This document shows positions 1 through 64,000 of a stretch of 64,000 nt of DNA, in pieces. Under the pieces are notes generated by a model that was given only the letters and a program-made list of their open reading frames with translations, ran no database searches and was not told the origin of the DNA. The translations under genes were made by a program, and so were the position numbers. The stretch is from Guillardia theta CCMP2712 (taxonomy: Eukaryota; Protista; Cryptophyta). The stretch is from assembly GCF_000315625.1 (NCBI RefSeq), contig NW_005434621.1, forward strand, positions 268,246 through 332,245, read 5' to 3'. Positions within the stretch are counted from its first letter, which is position 1; each line of letters begins with the position of its first letter.

Positions 1-93
1 TCCCTCTCCTCTCCCCTCCCCTCCCCTCCCCTCCCCTCCTCTCCTCTCCTCTCCTCTCCTCTCCTCTCCTCTCCCCTCCTCTCCTCTCCTCTC
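1..93. repeat. (CTCCT/CCCCT)n pentamer microsatellite, probably intronic
   Basis: Seen directly; ends in a CAG acceptor at about 94-96. Confidence 0.9.
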
Positions 94-96
94 CAG

Positions 97-1128
97 ACCC
101 TCCTTCTCTGTGAATTCGACCGGATCCCCGTCGACATCTTCGCCCAACATCTGGACATCTCCCTCTCTCGCTCCTCCCAGGTGAAAACCTTTCCTCGACC
201 TCTTCGCTCCTTCTCATCATGTTGCAGCCGCTCGGGTGCTGTGGACTTTCTTCGACCTGCACCTGCTTGTCTTCGGTTAGTACTAATCTCTCCTCCAAGC
301 TTCTCATGCTCAAGTCCATCCTAAAAGCTCCTGCAGGTTCAGCTGACAGAAGCATGGTTTGAGGTGAAAAACCGCACGTATCACCATCACCATCATCATC
401 ATCACCACCACCATCACCACCATCATCACCACCATCACCATCACCATCACCATCACCACCACCACCACCACCATCATCACCATCACCATCATCATCGTCA
501 TCATCATCACCATCACCATCACCACCACCATCATCATCACCATCATCATCATCATCAATTCTTGTCCTCAACTCTCCACCCAGGTCGCCATGAACACCAC
601 ATCTATGCCTGCATGCAAACAGAACGGTGAGCAGAGAGGCAAACAGATTCAGCAGCATCCGTCTAACGTCTCTTTCAGGAGAGTTGACGTCAACAACGAG
701 CAACTGCCAGGCTCTTGTCACGATCACAGGTACAACATGACAGCCAGGCATGTACATCTCGTAACTAACATCTGACCTCTCTCAAGGAGCACGTTTCGAC
801 GTGTTCTCCAGATACTCCTGCTCCCTGCTGCTGCAAGATGGGACCAACGTCACGAGCACATGGGAACAGGTTCCAGCGATCCCAGAGGTCTTCACTTCGC
901 TCACTTTCCCCGATATCTGCAGCCGGCATCGCCGTCAACGGTCTACATCAAGGTTGACCTCCAAGGCGGTAAGTTGACTGTCTTAGAACCCTGTCATGAC
1001 GAAGGTTTTACCCAGGCGCTTTGACTGTCAACGACTTCGTCCTCCGGAAAGAGTCTTCATCCTCTTACGTCCCAGGTTTCCCTTCCCCACATCTCTCTTC
1101 TCAGTTTCAGTTGGTTTGCCCGACCTAA
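97..1128 (+). CDS. 3' portion of a multi-exon gene of unknown function (starts before the window), weakly IPT/TIG-like
   Basis: Hand-spliced exons with GT-AG introns (e.g. 969-1015) read ...GARFDVFSRYSCSLLLQDGTNVTSTWEQ/PASPSTVYIKVDLQG/GALTVNDFVLRKES...LVCPT, stop TAA at 1126-1128. The upstream exons are uncertain. Confidence 0.4.
381..557. repeat. (CAT/CAC)n microsatellite, likely intronic
   Basis: Seen directly; produces the spurious poly-His and poly-Met/Val ORFs. Confidence 0.9.
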
Positions 1129-1531
1129 GTTCATGTGCTATGTGTAACAATGTCTCCCTTAATTGCCGCGTCTCTGTCTCAAGTCGTCAGACAAGACCAC
1201 CCCACCACCGTGATGGGTGGTGATAACCCCTCTCTTCCCCCGCACTAAGTACCCCTTCGTAAGTGAGGGACAACTCCCCGCATTTGACCAGTCGCTTGCT
1301 GGGAGGGACTCGTCTCAGTGACTCTGAGTCTCCCAGTGACGGCGGCCGGCCCGGACCCGGTCCCGCCGGGCCGGAGACGCCCCGGGCCGGGCCCTCGCCC
1401 CAACTAGGGTTTGTGGCGCCCTAGGACGGGTGGTATCTTGTCCGATGGTGATTCGGGGGTGGGGGCTACCAAAAATGCGGGAAAGGTTTCCGAACGCTGA
1501 TACAGCTTTTGGCTAGCCTGGGCCGGTGAGT

Positions 1532-1659
1532 AGGAGAAGGAAGAGGAGGAGGAAGAGGAAGAGGAGGAAGAGGAGGAAGAAGAAGAGAAGGAGGAGGAAG
1601 AGGAGGAAGAGGAGGAAGAGGAAGAGGAGGAAGAGGAGGAGGAGGAGGAAGAGGAGGAA
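1532..1659. repeat. (GAG/GAA)n microsatellite
   Basis: Seen directly. Confidence 0.9.
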
Positions 1660-1751
1660 TCTGGCAACACAGTAGATAGAGGAGGAGATGGAGGAGAACA
1701 TTGACCCCACCCTCTCTTCATAAGCTCAAGAACCAGAACCCGACGCCCTAG

Positions 1752-1865
1752 CTAGGGAGCACCAGCGTATCTCTCTAGGGAGCACCAGCGTATCTCTCTA
1801 GGGAGCACCAGCGTATCTCTCTAGGGAGCACCAGGGTATCTCTCTAGGGAGCACCAGCGTATCTC
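1752..1865. repeat. 23-bp minisatellite, about 5 copies (CTAGGGAGCACCAGCGTATCTCT)
   Basis: Units start at 1752, 1775, 1798, 1821 and 1844; one C>G variant; no spacers. Confidence 0.95.
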
Positions 1866-1954
1866 GCATGTTGCTCGCTCTTGAACGGGACGTCTTGTTG
1901 CAGATATGGCCGGCGGTGAGGACATGAAATCCGTGCAGCTCCCTACCTTCTCTG

Positions 1955-3697
1955 ATGAGGATGATGCAGGAGCGGATTATAATCGGGCTGCAAGCATGCA
2001 GGCTGCTTCATGGCCTCCTTCTGTCAGCGCCCAAAGTGTTCATTCAGCCGAAGGACAGGCCAGCGAACGTGTCCGAGCCAGCATGTCGAGCTCAGGACGA
2101 CCTGGAGCGGTTCACGGGAGCAATTGATATCATCGAGCCCGGGAAGAAGGACCAGACCTTCAAGAAAGGACGGACGGACGGCGAAAGGTACCTCCTCCTC
2201 GACACGCTAGAAGTGCTTGCACCCCCCAGCAGGTCAAGGATAGCACGGCTGACCCTCTGCTCTTGGTTGCGCCCCGACGCTGCGCAGCGCCTGGCTCTGT
2301 TGCTTCCCTCGCTCACCAACCTTCTTCATCTGGACCTCTGGCATTGCGCCATCGGCCGCAACGGCGCTCTCACTCTTGCTGCTGCTCTCCCTCATCTCCC
2401 TCAGCTCAGCTTCCTGGGGCTTGGAGCCAACGGGCTGCAGGACGAGGGGTTCGTGATCATCGGCCCTGCTCTGCCCTCCTGCCCCTGCCTCCTTACCTTG
2501 GATCTTGCGGGGAATGAGATAGGAGAGCAGGGGGTAGTGGCGCTTGCAGCAAGTCTGCCAAGCCTGAGGAAGCTGAGTCATCTGAATCTGAGCTACTCTT
2601 TACTCCGTCCGTCCGGGTTTGCCGTCCTGTCCGAAGCTCTTCTTAAGGTGGACAGCATGAGGGAGATCGATCTAGCGCAGAATCGCATTGGCCAGCACGG
2701 CCTTGCTTTCCTCTCCTTATCCTCCTCCTTCGCCTCCTCCTCATCCTCCCTCTCCCTCACGCAGCTGCGCACCCTCTCACTGCGAGCAAACAGCTTTGGC
2801 GTCTCTGGCATCGACAACTTGGCATTCTTGATGTCGGAAGGGAACAAATTGGAATCTCTGGACTTCTCCTGCAATCACCTGAAGGTGGACATGAGCTTGC
2901 AAAGGTTCTCCTTCTGTATCGCCCAGTGTAGTCAGCTCATCGAATTGGACGTGAGCGGCTGTGAGATGAGAGGAGGAGAGGGCTTCCAGCAGTTTGCTCT
3001 ATCCCTGTCATCGTTCAAACTCCTCCGGTGCCTTGCCATTGGCTCCAACAACCTCGGGGATGCTGGCGTCATCACCATCTGTCGATCGCTGTCGCGTTCC
3101 TCAACTTTGACGTCCCTGTCGACCCCGGCGAACAACGTCGGGGTGAAGGGAGCAGAGGACATCGCATACTCGCTCTCCTCCTGTCCTCAACTTCACCTGC
3201 TCGACCTCTCTCACAATCGTGTGGGACTTGAAGGATGTACAGCCATCGCAGACCACCTGCTCTCCTCCTCTCTCTCTCACCTTCTCCTAGCGAACAACAT
3301 GCTCGGCAAGTCTGGTGCCCTCCCCTTGTTCGGCTCGTCTTCGCACCGGCTGGGCTGCCTCAACTTGAAGGGGAACATGCTGGGACAGGAAGGGGTCACG
3401 TCGCTGGCGTCTGCTCTCATCCACTGCCAGCAGCTGACGGAGCTCAACTTGTCGCAGAACACTATCAACGATGAAGGAGCGAGGGCCATCGCCACTGCGA
3501 TGACAAACTGCACAGCCTTGCAGCTGCTGGACTTGACGGTGAACATGATAGGGATGGAGGGAGCTAAGGCCATGCTGAGCAAGATCGCTGATTGCGTCAG
3601 TCTATCTCTTATCGATCTCCGACTCAACTACATAGGAACAGTTGGAACGCGGAGAGTTCGGGCGAAGAAGAACTTCTGTGATATTTTACTGCATTGA
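1955..3697 (+). CDS. Ribonuclease-inhibitor-like (NLRC3/RanGAP-type) leucine-rich repeat protein
   Basis: 580-aa ORF with many 28-aa repeats of the form LxxLxLxxNxIGxxGxxxLAxxL (e.g. LTELNLSQNTINDEGARAIATAM). A short 5' exon from ATG 1906 is possible. Confidence 0.9.
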   Translation: MRMMQERIIIGLQACRLLHGLLLSAPKVFIQPKDRPANVSEPACRAQDDLERFTGAIDIIEPGKKDQTFKKGRTDGERYLLLDTLEVLAPPSRSRIARLTLCSWLRPDAAQRLALLLPSLTNLLHLDLWHCAIGRNGALTLAAALPHLPQLSFLGLGANGLQDEGFVIIGPALPSCPCLLTLDLAGNEIGEQGVVALAASLPSLRKLSHLNLSYSLLRPSGFAVLSEALLKVDSMREIDLAQNRIGQHGLAFLSLSSSFASSSSSLSLTQLRTLSLRANSFGVSGIDNLAFLMSEGNKLESLDFSCNHLKVDMSLQRFSFCIAQCSQLIELDVSGCEMRGGEGFQQFALSLSSFKLLRCLAIGSNNLGDAGVITICRSLSRSSTLTSLSTPANNVGVKGAEDIAYSLSSCPQLHLLDLSHNRVGLEGCTAIADHLLSSSLSHLLLANNMLGKSGALPLFGSSSHRLGCLNLKGNMLGQEGVTSLASALIHCQQLTELNLSQNTINDEGARAIATAMTNCTALQLLDLTVNMIGMEGAKAMLSKIADCVSLSLIDLRLNYIGTVGTRRVRAKKNFCDILLH

Positions 3698-3786
3698 ACG
3701 ACAAACCAGAGAAGTTAACAGGAGGAGGAGGACATGAAGACGATGATGATGAAGAAGACAATGTTGATTGTCATGAAGACAGCAAG

Positions 3787-6700
3787 TCAGACATCAATGA
3801 TGTCTATGGTCTCCTGCTGCCATATGCTTGACAGATCTCCCAGCTTGGAACAATTTCTCATGACTTTATCTTTGCTATCACTTCAGCCCTTCTGTACAGC
3901 TCACGAACTTCTGCGATGCAAGAGGCCCTCGACGACTTTCCTTTGACGTCAGGCAGAGCCATCTCGGCTTTCGCTTCTCTTGTCTCCAACACTCTCACTG
4001 TCGCATTGTCTTCTTTCTGATCAGCGAGGAGGAGCAAATCTGTAAAGTTTGCTCCTGCTGACAGCATGAAGGATTTCAATCCCTGCGCTACTCGGAACTC
4101 GAGCATGAGCTTCTTGTGACCGCCGTCCGCTACTCTCTCGATTCGGAAGGGAAGGTACGAGGTAAAATTCGCAAAATTTCCCGTCCACAGCAGAAGTGGA
4201 GGATGTGCCATTTCTTGCTCCTCTTTCTCTCGTTCTTCCTCTGCCAAGTTCTGCAGACATGTTAGGATATGTTGCAATGATCTCTTAACAGCTCACAGTA
4301 ATGAGCTCGATGTTTAGAATGAAGACATTCTTTGTTTCTCCAACAAACTTGCTGTGCTTGCTCTTGACCTTGCTCCTTTTCAACTTTGCCGCAACGACTT
4401 CAAGGTATGCTCCACGCTTCCCCCTGCTCAACATTTAAGATCTCACAACATGCTCAGTTCTCGCTACGCACAGGCTTCGTTGGTCCGGCAGCTTTTCGAG
4501 CCACGTGCTGTCAGCTTGAGGAGCAGCCAGTCCTTTGATGATCGACTCGCCCTCTCCTCGAAACATCTTGTTGATGCTGTCAAGTACCTTTCCCGCGAGC
4601 CTCAGCGACAGAGGGAACCATCTCAAGTTGAACCTTCATGTCGTCGAAGACTCCTGCGTTGATCGATTGCAAGACTGTTGGAAATGAGAAAAGTTTGCCA
4701 CTCATTCTCGTCAACACGTAGATGTGATATCTAGCATTCTGTTTCGAAGACTGTTGTCACAAGAACAATCTCGGAGCAACAAGCTTCACCTTGGACATCG
4801 CTTGCATGGCCTTGCAGAATCTAAGGGCAGCCGAACAATCTTGCAGGAAGCTGAGCATGTAGGAGGACACAGTGGAGTTCTGTAAGAGCAGCGATCATAC
4901 ACGAGTCTCTTCTCTTCGACATCTGAATCACCTCAGCCTGTTCCTTTCTCTCTCTCAGTCCCTCTATCAAACCCTCTAGCTCGCTCAGCCCCCCTACCTC
5001 CACCCTGTCGAAAGGAACCTGCCGCCTCCTGTCAAGTGTCTCTCCAGGAGCTGCCTGTACTACCTCAAGACGTCTCTCCCAGTCTTCGCAGGTTGCTACG
5101 ATGTTGGACAACTCGAGCAAGTGCTTGGAAATCTCTCGCAGCTTCTCCGATATCGCTGCTCCCATCTTACCTCGTGTCAATCGAACATGACGTCTCTACC
5201 TGGGTCCATCGCGTTGAGAGAGAAGAAGCTATGGATCTCTTGGATCTCCTCGCTCTTCGCCTTTATGTCTATCAACTCCTCCTTGTAGTTCTTCAGCTTC
5301 GTCTTCATCAGCTGGACTCCTCCTGCGGTCACTTTAGCCTCCGCATCTCCTCTCGCCTCCCGTCACCTTCGTCCAGCGACAGCTTACTGATGGCAATCTC
5401 AAAGGGAATCAGCCTGGCACACGTGTCAAGCTACTTCCCAGCTCACGCCCACCCACATGTTCATCATCTCGCTGTCCGAGTCCAGCTGAACGGATTGAGC
5501 GCTCACTGCCTCCCTGGCTCGTGTCGCCATGTCCACTATGACCTCTCGCAGCGACCGCACCTGCTGCTGCCGTTGCAACAGCTGCTGGAAGCTCAAGTCA
5601 TCCGAGGACGCGTCTGCAAAGCAGTTGAGGGTGAAGTCAATCTCCGAGAGAGCGTCGTCGATGAGGACGGTGGAGGAGGCTCGCATGAGCTTGAGCAGGT
5701 TCGGCGTCCTCTCCTTGAGCGTCAGCTCTCTCACTTGCGTCTCCATTGTGTCTGTCAGCCAGTCCAGCTTGAGCGTCAGGGCCGTCGACAACTTCGAGCT
5801 GCTGCTTGTGTTGAGGAGGAAGTCAACGTCCACAGACTGCAAGTCGCGGTTGTCCGCCTCCAACAAGTAGAACTCTTGACCGAAGCAGAAGGTCGAGATG
5901 ATGTGTTGAGCTTGAGGCAAGATGAGCACCTCTTGCCAGTCCCCTGAGCTTGCATTCAGCACAAACACATCTCTCAGAGCATTCTCCTGCACGTCCATCC
6001 CCCCGCACACGAAGATGTAGTTGTCATGACGGCAGAGTATGAAGGCAGTGCGCTGGCAAGGAGCCTTTCCCCTCGTCTGCAGCTTCTGAAACTTCACGTC
6101 CACCTTGTTGGTGCGCAGAGACATATCTGAGTCCGACTTGTGCAGCGGCTTCAGCCCAGCAAGACAGACGTCAAGGTCGTCGCAGCCTCCGAAGATCACA
6201 AACTTGTCTTGCTGCAACGTGACACTCTGCCGCATCGTCCACGTGTTGGCGTACGGCACGAAGTTCAAGAGCGCAAAGACCAGCAGGTTTTCTTTCTGCA
6301 CGTCCTTGTGGATGCTCGCGAGCAGAACTGGCTCAGCAAAGTTCTCGTACCTGGGCCTGACGACATACTCTGAACCCGATCGGGACGGGAGGCGTGTAGG
6401 GTTTGAGGGTTCGTACGCTTCATACCAGCCTGCCAGCACGTTGTCTTTCATCTCCCCCAGCTCCTTGTCCAGCTCGGCTGGCGGCTGCCACTTCTGCTTG
6501 CAGGACCTGGAGCTCCACCCCCAGCCATCGGGTGTCGGGCGGACATGCTGAGGGATGTTGGACTCACCGAGGAAGGTCTTGTTGCTCAAGATGAGGAAGC
6601 TCTCGTCCTGCTTCCCGACCTTGGTCTCTCCTTTGAGCTCGAGGACGAACACGACGTTGGCAGAGTCGTCGCGCTTCCGGAGAAAGGAGCTCATCACGCA

Positions 6701-9700
6701 GACGGCGTGCTTGTCTGAGAGCGGCAGGACCTGCTCCACGTCTGAAAGTTCAAAGTAATCCCCTAGAATCTCTGCGGTCAAGAATCCTGTCGTTGCGATC
6801 CTCGACTCTGTTGTCACCATGGCTTGCTGCCTGGTCTTGTTGACCAGGAGGAGGTACTGACCGATGTTAGCGAATGTCAAGTTCTCGCTCTCCTTCAACG
6901 AGCTCTTCAACCCTCCGGCACTTGTCTTGACCGCGCTGTTCTTGGAATAGTACGTCACCATGGGAGAAGAAGAGATTTCAGTCGGTTCCGAGGCCTCGAC
7001 GAGCGAGATGGAGATGGTATGCTTGCCGATCTCGAGAGGGATCAGGGTGATCTCATACGTCCCATCCTTCTTGTCCTCGCAGGTGCTCACAACATCAGCA
7101 GAGGGTCCACTGATCGTCACCTTCCACGAGTCTCCGCCAGTTCGTCTCTTCTTCCCCTCCTCGTCACATGCCTGCACCACAATCTTGTTGGGCACTCCCA
7201 CGTACCCGCCGTGCAGCCCTGGCCCGAAAGCAAAACATCTCCCAGCACAAGTGTTCTGCTCATGGCTGGACCGCACCAGCTCTCGATATTCCTGCAGACG
7301 GGCAGCGACTTCTTCCTTGTCCTCGCACCTTCCTTCCTCCCAGCACCGGCAGGCAGCCATGATTCCCAGCTCCTCCTCCAGCCCGAGCACGTTCTTGGCC
7401 TCGAAGCACGAACGAGCATTGGACAAGGCGCGGTGGAACAGCTGAGAGTCTCTTGCGCGTGCTAGAGCCAGAAGCTCTTCGCTCACGTTCCCGACCCAGT
7501 CCCACAAGTCCTGACACAGCTTGTCCAAGGCAACATGCTCCAATCTCCACCTATTTGCTGTCCTGAACGAGGTCAGAAGCTGTTGTACACCAGTCAGACG
7601 CGAGTCATCATAAAATAAGATTACCGAGGACTTGTGCATTTCTATCTCTCGCTCGATTGCTGTCAAGGAAAATTCTTTGTCGACATGTTTCTTATACTCT
7701 TCAAAGGCGTTGAGAGTCCTGATCCAACATTTCTCCATCATCTCCTCGCGCAAATCTGTCAGGAACTTGGTGTTGGAGAAAGTATCGATCAGTCTGCTCC
7801 TGTTGGAATCCGCAGAGCCAGAGCTCAACGTCTCGATGGTGGAGAAGAGTGTTAGCTGAACTTGTATGTCTTCTCGCTCCAGTTGGGCCAAGACGTCGTT
7901 CAACTGCAGAAGAGTATCACAAAGTTTGCTCATCAACCTGATAACCTTCAGTACCTCACAAAACTTGCGCCATACTCTGTCGTCAGACAGCGAAGAGACG
8001 TCGTCAGAGATGTTGACTAGAGCTTCATAACAATCAATCAGAGCTGAGAAGGTGACATCTTCCCTTGTCCACTTCATCGATCTTTCCTCCAAGACAGGCT
8101 GCTGAGGTTTGTACTTGTTGTGATATTCATCAAAGACTGCTGATCTAGTGATGAATTTGTCGCTGTCCTCCTCTAGCAAGGCCAGTCTCATTGGGTAGAG
8201 CACTTGGAGATGAAACATGATCTTGTAGTGCGACAGTGCTGACACGTTCGAACTCCCGCCATGCCATCTCCTCTCCTCGCTCAGAGAGGCTGCGATGCGC
8301 TTGTAGTACCTCTCAACGTCCTTGTGCTGGGCAAACTTGGACAGCAGGCTGATGTCGTACATGCTCGCATGGTCGAGGCTGATCAGACCGTTGAGGCAGA
8401 AGGAGCTCCTGAGCAGCGGGGCCAGGAGAGTCACAAGGGAGAGGAGGCGAGAGTGAGTGACTTGGAGCTCGAGCAAGGGAGGGAGCTCGAGCCGGGTCAG
8501 GTGAGTGAGCGAGTGAAGGCTGAGGGTTTGCCTGTTGCAAGTTAGTCAGGGCGAGTCAACAAGGAAGTGGGAGCTCACGGAGAGCATGCGACGAGGACGC
8601 GGAAGACAGCTGCTATCACGACAGGATGCGTCTCAACGGTATGAGCGAGCAAGGGGATCATGTGCTTGACCCACAGCCCCTGCAGCTTCCGGGTCGGCGG
8701 CATGTCTGAGATCTTCTTGCCGCATTGCAGGGACAGCAGCGCGTGCGCGAGGTAGAAGCGAAGGTGGGAGGGATTGCCTGCCTTCTCCATCTTGCAAGCC
8801 CACTCTTGTATCCCCTTCCTGTCCTCGCTCAAGTCCTCGGGCACGTGCAGGTCTATGAAAGCAGCGACTTCAGGGGCGGAGAGCGAGGGGACCGGGAAGA
8901 CTTTGCTGGCTCCTTGAGGAGATTCAGGATCAGCTTCCTTCTCTCGGACACCCAAGAGGACGGTCAGCCTCGTCGGCAGCTGCTCCTGCTGGATCACTTG
9001 CTTGGCCTGGTTGACAACCTGGAAGAGTTTGACTCGAAACGAATCTCTCTCGACGTCTGCTACCACAGAAATGTTTGTTCCTCTCCTGAGAGCGCTGAGA
9101 ATTGCTGCTAGAAGTTCAGATATGATCGTTGCTGAACAAAATGAGCTGGGCTGAGTCCGCAACGACTTCATCTCAAGTTGCAGCAGCATGAGATAGAACA
9201 GGAAAGAGTCCTCGTAGTCAAGCTGATGTACGTAAACAACAGACAAGTCTTGGCTCCGAAGCCCCTTGTCTGACATGAGATGATTGGCCAGGTGTGAGAG
9301 GATGGTAGTGATGCCGCAGCCTCGCATGCCTTTGATGACGATCAACGATTTCTCCTTACACTCCATAGAGTTGATGTACTTCAAGATGTCATGAACAACT
9401 TTGTATCTCGGCTGGTCCATCAGCTCTAGAGCCTTCCTTGAGGTCGACAGCATGTAACGATTCTCAACTTCCATCTCAGCAAGTGCACAATGCGGCACAT
9501 AACACTTGCCCATGACAGGTTCGCACAACTCAACAAAATCCTTGAAGCGTTGAGCAAGCTCAGTCATGCTGTTCTCAATCTTCAGAGTGATCGGCTCTTG
9601 CTCCTCCTGCTGTTTTATTGCCATCTCCTGCTGCTGTAACTTCGCAGATTCCAACTTTTCGCTGATCATGTCACACAGCTCCTTGTAGTCTGGCTCGACC

Positions 9701-12700
9701 TGCAGCAGCAGCTGAAGGTCTTCGACGTTCCTTGACTCTTGTTCTATGAACTCGGAGAGGCTCTCGAGCAGCTGGGGGTTTTGCTGGGCTCTTCCAATGG
9801 TCCCTCGCTGGGAGCGTCTGTACAGCACGTGGCGAGCTCTAGAGCTCTCAGCTTGCGAGGGTTCCAAGTGAGAGGAGAAGATCTTCTCTTCATTGCCTTC
9901 AAGCGTCTCTTCGCTTCTCACTGCCAGCACATGACCTTCGAGTCCTCCCAGCATCATCGTCAGATCCTTGAAGCTCTCGCGCAACGTCGTTTCTTCACTT
10001 CCAATTTCAAAAGCGCACAAGTCTGCTTTAGACATGAAACAACACACCTGATCCAAGTCAGACAAACAACACCTCGACTCTGATCTTACCTTTTTTCTGC
10101 TCGACAACTCCTCGACACATCGACAAGATTCTTCTTGCATCACGTCTTGAGGAAGCGGCAGATGTTTTTGACTTGAAGCTGATCCTATCGAGTTGCAAAG
10201 ATCGCGAGTGTCCATGTTGAAGGAAACGTTTCTCTGTGAGCAGACAACTTGCAGACACGGGTCGAGGTATCTCTCGTGAAAGATTCGCTCTTCTTGGAAC
10301 TCCTCACCCATGAAAGAAACGGAGTAGGAGAAATGATTGGGATGGTTGATACAAACAGGTTGGGGCACGTGGGAGTGATGAGGCAGAGCAGTAACAGCAT
10401 GTTTGAGCACTAGAGTGTTGAGCAATGAGACTGAGTTACCTCCTATCACTCGTCGAACGTGTTGTGCTCTCAGGAAGACTCGTCTTTGCTGCTTCTCCGG
10501 CAAGAACTCCAACAGGACGCGGTTCCAAGTGGAAGAGATCGATTGAATCACGAAATGACGTGGATGCAGGTTGAAGAGGCTGAAGAGGTCGAAGCACAGG
10601 CTTCTGCACAAGGACTCCTTCGATCCGAACTTCCGCTTGTCTCTATCACAGAGAGCAAAGTCCAGGTACAGGAACACACTCCTAGCTCTTGCCTGCACCT
10701 CGACTACTCTCAGGGGCTCTAGAGCTCGTTGAAATCTTCCTCCTCGCTCCTTCAACGCGTTCAGGGTCGCAGGCTGCAGGCTGCACATCGAGAGTCTCGT
10801 GTCGGAACAGCTGAACCAGAGGTAGACCCTGCCGTGGTGCTGCAGCCCTCGCAGCAGCTCCCAGCTGACCCCGTCGCAGCTCCTGTCAAGCGCCGCTCTC
10901 ACCGTTGCGACCATGCCCTCCCCCAGCTGCTGACCCTCTTGCGCCTCGAGCATGAGGAGGAGACATGTCACAGTTTCCCTCTTGTCCTCTCCCAGGAAGT
11001 CTGCGGCAGCCACCAGATACTGATCCGCTCCCCCTCCCATCCGAACCTCCAGGGCTGCCAGGTGTGACCCTTCCCTGCTGGACCCTTGCTGGGGTGAGCT
11101 CAGCTGTTGCTGCAGCAGCGCCTCAAGTTCAGGGTCCATCTCGAGCAGAGGACGGAAGCCGAGCCTCGACAACCAGCGGAACCTAGCATGCATCCTCAGC
11201 GCCAGGAGCTGATGCGAGCCAGACGATCGCTGAACGTCTCGTCTCATCCTTGAGATCACGTTCTTGACATGTTCGACTCCTGCATTCTTGCTCTCTATGG
11301 CTAACCTGCAGAATGCTTCGAGGTCATCAGCGTCTCCTTCCAAGAAAGAGACAAGCAGAGCACAGGCTTGCGACAACTCAGATCGAAACTGAGCGCTCAC
11401 TCCGTCATGAGCTTGAGCAGCAGCAAGGCAGGACTGCAGGAGGAGCAGAGCTCTGCTTGCCCCCACCTGCCTCATCAGCTGCGCGAGGAAGATGAGGTTG
11501 CAGGTGCACATCTGAAGCTCAGACCACAGCCGGCACTCTAGCAAGACGTCAACAACCTGCGAGATTCTCGTCCTGCTCAGATACTCGAAAGTCCCCAGGC
11601 CCTCGGGGTCGGAGTCAGCCAGCAGCCCTGTGATCATCTTGCTTCCCTCAAGCGTCCTCACGTGCTCCTGCAGGCTCGCCTGACCTTTCTTCAGCGCCAA
11701 GATGATCTGAATGGCGTCTAAGTTCCTCAGGTTCCACGCCAGCTGCAGGGCATCCCACCCGTGGAAGTCTTGGATCGCGTAGTCCAGGTCCGTCTCCTCC
11801 AGCAACTTGCGGATCACGGGGAAGTTTCGCTCCCCGATCGCGTAATGGAGGCTGGTCCATCGGAAGGAGGGGAAGCAGACAGTGAGGTTGACCTTGGAGC
11901 TCTTGATCAAGTAGTCGATGCTGTTTCTGTGCAGAATCGCCTCCGCCATGGCTGTCCGACCCTCTGCGTTCAGCAACTGAGGGGCGATGCTCGCGTGCGC
12001 TAGCAGCAGCTCCATGGCATGGTCATGTCCCCTCTTGGCCGCGAGATGCAGCGCCGTGTCAAGCGTGTCAGCCGTCTGTATGTTGGGGTTCAACTTCCAG
12101 TACTTGCTGAGAAGCAGCTCAAGGCTCTCGTGGTGCTTGCTCGATCTTTGAGACACGTGCGCATCGCCCTTGCCCTGCTCAAGGAGTATCGCCGTGTGCA
12201 GAGCTGTCAACCCGCGGTCATTGAGCTTGTTCGGATTCAACTTGGGTACAGTGCTGACGAATCTGAGGCTGCTGATGGCGGTAGATGACATCATATGATG
12301 CAAGATGGTGTTCTGATCTGAGTCTAGCATGTTCACATCAGCTTTTCTCTTGACCAGGTACTCGACGCCCTCCACGTTGTCTGACGCTGCTGCCACGAAC
12401 AAGAACGGGATGTTCTCATCACTGACATCGTTCGGGCTCACATTCAGACTCTCAATAATCTCTTCCATGACCTGAAGATTTCCTACTCGCAGCGAAAGAT
12501 CAAATTCCACGTTCCTCATCGCCAGGATTTTAATTTGGCCCGACTCATTTTGAGCCTCCGTGAGAAGTTTTCGAGCTCTTGTCAGATGTTCCTGCACATC
12601 TCGTGCGAGCTTGTAGCTCTCTTGTACTTGTACATCATCCCCTGTGAAGCAAGCCTGCCTCAAGTTCATCGCCTTCAGCTTGTCAACCGCGATACTCTGC

Positions 12701-15400
12701 TGGACTGTCCCGTCGAGCTCCTTGTGGAGGAACTCGATCTCGGACTTCAACTCTCTCGCGAGCCTCCTCTGCGCCTCCACCAGCTGCTCCTCCTCGTCGT
12801 CAGCATTGACAAGCCCATCAGCGATGGACGCGAATCGGAAGGCCTGCCAGAGCTGCTGGATCGTCGCGTAAGCATCCTTATAGGAGTTGTCGTCGATCAA
12901 GCTGCGAATCTGAGCCTCCAGGGCCTTGAGCATGCTGGTGAACTTCTCCATCAGTTTCTGCTTCAGACTCTCTGCTTTCAGCACGAGATCCTGTCCTGCC
13001 AGCCCGACCTTGGGCTTGAAGAGAAGAGCAGCCTGCGGCAGGAAGCGAGTCAGAGAGGGAGAAGGACAACATGTCAAAGGCCCTCACCGCGATCTCCTTG
13101 GCGCAATCGAAGAAGTTCTCCTCGTCGAGAGAGATCCTCGCTCTCGACACCACCTTGCTCATCGCGCACACGTCCTCCTCCAGCACCTTGATCCTCTTGT
13201 CCAGCTCCTCCAGTGCTGGAAGCATCCCTGGTTTATGCGCGGCAGCTCCACAGCTCTGGTACAGCTCGAGAGCGTTGTTCCAGAACCGCCTGAAGGTCGT
13301 CAGCGAGCCGTTCCTAGCAGCGTCTTCAGCTTGCTTGTGGCAAGAAACCGCCATCTCCAGCTGGTACACGTCTCTCTCCACCTTCTTGGCGAAACTCTCG
13401 AGGCTCACCCGGTCGTTCTGACCTGCGGCCCCGGCCTGCACAAACGCGTCTCGAGCCTTCGCCAAGAGGGTCTGCGCCTCTTTCAGCCTGCCCTCCCCCC
13501 TGTATCGCTGAGCCTCCTGCAGCGACTTGCGCCCGAACTCACAGCAGTACCGCTCGTCATGCTGGCTTCGGATCAGCAGCCCGCACAGCTCCGACAGCTC
13601 CTCGGCATTGAGATCGCCCGTCGCCGACATGCTGATCCGATCGTCTAGCTCATCCAGCACCTGATCCTCGAAGTTCTTGGCAGGCTCGGAAGTGACGTGG
13701 TAAGTTCCTTCGGATACGAACAGAGAGGGGGATGCTCCGAAGGCACCCAGAGGCTTTGAGATCATCCTGTGCTTCATCTTCTGGTACACCATGGAGAAGT
13801 TCATGGTCTTTTCGATCGAGAACTTCTCTTCCGCCTTTGCTGCTTCACTTCCGTTTGTCTCATTGAGCCGATGCTCATCTGAGATGTCCTCTACCACTGG
13901 CAGACGTTTGTTCTCCTTCAATTCTTTTAAGAATTCTGAGATGTTCCAGTCCATCTTCATGACTACAGCCATCAACTGACGGAAAGTTTGACCATAGATC
14001 ACATGAGAGTTGCTGCTCTGAGCATTGAGAAACAAGGTGATGGCGTCTATGATAGCCTGGTTGTTAGTAAACTTCTGTTTGCAAGCAGAGATCTCATGTT
14101 CGATTTCTCGTTTCTTCTTCTCTATCGCAGGCTTCTGCTCCCCCGACACAATCCTTTCCGCTTCTACCGCCTCCTCAAGCTCCCGCGCTGCGTCCTCCTG
14201 CGCAACCTTGGCCTCTTTCAGTTTGCGGTTGGCACCGGGCCAGCCGTACTGTAGCGCGCTCTTGGCTTCAGCGACCTTCTTCTCTGCGATCAACTCTGCT
14301 TCATCTGCTTCTTGCCTCTCCTTCCTCGCCTTGTCGATCCTAGTCTGAAGCTGCTCTAGTTGGCTCACAGTCTTTGCAAGGGCTACTTCCTTCTCCTTCA
14401 CATCCGCCTCGATCCTTGAGTTGGAATGCTTCAGCGTCTCCAGCTCTGTCGTCAGCCACAGGTGAGAACAAAACTCTCCGAAGGCTCCTTCAATATGGCT
14501 GCTCAACCCGTCGAACTCGTGTAGGAACAAGTAGATCTTTCCGATCTCCTTCGCTATCTCTGCAGCGAGCTGGTACTCAGTCAACCCACGAAGCGCGACT
14601 ATCTCTGAGACCGATCGTGATATGACGATGCGTTGTCTCTCAGAGCTGGAAGGCAACGCGGACCTTGGAATACCTCTTTCGCTGTGATACTTCAAGCTAT
14701 GTAGTTGTCTTGCCTGTAACTGAGGGAGCTTGAAGAAGTTTCTGACGTGTATGGCCTTGGTTGGTGTATCTAGTGAGTGAGCGTTGAGAGAGCTCTTCGT
14801 TCTCATCGCGATGTCCTCTAGCACATGAGCCGGCTCAAGTCGGATCGGAATGTCAAACCTGCAGACATCGATCTCAAACTTATACGCCAGCAACTTCTCG
14901 ACTTTCAGTTTGATCTGAGACGCCTCCTCATCTAGTTTGATTCTTCGCTTCAACGGGCTCTGTTGATCGGATGATGAGATCTCTGCAAGGTTGTACATGT
15001 CCTTTCTTCTCTTCGAACCTGCTGCTCCATCCCCGCGCTGCGCGTTAGCGATTCTGATGACGGAGAAACTTCTTGCGCGTCTCTGAACGTCCATCAGGCT
15101 CCCTCGCTTCTTCCACCAGTCATCTTCAGCCTCCTCCTCTGCTGCTGCAGCACTTGTACGTCCGTCCTCCTCCTTCTCTCCCTCCTCTACCATCTCTGCC
15201 GGCAGAGGAACGGCTCCAGCACTGACGCTTCTCCGCTTCCCTCGCTTGACTGGCTTCAGCTTTTCCATGGCTGTCTGAGCTCGCAGGCTCTTGTGAGGAT
15301 GGGCAGCAGGAAGGAAGACAGGAGTTCCCATCTTGTACTTGAGCCCTGCTCGCCGCAGCAGCAGCTGCGTGTACGAGGTAGCCTCCTCCTCCTCCGCCAT
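3787..15400 (-). CDS. Giant multidomain protein (about 3,600 aa): coiled-coil/helical N-terminus, ankyrin repeats, NPHP3_N/DUF4062-like segment, degenerate NACHT-like P-loop, filamin repeat, kelch repeats, dynein-tail-like C-terminus
   Basis: ATG at 15400. ORFs 12878-15439, 8575-13077 and 5426-8476 join in frame through introns 13033-13087 and 8532-8578; an in-frame 42-nt intron lies at 10048-10089. Ankyrins at about 11700-12420 (GLTALHTA, DTALHLAAKRGH, WTSLHYA); filamin at about 7010-7250 (FGPGLHGGYVG...DKKDGTYEI); kelch at about 5920-6200 (IFVCGG...DVFVLN...W). The small 3' exons and the stop are tentative. Confidence 0.75.
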
Positions 15401-15537
15401 GTTCAGCGCAACCCCGGGTTCGTCTTTCGGAACACCCACCCCAGTCAGTTAGTACGAAAACGGGAGAGGAGGGGGTGGTCAACGGACCTTCCAACGGCTG
15501 CCCTGGAGGCAAATCGGGGCGATAGGAGAGAATGAGG

Positions 15538-16270
15538 TGATCGTGACAAGATGAGATGTATGATCGTGACTAGATGAGATGTATGATCGTGACTAGATGA
15601 GATGTATGATCGTGACTAGATGAGATGTATGATCGTGACTAGATGAGATGTATGATCGTGACTAGATGAGATGTATGATCGTGACTAGATGAGATGTATG
15701 ATCGTGACTAGATGAGATGTATGATCGTGACAAGATGAGATGTATGATCGTGACTAGATGAGATGTATGATCGTGACAAGATGAGATGTATGATCGTGAC
15801 TAGATGAGATGTATGATCGTGACTAGATGAGATGTATGATCGTGACTAGATGAGATGTATGATCGTGACTAGATGAGATGTATGATCGTGACTAGATGAG
15901 ATGTATGATCGTGACTAGATGAGATGTATGATCGTGACTAGATGAGATGTATGATCGTGACTAGATGAGATGTATGATCGTGACTAGATGAGATGTATGA
16001 TCGTGACAAGATGAGATGTATGATCGTGACTAGATGAGATGTATGATCGTGACTAGATGAGATGTATGATCGTGACTAGATGAGATGTATGATCGTGACA
16101 AGATGAGATGTATGATCGTGACAAGATGAGATGTATGATCGTGACTAGATGAGATGTATGATCGTGACAAGATGAGATGTATGATCGTGACAAGATGAGA
16201 TGTATGATCGTGACTAGATGAGATGTATGATCGTGACTAGATGAGATGTATGATCGTGACTAGATGAGAT
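15538..16270. repeat. 23-bp minisatellite, about 32 copies (TGATCGTGACWAGATGAGATGTA)
   Basis: Near-perfect head-to-tail array with a single T/A variable site and no spacers. Confidence 0.98.
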
Positions 16271-16444
16271 GCTTGGAGTTGCTGACCAGACTTCGTCGTG
16301 GTCAGAGTTAGGCTTATCAGTTCTGAGCTTACACAGCTCTATTTCTCGAACCTCATCATGTACAAGAGGAAAATCGAAGAGCTCGAGGAGGCAGATTGAA
16401 TGATTAGCTGTTTGGTGTCTTTAGCAACACCATGACTTGTACAG

Positions 16445-17495
16445 TCAAGAAGAAAGATAGGTAGCGACATTCGTGCTATCTAGAAGAATCTCCGAAATTT
16501 CTTCACGGGTGGGTCTCCACATCAAGGTGCGCTGTTTGAAGGCGCTGGAGTATGATTCCTGCGATGGTTCTAAGGGAGCATCTAAGATGTGAGATAGATG
16601 TTGACCTCGTGGAAGCCAAGGTTGCGAAACAGATTGAGAGATGCTTCGTTGTCTTCATCAATCTTTGCTGCAAACTCCTGACAAGAATCGTATTCAGACA
16701 TGCATCTCTTCAAACATACGATTTTCGTGTTACCTTCGCTCCTAATCTTCTGTATGCATAATGCATGAACAATCTGATTCACACTTGAGAGATCGAGCAC
16801 AATACAACATCACTGGAGGAACCTGAGTGCTTCTTTTGCAAGTCCCTTGCGGCGATATTCCTTCTCCGCGATCATAACGTTGATTTCACCATGATACTGC
16901 ATCATGTGTAAGCTCCAAGGAGAACCAAAACAAAAAACCTTCTCGTCTTCATAGAAGAACATGTTAATGTCTCCGATCATATGCTTAGACTCCTTATCTA
17001 GGATGATGAAGGTAGACTGGAGAAACATCAATCACCACCAACCATCGCTCTGTTCACCTTGTCGTACTCGTCCTCCCACTTCTTCTGCATCTCAATCTCC
17101 TGCAGAGCATCTGAACTCACTCCCACCTTCACCTCCCAGCATCCACAAGGACCACCTCATCCAGGCTCAACGGCTCGCTCCCCGTGAACTTGAGAATTTC
17201 CTCGTCCTGCAAGAAGCTGCTCGCTCACGCTCTCCTCCCGTCTACCTCCGCACCTTCATCCACTCATGGTATCTCGCCACATGCTCCGGTGAGTAGGGCA
17301 CCAGGAGGATCTGATCAAGTCAAGACGTCAGCCACAACTCCCAGACTGGTCTTCTCCCACATTTTGGCCCACGATCATCAACTTCTTGTCTTGTATCAGA
17401 GCTTCCTCCCTCCAGCCCTTTGGAACATTTTCAGTTTCAAGTTGTTCAGATCTATGAGAGCCCGGTCTCACCTCGATGTCTTTGCTCAAGAACAT
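16445..17495 (-). CDS. NAT9: N-acetyltransferase 9-like GNAT protein (multi-exon; start uncertain)
   Basis: Spliced product reads LMIVGQN/ILLVPYSPEHVARYHEWMK/DEEILKFTGSEPLSLDE...STFIILDK...MIGDINMF...GEINVMIAEKEYRRKGLAKEAL...AKIDEDNEASLNLFRNLGF, matching the NAT9 signature. Confidence 0.88.
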
Positions 17496-17520
17496 GTGCA
17501 GGTCGTGTTCTTTGAGTACA

Positions 17521-18594
17521 TCACAACTCAACGACCTGGGAGGGTTAGACGTCAAACATGACGATCATCCTTGTACCATCGCCCTTCTCTCAGGAGCTGA
17601 AGGCTGTTGTCGGCATCTGAGCTCTTTGCATGCACTCAGAGGACAAGGAGCAACCTTGAGGGTTACCTCGATCCCGTCCTCTCTCACCGCTCCCTCGACA
17701 AACCAGTCCTCTGCAAACCAGTGAGACGATATGACCTCATGAGCTTCCTCGGTGCCTCACCCAAGATGGATGGCAGCCAGTGTCGATAATGTAACGGCAT
17801 GCTCTGATACGGCAGCTGATTCCTCTCGCATACAGGTCAAGACGGCGAGTGGACGTTGAGGGTTCTTACCAAGAAATTCTTGATCAGTGGTTGACTTGCG
17901 GCCTTGACGCCTTCAGAGGACATGTGGTTCCAGACGAACAGGTGAAGCTGATCAATGTCACTTGGATACAGCTGCGCATGGCTATTACCTGAGTTGCACA
18001 TTCTCCTTTTGAAACCAACGTCACGACACCTCGCTTCTCTACCTCAGCCTCAGGTCGCTGGAAGTGTTCTTGGAACACCCGTCTTGCTGCGTCTTCTGCG
18101 TTTTCATTCATCCTCGGCTCTGCCTCAAACGCCTCCCATCGGTCTGCATTCTTGCTCGTACTTCGCATGAAGACGCCTCCGTCACCCATGACGACAGCGA
18201 GAGATCGATGGACACATCGCGAGATCCCCATGGCGAGACGAGCTGGAACGTGAGAGTATCCGATCCTCCTAAACTCATCTCCTCCTCCTCCTCCTCCTCC
18301 TCCTCCTCCTCCTCCTTCGGTTTCTTGCATTGTCGGCTCTTCGAAGTGATCTGTCATGACGGTGTAGCCACTCCGCCGATGCCGAGGGGGTAGAACTTCA
18401 CGAGAAATCGTATGAACAAAACTAGATGTATGGCAGGAAGGAGTGTTCGCAGGGGCAGGAGACTGTGAGGGGCGGGAGGGATCTGCAGAAGAAGCAGCAG
18501 CTTGCAAGCTAGAGGAGCCAGTGATCAAGGCAGACGATCGCTCACTTGCCATGATGCACAACCCCACCATCGCTACCCACCGCCATGGCCTCAT
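17521..18594 (-). CDS. Signal-peptide-bearing degenerate MTH1/NUDT1-like Nudix-fold protein (3' end uncertain)
   Basis: RWEAFEAEPRMNENAEDAARRVFQEHF aligns by eye with MTH1 [27 protein letters not shown]; later exons LHLFVW and NQLPYQSMPLHYRHWLPSIL resemble MTH1 VHVF and [20 protein letters not shown]. Hydrophobic N-terminus. Confidence 0.55.
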
Positions 18595-19055
18595 TCATTG
18601 ATACCCTCATCCCCTCTTATCCCCTTTTACACCAGACCCACATCCCCCCTCATCGCCTGTAGGCTTCCAGACGTTCGGCCTCAAATGCGGCGGCCTCCAT
18701 GCGCAGGGGGAGAGGGGAGGGGGGGGAGGAGGAGGAAGGGGGAGGAGGGATGAGAGGATGTGGAGAAAGAAGAGCTTAAGGAGCAGAACATAATGAGGAG
18801 GATGAGATAGACCGTGAGAGATGAAGAGCAGAGGCAAGAGGATGGTTGAGATGGGAATAGAATGAAATGGAACGGGGGCAATTGAAAGAGTGTTCCTTAG
18901 GTTCCCATAGGAACTGTGTGAGATGAGGTTGGGATTATGGATATGTAGAGCATGAAGATGGTAGAAACATTGGAGATTGAGACGAGGATCATTGTTATGT
19001 ATGCTTTCTGAGTCACCTTTCTGAAGGATCCGCATACTGACCAGTTTGCGCGCAG

Positions 19056-21756
19056 ATGCAAACGTTGCACAAGGCGCTCATCTTCGCGGCAGTGATCTTC
19101 CTCTGTGTTCCTGGAACAATCCATGGCTTCGGAATCAACATTGCGAGCATCCCCTCCTTGAGATCGTCTCCTGCATCCGTCAGCAAGAATCCGATCTTCG
19201 CCTCCTCCCCATTGACCCCCCAGGTACAGGTCGATATCGTCCCCTGGTCCCCTGGTCCGCTGTAATGATGATCTTGAACTTGGCCATGCTCCTTGTTCTG
19301 CATGCTCGTGTGCTCTACTCTTGCTGCGTGCTCATACCGTCATCCTCTGACGCTCTCTACCTCTCAGCGATTCCCGTCGCTGCTGCCCCTTCGCAACAGC
19401 AAGGACGAACAAGTGCCCGAGGCCGTGAGTCACTTGCTCTCTTCCCTCCCCGCCCTGATGCCTCCTTGACGCCTTCTTGCCAGTCGGAGGAGACTGAAGC
19501 CTCGGCCGAGTCCGTCGAGGCGTCTGAGGAGCAGCTCGATACCGACTCCAAGGTAGCAGAGCAAGGGAGGAGAGAAGGGCGGGAAGAAGTTGGGGGCGAA
19601 GAAACCTACAGGGAGGCAGGGAGGCAGGGAGGTTGCAAGGATGGAGATCTCAAAGTCAGGGGGTGCGGGAGGAGCTTCTGACGCGTTCTGCGACGTGCAG
19701 GAATTCTTGCAGAGGAAGGTGGAGATTCTTCAGAAGGAGCTTGACGAGACGAGCGCTAAGGTTGGTGGAGGGCCTTGTAAGGAAGGGATGTAATGGAAGC
19801 ATGCTAGTTGCAAGATCTCGAGGCCGATGCCAAGTCCCTTGAGGATCTCAAGGTTGTTTCCTCTCCCTCCTCGTCCCTGACCCTCTCCTCCTCCCTTCCC
19901 TCCTGTCCTGTCGGTTCTCCGCTGACATGCCGCAGGCGCGAGGCATTTTGAAGCTTGCATCTGCTGTGGAGCTCAAGGAAACGTAAGCAGGGAGAGGATG
20001 GGGGAAGAGGAAGGAAGGAAGGAGGGAGGGAGCAAGGAGGGAGCAAGGAGGGAGGGAAGGGAGAAGGGGAAGGGAAGGTAGGTGTGGGGGTAGGGGGGAA
20101 GGGGGAATGGCGAAGGTGGAACCCTTGGCGGAGTTGACGACATTGCAGGTACATCCGTCTGGCTGCCGACTTTGAGAACTACAGGAAGCGCACGGCATCG
20201 GATCTTGTCAGGGTGAGGAGGAGGAGCAGGAAGGAGGAGGAGGAAGGAGGAGGAACAGGTTGTTGTTGTTGGCAAGTTATGGTGGTGGAGGTAGTGGAAG
20301 GGGAAGAGGAGGAGGGTTCAGACAGGTAGACCAGGCAGAAAAGGAGGATATAGAATGGGAGTTACGCAGAGCATGAAAGTTTGAGCAGGCTAATGACATG
20401 GCGACCGTCAACGTTGTCAAGGAGCTGTTGGTAGTCCTGGACACCTTCGAGCGAGCAGGTCGACATCAATAGCTCCTCCCCCTCCCCATGCTGTCATCCC
20501 CGCCCTCCCTCTGCTATCATCCTCCCCCTCCCTCTGCTATCATCTCCAGCGCAACTGTTCCTTCCCAACCTCTCGATCCTCTGTTCACTCCTCTCTCCTT
20601 CCCTCTTCTCTTCTTTCATCGTCCTCCCTCCACTCCTCCTCGTTTTGATTGTTGGCATGCAGGAAGTGCTATCAAGTGCGAGACGGACAGGGAGCAAAGC
20701 ATCAACAACAGCTACCAGGCAGTGAACAAGGAGCTCTTGAAGGTTGGGGAGGAGGAGGAGGAGGAGAGGAGGAGGAAGGGGGGGAGGGGGGGGGGGAAGA
20801 ACAAGAGAAGCTATTATTGCGAAGGAGACATGAAGAGGATGAGTAACAGGAGGCAAGAGGCAAAGGGAAGAGGGAAGAGCAGGCGGAGGAGAGGAGGGAG
20901 GAGGAGAGGAGTGCTGAGGGAGGAGGGAGGAGTGTTTTGCTCATTCTTTCGTGCAGGTCTTGAACAAGCTGAACGTGGAGGCGATTGAGCCCCTCGGACA
21001 AGAGTTTGACCCCAACATGCACAAGTACATGGACCTTCCTCACTTCTCCTCCTCTCTCCACTTCTACCTCCTCCTTCCTCCTTGCTCGTCCTCTTCGTCC
21101 TTCTCATCCTCCTTGGTCTCTTACACTTCTTGCCTTACCTCCTCTATGATCTGCTCTCCTCCTTGTTCTTGACTCTCAGCTTTCAGCGCCATCCAGCAGC
21201 TCGAGTCGAAGGAGTACAAGGAGAATGTCGTCTGCCAGGCTCTGCAGAGAGGGTGAGAAAGGAGGAGGGAGAGCTCGTGAGCAGCTGACCTCTTCGTCAG
21301 GTACAAGATCGGCGATCGTGTTGTTCGTCCTGCCCTGGTTGTCGTCTCGTCCGGACCAGGACCCGAGGAATCTGGTGCTTTTTCATCCTCGCTCCTTGCT
21401 TTTCGCTCCTCCCTGCCTCCCTCCTCTTTCTCCATTTCCCTCCCAATTCCCTCCTCCCTCGCTCTTCCTCCCTCCGCCTTCTTTCCTTCTTTCTTCCTCG
21501 TCCTCTGCCTCCTCCTCCCTTCTCCCTTCTCGTTTTCTCTTTCACGCTGCTGTCGGCTCCCTCCCTGCATATTCTTCCATCCTCTTGCTAATTTCTCTTC
21601 TTTGCTTCATCCTCGTCTTCTGCCTTCTCCACCCATTGCTTTCTCTCTCGCTGCTCCACTGCCTTCATCCCTGTGTCGCTCCTTCTCTGCTCATCCTGTT
21701 CTGCTGCAGGAGAGGAGACATCAGCCCCGTCGGAGCAGTCAGAAAGCTCGGCCTAG
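19056..21756 (+). CDS. grpE: Plastid-targeted GrpE nucleotide exchange factor (multi-exon)
   Basis: Presequence MQTLHKALIFAAVIFLCVPGTIHG-F; exons YIRLAADFENYRKR, VVKELLVVLDTFERA, IEPLGQEFDPNMH, ALQRG/YKIGDRVVRPALVVVS; predicted stop TAG at 21754-21756. Confidence 0.93.
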
Positions 21757-22196
21757 ATAACTTGCTGGGTCCGAGGTGATAGTAAAGCACACAACCAACT
21801 AATCCTGGAAGTTGAGGAGGAGGAGGGAGGTGTATGAGGGAGGAGATGAAGAAGGAGGAGGCGGAGGAGGGGGAGGGTGGAAGGAATCTGGTAGTTGCGT
21901 GGTAAGAGGAAGAGGAAATGGAGAGAATAGGAGAGAAAAAGGCAAGGAGGGAGGGGAGGAAGGCAGCGGAGGAGGTCACAGAGGGGGGGGAAGGAGAAGA
22001 GATTCTTGTAGGCGACAAGTTTGAGATTTAATTTCCTTTCATAGTGACTCACTTCCATGAACACTGCTCGTTTCCATTCGGCCCCTCCTCCTCCTCCTCC
22101 TCCTCCTCCTGCCCTGCCTGTGTCTCTTTTCTCTCCTTCTCTCCCCTTTCCCCATGGCTCTTTCACTGTCTCGCTGTCATTCGATAGCTACATCCA

Positions 22197-22243
<47 letters not shown>

Positions 22244-22263
22244 TTCTTCTCCTCCACCACCTG

Positions 22264-25200
22264 CTAGTGTGCGGGCGAGTACAACCCCAGCTGTGAGGCC
22301 ACGTAGGATGACGAGGGAAGATAGTCCAGCTGCCTGCTGCCGTAATTCTGACCAGCTGCGGCAATCTCAGCTAAAGTCACTTGAGGAGGAGGAGGAGGAG
22401 GAGGAGGAGGAGGAGGAGGAGGATGAAAGAGATGATGTGAAGACACGTGGGGGCATCGAGTGCGTAGAAGGAGCAGGGGAGGAGGAAGCTACAGACCGGA
22501 AAGCGTGGAGAAACGAGAGAACGGTAGGAGTGTCGACGTTGTGTTGAAGGTGGCGAGCTTGTCCTCCTGGTCGAGGCTCTGGCTGTCCACATAGCGGACC
22601 TTCTTGCTGGATGTGGAGGAGGCGGCGGAGGAAGGAGGGCGGGGAAAAGGGGAAGGTATGTAGTACCTGGAGGGGGGGAGTTAGTGAAGGTGAGGGAGAG
22701 GAGGGAAACGAAGGAACGAAGGGGATGGAAAGAAGGGAGGAGGGACAGGAAGAGGAGCAGACAAGAAAGCAGCCAAGGGAGGAGGGACAGGAAGAGGAGC
22801 AGACAAGAAAGCAGCCAAGGGAGGAGGGACAGGAAGAGGAGAGAAGAGAAGCGGAGGTGTGGGGAGGTTATGGGATGAGATGGGAGGAGGGGAGAGGAGG
22901 AGTTGTTCACCTCAAAAATAGGATAGGAAGTAGGCAGACAAACCCTGCTCCTATGATGGGCAAACCAACTTCCGGGCGATAGCTGAGGAGAGAGTGAGAG
23001 AGAGGAGACAGTCAGTGAGATAGGAGGAAGGAGGGCAGATCAAAGGGAGGTAGATGAAGAAGGGCATGGAGAGGGATGAAGAAGAGGTAGAGGAGAGAGG
23101 AGGCGACTGAAGGTGGAGGAGGGAGGCGGAAGAGGAAGTGGGGAGGGGACGGAGGGCGGATGTAAGGAGGGAGGGAGGGAGGGAGGGAGGGAGGGTGGGA
23201 GGGAGGGAGGAACATCAAAACATTACGAGGTAATGACGGCTCCTCCAACGACCCCCCAGAGGAAGAGGCCGACGAGGAAGAAAGCAGCGTAGATGGAAGA
23301 GCAGAAGAATTCGCGAAGAAGCATATCTGAAGCCCACGGTAAGCACTTGACTCTCCTCCTCCTCCTCCTCCTCCTCCTCCTCCTCCTCCTCCTCCTCTTT
23401 TTTAACTTCTCTGCCTCTCCCCACTTGACCCTCCTCTTCCATTCCTTCTCCACTTCTTTTCAGCATCCTCTCACATTCCCCTTGCTCTCATCGCCTCCTC
23501 CTCCTCCTCTCCATCTCCTCCCCGTTTCTCCCTCCCTCCCTCCCTCGTCACCTCGGTAAAGAATCAGCGGGGCTGTTCCAACGCCGAGCTGAGAAACTCA
23601 TCAGCAGCTGAGGGCTAGCTGGAGAAAGACGTCACCCCCGCTATGACGATGGAGAAGGCGCGGACGGGACCGACGACGGTCTGATCAGCTCGGCTGTTTG
23701 ACTGAAAGGAGACAAGTCATGATGTGCAGAGAAGGGGAGGGGAAGAGAGGAGAGATGAGGAGAGGAGAGGAGAGGGGAAGAGAGGAGAGATGAGGAGAGG
23801 AGAGGAGAGGAGAGGAGAGGAGAGGAGAGGAGAGGAGAGGAGAGGAGAGGAGAGGGGAAGAGAGTGGGGAGAAGTGAGGTAAGGTGATAAAGAGAAGAGG
23901 AAAGAAACGGAAACGGAGGGGAGAGGAAGGGAAAGAGAGGAAGAGGACGGGGAAAGAGGGGGCACCGATGCCATGCTTGTCGCGTTCACAGCTCCGGCGA
24001 CTGCGTTGTAAAATTGTATGTTGAGATAATTGCTTTTCTGCTCATTGCATTCAATACAGGTGAAAACAAGGGGAGAGGGGAGAGAGAGGAATTTAGAGAA
24101 GAGACTGCAGAGGAGAGAGAGAGGAGAGGGAGAGGAGTGGAGCGATGAAGAGGAAGGAAAGAAGATCTTGAAATCGCAGCTCACCCATACTGAGAATGTA
24201 GATCCNNNNNNNNNNNNNNNNNNNNNNNNNNNNNNNNNNNNNNNNNNNNNNNNNNNNNNNNNNNNNNNNNNNNNNNNNNNNNNNNNNNNNNNNNNNNNNN
24301 NNNNNGGATGACATCTAAAGTCGCTTGAAGGCTCCGGGGAAACTCGTCGGAGTTGCAGAAGAACACATTGTCTGCCATCACATCAAGATCCAAAGTGTGC
24401 CTGAGGGAATCGTGAAACACAAGGCAACGACCCGAGATGTCTGACAGCTTGACGAGATCACCGGCCACTGAATCCATTTGTAAAAGTAAGCGAGGATGAT
24501 CACTGGTCTCCGAGAAATATTGGAGTGGAGAGGAGAGGAGAGGGGATTCGAAAAGAAAAGACAAGAGGAGAGAAGAGCAGAGAAGAGCAAGAGGCGCCGA
24601 GGGGATGGAATAGCTTGAAGCTAATGAAGAGAGGCAGGGGAGCGGGTGATGGGGAGGTGAGAGAGGAGAAAAGAGGTGAAGAAGGGAGAGGAGAGGCAGG
24701 AGGAGCTGAAGCACCGAAGCAACGCTTGCTTCTGCGACGAAAAATCTGTTGATGGGACGAAGACTCAGAAAGTCTAAAAGGCCAACAAACAGTAGGAGAG
24801 AAAGAGAAGTGAAGGGAGAAGGAGGAGTGATGCCGGAGGAGGAGGAAGTGATTCCGGAGGAGGAGGAAGAAGGGACGGGAATGGGTATGCGAAATGAGCA
24901 GGAATAAGATGAGGGAGAATAGAGGGTTGAGAATATGGCAAAGGAGCAAATTTAAGAGATTCAAAGGATGAAGATATCAAGGAAATGAAGAGGAAGCAGC
25001 GAGTAGGATGGAGAAAAGATGGAAAAGGAGAAAGTAGAGAAGATGGAAAAGGAGAAAGTAGAGAAAATAGAAGAGAAGAGAGTCTACCTCCTGCGTACTG
25101 GACTGTTGGCATCATCATAGATGACGTAGTTGTATTCCTTCCCCGCCGCTACTTCCAGTCGAACCTTGAAGATAAACCTCAGAGAATGAAGATCCTATCC

Positions 25201-27620
25201 CGAAACCAACAATTCCAATCTCCAATGTCTTGCTCCGCCTCCTCCTTGTAACATCCTCCTCCTCCTCTCCCACCCATCTCTCTTTGTGACCTCCTACTGT
25301 CTTTGCTTATCCTTTTCACAGCATGTCTCCTCCTCCTCTTCTTCTTCCTCCTCCTCCTCCTCCTCCTCACCCCTGAAGGACAGTCCTTGGTGTTGCAAAC
25401 GGGCTCAACCACTTTCAGTCCCCCAATCTGCATTAAGAATCAGAAATGATTTATCCTCCCCGTCCTCTGCTCTTCTCTTTATTCATCCCCTTCCCTTTCC
25501 CTCCCCAACCCTGCCTACTTGATCTGCAAGATCTGATGGAACTGTGAAGCTGCCGAAGGAACTAGGAGCAAATTTAGATGACGAAGGTCAGCGGAGGGAG
25601 GAGGAAGGAGAGGAGGAAAGAGGAAGGAGGAAGGAGGGAGGAGAGAATAGACCATTGGAAGGAAGGAAAGGTGACGGATGAGGTCGAGGAGGAGGAAGCA
25701 AAAGGGAGGAGAGGAGTGCTGAGGGAGGAGGGAGGGGAGTACATTGAAGATCGGTCGATAATTGAGAGTCCCAGCGACATGTCCTTGGTCCACCATGACC
25801 TGAAACTCTCATCACGCAAGGAGAACGTCTTTCTCCTTGTCCTCTACTTCAGTCTCGGGTCATCGTTGATGCAATTGTTTCCCCCATTGGCCAGCTTGCC
25901 TGAGCCACCGTCAATATCTTTACTTCCTCTTCCTCTTCCTCGTCCCTGCCCCCGAGCTCAAGATCCTTATCCTCCACCCTACTCGTCCTATCTTCGTACT
26001 TTTTCTGCTTCTTCCTCTACTTCACGGTATGCCCTCCCATGCTTTCTATCTCGTCTCCCTCCCTTAACCCTCCTCTCCTCCTCCTCTCTCATTCATCCTT
26101 ACATTTATCGGGCTCGGCAAAGGAGGATGAAGGAAAATAACTCGTCACCCATTGTCTTGTGTACTGGTGGACTACGGTATCCGATGCTGATCACAAGGAA
26201 GTCATGTTGTTGCACGAAGGACAAGGTAGAGGTGAAGCATGCGATAATATACAAGGGAGAATGAAGGTGAAGGAGAGGAAGTAGGAGTGAAGGAAGGTCG
26301 ATGCCGCTGGGAAGGAGATTCAAGAGGAGGAGGGTGATGAAGACGACGGGGAACAGGAGGAGGAGGAGGAGCACAGTGCAAGAGCAGGGCGTCGTCTTCA
26401 TCTAACTCACCGCAGGCAAGCGATTGATCCACATTGTTGGTACTGACGGACGAGCAGCTGACGGGACTTTTCACTACAGTCCTGTTCTCGATCCACTGCA
26501 GTACCTGACCTTGCATTAGTTTCTCCATGAAATTCCTCTCACACTTCTTCCATTCTCCTCCTCCCTCCTCCCTCTTCCCTCCTCCCTCCTCCCTTGCTGT
26601 TCTCCTTCCATTTCCCCCTCCTCATCCTCCTCCCTGTTCTCTCTGCTCCTTACTTCGATCGAGGATTCCAATCTGATTCCTGTTGTTGATGCAGCCGGTA
26701 CACTCTGCAGCCCAATCACCCACGTTCCCATCTTCATCTGCCCTGTTCTGAGATGATGTGCCGATCAGCTCGAAAGAACGACAACCGAGGTGGAACAGGC
26801 AGGCAGGAAGGCAGGAAAGCAGAGAACGAGAGGGAAAGAGAGAGACTCGGGGGACAACGGGGACAACAGGAGGACAGAGTGAGGCAGGTCATCATTACAT
26901 GGGACAGATTCCGTGCACCAGTTTCCCTTCGTAGGTAGCGTCAGGGACGCATCGAATCTCGTTGACGTTGTCCTTGATTATGTTCTTCTTCCTCAGCGAA
27001 ATCAGATCTCGAAATCTGCGCAAGTTCAGGTCAGCAACTTCCAAGCACCCCTGCGCTGCATACTCATTCCATCCTCCAAACCCGACGGCAGCCAGCCCCA
27101 CACACAATCCTAAGACCCCCAGCAGAAGTCTGTTGAACTTCGATCTTCTCTCTAACTTCGCCCTCCTGTCCCTCTCGGCGATGCTTTCATCGCCCTTGTT
27201 CTTCTCCTCTTCTTCCTTCGATCTCGCCTCGGAGCCCCCCGTCGAAATCATGCTGGTGACCCCACTGAGCGGCTGCCATTGTATGGGGATCCTGTATGGC
27301 GGGACCTGTTCAAAACCAGGTCATCATCCCATCGTTTTCTCCCCTACGGTTTCAGCTGTTCTATAGGTGCTTACTAATCGCAAACTATTCTCCTAAACTA
27401 CCCTGACACTTCTTCTACTATCATCTCTCTCGCTGAATACGCTCCTCTTCCCCTTCCCCTTACAACCCCATTCCAACCCCACATCGGTGCTGCCAGGGAG
27501 AGGTCGTGAGACATAGCGACCGCAGTGGTCGGATTCGGAAGCTCTGCTTCCCCAACAGCTTGCCACTCCTTCCCTCCTCACTTCGATCTGCATCAAAGAG
27601 CATGGAATCTTACCTCCATC
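22264..27620 (-). CDS. TMEM43 (DUF1625) family-like membrane protein, many exons; ends approximate
   Basis: A TM helix followed by WNE and ...EGKLVH (ORF 26895-27251); C-terminal TM exons (IYAAFFLVGLFLWGVVGGAVI, YRPEVGLPIIGAGFVCLL) match TMEM43 topology. One N gap lies inside the gene. Confidence 0.6.
22733..22841. repeat. 42-bp intronic tandem repeat, about 2.6 copies
   Basis: AAGGGAGGAGGGACAGGAAGAGGAGCAGACAAGAAAGCAGCC at 22733 and 22775, partial at 22817. Confidence 0.9.
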
Positions 27621-28705
27621 TCGCTGTCCGGGTCCTCCGAGGGCTTCTGACTCCTTCTTGCTCCTCGTCGCTGCCCTCTGCCGTTCTCCTCCTCCCTCGA
27701 AGGCTTTCCTCGTTCCTCAAGACGTTACCGGAACATCAAACAATGGACCCCCACCCTTCTTCCCGGAATTAGCTCACCCCTACCCCCTCTTTTTGATGAC
27801 CATACCAGTGCTACCCCTTCGTTTGATTCACAAAGTACCCACCTTACATAGATCAAATGCCCTACTGCACACCCCACCCATTCAGCTTGTCAACTGTGGA
27901 CCCCTTCTTATACCCGGCTTTTCTCCGACACAGAGCAGAGACCCCTGAACTTTTGACTACCCGTATAAATTCCAGTTAAGTGTACCGGTAGTCATTTGAC
28001 CCACCCCCGCACTTGCCGGATCCGGGATCTCGGAGTGATCGGAATTTGACAAGGGGGTGGGTCATGGATTCGACCGAGTAGGGTGATACACCCTACCATA
28101 TTCTTTATAACAATTTTCCTCACTGATACGTCGTAGGGGTACTAACCCTACCCACCCTGAACGATAAGTCCCATCATAAATGTTGACCATGAGAGGAGGA
28201 GGAGGAGGAGGAGGAGGAGGAGGAGGAGGAGGAGGAGGAGGAGGAGGAGGAGGAGGAGGAGGAGGAGCACGAGTGGAAGGCAGCAAAAGGCAGAGAAAAA
28301 GGAAGCGCAGAGGAGAATTTCGTCACGAGTGCCTCAACCAGGAGGTAGGGAGGAAGAAGAATCTGGAACAAAGACAGTGATCCTAAATGAGTTCCTTGGG
28401 AAGAGAACGTTCAAGGGCCATCACAACAGGGAGAGTGGAGGGGATGTAACAAAATGTTACACGCTGGTGGACAGAGATGCATGGATACGAGAAGGCTACG
28501 AATAAGGAGAAAGATTGGGGGTTACAAACTTTCGTTTTTTTCTCGGTTCTCATGATGAGTTAGGAATAGCCATTTTGCAGTGATTCGGGGAGATAGAGAT
28601 CGCTATGAAGAAAAGGGCGGAGAGAGAAAAAAATGCGACGGTGATTAAGGGCTCGAGAGAGGAATAAAATCGAAGCAACGATCTAGCCCAACAAGGAAAT
28701 CTCCT

Positions 28706-29872
28706 TCACCAGATGCTCTTCTTTGAAGACATGATTCCTGTGTTGAGATCAGATTGAGATGAGGATCGATGAGTGCTGCACCATCCATGTTCTTGAACCA
28801 TGGCATGAGGTCGGTCCTCGACAGCCAACTCTCCATCGTCTTCACCTCGATATGCTGCGAGCCCAAAGGATCACTCGTGAACAAGCTGCGGAGGATCGCC
28901 TCACCCTTGCTTGCTCTACGAGGCCCCACACCATGACATCAACAGGGCCAGGCTGACTTCCTCCGATGAACGTGCCAGCCATCTCCGACCTGATCTTCTT
29001 CCCGTACTCGTCCAACGATTTCAACCCTGGGTTCGATTTCCTGCAATGGCGAGGAAGAGTCTCAGTGAACAGACCACACTGCGGCAATTCTAAGAAGCCT
29101 CTCACTTGATCTTTGCAGGTGCTTTGCTCAGCATGTGTCGTATCAGGGGCACAATGAAGCATGTGAAGCAACAGTTGCCTTTGAGGAAAGTGGCGATGAA
29201 TCTGCTCCTGGATTCCTCGTTCCCGAAGATCTCGGCCTCGTAGGCGAGCAGCAGCCCATACGTCACCTCATGGACCTGTCTCGACTCACTCTCGCTCAGC
29301 TGTCTCCCGAAGATGATACGAGAAAGCTCTTTGAAGATGATATACGAGTCGTTGATCTGACAGCCGTCATGTCGTTAGGGAAACGCTCTCGTGGATCGAA
29401 GATACCTGAAGACCGTTGACAGTGACGATGGGAACTTTCTTATACTTAGACCACTTGATTTCCTTCTTGCCGGGCATGGAGACTAAGATGCTCTGATGCG
29501 CAATGCCAGCATACGCCAGGAAGGACCTGACCATGACGCAAGGCGGACTGGCTTCCATCTCATACAGCTTAACCTGCACAAAGCTTCATCTCCTGCAATT
29601 AAGACTTGAAGTGTAACAGAAGCAAGAGAATTTCGATCAAAAGAAGGCATGCACGCATCATGCTTTGCACGCTCTCCCCCAGTCACTCCCTCTGTCAGCA
29701 AATGTAATCATCCCAACCACATCGAGAACGCATCATTGCGGACGAGACTTCTGACAGCGAGCGAGCAAGCATACAAGCAAAGAGAGGGGGCTACCTCCTT
29801 GATCTCGCTCACGCCAGAGATGGGGAGCGGGGCCGCAAGCTCCTTCCCCTCCTCGTTGGGCACCCACGCCAT
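28706..29872 (-). CDS. Prostaglandin E synthase 2-like glutaredoxin/GST-fold protein (multi-exon)
   Basis: VKLYEMEASPPCVMVRSFLAY...EIKWSKYKKVPIV...Q/INDSYII follows the mPGES-2 pattern (LYQYKTCPFCSKVRAFL...EIKFSSYRKVPIL...LNDSSVII); C-terminal FIGGSQPGPVDVMVWG is a GST_C motif. Confidence 0.8.
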
Positions 29873-30342
29873 GGTTCCCCTTTTACGTGCAACCTTCGTA
29901 GCCCCCGACACTATAAGCTACCCACCCCTCACTTTTGCCTTTGGACACTCTCATACCACCCCTCCTATCGCATAATATTCGCTGCTAACTTTCCCCGGAT
30001 TTCATTGCGGCTCTCAGCGGACTCTGAGTACCCCACACTTTGTTCATGCGTGTACCCCCCAGAGGACCAGGATATTCTTTGGAGTACCCCCTTTTGGAAC
30101 CTTGACAGTAGGGGTAGAAGAGAAGTATTTGGATCCTAAAATGCGGGGGTTCGGGGCAGGGTTCGCCGAGTCGGGGGTGGGGTTGAAAAAGTAGCTGGAG
30201 AAATGTGGAGACATTTCAACGAGGAGAGAGGAGAGAGGAGAGAGGAGCGAGAAGAGAAGATAGAAGATAGAGGATCGTGACCATTAGCAAGAGAAGAGAC
30301 AAGTCAGCGATTAGGATCAGATATTAGATCGATGAAGAAACA

Positions 30343-30762
30343 ATGAGGTATCTTGGTGATTACCTCGCCTTCACATCAAGTGCCTGCTTCAGCTGCGGAC
30401 AGAATCAAGCGCAAGCTGTTCGACGATCGAGAGTTTTTCCTGAAGAAACACAGCAGGCAAGTCAGTCGCAACAGCCCCTTGACGACTTCGCCCCCTCTGC
30501 ACCACCCCTAGAAGAGCTGCTTGATGACGAACGAGGTGATTCAGTCAAACAAGAGCACGGCTCAAGTCACCGTGGATCCAACACAGAGGAGGCAGCAAGT
30601 GGAAACAACCAAGGAGAATGCGTCATCTGCCTCGAGGCTCCATCCAAGTTCGCCCTGATGCCTTGCGGTCACCTGTGTCTGTGCGGGAACTGCGTTGGTA
30701 CGGTCACCCGTTGCCCTCTATGCAGGAAGGAGCTACAGGGGTTTCTTGCTGTGTATACTTAG
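30343..30762 (+). CDS. Small C3HC4 RING-finger protein (IAP/MIB-type RING, putative E3 ligase)
   Basis: C-terminal CVICLE...PCGHLCLCGNC...CPLCR; a PSAPP motif lies upstream. The 5' exon structure is uncertain. Confidence 0.85.
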   Translation: MRYLGDYLAFTSSACFSCGQNQAQAVRRSRVFPEETQQASQSQQPLDDFAPSAPPLEELLDDERGDSVKQEHGSSHRGSNTEEAASGNNQGECVICLEAPSKFALMPCGHLCLCGNCVGTVTRCPLCRKELQGFLAVYT

Positions 30763-31325
30763 AACGCAACTCAGGACTGGCAGACATGCAGTCCTCGAGG
30801 ACGTGTCTCATTGACGAATGCCATGACTGACTTGATATTTCTATTCGACAGCGCTCAGTGGACATCGGTTGGACGTCATAGCACAGATGTGTTTAGACTT
30901 TGATCAAGAGGTTTGCATCCAATCGAAAGCAACAAGGAATGAGAGCTGCTCTTGTATAGTAAAGTTTGAAAATGAAGTCTTGTTCTGCGACGCGAGGTCA
31001 TGCATGTTATAGTTACGGGGTTATGAAGCTGCTGAAGGAGCCTTGACGCACTGGGAAAGAGCAGAGCAACAAAATCTCTGTGAGCGATGAGGATAGACAA
31101 CTGAGTCAGTTGGACGACATCTCTCGAATGCTAGAAGCTGTTTGTGTGACAGCGTAAACATCGTCCTATCCTTGTCTTGTATACTCACACAATTCAAGTC
31201 AGACAAGTTTTCATTTTCATCTTAATACACAAAACCAACATCGTCATCTCATGATCTTCCTACTGTCCCCATCCACATGTTTCAAGTTCCATTCAATCTT
31301 AGGACACATTCTGTCCAAGTGAGCC

Positions 31326-34300
31326 TCAGCAAAAGTTTGGTCCCCAATCAGCTCCGAACGCAGACATGGTCCTGGGGTAACGATTGGCTATGATCTCGTT
31401 CTTGATCAGCTCCTTTATCCCCTGGGTTGAGGTGACGTCACGAGAGGATCGAGATGTCAGACAGCGGCGTACCTGGCGATTGATCTCCCTCTCCCCCTCG
31501 GGCGATTTCCGCTCGTAGCTGTTCCTCCTGTAGTCCATCGGGTGTGAGGACACGGGCGATCTGCTTGATCCCCTGGCGGCGCTCACGCCGTCGGAGGAGG
31601 AGGATGTCCTGGCCCGGTAGTCCCACTTGTCCTTCAACCCCTCGTACTTTCTCCTCCTCAAGTCCTCCTCCCAGTACTTCTCGACCTCCTTCCCGTAGTA
31701 GGGAGTCTCTGCCAGCCCCACGGCAGCTTCACCTGCTGTCCTCCCCTCAATCACTCTCCATTCTCCCGCCATCGACAGGTTCGCTCTGTCCTCCTACATC
31801 ACAGTCGTCATTCGGACTGTGAAGGTCAGGGCAGGCCTCTCATCACCTTGGCGTCAAGTACGGCTGAGTCGTTGATCTCGCTCACTATCAACTGTCCTGT
31901 TGCCTTCATGATGTCACGACGGACATGGTCGTCTGCTCGTTCCTGTTGCAACGTTGATGTTGTCAGGAGAGTCGGGAGGATGAGGAGAGTGAGGAGAGTA
32001 GGGACAGATGATTGAGGCGGGAGATGATGAGTCGAGGAGGAGGAGGAGGAGGAGGAGGAGGAGGAGGAGGAGGAGGAGGAGGAGGAGGAGGAGGAGGAGG
32101 AGGAGGAGGAGGAGGAGGAGGAGGAGGAGGAGGAGGAGGAGAAAGTTGAGAGGCGAAGAGGGAGGAGGGAGGAGGGAGAAGGAGGGAGGAGGAGGAGGAG
32201 GAGAAAGTTGAGAGGTGAAGAGGGAGGAGGGAGGAGGGAGACGGAGGGTTCGGAGGTTCGGGTTGTTCTCACTGGCACTTGCTGTCTTGCGCGAGAGCTG
32301 GCAGGTTCGATCTCTTCCTCCATGGCAAGACGATGAGGCCCCGACGCCCCAGCTACTCTCGACGGATCCTGCGCAACCTTCGCACGGCTGCCCCGTCCCT
32401 CGGCGTCTCCACCGTTCATAGCGCCATCCCGCGGCATGTCGTCGACCACCTGAACCTTGCTCCTGGAGCTTGCCTTGCTCGTCGTGGAGGCCCGGGACAT
32501 CGGGGGAGCAGCGCTGAGCTTCTCCTCATCCGCCTCCCTGGCGAGCTGACTCGTCGCCTCCAGCACTTGCATGTTCGACTCTGTGACCTCGTTCGAGTGC
32601 GACATGATGATGCTGCGGATCAGCCTCGAGTCACTGGGGTTCAGCTGGGGTGGTACAAAGCTGCGCGTCAGCCCCTGCTGGGGCTGCAGCGAGTTGACTT
32701 GGCGCCAGGTGGAGGCCTGGTCGAGTGAATCTCTGAACTCTCTGCTCTCCCTCCCGTCCAAGGAGGATGGGACGCACGACAGCGCCGGCTCTCTCTTCGC
32801 GCGAGGCACAAACGGCTGTGAGGAGGGGAGGCGGGTGACCTGCTGGTGGGTCTGGGCCTTTGGACGGAAGAAGATGGCGAGGAAAGGAGCGCAGGAGAAG
32901 AACCTGGACAGCAGAGAGCCGCGCTGCTCACGGGGGATTTCTTGGCTACTTCGCATGTAGTATGCGCTGCTCGAGCTGATGTGCGAGGGAGGCCTGACTG
33001 CATCGCTCATGGTGTGACTCCCCTCGTCTTCCGGCTTGTATGGTCCGTAGGAGGAAAGCCTGGAAGACATGTACGAGCTGTTCGAAGACTCGCTCCTCTT
33101 CAAGCTGCGGAGAGAGGGAGGGCCCTTGCGCTGCAGCTTGTGGTCGTTTGAAAACATGGTCATGACGTCGCTCATGCTCGGGACCATCGAGAACGATCCC
33201 GTCCCTGCGCTCTTGCCGTGAGAGGCCGAGGCCACCTGAGAGTGGGCGGAATGGTTCGAGGCCGAGCTATTGCTCCTCAGGTAGTTCGCCCCCCCTACCT
33301 CAACCTGGTTGCTGCCGTCTGCCATGACTGCATACAGCTCTGCCTGATTCGCCACAGACAGCTGGGATGGAGTTGAGGGCCTGGAGCCGTCGATCGAGTT
33401 GCCTGTCATGATCGTCGGCAACAATTTCAACGGGGCATGAGCTACCTCTAGGCATGGGCAGCGGTTTGAAAGGAGGCGGGCTGATGAGAGCCTTGGTCTG
33501 ATCTTGCGACAGCTTGAAACCTGACACAAGCAGTCAGCGAGGGAGGATCAAGACTACATGAGGGGAGCACCGAAAGGAGCACGTCTTCCATCCTTGTCTT
33601 CCCCCAACTTCTCGATCTCGATGATTTGCTGCTGCATATCCGAAAGCTTCTGTGATATCGTTTCCATCTCCTCGGGGTCGATGCCTCGAAAAGGCTCGAA
33701 CACGCTGTTTTGCCGGGACTTGTCAGCTTGCCCAGTGACAGAGGGAGGCTTGCGAGGCAGAGGCGGTTTCGAGCTCGAGAATGCCGTGAAGACAGGCTGG
33801 GCGGCGGATTCACCTCCCAGCCTCTGAAGTGGCGAGGAAGAGATCATAACTCCGTCCTCGCTGTAATATCCAGCATCCTGCGACAAGTTTCCGTTCCTAT
33901 TGACTCCCTCAGTCTTCTCATCCTCCCCTCGCTCGTCTCGACTCGACGCGGCGTCGCTCGTCCTCGCATTCTCAAACAGCCTCTTCTCCAGCGAGCTCCC
34001 GTCTTGCTGCCCTCCCACCACCTTCCTGTCATTCACAACGTCTGCCTGCACCTTTAACTTCTCCACTGGCGTCGATGAGGTGATCTCAGTCTTGCGCTGT
34101 TTCTCGGAGGAACTCGCACTGGTCGTCCGTTTCGGCCGGGAGGACTGGCCGGACTTTGCTGTTCCCTTCTTCATCTCCAGAAATTTCTCGATCACCTTCC
34201 GCTCCTCCGGCCTGCAACAGAGAAGGTCATGGATGAGCCATGTGAGCATGGAGGTTTGGATTGAACCTCAGCATGTCAAGGGCAGTCATGCGATCGCTCT

Positions 34301-35360
34301 CATCCATTTCGAGCATGATGGCCTGACATACGGTAATCACCACAACCGACAACTCGAGGATTGAGTGTAGAGCTACCGCTCGCTGGGAAGGAGGTACTCC
34401 AAGAAAGCACTTCCACTTGATGTTCTGATCCAAAGACTCGAGGAACTCCAGGGCTTCAACAGGCTTCTACATGAGGTGCAGGCGTCAAGGCCATCTCGAA
34501 CCCCCGCATCCTTCATCACTGCTCACCTTGCTTTGCAACTGCCGTACTTTCTGCTTCACATCCAGCACACTCGCCGTGCTCTACCTCGCAGTCAGCACAG
34601 CGCACTACCTCAGCTGCTCACCTTCTCCCCGACGTTCTTCATTACTGCAGGGCTGGTGGTCACATTCATGGGGATGGGGCTGACGTTGGGGTCGGCAAAC
34701 CGAGGCGACCGCATGTGGAAACCTGCCCATCTCAACAGTGAGACGTCAGGAGCAGTGCGCATGTTGCCAACTTCGCTGATCCAAGGACGGAGACTCATGC
34801 ATGCTTCCGTGCGACGGATCGGGATGTGCCTGCTTCCACAGTGTCTCAGAGACGGTAAATGTTGCATTCGCTGCAGACCTTGGAGTTGCCGTTGGACCTT
34901 TGAGGCCTGCTGACGTTTCCAGGGAACGAGGATGTCAGCACGTTTCGAACATCGACAGCAACACGGCGGTACCTCATAGTAGCCAACTCCGACAGCATCC
35001 TTTCATTCTGCTCCTTCAGCCTTTGAGCAGACCGCCCAGAGTTTGCAGACATCGTGGAAGTGACAATGATGTGTTCCCTCAATCACTACATTCGAACTTC
35101 GCCGATGGCACTTGAGTGGTCATCAGAGGCTTTCGATGGCATCTTCTACACAAACCAGCCAACTGTTGTCACTCTCTCAACTATCTTATACGAGGCTAAT
35201 CAAAGTACTGTTTTGCTCACTATGAGTTTCACCTTCGGATCTGTAGTGGCCAAATTCAAATCCAGTGATCGTTGCTTTTCTCCTCTCCTCGGGTTGTGAT
35301 GCCGTCTGACGCACCTCACATGCACTGATCGTCCACCATCGTCTCGTCCATCTTATGCAT
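31326..35360 (-). CDS. Hypothetical large Ser/Arg-rich, partly coiled-coil protein (multi-exon; may be more than one gene)
   Basis: Co-directional ORFs 31326-31772, 31826-33529, 33554-34249 and 34846-35082 are separated by short GT-AG introns. No recognisable domain. Confidence 0.5.
32034..32140. repeat. Long (GGA)n microsatellite, representative of many (also 28194-28266, 38954-39007, 55840-55971, 59805-59910)
   Basis: Seen directly. Confidence 0.95.
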
Positions 35361-35464
35361 CTCCTCTAATCCTTCAGCTCCTCCTCCTCTTCCTGCAGTC
35401 TTTTCTCCTCCCTCCTCTTGTCTCGCCCTCACCAGCCAGCATCGGCCGGGCCTCTTTCCAGTAT

Positions 35465-36440
35465 CTACCCCGGGACTCTTTTATGACCCACCCCTCCCAC
35501 TCTACACTGTCAGTGACGGTGTGGACCAGCCTTGTGGGTTACCGTACCCCACCCTCCGGGAGTCCATACAGCCTAGTACGGTACGGTACGAGCGGTCACC
35601 GGGCCCGGGGTACGGACGGGGCCTCTTGAATGACCCCACCCCTACCCCCCTAGCAGTTGACCCCACCCCTACCCCCCTACCCCCCTAGGAGGTCCCCCTA
35701 CGTCGGGTACCCGGACATTGGGCCACGGCGCGTGTTGAGATATCCCGGCGAAACTCACTCTTTATTGACTGAAACTAGTCCGTTGAACCGTTACACCGCA
35801 GACTGAACCATAACCGTTTTTCGGAGAGCGACTGCCGGTAACAGTCACCGCCGGGCCGGGCCCGGGGGCCCGGGGGCCGAGAATATGCCATGATGATACC
35901 ACCCGTGTGAATGATGGAATTACCACCCCTTCAACCCCTCTCTAAAGGTACTGCCGTACCCTACCCTTACGTCCTCCCACTGACATGTATGCGTGCAGTA
36001 CCCCCCACTTTCAACACTACCCAACCCTTGCAATTTTGGCCACCCCTACCTAGACAAAATCCCTCCCCACCCTTTTTGTCCACCAATGCGCTGGGGTTAT
36101 CACCCCTACCCGCTTGTAGATGAAGAAACTGATATGGATCATCTACACTTCCAAGTACCCTTTCAAAATGTACCCACCCTAAAATCATCCTACCCCACTA
36201 TTTCACACCCCCACCTACTCATTTACCGAACCACTCGTCAATCTCCCGTTCTTGGATAGTCCCTCAAGAAGACAACGATTCACAATGAACCCCCTTCACT
36301 GAGCTGCCACCCCAACCACCCTTACCCTTATGTGACCCCCCGTTTCAGTACGCCTCCTCTCAATCACCCCCCATTTCATCATCATAGTACCCACCCTTCC
36401 ACACATCCATAGTACAATGTCAAGAAGGGACCCCCCGATT
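35465..36440. promoter_or_regulatory. ACCC-motif-dense intergenic field between divergent genes (putative promoter region)
   Basis: About 40 ACCC occurrences counted by eye in about 1 kb; no credible ORF. The regulatory role is inferred. Confidence 0.4.
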
Positions 36441-36996
36441 TCATAGATCCCGGCCTCCCGCCCGTCATGGCAACCGCGGCGTGCAGAGGATGATGCTTTT
36501 TCGCTCTCTTCCTCCTCCCCCCGTCCTCCACCTCTACCCTGTGGGCAGTGAGGAAGTGTAGAATAGAGATGCAGAGCTATTTTTCATTTCTACATCAGCT
36601 TTCCGCCTGTTGATGTTCCACTTCGTGTCGACATGTGTCTTCTTCGTGAAAGTGCCCGATCCTGTATCAGAATATGGATGCTATCCTCAATGTCTGCCCC
36701 GTTAATCAGGAATATTCCTAGAACTTTGCAATATGTAAGCGTAGATGTTGCATGTCTTGAATGTTTCATAGTCTGCCTCCCTTTCCTTTCTTCCCCCTTC
36801 ACAGGTTGGCAGCGATTAGTATCTAGTCAGATTCAACAAGGGATTAGCATCGAATTCATTGCAGATCGACACAAGTCAACTCGTATGCTTTTCTCTAGGA
36901 TCATATCCTCCCCGCGAACTATGTCCCCTTCGTGAATCATCGTCAATACCATGCAGTCACTGTGTGATGAATTTACTTGTCAGGCAAAAGACTGGC

Positions 36997-38883
36997 ATGG
37001 CGCAGAAAGTCAGCATCCCCCTCCTCTTGTTCTATCTGGTAATTGTTTTGCTTGGGATTTTCGCCCATACATGATACGTGAATCTGCAGACAGCTTGGTA
37101 TGTTCTGAATGTTCAATACAATCTCTACAACAAGAAGATTCTCAACGCCTATGACTTTCCATACACAACAGCACTGATTCAGGTATATTTTATCAACACA
37201 CACCTCTTGCAAAGATGTAACTGTGATTGACAGTTGGGCTCGGGATTGCTGTACATCATTCCCAAGTATGCCCTGGGCTTTGCCAAGTGGCCATCGTTCT
37301 CCTCTTCGAACATCTCCCTGCTCTCCTTCTTCCATGGAGGAGGGCACTATGCCACTGTCATGTCTCTTGGTATAGTAACCGTTGGGACATTTTGCCATCT
37401 AACGTCTGTGCCTCGTCTCAAACCACAGGTGCTGGCTCAGTCGCCTTTGCTAATGTCGTGAAGGCCGGAGAGCCGCTGTGCTCTGTGTTGATGGGATTCC
37501 TGTTCAACGGAGCTATTCCTGCTCTTATGGAGCTCATCGCCCTGCTTCCCATCATTGCCGGAGTGATGATTGCATCCATGGCTGAGGTAGGTCTTGTTTG
37601 TATCTACTTGAACCCCGATCACACACCCTTGGGCGATCCGCGTTGAGTTCTATCATGCTGATTGTAAGCTGTTCGGTGGAAGAGTCCATGTCTTGTTGTG
37701 ATTGTGACGGAATCTGCGTGTGTTGTTTACTCTGAATCTATTCCTGCAGCCGGAGTTCAGCATGTTTGCGTTTGGATGTGCCATGTTGTCCAACTTCCTC
37801 TTCGCTGCTCGTGGAACTTACGCGAAGATTTGCATGGAGAGTAAGTTGATTTCTTCCCTGGCTTTCTCCTGTCGAGTTTCTCGCTCCCTGGCTCTCTACG
37901 TTCTACATGTTCCTGCTGTAACTGTTTGCTCTCTTGCAGAGGGCCCTAAGATGAGCGGAGCTGATTTGTTCGCCATGAACACCATCTTTGCTTTCGTCCT
38001 GATGGTGCTGATGGAATTTCGTAACGATTTCACCTCACAGCCTTCTGCCAGGCACCCATCACCTTCGTCATGGAGGGACAGTCCGCCATCACTGGCTTCG
38101 AGCAGCTTACCACCGGCAAGGCTCCCTTGGACTACATGGCCTTGATCAATGGAGGTGAAGAGCGGAGATTCGGTTGAGGTATCGAGCTCCTGACGCCTCC
38201 TGCGACCGTCAGAGCTTGATGTCAAGAAGGGGAAGCCTTCTCCCTCGTACTTCATCGCCTACCAGGTGCTTCCTCACCCGCCACTGCTGGGAACGTGTAA
38301 GGGCTCACGTTGCATGCTCCAGCTCGTCTGCGGTCTCTATTATTACTTTTACAACGAGATGGCGTTCATGGTCTTGGACCTCCTTGATCCCGTCGGTCAG
38401 GTAAGAGCATCTCCTCTCTCCTCCTCTCTCCTCCTTCCAATCCTCTCTCCTCCCTCTAATCCCCTCTACTCCCTCCCTCCTACACCCTGCTCTTCATCCC
38501 CTTGATCCTAGTGCTTCTCCGTGTTGACTGGTCCCGCAGGCTGTTGGAAACACGGTGAAGAGGGTTGTCATCATCGTCGCCGGAACTATTGTCTTCAACA
38601 AGCCCCTCACCACCAATGGTTCGCCTCTACCCCATAACTCCCCACCCCCCTCTTTGCCTCTCTCCCTCTCCCACTGTTTCTGCCTTGTCCTTCCACTTCT
38701 CCCCCACCACTGAGCCTCTCCAACCCTTATATTCCTCGTGCAGGCATCATCGGATCTTCCGTCGCCATTGGAGGCGTCCTCCTCTATTCTCTCGTCAAGG
38801 TCTGTCGGTATCGCATCACTCTTCAAGATTCGCTGACTCGTGAGCAGTCTGGAGCCCTCAGCTCCAAGAAGAAGCAGAGTTGA
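36997..38883 (+). CDS. Triose-phosphate/phosphate translocator family protein (multi-exon)
   Basis: WYVLNVQYNLYNKKIL, FHGGGH, GSVAFANVVKAGEP, YYFYNEMAFMVL, VGNTVKRVVIIV are plastid phosphate translocator motifs with the substrate-binding H, K and KR residues present; stop at 38881-38883. Confidence 0.92.
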
Positions 38884-39610
38884 ATTCTCTCTCTCCCTCA
38901 GTCTACAAGTAAACACAACTTACCCTCTGAGCCTTATCCTGCTGACCTCGCCTTCCTCCTCCTCCTCCTCCTCCTCCTCCTCCTCCTCCTCCTCCTCCTC
39001 CTCCTCCTCTCGCAAGTCTAGTTGCTCCTTCTCCTTCTCCTCGTCGATCAAAAAGTCATTGCTGGGCATTTCGCTTTCCCGTTTCCAGAGAGCGCAGGTT
39101 GTTTGTGGTGCCTTGAGATCGAAACCGATTCAAACCAATCGAATCCTTTGTTTTCAAGGTGTTGGAATCGATTTAATCGCAAGGAATCATTGCTACCTTG
39201 GAATTGAATCGGTTGAATCGATAGTGGATGCGACCATGGCGGGATTTTACTGTACGGAGCATGGCCAGAGGAGCATAGAGGAAGGGGAAGAGGAAGGAAG
39301 AGAGGCTTTGATAGAGAAAGATGTAGGAGAGGAAGGAAGTGGAAGAGGAGCAGGAAGGAGTAGAAGGAAGAAGATGAGGAAGGGGATCGTGATAGTGGTG
39401 GTGTAGGTGCATGGGAGGAGATAGAGGTGTAGGAGACTATCAAAACAGGAGGAGGAGCAACGAGAGTTGTCCTGGAGAAGCTGCAGGGGAGGAAAACTTG
39501 GGATAAGAGGGTGAGCGATACCCTGAAACCATCGAGCTATGCTTCCGAGGAGCCTGAGGCCTGCTATACTGACCCGTTGCTTCTAGCGCAACATGAAATG
39601 AGAACAGAGG

Positions 39611-41675
39611 ATGACGTACGCGCTTGCACTGAATCGACACGCGCCATGGAGAATTTCATTCATCTTGTTCTTTCAAATCATTACATGCGAGGTTGCTCTG
39701 CTTGATCGGGACGGAAATCTCGGTGTGAAGGCGTCGACCGAAGGGTGTAACCTCCGGATCCTGCAGCGCCTTCGAGGAGGCGTCGATGACGATGAAGACG
39801 GTCAGGACGGTCATTGAGGAGCGTGACAGTCTTGCTGACATGGCCGCAGGGATCGACAACTTGATCCAAGATGCATACGCGTTCAACAAACAGCCCTCAG
39901 TGCCCGTGGTGACGGATGTATGCGGTGGGGGAGTGGGAGGCTGACGTGTGGGACAGACCCCCGGTCCCTGGAAGCGACAGTTGAGCTCTGATGCACCCAG
40001 AGACTTCAGGGAGAGCACGATCAAACGCCCGAGATTCGCCAGCCATCTGAGGAACTCGACCCTTGCGCTCAGAAATGGCGCAAGGAGTGGGAGAGGTCGG
40101 AATGTAACGCTGTACAGCAACCTCAACGCTAAGTACCAAGTACGGACGAGTGGAAGGTGGAGCTCTCGTGATATGATGTCTTGACTGACTTTCTGACTCT
40201 CTGCTTGTTCGTTGAAGGACTGTCAACTCGACGGCTCTGAAACCGACAAGACCTGTCTTCAACAACAGGCCTGACAACTTCACAGGTTTGTTGTGTCAAA
40301 TCAGAGATCCTAGGACGACCGAAGATAGAGACGGGGTTGAGAGAACACGAGGGATGGTGATGATGACGATGGAAAGGAAGATGATAAAGAAGATGATGGA
40401 TATGATGATCCTGATGGAGAGAATCATGGATACTAGTCAAAGATTTTGAAACTGATTTTTTCATGTTTTGCAGCGGTCAAAGGCAACTTCAACAGTTACT
40501 ACGGCTATCGGAAAGCAAGTGCAATGAATTCGTCGATCGGGAAGGTCTGGATCTGATGTTGTTGTATCAGTCGACATACAAACACAGAAGTTGAAATACA
40601 CACGAAGAAGTTGATTTGCTCGGAGTGCACTGATGCCGCCGATGCAGGTCTTGAAACCCGGAGTCTGGGGCGATCCTCGTTTGGACCTGCTGAAGGCGGT
40701 CAGTACTGGAGGAGGAGGAGGCGGAGGAGCAGGAGCAGGAGCAGGAGCAGGAGGAGCAGGAGGAGCAGGAGGAGGAGGAGGACAAAGAGTGGGAGAAGGG
40801 CAGGGAGGGAGGGAGAGGGCAGGGGGGTAGAACGATGTTGACGAATGGGGGCATGACAATATTCCTGGTCTTTCAGGAGTTTTTCAAGGGGAAGACATGT
40901 TTGGACATAGGTGAGAAGCGTTCTCGTTGTGCAGTGATCGCTCACTCGGTCTTGAGGCTGCAATGCTGGATATCTGACCATGAGCATCGCATACCTGTTC
41001 GAGGTGAGGGAGAGGAGAGGCGGTAGATGATGTGTCAGGATAGAGAGAGGGGGGGGTTGGAAGAGAGGGGAGGGATGGATGGATGGATGGATGGATGGAG
41101 NNNNNNNNNNNNNNNNNNNNNNNNNNNNNNNNNNNNNNNNNNNNNNNNNNNNNNNNNNNNNNNNNNNNNNNNNNNNNNNNNNNNNNNNNNNNNNNNNNNN
41201 NNNNNNNNNNNNNNNNNNNNNNNNNNNNNNNNNNNNNNNNNNNNNNNNNNNNNNNNNNNNNNNNNNNNNNNNNNNNNNNNNNNNNNNNNNNNNNNNNNNN
41301 NNNNNNNNNNNNNNNNNNNNNNNNNNNNNNNNNNNNNGGGGAGGGAGGGGTTAGGGTGATTTTGTGTTGCAGTGCAAGAGCATGATTGGGATCGACTGCG
41401 ACGCTGCTCTGGTCCAGCAGGTCAGCGAGTGACGCGCCTGAGAGATTTCGAACTCATTTGTCGAGCACAACAGGCGAAGAGGGTGAAGAAGAACATCAAG
41501 TGGGGTAAGAGAACTGTGACAAGCTCCTGGCTGCATCCTGACATGCTGATGGAAAAGATTTCGAGAAGGAAGGGAGGAGCAAGTGTCCGGTAGGAACACA
41601 TCTCGTGTGCTCATACGCATCTTTCACTTCCTCTCCTCCTTCTCTCACTCTGCCCCCATTTCCCTCCCATTCCAG

Positions 41676-41706
<31 letters not shown>

Positions 41707-42849
41707 CTTTCCTTCCTTCCTTCTTTCCTCCTTCCTTCATGCTCTTGTCCAGGTGTACTTCCAACATGAAGATTTCATTACCAACGATCATTTCAGAGAC
41801 GTCAGGTTGTTGTCCTGTCTTGCCAGTCACATCCTCACAGGCTCGCAGGTATGACGTCATCACTTGCTTCAGCGTGACAAAAGTAAGGAAGAAGATTCTT
41901 TCCTCCTCCTCCTCCTCCTCCTCCACCACCACCACCACTTCATCCTCTTTATCTTCATGCCCCGGTTGTCCTCCCACTTCTCCTCCTGCTCTCCCCGCTG
42001 CTCCTGCTCCTGCCTCCTGCCGCTCTCTTCTGATGGCCGTCTCTCTACACAATCAGTGGGTCCACCTTGTTCACGGCGATGAAGGGATCAAAAAGATGTT
42101 TCGCAAGTGTTTCGACCTCCTGCAGGTCTTTCCGTCTCCTTCCTGTTCTAGTTAGCTCACAGCTCCTTGGTAGGATGACGGGATTCTGATCCTGGAGCCT
42201 CAGCCGTGGAGGTAGAAGGAGCTTCATGTCCCCGCCATGCTGACATGCGCCTGTGTGTACCGGCAGGTCATACCACAACAAGAGGAAAGTTTCGGCTGAG
42301 GTGCGAAGATGTTTGAGTTTTGACTTGACGTTTTTGGGCCTTCTTGTGGTGTCCTTGTCATCTGACCTGTTCTCTGTTGTGTTTTGAGCTGTCTCCTGTT
42401 TTGCTTTTTCGCTACATCTTGTTGTTTTCGTTCTGACTGTTCGCTCTGCCAAGATCGAAGCGATATATAATAGCATTCGCATCCGCCCGAACCTCTTCGT
42501 CAACGAGACCCTTCCCTGTGAGTTTTCCTCCTCGACCCTCCTGTGCTCTCCCACTCACTTGCTGTGTGAAGCTGCTGGATTCCTGGTGGAAGACTTGGGT
42601 GAGATGACGTGAAGAGTGAAGGGGAGGGAGGAGGAGAGGAGGAGACGAGGCAGAGGGGAGGAGGGGAGTGTAGAGGATGGACGGTCGGCAAGAAGAAGAT
42701 GAGAGGAAGGGTAGGAGGAGGATGGTTGGAGAAGGAGGGAAGGGTTGATGTCCTTTGGTGAAGTATTTTGACCCTCAGGTACTCCGGAGGGGATGACAGC
42801 TGGGTTCACTCGACATGTCTATCTGTGCAAGAAGAAGAAGGAGACTTAA
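39611..42849 (+). CDS. Bin3/MePCE-family RNA methylphosphate-capping SAM methyltransferase with an N-terminal extension
   Basis: Exons GNFNSYYGYR, DPRLDLLK, CLDIG/CNAGYLT, IGIDCDAALV, YDVITCFSVTK/WVHLVHGDEG, GILILEPQPW, GFTRHVYL give the Bin3 signature; stop TAA at 42847-42849. Confidence 0.9.
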
Positions 42850-43099
42850 ACTGAGGAGGCGGGGAAAGTGAGGACGCTCAGAAACGAGGGAGAGGAGGAG
42901 GAAGGAGGACGAGGGGGTACGAGGAGGGGGCATACGAGAGGGGTGAGAAGAAGAGGCAGGTGGGGGGGGCAATGTGGATGAGGAAAGGAGGAAGAGGTTG
43001 CGGGGGGATGAGGCGGAGATCTGTTGCGCCGATACAAGTTGCATGTGATTGGGTTTATTTCAGTAAAAGTACAAGAGCAGAGAGTGTTTCGCTGCTGTC

Positions 43100-45341
43100 T
43101 TAGGCCGCAAAGTTGTACTTGCTGGGGTTCTTGAAGACGTCCATGATGATGGCCTCGGGGGAGCCAGCGGCCGGCTGATGGCAGTACTCCCACCGAGCCG
43201 TCTCGGGAAGAGACATCAGGATAGACTCAGTGCGGCCTCCTGTCGAGCTAAGGTGAGACGAGGAGGAGGGGTAGGAAGTGTAGCAGATGTAGGAGGAGCT
43301 TTGGTAACAATAGTGAGGGAGGAGGAGGAGGAGGAGGAGGAGGAGGAGGAGGAGATGTGATGTAACCCACCGGTCTTGAGGCCAAAGATGGTTCCGCGAT
43401 CGTAGACAAGGTTGAACTCGGCGTACCTTCCGCCTGAGGAGGATGATAAGAAATTGACAGGGAGGAGGAGGAGGAGGAGAGATCTCACGTCTAAGCTGCT
43501 GCCATTCCTTCTCCTCGGCGGTGAAGGCATCGTTCTTGTGCTTCTCAATGATGGGGAGGTAGGCGTCCGGCACGCTCATAACGGCATCCTGAAGTGAGAG
43601 TGTGAGGAGGTGGCGGGGGAGGGAGAGAGGAAGAAGCGAGGGAGGGGGGATGAAGGAGTGAGGGAGTGGAGGAGAGAGGAAGCAAATGGAGGGAGGGAGG
43701 GAGGAGTGCACGGACCTTGCAGAACTCGAAGATCTTCTCAGGGGCGCGGTCGTTGAGGTCGTCGAAGAAGATGCCTCCGAGCCCACGAGTCTCCCCTCTG
43801 TGCCTGAGAGTGGAGAGTGAGCACCGGAAAGACGCCAGGGACGATGGGACGAGGAGGAGACGTGTAGGAGAGAAGAGGAAGGGGGGGGGGGGGGGGGGGG
43901 AAGGAGGAGGAGGAGGAGGATGACGATGACGATGACTGAACGAGGATGGGAGGATCGTGAGTGAGCGAAAGGCGGCAAGGGATGGGGATGGTGAAATCCC
44001 CTGACNNNNNNNNNNNNNNNNNNNNNNNNNNNNNNNNNNNNNNNNNNNNNNNNNNNNNNNNNNNNNNNNNNNNNNNNNNNNNNNNNNNNNNNNNNNNNNN
44101 NNNNNGAGGAGGAGGAGGAGGAGGAGGAGGAGGAGTAGTGTTGTGGTTGGAAGACTCACTTGATGTAGTAGTACTCATCAGCCCATGCCTTGAACCTAGA
44201 GGAGGAGTGTGAGTTAGACCCGATGGAATGGAGATTCGCAGGAGCCAGCAACAAGAGAAATCAAAGGGGGAGGAGGGAGGAGGAGGAGGAGGAGGAGGAG
44301 GAGGACGAAGGATATGCAGCACGTCTGCTCACTTAGGATGGAAGTCCTTGTCGTGCTTGTCGCAGACATTCTTGAGGGTGCTATGGAAGTGCTTCATGTC
44401 CTCCTCCACGAGGTAGCTGGGGGTGATATCCTGTCCTCCTCCGAACCACCAGTTGCCTCCCTCAGTTTCCTGCCACCCCGTCAGCCAAGGGGATGAGGAA
44501 GAGGGAGGAGCTAGAGGGAGGAGCTAGAGGGAGGAGCTAGAGGGAGGAGCTAGAGGGAGGGAGGGAGGAGCAACTTACGAAGTATCTGTAGTTGAAGTGC
44601 ATGGTTGGGCAGTGGGGATTGCGAGGGTGCATAACCTATGTGACTGTCAGCAGCCGGCCGACCGCGCGATCTCCCTCCTACCGAGCTGAGCCCGCAGGCA
44701 AAGAAGGGGACGCGATCGCCGGGAGCATAGCCCTTGGCACGATCGTTGTTGCTGAACTTGAGGCGATCATTGGCAGCCTGAGAAACACGTCACTTCTCGT
44801 CCTCCCCATCCCCCCCGTCCTCCTCCCTCCTCCTCCTCCTCCTCCTCCTACATTGAGCGCCTCGAACGGCATGGTGCCGTGGACGACCGCAAGGTTCACT
44901 CCAGCCTTCTCCCACACTTTTCCTCCAGACATGACGCGGGTGAGGCCTCCTCCTCCGTCCTCACGAGCCCACGGGTCCTCGATAAACTTGCCCTGCCCAT
45001 CGCAGTCCTCGACAGACTTGCCTGCGGCGCCAACGTCAACGCATGCATCCTTGCTGGCAGAGAGCTGCCGTACAGATGTAAGCCTGAGCATCTCTGAGCA
45101 TCTTCTCCATCTTCGTCCTCATCTCTGCGTTGACAGGAACGTCGACAGCAACCATCTGCACGGGTCTACATCAGCCCGACGCTCGCTGGCACGAGAAAGC
45201 TCTCACCCTAGTAGAGATGGCAGCTGGAGCGAGGTTGGAGCGCGAGACGCGGAAGCTTGGAAGTGATGAAGGAAGGAATCCGCTCACAGGGTTGACAACC
45301 ATTGTCATGGTTGTAGCAATCAGGAAAGAACGCATGAACAT
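43100..45341 (-). CDS. hemF: Plastid-targeted oxygen-dependent coproporphyrinogen III oxidase (multi-exon)
   Basis: Presequence [24 protein letters not shown]; motifs [68 protein letters not shown]. Confidence 0.96.
44503..44560. repeat. 13-bp intronic tandem repeat (GGGAGGAGCTAGA) x about 4
   Basis: Seen directly inside a hemF intron. Confidence 0.85.
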
Positions 45342-46567
45342 GGTGAATTTCAGTCAGAGCAGGTTCCTCTTGGAGAATGCTGTAGGGAACGGAAGGATCA
45401 GCACACAGACTTGAACAAGAGGGATGAACGTTGTTCGTATGTCCATCTAATTCTACTTGGCTCGGTCTCAAGTGACCAGGAATAATCAGGAAAGATCCCG
45501 TCTGCTCCTGTGCTACAGTCCCTCCACTGTCGTCACCTTCTTCCCCTCCTTCTGATCATTGTTGCCTGCCTCTCTCTTCGTCTCGCTGCTCCGCCTCCTC
45601 TCTCCTCCTCGTCCTCTACCACGGTATCCTGCTCCCCCCCCCGCTTGCTGTACCTGCTCCCATCCTCCTCTTTAAGAAGCATTTCAGAAGGGGGGCCGAT
45701 CTGACAGGGGGGTAGGGGTGAGAGAAAAAGGGGTAATCCTTTCTTTCAATGGTCATTTTTGAAGGTAGGGTACTTTAATAACCCGTCTTTTTAAGGAGTA
45801 AAAATGGGGTACAAAAGTCCTTTGTTGGAATATGTAGGGGTGAATGAAGCATCTATAGGGTCATACTATCAAGAGGGTGGGTGTACCCCTGAACATGGGT
45901 TCGGGGGGTCATTAGGGATCCTCTTTTTTGTCAGCGAAAGTCAGCGGTCGCTACGTGTAGTCACGACGCCAGCAAAATAAGCAAAGAAATAGATGAGAAA
46001 TGTGTTATTTAGATCAATAAAAGGTTAATTTAACAAATCAAATTTAACCAATATATTCTTAATAACTTGCATTTTTGGTACAAATGTGACAGCCATGGTA
46101 GTTAAATTGCAATATATTTGTTAATAAGGCTTCCTGACAGGTTTTACTGACTGCTATTGGCACTTTTGATAGCAGAGACTGGTATCGTGACGGTGTCCCT
46201 CTGCGCCCCTTGCTTCGGGCTTACTATAGTAATAAAACTGATAGCAAAACCTAAAATACTTTTTGTCTCCGATAGAGAGCTGTTTCGCATAATCTCACTT
46301 CTCTGTAAAGTGGAAGCGTTGTCATCTCGGGATAATCTCTCCGAGTAACTCCTTCCTCAAGGATACAATAACGGACGTTATAATTGTTATTTCGAGGTGG
46401 CTCGTCCCAGCCTCGGGCCCTCAGTCATGCGACATGGCCGGACTCCGAGTGCCGCCGGTGATCGCCGGGCCCCGGATGTAACTGTTTCCGTTTCCGTTCC
46501 CGGATGTAACTGTTTCCGTTTCCGTTTTCCTCTTAACGTATCGTAACGTGCGGCGGTGAATTCTACC

Positions 46568-47396
46568 ATGGCCAGGCTGCGATCCATCATGCTCCTCATG
46601 CTCGACGTTCCCCGGTGAGTGCGAGGGAAGCAGCGGCTAGGAGCGCATGGCAGCAGCTGATGCTCATGAGACGCCGCACATGGCATGCAGGATCCATAGG
46701 ACAGGTAGCCAGAGACAAACTGTTGTAGCACGCGAGAGTTGTAGTGATTGGGGCGCTACTTCAAGGAAGGGAATTCAGTTGGGGATAATCATTACATGAA
46801 ATATGTTGTGAAGACAAGATGCACACAGTTTGTGAGCTAGAAAGTGTTCTATATCATATGCCAAACGGATGAATGCTTTCTTGGAAGGGATGTTTTGATG
46901 CACATCCATGGCATGCAAGAGATACAGGGGCTTTCTAAGATAATTTGTCATGGGTGAAGCATCAGCCATGATTTCTCACCCATTCTGTGACGATGCAGGA
47001 CCGCCAACTTCTTCAGAGAGGGTTTGGGCTGCAAGGTCGTAATGGCAGACGACAGCTTCGCGGAGGTTCAAACCGGAGAGGTCAACATCATGCTCAAATC
47101 AGTTCAAAGGTAGGAGCATGAATGTCACGGCCAGTCGCTGATACTGTTTGTTGTGTCGATGCTCTCACTGCAGCATCGCTGAGAGCACCAAAGGATACTC
47201 CCCCTTCCTCAACTTCGAGGTGGACGACATCGACGGCGCTATCTCACGGCTCATCTACCACGGAGGCTCGCTGGACGGGCCGATCAAGTACCCTGCCCAT
47301 GGCAAAGTAGCGGCTGTGCAGGCACCGTGCGGGCATATGATCAGCCTGTTCGAGCCAAACTCCGACCTGCTCACCCTACAGTCCCGATTGAAGTGA
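46568..47396 (+). CDS. Small VOC/glyoxalase superfamily protein (3 exons)
   Basis: MARLRSIMLLMLDVPR/TANFFREGLGCKV...LKSVQS/IAESTKGYSPFLNFEVDDID...LDGPIKYPAHGKVAAVQAPCGHMISLFEP fits the VOC fold pattern. Confidence 0.85.
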
Positions 47397-48481
47397 CGAA
47401 TCCCATCCCCCCCCCCCCCCTCCCCGCCCCCCCCCCAGCCGTCTTCTCATTCTTCTTTCTTTCCTGAGTTTTGAGGAATCGTGTTTATATCCCTCCGTGT
47501 ATCAAAAAGCAGCTGCAAAATGAAATATGGACATGTGCTGGGGCAACGTGTAGCGTTCTCTTGTTCTCGAACGCTACCTCCCAAAGCATTGGAGGAGGGT
47601 TGTAACTCTCCTCTCAGCTGGAAGAGAAAGACGTTGAACGACGACGATGACGAGAGAGCAGATTGATGCTAATGATGACAATAACAGGAAAGATGATTGA
47701 TGTTGACAATACAACGACAATAACGATCACAAGGACTCATGACTACGAATAGCATCTCTATCAGATTTTGCACTCTTACTTCTGGTGAACGCTCTTTCAC
47801 TATCAATGCTGATGACTCTGTCTCAGAGCATCTACTTCCTGGCAGATCTCCGCCCTTCCAACCCTCCATCACTTTGAGCTTTCTTGGTCAAAGCAAGATC
47901 CTCGTATATCGTTTCTTCGCGACGCTCACGAGAATAAACTTTCAAGATTTCTGGCTACAAATAAGTTCTACTTGAACGAATCCTTAACCAAACCTAAAAA
48001 TCATCCTTTGTCTTCTTGTCACTTCAATTGGCCTTCAATTCAACATCTTTTCATGACTATCATTTGTACCTCTATACAACTTCTTGTCTTAGTATCTTTG
48101 CGACATGTGAACTACAAATGTCACACCTTAACAATGCCCACATCCTCATCGTTTTCATTGCTCTTTTGCTCCATCGCCTCATCTCGAGCAATTCTACATC
48201 ATCCTCGCTCGACCCACTCGAACATGCATGGAAGATTGCAAAAACTCGGAATGGGCGGAAGGAGCTATTCTGGGCACTTTCAATTTCTCGACATTTGCCC
48301 TTTTAGAGATAAATATTTCATTTATTTTCTATTCAGTCGAAACTTACTTCAATAATTTGGAGCTTATTAGATAGTTCTAGCCAAATATCATGCTACCGGG
48401 AATAGACACCAAGGCGTCGTTTTGGAGCAATCACGAGACGCGATGGGCGGTGAGTCCAATAGCAGCGATGGAGGAAGGAAG

Positions 48482-50034
48482 ATGGCGGCAGACGTGGCGG
48501 CCCTCTACTCGAGCACGGAGGTAAGACAGTGTAGCAAGAGGATGATCGCGGCGGTTCCATCTCCCTTCGCTCGTCGTTGGTCCTCCTGACCTGCTCCTGT
48601 TGCAGTTGAGCCCAGCGCAAAGGGATGCCAAGGTGAAGATCATGTACGCCAAGGACGCGGTCTGGGTGGACCCGCTGACTCAGGTCTCCTCCATCCCCCT
48701 TCCTCTCCAACAACAACTTCATGAGACCCTCATGGCGTCGCCATCAGGCGCACGGAGTGGACGCGATCATCGCCAACTACAAGTCGATTTCCCTTGTCTC
48801 AACCGCCTCAAACCTCGAGGTGTACGACGCCGTCATGTCCATGGAGGCAGGAGGGTCGTCCATCTTGCGGTACCTCTGTGACTTGCTCATCCTCTTATCC
48901 TCAAGTACCCCGAAGCTTCGACGGCCTGGCTACCTACAAAGTCAAGTGGATTCCTCTTACCGTGTCGATCCGGTATGACACCCTGCCCATTTCTTGCGCT
49001 CTTACATTCTCTGAATTGTCCGACGTCCAGGCAGTGGAGCGTGATAGAGCTGAATGACGAGCAGCAGATCAAGACTCACACAGATCACTGGAGCTTGGAG
49101 GTGATTCATTCTTGCGTCTACCCCTTGGCGAGCTTTCGGTTAGTTTATGACTCGCCAATTCTTTTCTCAGTCTCTTGCACGAAACGTTCCAATCGTTGGG
49201 AATCTTTATGCCAAAATTTTCCGTCCAAGCATCGGAATGGTGAATACCTTATCCTTCCTGACCTCTGACTCTCTCGTCTTCCCCCGTCCTCGCTTCGTCT
49301 TCCCGTCCACCTGTCCCGATAGTTACCTTACACTTATCCTCCTACCTCCAGCTGAGATTCCTCTTTCACCTGCTTCTCTCTTCTCATCCTCGATTCACAT
49401 CTGACGACGTGTGCAGCTGGTTTCCGCATGCTACAGGCTGGCGGGCAGCGGAGGAGACATGTACATCCCTCTAGCAACAAATACGTTCGCTTACGCCCTG
49501 CCACAGCAAGAAGATTCTGACTGAAGTCCCCAAGTTGCAAACACAGGATATGCCTGCTCCAGATGTGCAGGACAAAACACCGATGCCGAAGAAGCAGGAG
49601 GTCTTGACTGCACTTATGCTTGTGCACAGGAATCTGATTGCAGGAATGCAGGAGAGCGACGGTAGGAACGTGGACTCTGAGGAGGTAAAGATCTTGTTTC
49701 TGTTTATCACGTGCTGATCTCATCGCTCGGCAGCTGAAGGCTCCCGAGCCGGCGTTGGCGAGCATGGAGGTTGAGCAGAAGGTTTGTAAGGAAGCTGGAG
49801 GAGGAGACTATGACCGAAGCGCAGGAGGCAGCAGAGGACGAGGAAGCAAAAATTGCGAGACAAGATGGCGAGAGAGAGACAGAAACAGATGCAGGAGGTG
49901 GAGAGGAAGAAGCTGCAGATCCTGAGGTAGTCGGGGATGTCGCAGACAGTGGCGACAAGCTGATTCCAGCCGAGGGCGAGACCAAGGACCAAGCTGCAGC
50001 TGCGAAGAAGAAGAAGAACAAGAAGAAGAAGTAA
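48482..50034 (+). CDS. SnoaL/NTF2-like (DUF2358-like) protein with an acidic tail and Lys-rich C-terminus
   Basis: YAKDAVWVDPLTQ/AHGVDAIIANY...IELNDEQQIKTHTDHW is a SnoaL-like pattern. Later exons splice into an acidic tail ending AKKKKNKKKK; an alternative stop lies at 49524. Confidence 0.65.
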
Positions 50035-50099
50035 AGGGGAGGTGGGAGAGTCTGACGAGGGGAACTCAGTGAGGCCACGGCGACAAGTGACCTGCGGTA

Positions 50100-50880
50100 G
50101 TCCAACTACAAGTCAGTGACATGCGGAGTGAGTGACAGTGCTGGCGATGGATCGACTGGGGACAAACTTTGAAAGTTGACGGTCGGGCGAAGGTCGAGCG
50201 ACTGCACTGCCAAGGGCCTCTGGCACCATCACTGGCAGTGGCAGTACAGTCGGAGGTCTCTCGGGCAAGTCGCGCGAACTCCCTGGTCCCCGGGCCGCCG
50301 GCGGAGTCACCCGGAGTCACCACGTGAACACGGTCAGCCTTCAGTTCAGTGCGCCGCGGGCCTACGCCGCGCCCCGGGCCGGGCCGCAGTACTCAGACTC
50401 CCGGGGAGGGCCTCAGTGGCCGAGCTCACAGCAGCCGCTGCCTCAGTACGGTACCAGTATGCCGCGGCAGCGGCTAGCAGGCCGGGCCGGCGGACCGTCT
50501 GACCCCGGCGGGTCAGCGGCCCTCGCACTGCGCCGCGCAGTACCTGTACTCAGTAACACGAAGATAACTATACATAATATGTAATCAAGATATGATAATG
50601 ACACATCATTGCCATGTCCGCTCGGATCCCGGACACGGTGACGTGACCGACTCAGTTCATCGGTTAACCGTTACGGCCCCCGTCTGCCAGGCGGCACTCA
50701 GTGCCGCCGCGTCCGATCGGGTCGCCGGGCATCGGGCACGACTGACTCGCCGAGTCAGGCAGCACGCCCCGCCGCCGCCGGGATCCGACGGCGGCGAGTC
50801 ACTCGGCGGTGCTGAGCCTCGGCTGACTCCGCGACGGTGAGTCACCGTTCAACGGTTGGTCACGGTTCACAATCCGAGTG
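50100..50880. promoter_or_regulatory. GC/CpG-rich island with clustered TGACTC/GAGTCA/ACTCAG motifs
   Basis: Includes the palindromes TGACTCG-C-CGAGTCA (about 50743) and GGTGAGTCACC (about 50837). Function is inferred. Confidence 0.35.
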
Positions 50881-52501
50881 TCGGGCAATCATCAATTTCC
50901 AGTCAACAAATTTTTGGAGTAATCATTTTCCAATCAACGAAAGTTTGCAGTAATCATTTTGCAATCAACTTTTTGAAACTATAATCACATTTTCCAATCA
51001 AAACTCCCCGTTTCGTACCGTTACACGATCAGAAACGGTCGTAACCGTATACTTTTGCATCACTGAGCGGCCTGAAACTTTGTATTATTGTTGGAACTTG
51101 ACTGATGAAAGTTGTTTCAAGACTTTGCCCCGTAAAAGTTTGGAGGCGAAACTTTCAGCGGCCTCCAGACATATAAGGGTAGATGGGGGTGGGGGTGGGT
51201 TGCGGTCAGAGATTCCTTTTCGGTAGGGGTATTTTGAAAATCAATCATCCATAACAATTTCATTAATTCCTGATATTTAATTTCTAATATTTCAAGTAAT
51301 ACTGGGTAATTTCAATTTTATGTTCAAATGTGTATCACTTTCGAAATCACCACCCTTGTTTTGTGAAGCATGTTCCAAACGTCATGAAACCCCCTCATGA
51401 CCCAGTGATTCTACCCGTAGTCAGTGTACCCCACCCACCTTTTTGACTACCCACCCTTGTCGACCTTTCCTCACCCCCCCCTGTCCTCGGAAGAGCTTGA
51501 GAGGCCGTAAAGGGAATTATAGGGGTGGGGGACGATACAAGAAATTGATTTACAGGGTGGGGTACTAGGAATTTGAGGAATGGGTGGGTACTTTGAGTAT
51601 GAATTTCATGGGTACTGATTTTGAATTGGGGGTGGGGTGGGCCATAATGAATCCTCCTTTGTAGTCGGGGTTCCCTTCATTCAATTCAGAGGCCGAGGGG
51701 TATCATGCTTCAAGGGGCTCGTATGTACGGGTGGGGTCAGATGATATACCGGTACATTTCAGTTCAAAATGTCTCGAAATATGCGTGGGGGTTATCAATA
51801 TTGGGGGTGAAGGTACTCTTGTAACTTGGCGGATGAGGTAGGGGTGGGTCTTTGAGATCTAAAGGTCTTTGTGAACCGGTGAAAAGGACCTCGGGACCGT
51901 GAGACAGGGGTGGATTCATGTAAAGTGACATTCATGCAGGGTGGGGTGTAAACAAAAATTCAATATTCCAAATATCGAATTGTAATTTGAAATTATGAAC
52001 AATTTTATTTGAAAATTGTGAACATTTTCTTAAGTAAGAGGTGGGGGTACCGGTGAAGGGGGTGTATTGCGCAACACCAGGGGTTCTGGCGATTAAAAAG
52101 TGGGTGGGGTGGGGTCGAGGGTAGGGTTGCCGAGAATGCAGGGAAAGGGGGCGAAAGGAGCGAAATGGAGCAGATCAGCAGGGTAGAGAATTGTGAATGA
52201 CAGATTGAATAGAGCACAGAAGTGGAGAACGAATGAGGAGGCAGGAGAGGAGAGGATGAAAAGATGGATCTGAAGGGAGGGAAAGACATAAAGTTGCTTC
52301 TCGGGCAGGATTGATGCAAGTAGAGCGGGTCTTGCGGGAGGGACTTGAATCAGAGATACGAGGATGGCAACAAGAGGAGATTAATGATATCAAAACTGTT
52401 CATAGATTAGGACAGATCAAGTTAGAATCTCTTGACTGTACGCTTTCCTGTGATCGACTGTGGTGTGTAATAGCCTGATCTTTTCATCCAGGGATTGTAG
52501 G

Positions 52502-54962
52502 ATGTTTGTCCTGCGGTTTCTTGTTGCAAGTGCTTGCGTAGCAAGCTCGGTGGCCTTTGCTCCATCCGCTCCTTTTGCGGGTCTTAGGAGCTCAGCACTT
52601 CGCTCCACATGCGGCCGGGGACGTGCCGGAAGATGCGTTGCCGGTGAAGGACCATTGCGAGCTTCATCGTTCCTCTGACGCTGGAGCAGGGCCCAAGATG
52701 GTAGCGGTGGACACTGACAAGATCGACACCGGCGAAGGACAGGTCATGCGCCCTCGCTTCCTCAACTCTTGGGAGGAGAGCAAGGAGGCGCTTGTTGGAA
52801 GGTTTGGGTTCTCTCCCAACGAAGTTGATCAGTACGCCGAGATCAGCAAGGAGGACCTGGTGCACGCGTATGGGATGATGCTGCTTTCCCGCCAGTTCGA
52901 GACGGCATGCAACCAAGAGTACATGAAGGGGAACATCAGAGGTTTCATGCATCTTGACAACGGGCAGGAGTCTATCCCCGCCCTTGTTGCCGACTCCATC
53001 AAGAAGGGCGACAAGAAGTACAGCTACTACCGTGAGCACGCGCACGCTCTTGCCTCAGGAGTCGACGCCGGCGCCGTCATGGCGGAGCTCTTTGGAAAGA
53101 TCGGAGGGACCTGCAAGGGAGCAGGAGGTTCCATGCACATCTACGACAAGGCCACCAACTTCCAGGGAGGCTGGGCGCTGGTTTCCGAGCAGCTCCCCTA
53201 TGCTGCTGGAGCCGCCAGGTCCATCCTGCTGGACAGGATGCTGCACCCCGAGCAGCACAAGGACGATGACCGCATCTCCGTTGTTTTCATCGGTGAGGGA
53301 GGAGCTCAGAACGGACGCATGGCAGAATGCCTCAACGCCGCCGCCAAGGAGAACCTACCCCTCCTCTTCATCGTCATCGACAACGGCAGAGCCATCAACA
53401 CGTTCACAGGAGATGTGGCCAAGAACCAGGACGTTTTCCTCCAGGGACAGCACTACGGTGTTCCCGGGGTCAAGGTCGACGGGCAGGACATGGTGGGCGT
53501 TCTCCAGGCCGGGCGTGCGGTAGTGGACTATGTGAGGAAGAGCGGCCCTGCTATCCTTCAGGTCCACACCTTCAGGTTCAACGGACACTCTCCTGCTGAC
53601 CCCGAGCACGAGAGAGGCCGCAAGGACGAGAAGAAGTGGGCGAGGAACGCTGCTGACCCCATCAAGATCTTCGAGGACAAGATGCTCGCGTCGGGCAAGT
53701 TCACCGAGGAGGAGCTGAAGGAGCTCAAGGCTAAGGCCTCTGCCGCTTGCAAGGACGCGGTCGACTTCGCCAACAAGTCTCCTGCTCCCCCTGCCACCCT
53801 CGCCAAGGAGCTCGAGTTTCCCGATCCCCCCTCCACCGACTACAACCAGCGCCCTGCCCCTGCTGGAGCTGATGAGATCAACAAGAGGATCCTTGACCCC
53901 GAGGCACTGAGCAACTGCCAGGCCCACATCTCCCAGCTGCGTGAGAAGGCCCAGGCTGGTCAGATCACCATCGGAGACGCGCTGAACCTTGCGATCCTCG
54001 AGGAGATGCTTCGGGACCCTTACACCACCATCAAGGCTGAGGACCTTCAGGCCGGCTCCTCCTACGACATCCCCAAGCTGACTCAGCAGACGTTCGGTAA
54101 GCTGAGGGCGTCCGACGAGATCATTGACGAGGGTCACTTCATCGGCAAGGCGCTGGGCGAGGGCATGAACGGCTACAGGCCCATCGTCGAGCTCATGAAC
54201 ACCAACTTCGGCATCTACGGCATGGCCGAAATCTCCTCCTGCGGCAACACTTACGCCACTACCGGCGGAGAGTTTGACATGCCCGTCACCATCATCGGAG
54301 CCGGAGGAACGGCCCCCGCCCAGTCCCTCGGAGCCGAGCACTCCCAGCCCTTCCACGCCTACATCATGGGGATCCCCGGGCTCAAGGTCTGCACTGCCGC
54401 CTCCCCCGAGGCCGCCTACGGCCTTGCAAAGAGCATGATCCGTGACAACGGCCCCGGCATGCTCTTCTGCCCCGTCAAGATGATGAAGGACGTGAAGGGT
54501 AGCCCTGAGCTCGACAAGTGCCTCCCCCTTAACAAGGCCGCTCTCCTCCATGCTGCCTCCGACGCCGCGGTCAAGGAGGGCACCGCGGTGACCGTTCTGA
54601 CCTACCTCCATGGCGTGAAGGAGGCGCAGAAGGCCCTGCCGCTGATCCAGGAGGAGGGGATGGATATCGACCTTATCGAGCTCCGATCGCTGAAGCCCCT
54701 GGACAGGGAGACAATCTTGGCGTCCCTCAAGAGGACCCACAAGCTCGCCATCCTCGATGAGTCCACTCAGTCCGGAGGAGTCGGCGCCACCATCTCCGCC
54801 ATCGTCTCTGAGGAGATGTTCAACGAGCTTGACGCCCCTGTCAAGCGCCTCTGCATGGACGACGCGCCCGTCCCCTACTCGCTCGCCATGGAGGCTGCGG
54901 TGGTGAAGAGAGACTCTGATCTCGTCAAGGGTGTAGCCGACCTCGTGCTGGGTCGGTACTGA
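52502..54962 (+). CDS. Plastid-targeted pyruvate dehydrogenase E1, alpha and beta subunits fused
   Basis: Presequence MFVLRFLVASACVASSVA-FAP, intron 52623-52689, then one exon. E1 alpha motifs: RGFMHLDNGQE, YREH, GGSMH, GEGG...N (ThDP motif), RFNGHSPADP. E1 beta motifs: RPIVELM, GAEHSQ, IDLIELRSLKPLD. Confidence 0.95.
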
Positions 54963-55099
54963 GCGGCAGCTGGAGGAGGAGGCGGTGAGTTGTGAAGCCT
55001 GCCGGGTCAGTTTTTGCGAGTTTGAGAAGAAGAGAAAGAAGAAGATTGTAACAAAGCTTTAAGATTGTTAAGATGCCTTCTTCTTGCTCCTCCTCTTCC

Positions 55100-57326
55100 A
55101 CATTCGCCTCCTCCTGCTTCGTTTCACTCTGTCCGTGCAGTCCAGGCGCCTCCTCCTGTTTCTTCATCTGCTCTCCGACAACAGATGCACGTCGACACAT
55201 GCGACCCTTTCATTATGTTCCCGCCGTCTGATGCGTCCTCATCCCCTCTCTCCATCTCAACCTATCTGTCCTTCAGCAGCATAGCTTGATGCCCTCCCTG
55301 CCGACTTCGTCAATTTGAACATTTTCCCTCCTCCTCCTCCTCACGTTGGGTTGTACAGCGAGGTGATGGTCTTGTCCCCCTGCAGCAACTCCACCTGAAG
55401 AACCTGACCTGCCTCCCCAGCTGCGCAGCCCATCAGCTGCGAAGTTTGCGGGATGTTCTCACGTTGCAGGGCGAAGAGGCAGCTCATGATCGAAGCGCCC
55501 AGAGGCTGCAGGAGGCATAAGTGAGCGAGTAGGAGGAAGAGGAAGAGGAGGAGGAGCGAAACGATGTAGGGAGGAGGAAGAGGAAAGAAGTTGATGGAGG
55601 AGGACTAGGAAAGAGGAGGGAACAGGACGATCATCGAAGAGGAGAGCGAGACAGAGGAGGTGAAGCAAGAGAGGCAAAAGGAGGTGAAGAAGAAGGAGGA
55701 AGGAAAGGAGACGATTGAGTATGTGATAGATCCCAGAAGCTCCTCCACTCACGTTTGCGGGTGACGATGAGAAATTTGAAGTTGTCGATCTTGTCGATAA
55801 GTTCAGAGCAGAGATGATGATATCGAACGATTGGAATTGGAGGAGGAGGAGGAGGAGGAGGAGGAATAAGGACGGGAGGAGGAGGAGGAGGAATAAGGAC
55901 GGGAGGAGGAGGAGGAGGAGGAGGAGGAGGAGGAGGAGGAGGAGGAGGAGGAGGAGGAGGAGGAGGAGGAANNNNNNNNNNNNNNNNNNNNNNNNNNNNN
56001 NNNNNNNNNNNNNNNNNNNNNNNNNNNNNNNNNNNNNNNNNNNNNNNNNNNNNNNNNNNNNNNNNNNNNNNGGAGCAAAAGAAGAAGAAGCAGAAGAAGA
56101 AGAAGAAGGAGGAGAATGAGGCGAACAAGGATAATATAAATGCCACCAACTCCTGCTCTTGCTGAGGCTGCCGATGATGATGATGATGAAGTTGTTGTTG
56201 TTGTTGTTGTGGAGAGGACGGCGGTGATGATGTAGTAGTGGTGGTGGTGGAGGAGGAGGAGGAGGAGGAGGAGGAAAGACGTGATTGGACCTGACGGTAC
56301 AAGTGTACTGCTGGTCAAGTAGAAAACCAGCGCCTGAGGGAATGAAAAGAATCACAACGACGACAGAACATGACTTGTGGGGTAGAAACCCTCTGTGAGA
56401 GATGGTTGTGTCTGTAAACAGAGACAAATATCATGTTCTCACCATACACGTAGATGTTCTTGTCGCAGAATGTGGCGACAGAAGAGCCTGAGAAACAAAC
56501 TGAGAATCTGACGGGAAGCAAAAACGATGAGGACATGTTGAGAGGCCCCAGTCGACCTGCCGAAGTTGATCAGAAGGAGAAGCGATGGAGGGGAGCGAGG
56601 GGAGGAGGATCAACAACGAGCATAGAGGAGGTGAAGAAGCAACCTCAGCATAAGCTTGTGCTATGTAGATCTGTGCAAAGAAAATTTCAACAATCCTTCT
56701 TTTCCTGCTCCCGCTCGTCCTCCTCGTCCTCCTCTTTCTCCTCCTTCTCTTCCTCCTCCTTCTGTTTCTTCTTCTCACAGCCTCTTCACCTGATGGTTTG
56801 CACACGAGCAACCGGGAAATCCGCAACAGCCTGAAAACAAGCTGTAGGGTAACGACCCTGACTGCAAGACAAATCTATCAAACTTCTTGATGCGTCCCCC
56901 GCCCCCCCCCTTTCCCTCTCATCCTCCTCCTCCTCCTTCTCCTCCTCCTCCTCCTCCTCCTCCTCCTCCTCCTTCTCCTCCTCTTCTACCACCACTACCA
57001 CCATCACCACCACTCCTTCCGCTCTGTTTTTCTTCTTCCCATCCCCTCCTCCACCACTATCTTGTTCTCTCCTCTCCGCCTCTTCTTCCTCTGCTCTTTT
57101 TGCTTACCCGACGGTCAATCTCGAGTTGTACAATCTGCAGGTAGTAAGCTCAAAGACAACAATAGGAGCTGAAACCTGAGATGACAGGTCGGCACTGAGA
57201 GGTGGAAATTCACAGACGATCTCCTGAGAGAAAGATGTCAACGATTGGAGTTGTTATGTCCGAGAGCGAACACACAATGAAGAGAATGGATGAAAACATC
57301 TTCATGACCATCATCAAACTCCTCGC

Positions 57327-57360
<34 letters not shown>

Positions 57361-60300
57361 GTCTCGTCGTCGTCGTCATCATCATCATCATCATCGTCAT
57401 CATTGTCGTCATATCATCGTCATCATCATGATTTTGGACTCTTCACGTCTCCTTCTCCTCCAAGATTGTCGCAGGTCATACCGAGCTCGTGATCTGCTCA
57501 ACGTCGTAACCTTCTATGATAACATCGAGGTCTGAGATGTTCTTTGCAATCAGTCGGCATCTGTACCTGGTTTCATCGTGAGAACACAATCTGTCTTGAC
57601 ACGTACATGTTCATCCTCTGAACTCATTGTTTGTCCTTCATCTCTCCCTCGTTCCTTCCCCACCACTGCTGTCCTTTCTTGTTGTCTGCTTTCCATCTAG
57701 AACGTGCGGCAACTTACATGGAGCCGGTTGAGAAGCCATATCCGTTGACAACAATCTGCATGTGGTTGTATCCGATAACTTGTGGTATTGATACGTTTCC
57801 CCTGCAGAAAGAAGCTTGAGCACGGTTGTGGGAGAGAAACGACGACGACGACGACGACGATGATAATGAGGGGGAGGGGGAGGAGGGGGAGGGGGAAGGG
57901 CAGCAGCAGAAGCAAGAAAATGTGATTGAAGGAAATGGAAAGTTATGTTCGACTAACATGATTGTTTCACCAGCACTGGTGATATTTACAATGTCTTCAA
58001 GGAACGTATAGCTCAAATCTGGAAAATCATCAGAAACAATAAACTTGAAGGAGAAAGATCAACAACACGCAGAGAAAACTTACATCTGCTATTATGACCA
58101 TGAGTGATCGGAGAGGATCTCGTTTCTTCCAGCGTTATTCGCGCGTCTGCAAAAAGCGTCATGTTGTGCATGTGTTGATAAAAATCCTCTCACTCATGAT
58201 AGGGAAAGACCATGATGGTGTGGAGCAGGATAAGAGTGAAGAGTTGTGGACAAGAGCGGCAACGATGATAGTTTGTGTTGTTGATTCCTCCTGCTATCAA
58301 CCGCATAAGAGCTCAAACAACACGAGGTGAACGAGGGACTGACTGTAAAGCGGCACATGAAGTTGTAGGTAGAACAGTTGTCTTGCTCGCAGAAGCCCGT
58401 CCCGTGTAGAAACAATCTGCATGAGGAGGAGGAAGATCGAGTAAGGACAGCAGAAAAAGGAGCAGAAACTCAGACGAAAGGAGGAAGAACAACTGAAGGT
58501 TTTCCTCCACGAACTTTACCTTTGTCCTCCCCTCGCCGATCCCTGGGTCTCCTGCGTCTCCTGCGGGAACCAAGTCCAGAGCTCGAAGGAGACCTGTCAT
58601 GTAGAGGTCAGCAAGCAACGCTCATCGCTGATGTCGCTAACAGGGATGTGATTGCGCAAGAACAAGTAATCTTGCACAACACTCAGGGCGGCCATCTGGG
58701 AGAAGGGCCATAGCGGCGACTGACAACTGGAGAAAGAGAGAAGAAGTTAGGAGGAGGACAGTGATGTGCGTGTTGTTGCTAACGTGAGGTGTGTATCGTT
58801 GACGACTTGAGCTGGTTCAAGTTTGACACCTGTCACTTGTGTGTCTTGGAGGTGTTCAGATCGTGCAGTTGAGTTGCTGCCGCTGGCAGACATGTCAGGA
58901 CATTCTGTTGAGGAGGGACAGCGCGGGAGGTGTTTGATGATCATATGTGTGTTGTATCATCGTTGATGTTGTGATGAGAGTTGAGATGATAAGCTTCAAA
59001 GGTTCTCACCGCAAAACTTGAAGGACGTTGATGGAAAAAGTGTCTGATTGCAGTCAGTGACAAGAGGAAATGTAGGATCATTCCCTCACAAGCGCTCGCC
59101 GTCAAGTTCCACTCATGGTCAAAGAATATTTCTGTTGGTGATGTCAGGAAAAAGAAACGAGATGTCGTACAGCGACAATGACAGGAAACACTATCAAACT
59201 CAATGCTGCCATTTAAGCTGAAACATCAACAAGAAAATCAAGAGGTGGAATGTGTACACGTGTAACATTTCCATTTCAAAACCATTGCACGAAACATCAA
59301 CAAGTAAAAATCAAGGGTAGAAGTTAGGTGTCAACAAGGGGAGAGTGAATTTCAAGAAAGTTCAGAGAGTGAATCATTCAACACATCCTTCAAACTACCA
59401 ATCATCATGGAAGAGTACAGCTGGTTGCTCTCAAGAGTTGCACATCTGTCAATCTTGAAAAATTTTCCTTTCAGAGAAACAAAAGTTTTGTCATCGATGT
59501 AGAGTTCAACCTTACGAGCCTCTTTTGTCGCTGAGCCAGTCGCAACTGAAAAGACAAGAGACAGAAAACAAATCAGAGGAAACATAACAAATGGAGCAAC
59601 GAGAACAGATTGTGCATTCACGCACTGATAGCAATCGCCGAGTTGTTGATGGAGCAGAGGAGTGAGAGAGAAGAAGAAGCATTTGTTATCAAACTCGTCG
59701 CTATACAAGATCGAAATATCAAAAATCTGTTGTTTCCTGCCATGAAGAGGGAGGAGAGACGGGGGGAGCAGGGCGAAAGAGGGATGATGATGATGATGAT
59801 GATAAGGAGGAGGAGGAGGAGGAGGAGGAGGAGGAGGAGGAGGAGGAAGAAAAGGAGAAAGAGAAGGAGGAGGAGGAGGAGGAGGAGGAGGAGGAGGAGG
59901 AGGAGGAGGAGAAAATGCCAAAGTTGAAAATAATCATCACCTGAGAAAGTATAAACTTTGATATCCGGTAGGGAAATTTCCGTCAAGATCGACAGAATCT
60001 CATCATCTACCCTCAGCTGAACAGAATCAAGTAAGAAATAGTACATGCATATCGAAATTCAGTTGTCAAAAAGAGTCTACCTGGAAGGGGTAAGGACGGT
60101 CGTTATGATACATCATACCGATGCCGTCGATGTTGATCCAATCTAGAGCACAAGTGCAGGAAAAGAACAAAATGGTCAAATTGTCTATCAGCAAGTACAA
60201 GTATCTTCGAGCTCACCAGCGCTGACAGAGACAGGGTACGTCAGGTTTGCAGCTGATGCTGATGACTGAAAACAACAACTTTGCGAAAATTTGCAGGTTG

Positions 60301-62628
60301 AGTTCCTCCCATTCAGAAGGCCATCAGCTTGTACAAGAATCTGTTCCGAAACGATTCGTCATTGAAGACGCGAGAGATGGCAAAAGTCCGCTGTCATGGG
60401 CGGTCTGACCTGTGTGCTTGAGAATGCGCTGAACGAGGTCGGGAGAGCCGAAGTCAAGAAGCCGGAGATGTCGACGGATGAGACGAGCTGAGCAATGAGA
60501 AGAGAAGTGAGAAAAGAATCGAGAAGAGAAGAGAGATGAGAGGAAATGGAAGGAGAGGAGAGTGAATTAGGAGGGAGACGGAAGCGTGCAAGACGATGGA
60601 GATGATGGAGATGAGGACAACAATCAAGGAAGAAAACGATGATGAGGAGGAGGAGGGAGGGGGAAGGGAGGAGCATACCTCGATCCTGGCTTCTGGGATT
60701 ATACCTACCGTCTCTACACCATTGGCTGTATTAAAACTTCACCCTTCTCATCCCCCTTGCTGGGAGACCCCTTATACCTCCAGCTTCCCCACCCCACCTG
60801 GATATTTCATGGGGCGAGTTACGGGGAAAACCTTTTCCATTTCTCTCTAAGAATTATTGACTATCTGTTTTTGCTTATAGCCAACCCCCTTTCTAGACTC
60901 TCCATCACCCATCTCANNNNNNNNNNNNNNNNNNNNNNNNNNNNNNNNNNNNNNNNNNNNNNNNNNNNNNNNNNNNNNNNNNNNNNNNNNNNNNNNNNNN
61001 NNNNNNNNNNNNNNNNNNNNNNNNNNNNNNNNNNNNNNNNNNNNNNNNNNNNNNNNNNNNNNNNNNNNNNNNNNNNNNNNNNNNNNNNNNNNNNNNNNNN
61101 NNNNNNNNNNNNNNNNNNNNNNNNNNNNNNNNNNNNNNNNNNNNNNNNNNNNNNNNNNNNNNNNNNNNNNNNNNNNNNNNNNNNNNNNNNNNNNNNNNNN
61201 NNNNNNNNNNNNNNNNNNNNNNNNNNNNNNNNNNNNNNNNNNNNNNNNNNNNNNNNNNNNNNNNNNNNNNNNNNNNNNNNNNNNNNNNNNNNNNNNNNNN
61301 NNNNNNNNNNNNNNNNNNNNNNNNNNNNNNNNNNNNNNNNNNNNNNNNNNNNNNNNNNNNNNNNNNNNNNNNNNNNNNNNNNNNNNNNNNNNNNNNNNNN
61401 NNNNNNNNNNNNNNNNNNNNNNNNNNNNNNNNNNNNNNNNNNNNNNNNNNNNNNNNNNNNNNNNNNNNNNNNNNNNNNNNNNNNNNNNNNNNNNNNNNNN
61501 NNNNNNNNNNNNNNNNNNNNNNNNNNNNNNNNNNNNNNNNNNNNNNNNNNNNNNNNNNNNNNNNNNNNNNNNNNNNNNNNNNNNNNNNNNNNNNNNNNNN
61601 NNNNNNNNNNNNNNNNNNNNNNNNNNNNNNNNNNNNNNNNNNNNNNNNNNNNNNNNNNNNNNNNNNNNNNNNNNNAAAGAGGAGAGTAGGCGTGCACTCC
61701 TCCTCCTCCTCCTCCTCCTCCTCCTCCTCCTCCTCCTTCTCTTCCTCCTCCTCTCCTCCCCATCATCAATATAATGGTTGCCAAAAAGAGGAAAGAAGAA
61801 GAGGAAAGAAAGAAGATTGAGCAGGGGCAGAGGAACGGGCAGGAGCAGGAGCAGCACCTGGTCTTCGGATCTGATTTCCGATCAGGCAGCAGTAGATCGG
61901 CCTTTCAACGTTGAAGCCGGAGCCCTCCACAACGACCTCACCACCCGCGATGCTGACGACTCTGCTTGCTGACTGCAAGTTCGCTGCCGTCCCAGTCACC
62001 GCCGCTGCTGCCCGCGCAGGTCATTGCAAGACTTTACCTATGAAGTTGAACTGCAGGCAGGGCCGGCTGACAACCGGAACAAGCCAATCGTCCTCCATCA
62101 AGTGAAGCGGGTGGAACCCGTCCACGAGAGCCGCCGGCATGATGAAGGAGACTTGACTCTCGTTAACGAACGTTGCACTGATGTTCAAGACTTGTGAAGT
62201 CGACAGGCTCAACCTGTACAGAAGACAATGAGAGAGGTCGATGAAAGACTTTGACTTGTCTTGTCTCTCACCCCACAATCATCGTTGCTGACGGTGTGAA
62301 CTTTCCCAACAAGCTGACCTGATATCCGCCTCTGAAGCAATATTTACCGTCTGTCGATTCAAGACGAAACAAGTGTCTGCAACCTCAAATTTCCCTGCGA
62401 AGGCAGCATCGTTCGAACATAATTTGTCTTGTATTCGAAGATAGTTGACAACTTCCCGAAATCTGATGACGACAAATACTTCAGAGATTGAATGAGAGAT
62501 TTATGACATGGAAAAGCTTTCAAGGGAAAGAGATCTTGACAAGAAAAGCCTACCGCAGGAGACAGTCACGTTGGCTTTTCCTACCCCAGGCCATGGCGGA
62601 ACCTGACGACAGAAGTGACAATGATGTT

Positions 62629-62662
<34 letters not shown>

Positions 62663-62677
62663 ACAACAACAACAACA

Positions 62678-62739
<62 letters not shown>

Positions 62740-64000
62740 AACAACAACAACAACAACATTCCATCTCCCGTCACCTGCACATCCAGCCTCGACAACGACT
62801 GAATTTGAGACTTCACGCACTTGTACGCCTTGCATCCGTTCTGACATGTGCAGAAGTCGTAGGCTACCTGACCCTCAACGCCTCTGAAGATCACTTCGCA
62901 GCTCTTGCTCTGCCATGGCAACATCCCAGTCAGTCTCCTCGCTCCGACTTACTACATGCGCGTATCACCAACGGCAGACCGTAACCCAGGACGGTCAGGT
63001 ACGAGCCCCCAATGGTGGGCCCAACAGCCTGATCGAAGCTATCCAGCACGGATGTGAACAAGAAATTGAATTGTGAGCCTGCAGAAGAGGAAGAGAAGAA
63101 TGTGAGAGAAACGAAAGATTGAGCTTGCAATTGTGACGCCAAGACAAGATGCACATAATGATCACAACCTCATCACTTGCAGGGGTGAAGTTCAACAACG
63201 ATCATGCGTACCATTCACATCCTGCGTTGCCAGCAGACTTTCGTTGTAGTAGAAGGACACGTTCGATCTGCAAGCTCGGAAATTCCATGAAGGAGAAGGA
63301 AACGAGAAGGAGGTTGTGCTCTCAGTGATGGAGTACTGAACTCGCTCATACTTGTCTTCGCACCGAAACTCAACCATAAAGCTCTGCTCTGCAAAGAATC
63401 CAAAACCCTGCCAGGCCATTCATCAACAACTACCTGCTACCTCTCTCCTCTCCCCGTCACGCTCCTTGTCCTCCTTTCCTCCTCTCCCCCATTATCCCGG
63501 AGCCTCCTCCTCAGCTCCTCCTCTTCTTCCTCACCGTCACTGTGAGCTGCAGCCCTCCACTGGCGTATCCTTGTGTCGGGGAGAGACGGTAGATGACAGG
63601 CTGGAAGGAGACGGAGAGGAAGCGCGAGGAGGTCAAATTCACCGTCTCGTTCCGCTCCTTCACCAACACAAAGAAGTTTACAGTCTGCTGCGGTTGGTCC
63701 CACACCGGAGCAGGGCAGGTCAGGTTCCGCCAGGAGGTCACGGTAGCGTCAGAGCAGGCCGCCTCTGATCCGAAGCAGCACGCGTAGGACAGCGAGGAGC
63801 TGAAGCCGAAGCCCGTGACCACGATCGTGCCTGTCTTGAAGGATCATGTCGGGCCAGCTAGCAGTACCACAAGACTAACCTGACCCATCGGACGGAGCTG
63901 TCTGAGAGCTGATCCCCTCCACCTGCTGGTAGTACACGAGCTCTGAGCTTCCTGGCAGAGCGCTGGCGCCAGCAAGGACGGACAGCTTTATCCTCCTCTG
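55100..64000 (-). CDS. Large multi-exon IPT/TIG-repeat, Cys-containing protein, probably extracellular (5' end outside the window; 3' end approximate)
   Basis: Repeated IPT/TIG-type exons: VTGFGFSSSLSYACCF...LTCPAPVW, PVIYRLSPTQGYASGGLQLTV, GPTIGGSYLTVLGYG, IAGGEVVVEGSGF, GAGFLLDQQYTC. Two N gaps lie inside, so continuity as a single gene is unproven. Confidence 0.6.
60917..61675. other. Assembly gap (others at 24206-24305, 41101-41337, 44006-44104, 55972-56071)
   Basis: N runs, several adjacent to microsatellites. Confidence 1.
62631..62757. repeat. Compound trinucleotide microsatellite (CAT)n(CAA)n(CTA)n(CAA)n
   Basis: Seen directly; intronic. Confidence 0.92.

Follow-up and report, generated by a model that had tools for sequence, protein, structure and literature searches.

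Three long reading frames on the minus strand of a 64,000-nucleotide window of the Guillardia theta genome (contig NW_005434621.1, positions 268,246 to 332,245) are strongly supported by sequence comparison as a single nuclear gene of this cryptophyte, and not a chimeric artefact. On balance, the gene appears to encode a giant, divergent NLR-like protein of the NIR/DUF4062 plus STAND type, with a switch that in cryptophytes has degenerated into a scaffold. The core would consist of a TIR-like DUF4062/NIR remnant, a linker of roughly 290 residues, and a STAND-type P-loop NTPase. The upstream arm comprises a DA1-like peptidase-fold domain without the HEMMH zinc site, coiled coils, an ankyrin block, and a conserved helical region; the downstream arm runs from a helical stretch through a single filamin Ig domain and a probable kelch-type propeller to a tail of coiled coil.

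The three ORFs contain 853, 1500, and 1016 codons (15439-12878, 13077-8575, and 8476-5426). Arithmetic on the printed sequence shows that GT-AG introns join 15400-13088, 13032-8579, and 8531-5453 in frame (Table 1), and the two short canonical introns of the original prediction lie at exactly the coordinates claimed for them. The ortholog from Hanusia phi begins at the same Met as the Guillardia start codon. ORF2 is terminated by a TGA within the donor of intron 2. The acceptor at 8532 is favored over an in-frame alternative at 8409 because the CT-rich stretch just 3' of intron 2 is coding: exon-3 residues 16-59 match residues 1974-2017 of P0051, an unannotated 3,887-residue protein from another organism (E 2e-5; tblastn E 0.002). 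Introns 3 and 4, within ORF3, coincide exactly with gaps of 17 and 15 residues, respectively, in Hanusia P0048, and removal of intron 3 pairs CE-LNDVLAQLERE with CEVADVIAEVEKE. At one shared alignment position near 5452, both cryptophyte ORFs change to V (GTN). From here, an ab initio model in which small 3' exons reach the stop codon is plausible; the region has no Pfam match, and the last exon is the sole 3' exon with homology support (4190-4035 against P0051 3494-3549, collinear, with a weak E of 0.18). The gene is thus modeled as spanning 15400 to 3858, with at least four short introns, several small 3' exons, and a predicted product of about 3,650 residues including the ab initio exons, in keeping with the original estimate of about 3,600.

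Table 1. Features of the Guillardia theta gene, in order of transcription (positions are those of the window)
Feature	Positions	Strand	Content or basis
Coding exon 1	13088..15400	-	771 codons from ATG 15400; conserved N-terminal region, DA1-like domain, long coiled coil, helical region
DA1-like (clan MA peptidase-like) domain, active-site motif lost	14321..14707	-	PF12315
Intron 1	13033..13087	-	55 nt, GTGAGG...CAG, phase 0
Coding exon 2	8579..13032	-	1484 codons + 2 nt; coiled coil and ankyrin repeats, then a conserved helical middle region and the DUF4062/NIR-like remnant, joined by the linker to the P-loop NTPase-like domain
Ankyrin repeat region, about 7-8 repeats	11668..12495	-	Pfam and PDB matches
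DUF4062/NIR (TIR-like) remnant	10216..10344	-	First strand, helix, second strand, YSVSFMGEEFQEER...NVSFN; hhalign and HMM ranking
P-loop NTPase-like domain	8833..9360	-	Walker A at 9330-9304; sub-threshold Pfam matches
Intron 2	8532..8578	-	47 nt, GTGAGC...CAG, CTGACTAAC branch-like site, phase 2
Coding exon 3a	7955..8531	-	Helical region following NTPase
Intron 3	7904..7954	-	51 nt, GTACTG...CAG, in frame, stop-free, hidden inside ORF3
Coding exon 3b	7625..7903	-	Hanusia P0048 alignment
Intron 4	7580..7624	-	45 nt, GTAATC...CAG, CTGAC branch-like site, in frame, stop-free
Coding exon 3c	5453..7579	-	Filamin Ig after a helical region, then beta-rich spacer, kelch blades, coiled coil; 3' boundary approximate
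Filamin/ABP280-type Ig domain	6962..7252	-	PF00630 E 4.7e-14, 53 bits vs cut-off 26.9
Kelch blades, about two recognizable	5921..6238	-	Kelch_6 30.3 bits vs 25.3; Kelch_1 28.5 vs 20.1
Small 3' exons and introns	3858..5452	-	About 400 codons; uncertain model from codon-usage dynamic programming
Last exon	about 4250-3858	-	Stop codon at 3860-3858

All three ORFs have collinear counterparts in P0051, whose residues 335 and 336 cross junction 1 without gap or insertion. Residues 4-335 align with exon-1 residues 441-770 (35% identity, E 6e-53), residues 338-968 and 1148-1292 are collinear with exon 2, and residues 2456-2928 match exon-3 residues 427-884 (E 7e-26). The order of coiled coil, ankyrin repeats, conserved middle region, DUF4062-like segment, P-loop, filamin, and kelch is that of the Guillardia protein. 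P0050 aligns with exon 2 across 900 residues and is 34% identical to P0051. Searched with the middle and NTPase regions, 1.84 billion representatives yielded only three proteins at E<=1e-3. The family, though conserved, has not been described: the original statement that no protein has such a domain order is true of described proteins, but undescribed relatives exist, among them P0051 with the same order.

In Hanusia, the consecutive entries AAC.8, AAC.9, and AAC.10 are 73, 55, and 54% identical to exons 1, 2, and 3; P0049 matches the whole of exon 1 at 72-73% identity, P0001 matches 98% of exon 2 at 55%, and P0048 matches ORF3 (exon 3c) at 54%. That these are separate entries would suit three or more genes or cistrons making separate proteins from ORF1, ORF2, and ORF3, the in-frame joins being coincidental. 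AAC.8 ends six codons past junction 1, AAC.9 has its first Met 27 codons past that junction and runs precisely to the stop codon inside the donor of intron 2, and AAC.10 begins about 80 codons beyond junction 2. Since the breaks between the Hanusia entries fall at both of these junctions, that species provides no spliced read across them. Separate genes are nevertheless very improbable, given a single protein, P0051, that runs continuously through junction 1. The 200-nt same-strand overlap of ORF1 and ORF2 and the gap of less than 100 nt between ORF2 and ORF3 leave no room for promoters, both junctions have canonical GTGAG donors and CAG acceptors, and the intron lengths are short, like those of both other introns in ORF3. 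The V-S that follows junction 1 in AAC.8, before its stop, fits a retained GTGAGY-like donor.

The pairing of DUF4062/NIR with a P-loop NTPase of STAND type defines NWD1, NWD2, TEP1, NPHP3, and TTC41. The original reading of the SVSFMGEEFQEER... motif as resembling the N-terminal, DUF4062-like part of NPHP3/TEP1/NWD proteins is supported by profile-profile comparison. Aligned with hhalign to six genuine G. theta DUF4062 domains, the four-member family scored 35.9 (Prob 84.9, E 6.5e-6), which is 12 SD above 100 column shuffles (mean 10.5, maximum 19.4). An HMM built from the same six domains ranked the four family members as the top 4 of 54. The match is limited to the first 43 columns of the domain, and the Pfam DUF4062 model has no match at the segment. 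The P0051 alignment to the NIR domain extends through the GDRYG motif; the cryptophyte proteins lack the GxRYG part, and in G. theta the NIR fold can be recognized only over its first half. DUF4062 has been described as a TIR-like NADase adjoining NACHT in NWD1/2, TEP1, and NPHP3 (preprints 10.64898/2026.09.04.749371, 10.64898/2026.05.01.722283).

The predicted P-loop is present but degenerate. The Walker A motif of G. theta reads GMRGCGITT, with Ile in place of Lys; a Walker B-like VVADVE comes after it and, further downstream, an sLSapE motif. The corresponding Hanusia sequences are GNSGSGTS (Lys to Thr) and VVNAE, in which the Walker B aspartate is also gone; those of P0051, GGPGAGKT and FLLDG, are intact. 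The STAND class, which is defined by a winged-helix/helical arm, is suggested for this NTPase by the neighborhood of Walker A. Sub-threshold Pfam matches to this region in G. theta include those of six STAND models: NPHP3_N (0.0056), AAA_14, nSTAND6, nSTAND3, nSTAND5, and NB-ARC, and the ten best named ESM-Atlas clusters, taken as a lead only, are all STAND NTPases (scores 0.84-0.87). Alignment with hhalign to G. theta NWD-type NTPases gave E 6.7e-6 over 35 columns, the similarity ending at the Walker A strand-loop-helix. What stands of the original STAND-like assignment is a set of sub-threshold affinities around a Walker A that has lost its Lys: none of the curated Pfam STAND and DUF4062 models reaches cut-off on the Guillardia protein or P0051. 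Two AlphaFold models (pLDDT 43 and 34) are too low in confidence for judging folds.

These results could instead describe a generic or other P-loop NTPase (AAA_22/ORC-like or KAP-like, for example) with a convergent DUF4062-like match, in a multi-repeat scaffold without NLR ancestry. AAA_22 is the best Pfam match in the intact homolog P0051 (E 5.5e-4) and alone extends over about 125 model positions, AAA_16 and NPHP_N also matching and the STAND models covering just 30-80. Moreover, an HMM of Guillardia NWD-type NTPases recovers NACHT proteins of fungi and misses the Guillardia/P0051 family, and a PDB phmmer search gave no match, just as the Pfam DUF4062 model was empty. We regard this explanation as unlikely, since the NIR-like match, far above its shuffled controls, precedes the P-loop in every one of the four members and in P0051 retains GDRYG. 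The P0051 Walker B (LLDG) is followed at the expected distance by an 'LS..E' motif, and seven of the eight sub-threshold Pfam matches to the G. theta piece are to STAND or STAND-related AAA families, in agreement with the ESM clusters.

Read as NLR-like, the protein shares with NWD1, NWD2, TEP1, NPHP3, and TTC41 the order of a TIR-like DUF4062/NIR, a P-loop NTPase, a helical region, and an arm of beta-propeller-type repeats. The module is buried within a very large protein, away from the N-terminus, which is also the case in TEP1. It differs from this group in that the DUF4062 and NACHT/NPHP3_N models score below cut-off, in the half NIR fold without GxRYG and the lost Walker A Lys, in the about 290-residue linker parting the two domains, in having filamin and kelch where the group has WD40 or TPR repeats, and in the extra DA1-like and ankyrin arm upstream. 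The layout of N-terminal interaction or effector modules, central NTPase, and C-terminal propeller able to autoinhibit also recalls the STAND switch of APAF-1 and NLRs; however, no CARD, PYD, or TIR effector was identified in the Guillardia protein, and the cryptophyte NTPase is predicted to be inactive.

Ankyrin, filamin, and kelch, all originally recognized by eye, have Pfam matches above curated cut-offs. For ankyrin these are Ank_2 (E 6.8e-23), Ank_4, Ank_5, and Ank, and PDB ankyrin and DARPin matches span ORF residues 193-469. Ankyrin-NACHT proteins (fungal HET-E-like NLRs, animal ANK-NACHT, TANC1/2), which likewise combine ankyrin repeats and a STAND-type P-loop in one polypeptide, are the only non-orthologous database matches, through the ankyrin part. 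The similarity is limited to the repeats, which in those proteins form a C-terminal sensor array straight after the NTPase, whereas in Guillardia they lie about 750 residues upstream. The DA1-like domain of exon 1, absent from the earlier reader's domain list, matches PF12315 at threshold (cut-off 25 bits; 26.3 for ORF1, 24.5 for a slice). The DA1 active-site motif HEMMHX15EE (PMC5322733) is replaced by HEFDG...IEG in G. theta and NEFDG...VEG in Hanusia. Plant CHS3/DAR4 is a precedent for a DA1-like peptidase-fold domain integrated in an NLR (10.1101/2022.06.21.497003), but there the domain is C-terminal and in Guillardia N-terminal, and no LIM or UIM domains were found in the Guillardia protein.

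In the downstream arm, the filamin Ig domain matches Dictyostelium gelation factor 1wlh (E 3.4e-21). The kelch blades probably belong to a divergent beta-propeller that begins in the spacer; an AF2 model of this arm is beta-rich (pLDDT 34.5). The third outer-arm dynein heavy chain has a kelch/Ig head (PMC12338079), represented by Chlamydomonas alpha and Tetrahymena gamma, and the arm could be specifically related to this docking head, making the protein an axonemal adaptor anchored on outer-arm dynein or the doublet. Beyond itself, the kelch segment matches just one gene in the G. theta genome, an alpha-heavy-chain-like dynein on contig C47, in its N-terminal portion (E 1.5e-4 and 0.54), just upstream of DHC_N2. 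By hhalign, pieces of this dynein ORF match the kelch segment (E 1e-8 to 1.5e-6) and the Ig domain (3e-8), and the filamin domain matches an alpha-HC-like gene on C24 (E 1.4e-16). The best Pfam kelch model, below its domain cut-off, is Kelch_KLHDC2_KLHL20_DRC7 (E 9e-11), and there is a weak PDB match to the axonemal 'flagellar associated protein' 8glv_Eb (E 0.057). An axonemal role nonetheless seems distinctly improbable. The same two Guillardia blades map onto different blades of both dynein propellers, a repeat-level and non-collinear similarity; nothing aligns with the C24 gene beyond the Ig domain, to which the non-dynein filamin genes C6 and C31 are closer than the dyneins. Like the third outer-arm dynein head (Chlamydomonas alpha, G. 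theta XP_005834820; PMC12338079), the Guillardia protein has a filamin-type Ig and kelch blades, but it has no dynein motor, its order is Ig-spacer-kelch where the dyneins have propeller-Ig-Ig-propeller, and no collinear similarity extends past single domains or blades. The 'dynein-tail-like' module of the original prediction dissolves into a single filamin Ig plus roughly two kelch blades of generic similarity, with nothing distinct beyond them, and the proposed tie to the axoneme or cytoskeleton finds no direct flagellar evidence, the kelch matches to alpha-heavy-chain-like dyneins being out of register.

If the protein is a divergent NLR, its filamin/kelch arm would occupy the place of the WD40 propellers in NWD, TEP1, and APAF-1 proteins. 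P0051, with intact GKT, hhhhDG, and GDRYG motifs, may still display the ancestral form, in which the propeller arm would have kept the NTPase off until ligand binding; nucleotide exchange would then have led to oligomerization, gathering the N-terminal modules in the manner of APAF-1. In cryptophytes, the module most likely no longer hydrolyzes NTP or NAD+. With the Walker A Lys, the Hanusia Walker B aspartate, and GxRYG all lost, the cryptophyte protein is probably a static multivalent scaffold, acting through its ankyrin, Ig, kelch, and coiled-coil parts.

The ORF listing of the window contains three long minus-strand ORFs (ORF1-3; 853, 1500, and 1016 codons), which short introns join into one predicted gene running from 15400 to 3858. 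The original prediction had placed canonical introns at both junctions, and direct reading of the sequence proved its coordinates and frame joins exact, because the exon phases (0 and 2) join the ORF frames; at the second junction, base 8531 completes the split codon in the frame of ORF3. Two further introns do not interrupt the reading frame of ORF3 and so lie hidden within it, both being in frame and free of stop codons. Introns in this G. theta gene are about 50 nt long, and the start codon at 15400 is common to G. theta and Hanusia phi. Exon and intron boundaries, together with the segments aligned to a distant 3,887-residue homolog (P0051), are listed in the table.

Gene model of the giant locus and its alignment to the homolog P0051
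Feature	Position	Strand	Details
Exon 1	15400-13088	(-)	771 codons counted from ATG; ends in phase 0
Intron 1	13087-13033	(-)	55 nt, GTGAGG...CAG; exon 2 begins with a complete codon at 13032
Intron 2	8578-8532	(-)	47 nt, GTGAGC...CAG; CTGACTAAC 5' of acceptor
Intron 3, inside ORF3	7954-7904	(-)	51 nt, GT...CAG; exact gap in Hanusia protein alignment
Intron 4, inside ORF3	7624-7580	(-)	45 nt, GT...CAG; exact gap in Hanusia protein alignment
P0051 to exon 1	P0051 4-335; exon 1 residues 441-770		35% identical, E 6e-53
P0051 to exon 2	P0051 336/338-968; exon 2 residues 2-605		28% identical, E 6e-66
P0051 to exon 2	P0051 1148-1292; exon 2 residues 756-889		BLASTP E 5e-08
P0051 to exon 3	P0051 1974-2017; exon 3 residues 16-59		E 2e-5
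P0051 to exon 3	P0051 2456-2928; exon 3 residues 427-884		E 7e-26

For intron 2, a second possible acceptor at 8409 would give a 170-nt intron that is also in frame and drops a CT-rich stretch. It was rejected because the stretch matches P0051 and is therefore taken as coding, which favors the acceptor at 8532. This stretch (8409-8531, minus strand) lies directly after intron 2 and appears to be of low complexity, yet it is conserved with P0051 at the protein level. The in-frame acceptor at 8409 could permit alternative splicing with loss of 41 codons. At the 3' end, about seven small exons were chained to a stop codon at 3860-3858 by a codon-usage dynamic program, an ab initio and uncertain solution. 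Within the last of these, 4190-4035 is collinear with P0051 3494-3549, although the match is weak (E 0.18), and the 3' exon pieces gave no match in Pfam. The predicted total is about 3,650 residues. All searches were run exon by exon, with single exons as queries; none of the homologous-protein searches yielded an annotated protein of G. theta within its length window. The outcome is a corrected, usable model for a very long G. theta gene that is apparently unannotated or mis-split. A separate gene on the opposite strand, with a 580-codon ORF encoding ribonuclease-inhibitor-type leucine-rich repeats (1955-3697, plus strand), converges on its 3' end.

A word search identified one true relative per exon, each a Hanusia phi EukProt entry. 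The three entries (763418-Hanusia_phi.AAC.8,.9, and.10) are consecutive, with identities of 73% to exon 1, 55% to exon 2, and 54% to exon 3. They break where the G. theta ORFs break, and being separate entries they favor a reading of ORF1, ORF2, and ORF3 as separate genes. AAC.8 reads V-S-A-I beyond junction 1, as expected from a GTGAGY donor left in place, and then stops; AAC.9 terminates at a stop within the intron 2 donor. Since the entries are cut at these points, Hanusia provides conserved adjacency without a spliced read over junctions 1 and 2. The same entries are broken where introns 1 and 2 lie in G. theta, yet lack introns 3 and 4, a pattern suggesting that, in this data set, either the transcripts were only partly spliced or ORFs were called on sequence that had not been spliced.

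Since family scans assigned little of the protein and the claim at issue depends on relatives being absent, an exhaustive search of representative sequences was used. Exon 2 residues 475-1484 matched three proteins at E<=1e-3 among 1.84 billion representatives: Hanusia AAC.9 (P0001), a 950-residue fragment (P0050), and P0051, which is encoded on a single 28-kb NCBI contig. At the level of sequence, the decisive evidence on one gene versus three is that P0051 matches the entire locus in collinear order, as one protein spanning all three exons, and that its alignment crosses junction 1 with no residue lost or gained. In addition, ORF1 and ORF2 share an overlap of 200 nt, and the gap between ORF2 and ORF3 is shorter than 100 nt. 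Separate genes are highly improbable, and the locus is treated here as a single gene.

Exon 1 contains a DA1-like domain (PF12315), which is borderline in Pfam (26.3 bits on ORF1 against a cut-off of 25; 24.5 on a slice) and is precomputed for the Hanusia exon 1 entry, P0049. The DA1 zinc-site motif HEMMHX15EE (PMC5322733) is not kept: the G. theta region reads HEFDGLSSHIEG and that of Hanusia NEFDGLSSNVEG, with site motifs HEFDG...IEG and NEFDG...VEG. Given this replacement, the domain is a predicted pseudo-peptidase. P0051 starts at the equivalent of exon 1 residue 438, and a PDB phmmer search with exon 1 gave nothing useful. The ankyrin region of exon 2 is clear, with Ank_2 at 81.5 bits (E 6.8e-23) in four stretches, Ank_4, Ank_5, and Ank above their cut-offs, and matches to ankyrin structures in the PDB. 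ESM Atlas returned no usable match for the middle region that follows. In exon 3, a filamin/ABP280 immunoglobulin domain scores 53.4 bits against a cut-off of 26.9 (E 4.7e-14) and matches gelation factor (PDB entry 1wlh) with E 3.4e-21, and one or two kelch blades are found by Kelch_6, Kelch_1, and Kelch_4 above their cut-offs. The 240 residues upstream of the kelch blades are β-rich, in an AlphaFold2 model with pLDDT 34.5 from a two-sequence alignment. P0051 displays the same order (ANK 532-814, AAA_22/AAA_16 1684-1838, Filamin 2457-2559, Kelch 2814-2925), with an additional ankyrin block close to its C-terminus.

A DUF4062-like segment had been recognized in the original prediction. DUF4062 (“NIR”) is a TIR-like NADase domain, which in eukaryotes adjoins a NACHT ATPase in NWD1, NWD2, TEP1, TTC41, and NPHP3 (10.64898/2026.09.04.749371, 10.64898/2026.05.01.722283). 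The recognition is supported for the first strand-helix-strand, although the Pfam cut-off is not reached: PF13271 (cut-off 24.7 bits) gave no match at E<=1 on the giant-protein piece. An HMM built from six G. theta DUF4062 domains ranks the four family members (G. theta, Hanusia, P0050, and P0051) first to fourth of 54 sequences, with every match in the collinear place, and aligns P0051 over 87 columns that include GDRYG. Comparison of the four-member family (67 columns around YSVSFMGEEFQEER...NVSFN) with the six domains in hhalign gave probability 85, E 6.5e-6, and a score of 35.9 over 43 columns, against 10.5 +/- 2.1 (maximum 19.4) for 100 column shuffles. The match does not extend past the N-terminal half of the domain. 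In P0051, GDRYG precedes an S-C-L-E-D-E acidic motif; the GxRYG segment is absent in G. theta and Hanusia, and a C-V-E-E / R-V-Q-E stretch in these cryptophytes may match the acidic motif, in a part where the alignment is unreliable.

A PF13271 scan of the whole G. theta genome placed eight other loci above the cut-off, with the giant-gene locus not among them, and the seven inspected are typical DUF4062 plus NACHT-like proteins. The genome holds at least eight DUF4062/NIR loci above the Pfam cut-off (among them L010-L016 on contigs C11, C87, C49, C35, C160, C1, and C54). Several lie within open frames of 1,500-4,000 codons and have NACHT-like GKT/DG motifs downstream, a pattern that suggests that a family of giant NLR-like genes has expanded in G. 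theta.

The P-loop domain is best preserved in P0051, with Walker A GGPGAGKT and FLLDG at the Walker B site. In a local alignment of just three sequences, the equivalents are GMRGCGIT (Ile for Lys) and VVADVE in G. theta, and GNSGSGTS (Thr for Lys) and VVNAE (Asp lost) in Hanusia; the consensus GxxxxGK[ST] is present in P0051 and absent from both cryptophytes. An “LS..E” motif is common to all three, at the expected distance downstream. Seven STAND or related Pfam models (NPHP3_N, AAA_14, nSTAND6, nSTAND3, nSTAND5, ATPase_2, and NB-ARC) match the G. theta piece around Walker A with E 0.006-0.1, all below cut-off (17.3 bits vs 24.8 for NPHP3_N, 16.6 vs 27.7 for nSTAND6, 16.2 vs 27.2 for nSTAND3, and 12.3 vs 23.5 for NB-ARC). 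In P0051 the curated STAND models likewise fall below cut-off and cover only the Walker A area. The best ten named ESM Atlas clusters are all STAND NTPases (0.84-0.87), a lead only. Alignment to three G. theta NWD-type NTPases with hhalign covers 35 columns (E 6.7e-6), and an HMM of four such NTPases found fungal NACHT proteins and missed the giant-gene family (E 0.8). The AlphaFold2 model of the NTPase has pLDDT 43.5 (two-sequence alignment), with a strand-helix order that fits a P-loop fold. A PDB phmmer search with the NTPase piece gave nothing useful, Pfam searches of single exons gave no match directly after the NTPase, in the region spanning the exon 2/3 junction, and no paralog of the domain was detected elsewhere in the G. 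theta genome (87.1 Mb, 669 contigs). G. theta, Hanusia, and P0051 share a tripartite order of N-terminal module, NTPase, and C-terminal repeat arm, represented by the NIR-like segment, the P-loop domain, and, after a helical region, filamin and kelch. With sub-threshold STAND affinities, a 35-column hhalign match, and an HMM that misses the family, the domain is probably STAND-type but unproven, and its motifs predict that it is catalytically decayed in the cryptophytes.

A dynein-tail-like module had also been proposed. In Diaphoretickes, the third outer-arm dynein heavy chain carries a kelch/Ig head in place of its former N-terminus; this alpha heavy chain head is arranged propeller-Ig-Ig, to which cryptophytes add a second propeller (PMC12338079). 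Queried with the filamin-to-kelch segment, the G. theta genome returned filamin genes on contigs C6 and C31 first, then loci on C24 and C47, which are considered alpha-heavy-chain-like dyneins because they lie directly upstream of DHC_N2 matches. For the kelch segment alone, the C47 dynein was the sole match (E 1.5e-4 and 0.54). In hhalign, the Ig domain alone aligns with the C24 N-terminal ORF (E 1.4e-16), the remainder not being significant, and the same two kelch blades match blades in three pieces of the C47 ORF, out of register. The likeness to dynein therefore lies at the level of domains and repeats and is not collinear. DHC_N2 has no match within the giant gene either, and the dynein-tail-like module was not borne out. 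The giant protein shows neither the propeller-Ig-Ig(-propeller) order of the outer-arm dynein head, nor collinear homology to it, nor a contiguous dynein motor. It is unlikely that the filamin-kelch arm shares a specific ancestor with this head. Were it so, the family would be a motor-less relative, or candidate source, of the dynein docking module, and an NLR-like NIR/STAND switch would be linked to the outer dynein arm; at present the locus has no bearing on flagellar biology.

The two dynein loci (L017, G000:C24:452000-460000; L018, G000:C47:444500-453500) have pieces of filamin-Ig, kelch, or both a short way upstream of DHC_N2, and G. theta may have two alpha-type (third outer-arm) heavy-chain genes; one G. 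theta accession is listed for this type in PMC12338079. Another dynein heavy chain, in an open frame of 4,263 codons with a DHC_N2 match at E 8.9e-128 (G000:C53:233375-234613), is located on the giant gene's own contig. It lies some 34 kb ahead of the start of the window, a matter of proximity only.

The preferred reading, taken with moderate confidence, is that the locus encodes a giant NLR-like protein of NIR/DUF4062-STAND type in which the combination of flanking modules is undescribed. Its family is rare and old, with P0050 and P0051 only 34% identical to each other and each 25-35% identical to G. theta. Because the motifs are intact in P0051 and lost in both cryptophytes, the comparison suggests that a switch became a scaffold in cryptophytes: an ancestral NIR/STAND switch would have kept its motifs in P0051, while the cryptophyte module would have turned into a static scaffold. 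For a DA1-type domain within an NLR, the plant protein CHS3/DAR4 is a precedent (10.1101/2022.06.21.497003). In contrast to the WD40 or TPR repeats of the TEP1, NWD1/2, and NPHP3 kind, the giant protein has a filamin and kelch arm. The architecture would thus be new, with a DA1-like and ankyrin arm upstream and filamin and kelch replacing WD40 or TPR. It was not until 2026 that TEP1, NWD1/2, and NPHP3 were recognized as NLR-like proteins bearing a TIR-like NADase, and little is known of what they do in the cell. The P0051 lineage, with GKT, DG, and GxRYG, and the two cryptophytes, which have apparently lost them, offer a natural comparison that could test switch against static scaffold.

What the first reader, a model, noticed from the sequence alone, without database searches (positions are those of the whole stretch)
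39611..42849. Bin3/MePCE RNA-capping methyltransferase with a signal peptide and a ubiquitin-like RLRGG site
Seen: exon 1 reads MTYALALNRHAPWRISFILFFQIITCEVA-LLDRDG...LRILQRLRGG-VDDDEDG and splices in frame to a complete Bin3 domain. Established: MePCE/Bin3/Bmc1 enzymes act in the nucleus on 7SK/U6 RNAs; in cryptophytes a signal peptide without +1 Phe is typical of periplastid-compartment import; LRGG is the ubiquitin C-terminal site cleaved by deubiquitinases. Inference: a host-encoded snRNA capping enzyme imported to serve the nucleomorph, with its leader possibly removed by a DUB-like protease after GG.
Basis: partly seen in the sequence, partly recalled or inferred. Interest (0 to 1): 0.72.

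Follow-up and report, generated by a model that had tools for sequence, protein, structure and literature searches.

The report
Leader-bearing second MePCE gene in Guillardia
The alga Guillardia theta has two RNA-capping methyltransferase genes, and this one carries a conserved organelle-type entry leader, so it is a good but untested candidate for the enzyme that caps U6 RNA in the relict second nucleus (nucleomorph).

Summary
A transcript-derived protein (P0007, 406 aa) maps at 100% onto the window as 19 GT-AG exons, 39611-42849. It reaches the methyltransferase domain through three more small exons, not directly. The N gap lies inside intron 8 and removes no residues.

The protein is MePCE-type: Pfam Bin3 at 112 bits and a fold TM of 0.85 to human MePCE. 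The leader has a basic start, a 12-15 residue hydrophobic core, a basic stretch ending in LRGG, then an acidic stretch. The same layout occurs in Hanusia phi and in two uncultured relatives. It occurs in none of about 120 other Bin3 proteins.

G. theta also has a second, leaderless, NLS-rich, canonical MePCE gene on contig C85. A published study reports that nucleomorph U6 has a protected 5' end. Import into the periplastid compartment and nucleomorph is therefore the best reading, at about 0.5, but it was not tested here.

The leader is not ubiquitin-like beyond the pentapeptide. Cleavage by a deubiquitinase remains speculation. I could not run SignalP, obtain RNA reads or include red-algal sequences.

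The earlier scan note s1-433781 named the organism; an exact protein match confirmed it here. Verdict: a new member of a known kind, of moderate interest.

The parts
39611..39800 (+). Exon 1: start codon and the whole leader (residues 1-63 plus the first base of codon 64)
   Evidence: ORF. Exact match to residues 1-64 of P0001 and P0007. Spliced mapping.
39653..39688 (+). Codons 15-26: hydrophobic core of the putative signal peptide, preceded by a +2 n-region
   Evidence: Kyte-Doolittle 11-residue maximum is 2.29 at residue 15. Leaderless Bin3 proteins give -0.7 to -1.4. AlphaFold helix 11-29.
39767..39781 (+). Codons 53-57: RLRGG, at the switch from a basic to an acidic segment
   Evidence: LRGG followed by x-D is invariant in four lineages. 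Charge is +1 to +5 before it and -4 to -6 after it. Shuffle P is 0.011 and 0.001 in the two environmental sequences.
39850..40285 (+). Exons 2-4 (39850-39908, 39957-40156, 40218-40285): acidic helix, then a disordered basic linker with a conserved KRPR NLS-like patch
   Evidence: mapping. pLDDT below 50 for residues 77-173. KRPR is conserved in Hanusia and L017.
40474..41003 (+). Exons 5-8 (40474-40544, 40648-40698, 40877-40910, 40957-41003): the GNF..YYGYR motif, DPRL, and SAM-binding motif I
   Evidence: Alignment to MePCE. Near-invariant columns.
41004..41372 (+). Intron 8, which holds the assembly gap 41101-41337. Simple repeats flank the gap.
   Evidence: The transcript protein joins exons 8 and 9 directly. 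The alignment to MePCE across the junction has no gap.
41373..42849 (+). Exons 9-19 (41373-41420, 41474-41504, 41558-41589, 41753-41805, 41849-41882, 42057-42125, 42174-42211, 42267-42300, 42454-42517, 42572-42598, 42779-42849): motif II, the Bin3 domain proper, and stop TAA at 42847-42849
   Evidence: PF06859 covers residues 296-402. The only exon that reaches the Pfam cut-off on its own is 42057-42125.

Best explanation
This is GUITHDRAFT_141309, a nuclear gene of Guillardia theta for a MePCE/Bin3-type SAM-dependent methyltransferase that methylates the gamma-phosphate at RNA 5' ends. It is one of two such genes in the genome.

Its N-terminus has the layout of a bipartite targeting sequence: a signal peptide, then a short basic transit-peptide-like stretch with no aromatic residue near the start. 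After that come an acidic helix and a disordered linker with a KRPR nuclear-import-like patch.

Most likely route (inferred): the protein enters the ER lumen co-translationally, crosses the periplastid membrane into the periplastid compartment, loses its leader near the conserved LRGG, and enters the nucleomorph. There it would place the gamma-monomethyl cap on nucleomorph-encoded U6 snRNA. The leaderless paralogue on C85 would serve the host nucleus.

Shown here: the gene model, the family and fold, conservation of the leader, and the existence of the second paralogue. Inferred: signal-peptide function, compartment, substrate and cleavage site.
For: - Gene model: P0007 maps at 100% as 19 GT-AG exons. 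P0001 and P0007 are named G. theta and MMETSP records.
- Family: PF06859 at 112 bits. Human MePCE E 6.6e-38 against BCDIN3D 9e-8. Foldseek best hits are MePCE 6DCC and 6DCB, TM 0.85, 36% identity. The domain has pLDDT 83-98.
- Leader: Hanusia phi P0008 is 67% identical overall and has the same leader. In L017 the leader, GLRGG and Bin3 form one 601-aa ORF. L014 has a matching leader ORF upstream. All four share the same hydropathy and charge pattern. None of about 120 other Bin3 proteins has the leader and LRGG together.
- Tree: the leader-bearing sequences form a clade with 99/96 support, and the second Guillardia gene falls outside it.
- Second paralogue: collinear exon hits on C85, an 18-exon model of 363 aa with a basic N-terminus and no hydrophobic segment, and best local match to fish MePCE at 1.7e-65.
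- Need for the enzyme: PMC6461891 shows nucleomorph U6 is Terminator-exonuclease resistant.
- Precedent: one of four G. theta H2A genes carries such a leader without an aromatic +1 residue and is assigned to the nucleomorph (PMC5443833).
Against: - No signal-peptide or ASAFind-type predictor could be run, and there are no localisation data.
Transcript evidence is a single MMETSP contig ORF.
- The Guillardia transit-like stretch holds three acidic residues and has net charge of only about +1 to +2. Acidic charge hampers import (PMC3017844).
- In the two environmental relatives an F-V-P follows the hydrophobic core. If F is at +1, that would point to the stroma instead.
- The organism behind L017 is unidentified.
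- This clade lacks the long insert between motif II and the Bin3 region that canonical MePCEs carry, so the substrate may differ.
- Origin is unresolved, because the tree has no red algae.
- Absence of Bin3 from the nucleomorph genome was not tested.
Confidence: 0.5

Rival explanations
1. The leader sends the enzyme all the way into the plastid stroma. There it would methylate the 5'-triphosphate ends of plastid primary transcripts, or another substrate.
For: The environmental relatives have F-V-P just after the hydrophobic core, which recalls the aromatic +1 rule for stromal import (PMC3017844). The transit-like stretch has net positive charge in all four sequences. The clade lacks the canonical MePCE insert, so its substrate could be new.
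Against: In Guillardia and Hanusia no aromatic residue lies within about ten residues of any plausible cleavage site. The conserved KRPR patch fits import into a nucleus-like compartment. No plastid RNA gamma-methyl cap is known.
Confidence: 0.12
2. The hydrophobic segment is an uncleaved signal anchor, or the protein stays in the ER or nuclear-envelope lumen or the secretory path. The enzyme then has nothing to do with the nucleomorph.
For: The hydrophobic run extends to about 17-19 residues if the CE[VI]AL stretch is counted. That stretch is conserved between Guillardia and Hanusia, which is unusual for a cleaved c-region.
Against: An RNA methyltransferase has no known substrate in the ER lumen. 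The core holds polar Q/T or H residues and is 12-15 residues long, which is signal-peptide-like. The basic-then-acidic layout is typical of a transit peptide boundary.
Confidence: 0.12
3. The leader has no targeting role, or is bypassed by an alternative start or splice form. The protein then works in the host nucleus through its KRPR patch, as a diverged second MePCE with another RNA substrate.
For: The KRPR patch is conserved. With intron 1 retained, ATG 39786 opens an in-frame leaderless ORF of 375 aa (model B). Splice variants exist: P0001 differs from P0007, and Hanusia P0002 is partly spliced.
Against: The leader layout and LRGG are conserved in four lineages. In the Hanusia intron-retaining form the leader frame continues, so the alternative-ORF trick is not conserved. 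A canonical nuclear paralogue already exists.
Confidence: 0.12
4. Sub-hypothesis of the first reader: after import the leader is cut off exactly after RLRGG by a deubiquitinase-like protease of the periplastid compartment.
For: LRGG is invariant in four lineages, and in Guillardia and Hanusia the wider 11-residue stretch is 9 of 11 identical against about 28% elsewhere in the leader. It sits exactly at the charge switch where a mature N-terminus is expected. From general knowledge, the SELMA import machinery includes ubiquitin enzymes and a deubiquitinase.
Against: There is no ubiquitin fold: Pfam finds nothing in the leader, and AlphaFold gives low-confidence helices at 11-29 and 41-55. From general knowledge, most deubiquitinases need the ubiquitin body. 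An Arg at -2 or -3 also fits M16-type processing peptidases. I found no published LRGG motif in transit peptides.
Confidence: 0.08

Closest known systems
Human MePCE (BCDIN3), Drosophila Bin3, S. pombe Bmc1
   Same: Same Pfam family over the full profile. Conserved GN[YF]..YYGYR, LDIGCN.G, G.D.D, SVTKW.HL, EPQPW and GF.R.VYL motifs. The predicted fold superposes on MePCE bound to the 7SK 5' end at TM 0.85.
   Different: It has an N-terminal hydrophobic leader with LRGG, seen in no other Bin3 protein surveyed. The linker between motif II and the Bin3 region is short, lacking the long insert of canonical members. Activity and substrate are untested.
G. theta paralogue 2 (G000:C85:90476-92691, my manual model)
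   Same: Same family and same genome, and also intron-rich with 18 exons.
   Different: It has no leader. Its N-terminus is a basic KKRKR-type stretch. It keeps the canonical insert and matches fish MePCE and plant At5g51130-type proteins best. It falls outside the leader clade in the tree. It reads EIQEW where the family has EPQPW.
[quoted passage not shown]
   Same: One gene copy among several carries a signal peptide plus a transit-like extension without an aromatic +1 residue. The other copies have no extension.
   Different: The H2A case has experimental support in that paper; this one has none. I could not retrieve the H2A leader to compare motifs.
Ubiquitin, ISG15 and NEDD8 C-terminal tail
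   Same: The pentapeptide RLRGG is identical to the ubiquitin tail.
   Different: There is no beta-grasp domain in front of it, the predicted context is helical, and in relatives only LRGG is kept (ALRGG, GLRGG).

Membership tests
Bin3/MePCE methyltransferases (PF06859) | Pfam Bin3 domain above the gathering score | tested here: met
   112.1 bits against a cut-off of 27, profile positions 1-109 of 109.
Bin3/MePCE methyltransferases (PF06859) | SAM-binding motif I (LD.GCN.G) and the acidic motif II | tested here: met
   Aligned without gaps to MePCE. D223, G225, N227, G229, D248 and D250 are invariant in 34 sequences.
Bin3/MePCE methyltransferases (PF06859) | N-terminal GNY..YYGYR RNA-end-binding motif | tested here: met
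   G176, N177, Y181, Y182, G183, Y184 and R185 fall in near-invariant columns. Guillardia has F for the first Y.
Bin3/MePCE methyltransferases (PF06859) | MePCE-type rather than BCDIN3D-type | tested here: met
   Sequence E 6.6e-38 against 9.3e-8. Fold TM 0.85 against 0.63.
Bin3/MePCE methyltransferases (PF06859) | Gamma-phosphate methyl transfer to U6 or 7SK | not testable with these tools
   Needs an enzyme assay.
Cryptophyte nucleus-encoded periplastid/nucleomorph-targeted proteins | Cleavable N-terminal ER signal peptide | tested here: inconclusive
A basic n-region and a hydrophobic core of 12-15 residues are present.
Cryptophyte nucleus-encoded periplastid/nucleomorph-targeted proteins | Transit-peptide-like stretch with non-negative net charge | tested here: met
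   Net +1, +3, +5 and +4 in the four sequences, followed by -4 to -6. Rule taken from PMC3017844.
Cryptophyte nucleus-encoded periplastid/nucleomorph-targeted proteins | No aromatic residue at +1 of the transit-like stretch | tested here: met
   Residues 25-35 of Guillardia and the matching Hanusia stretch hold no F, Y or W. The two environmental relatives are ambiguous.
Cryptophyte nucleus-encoded periplastid/nucleomorph-targeted proteins | A separate leaderless copy for the host compartment | tested here: met
   Paralogue on C85.
Cryptophyte nucleus-encoded periplastid/nucleomorph-targeted proteins | Localisation in the periplastid compartment or nucleomorph | not testable with these tools
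   Needs GFP fusion or immuno-EM.
Cryptophyte nucleus-encoded periplastid/nucleomorph-targeted proteins | Endosymbiont (red-algal) ancestry | tested here: inconclusive
   The tree backbone is unresolved and holds no red-algal sequence.
Ubiquitin-like proteins | Beta-grasp fold or Pfam ubiquitin domain ahead of the GG tail | tested here: not met
   No Pfam hit in exon 1 or in P0007 residues 1-200. The model shows helices with pLDDT 45-65.

The most novel reading that the evidence does not exclude
LRGG followed by an acidic patch is a dedicated maturation or recognition signal for this import route. It would mimic the ubiquitin tail and be cut or bound by the ubiquitin-handling machinery of the periplastid compartment (SELMA and its deubiquitinase). 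That would be the first sequence-defined processing site for periplastid pre-proteins.
Probability: 0.08. Interest if true: 0.8.

Novelty: new member of a known kind. Interest (0 to 1): 0.5.

Why it matters
Cryptophyte nucleomorphs keep a U6 snRNA gene, and its RNA has a protected 5' end. No enzyme for that cap has been named, and no paper in the library links the nucleomorph with MePCE or Bin3.

This gene is a concrete, testable candidate. It would add RNA 5'-end capping to the list of nucleomorph functions run from the host nucleus.

The conserved LRGG at the presumed leader/mature boundary is a small, checkable lead on how periplastid pre-proteins are processed, a step that is still undefined.

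Tried and rejected
- Pfam on single exons: only the exon at 42057-42125 reaches the cut-off, because the exons are too short.
I redid it with numeric coordinates. An earlier script of the same kind for the window gene had run.
- Joined models: no hand-joined spliced model was sent to any search tool. The database protein P0007, identical to the spliced model, was used instead. Its database search was left out.
- Profile search with A3: swamped by the candidate cap, and it returned four proteins.
- Metagenome scan: no further close leader-bearing loci.
- Organism of the environmental contigs: neighbour ORFs have no Pfam family. The 1476-aa neighbour found only itself. The Atlas gave no taxon. 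Two more neighbours have no match in G. theta.
- Direct exon 1 to exon 5 splice (model A, 673-nt intron) and my own exon limits for exons 2, 3 and 10: superseded by the transcript mapping.
- Comparison with the published nucleomorph H2A leader: the PF16211 hits I inspected showed no leader, so I dropped it.

Full report
**What genome this is.** The window is contig C53:268246-332245 of an 87.1-Mb, 669-contig assembly. An exact-sequence look-up names the protein encoded here as EKX42362 / XP_005829342, GUITHDRAFT_141309, of Guillardia theta CCMP2712. This confirms the organism named in an earlier scan note.

**Gene model and the gap.** Reading the DNA and its three forward frames showed an intron-rich gene. 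My first grammar-only models showed that three different 5' structures were all open.

- A search of 1.84 billion representatives with exon 1 alone returned a 390-aa protein whose first 64 residues are identical to exon 1.
- Its 90% cluster also holds P0007, a 406-aa complete ORF from an MMETSP transcript.
- A strict spliced mapper, requiring exact protein match and GT-AG introns only, places P0007 on the window at 100% as 19 exons from 39611 to 42849.
- Exon 1 therefore belongs to the mRNA. It is followed by three short exons before the methyltransferase part.
- The N run 41101-41337 lies in intron 8 (41004-41372). The two flanking exons join directly in the transcript protein, and the joint aligns gap-free with human MePCE. 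The program's question about continuity is answered: nothing coding is missing.
- The deposited JGI model differs from the transcript. It lacks the last exon and runs into intron 18, and it uses an exon-2 donor 9 nt downstream.

**What the protein is.**
- P0007 hits Pfam Bin3 over the whole profile at 112 bits.
- It matches human MePCE at E 6.6e-38 and BCDIN3D only at 9e-8.
- An AlphaFold model built on a 34-sequence alignment has pLDDT 83-98 for residues about 200-406. Its best fold matches are MePCE bound to the 7SK 5' end, at TM 0.85 and 36% identity.
- The family's signature motifs are present.
- The clade lacks the long insert that canonical members carry between motif II and the Bin3 region.

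**The leader.** Residues 1-57 consist of three parts:
- a +2 n-region;
- a hydrophobic core, with an 11-residue Kyte-Doolittle maximum of 2.29;
- a 28-32 residue stretch of slightly positive charge ending in RLRGG.

The next 25 residues have charge -6. The model gives low-confidence helices at 11-29, 41-55 and 62-76, and disorder at 77-173. Pfam sees no ubiquitin domain. The ubiquitin likeness is therefore limited to the pentapeptide.

**Conservation of the leader.**
- Hanusia phi, the sister genus, has a full-length orthologue (P0008, 67% identical) with the same leader, and a partly spliced isoform.
- Around the motif 9 of 11 residues are identical, against about 28% elsewhere in the leader.
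- The next closest relatives are from uncultured eukaryotes. In the JGI contig L017 one 601-aa ORF runs from a Met through a hydrophobic core, a basic stretch, GLRGG and an acidic stretch into the Bin3 domain. That contig is 72% GC, so long open frames are cheap there.
- In the Tara contig L014 a Met-started ORF upstream on the same strand has the same layout with ALRGG. Population variants show frame-breaking indels just upstream of that Met and only an in-frame 3-nt indel after it.
- Shuffling the first 120 residues gives LRGG at positions 35-70 with P 0.011 and 0.001.
- Among about 120 other Bin3 proteins none has both features.
- In a maximum-likelihood tree the four leader-bearing sequences form a clade with 99/96 support.
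- A 1476-aa neighbour on the Tara contig has its best G. theta match on the same scaffold, C53, at 44% identity and E 9e-60. By scaffold size the chance of that is about 0.006. This suggests the Tara organism is a cryptophyte relative. It is a single observation.

**The second paralogue.**
- The Pfam model alone found only this gene. A profile of diverse Bin3 proteins found a collinear series of exon hits on contig C85.
- My manual model has 18 GT-AG exons and 363 aa. The first 6-nt exon is speculative.
- It has a basic, hydrophilic N-terminus with no hydrophobic segment.
- No signal-like start lies in the 1.7 kb upstream.
- The Hanusia leader matches nothing else in the genome.
- Locally it matches fish MePCE best (1.7e-65) and plants at about 40%. 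It falls outside the leader clade.

**Literature.**
- PMC6461891 reports that nucleomorph-encoded U6 and other snRNAs of G. theta survive Terminator exonuclease. Its authors infer classical 5' structures, a gamma-monomethyl group for U6.
- PMC5443833 describes the same logic for histone H2A: one copy with a signal peptide plus a transit-like stretch lacking an aromatic +1 residue, assigned to the nucleomorph.
- PMC3017844 shows that periplastid import tolerates neutral but not acidic net charge, and that stromal import needs positive charge plus an aromatic +1 residue.
- No paper in the library joins the nucleomorph with MePCE or Bin3, or cites the locus tag.

**Reading.** The best explanation is a nucleus-encoded, leader-bearing MePCE paralogue imported into the periplastid compartment and nucleomorph, probably to cap U6. 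The conserved KRPR patch in the linker fits a last step of import into a nucleus-like compartment.

Several things keep confidence at about 0.5:
- no predictor was run and there are no localisation data;
- the Guillardia transit-like stretch is weakly charged;
- the environmental relatives have an ambiguous F-V-P after the hydrophobic core;
- the ancestry is unresolved.

Cleavage after GG by a deubiquitinase is possible but has no support beyond the motif. An Arg at -2 or -3 equally suits an ordinary processing peptidase.

**Limits.**
- RNA reads could not be obtained.
- Red-algal and other cryptophyte sequences are missing from the tree.
- The nucleomorph genome is not part of G000.
- No hand-joined spliced sequence was sent to a search tool.

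Noticed in passing
window 42599-42612 and 39909-39917: The deposited model EKX42362 (P0001, 390 aa) reads through the donor of intron 18 and ends five codons later, so it misses the last exon with the conserved GF.R.VYL motif. It also uses an exon-2 donor 9 nt downstream of the one in the MMETSP transcript. This is either mis-modelling or alternative splicing.
   Followed up: partly
window 39786-39917: If intron 1 is retained, ATG 39786 (in another frame of exon 1) opens an ORF that runs through the intron into exon 2 in frame. That would give a leaderless 375-aa protein (model B). It could be a dual-targeting device or could be chance. The Hanusia intron-retaining isoform does not share it.
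   Followed up: partly
window 39593-39601: A two-codon upstream ORF (ATG AAA TGA) ends 10 nt before the main start codon.
   Followed up: no
window 41079-41100 and about 41678-41708: Tetranucleotide repeats, of GGAT type next to the gap and CTGC type in intron 11, together with purine-rich or CT-rich low-complexity introns. The repeat at the gap edge probably caused the assembly break.
   Followed up: no
window 43103-43975, minus strand: The downstream neighbour, in convergent orientation, encodes the C-terminal part of a coproporphyrinogen III oxidase (PF01218, E 5e-20).
   Followed up: partly
G000:C85:90476-92691 (L013:2977-5192): The canonical second MePCE paralogue reads EIQEW where the family has the nearly invariant EPQPW, and YYSYR for YYGYR. 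Its first 6-nt exon and 277-nt first intron are my guess.
   Followed up: partly
L099:2046-6473 and G000:C53:510141-514826: A 1476-aa PAS-domain protein lies 8 kb from the Bin3 gene on a Tara Oceans contig. Its best G. theta match (44% identity, E 9e-60) is on the same scaffold as GUITHDRAFT_141309, about 200 kb away. This suggests possible conserved linkage with an uncultured marine cryptophyte relative.
   Followed up: partly
P0002 (Hanusia phi, 104 aa): A partly spliced Hanusia transcript keeps intron 1 in frame (16 extra residues after the acidic patch) and then runs into intron 2. This shows that the intron-1 position is shared with Guillardia.
   Followed up: no
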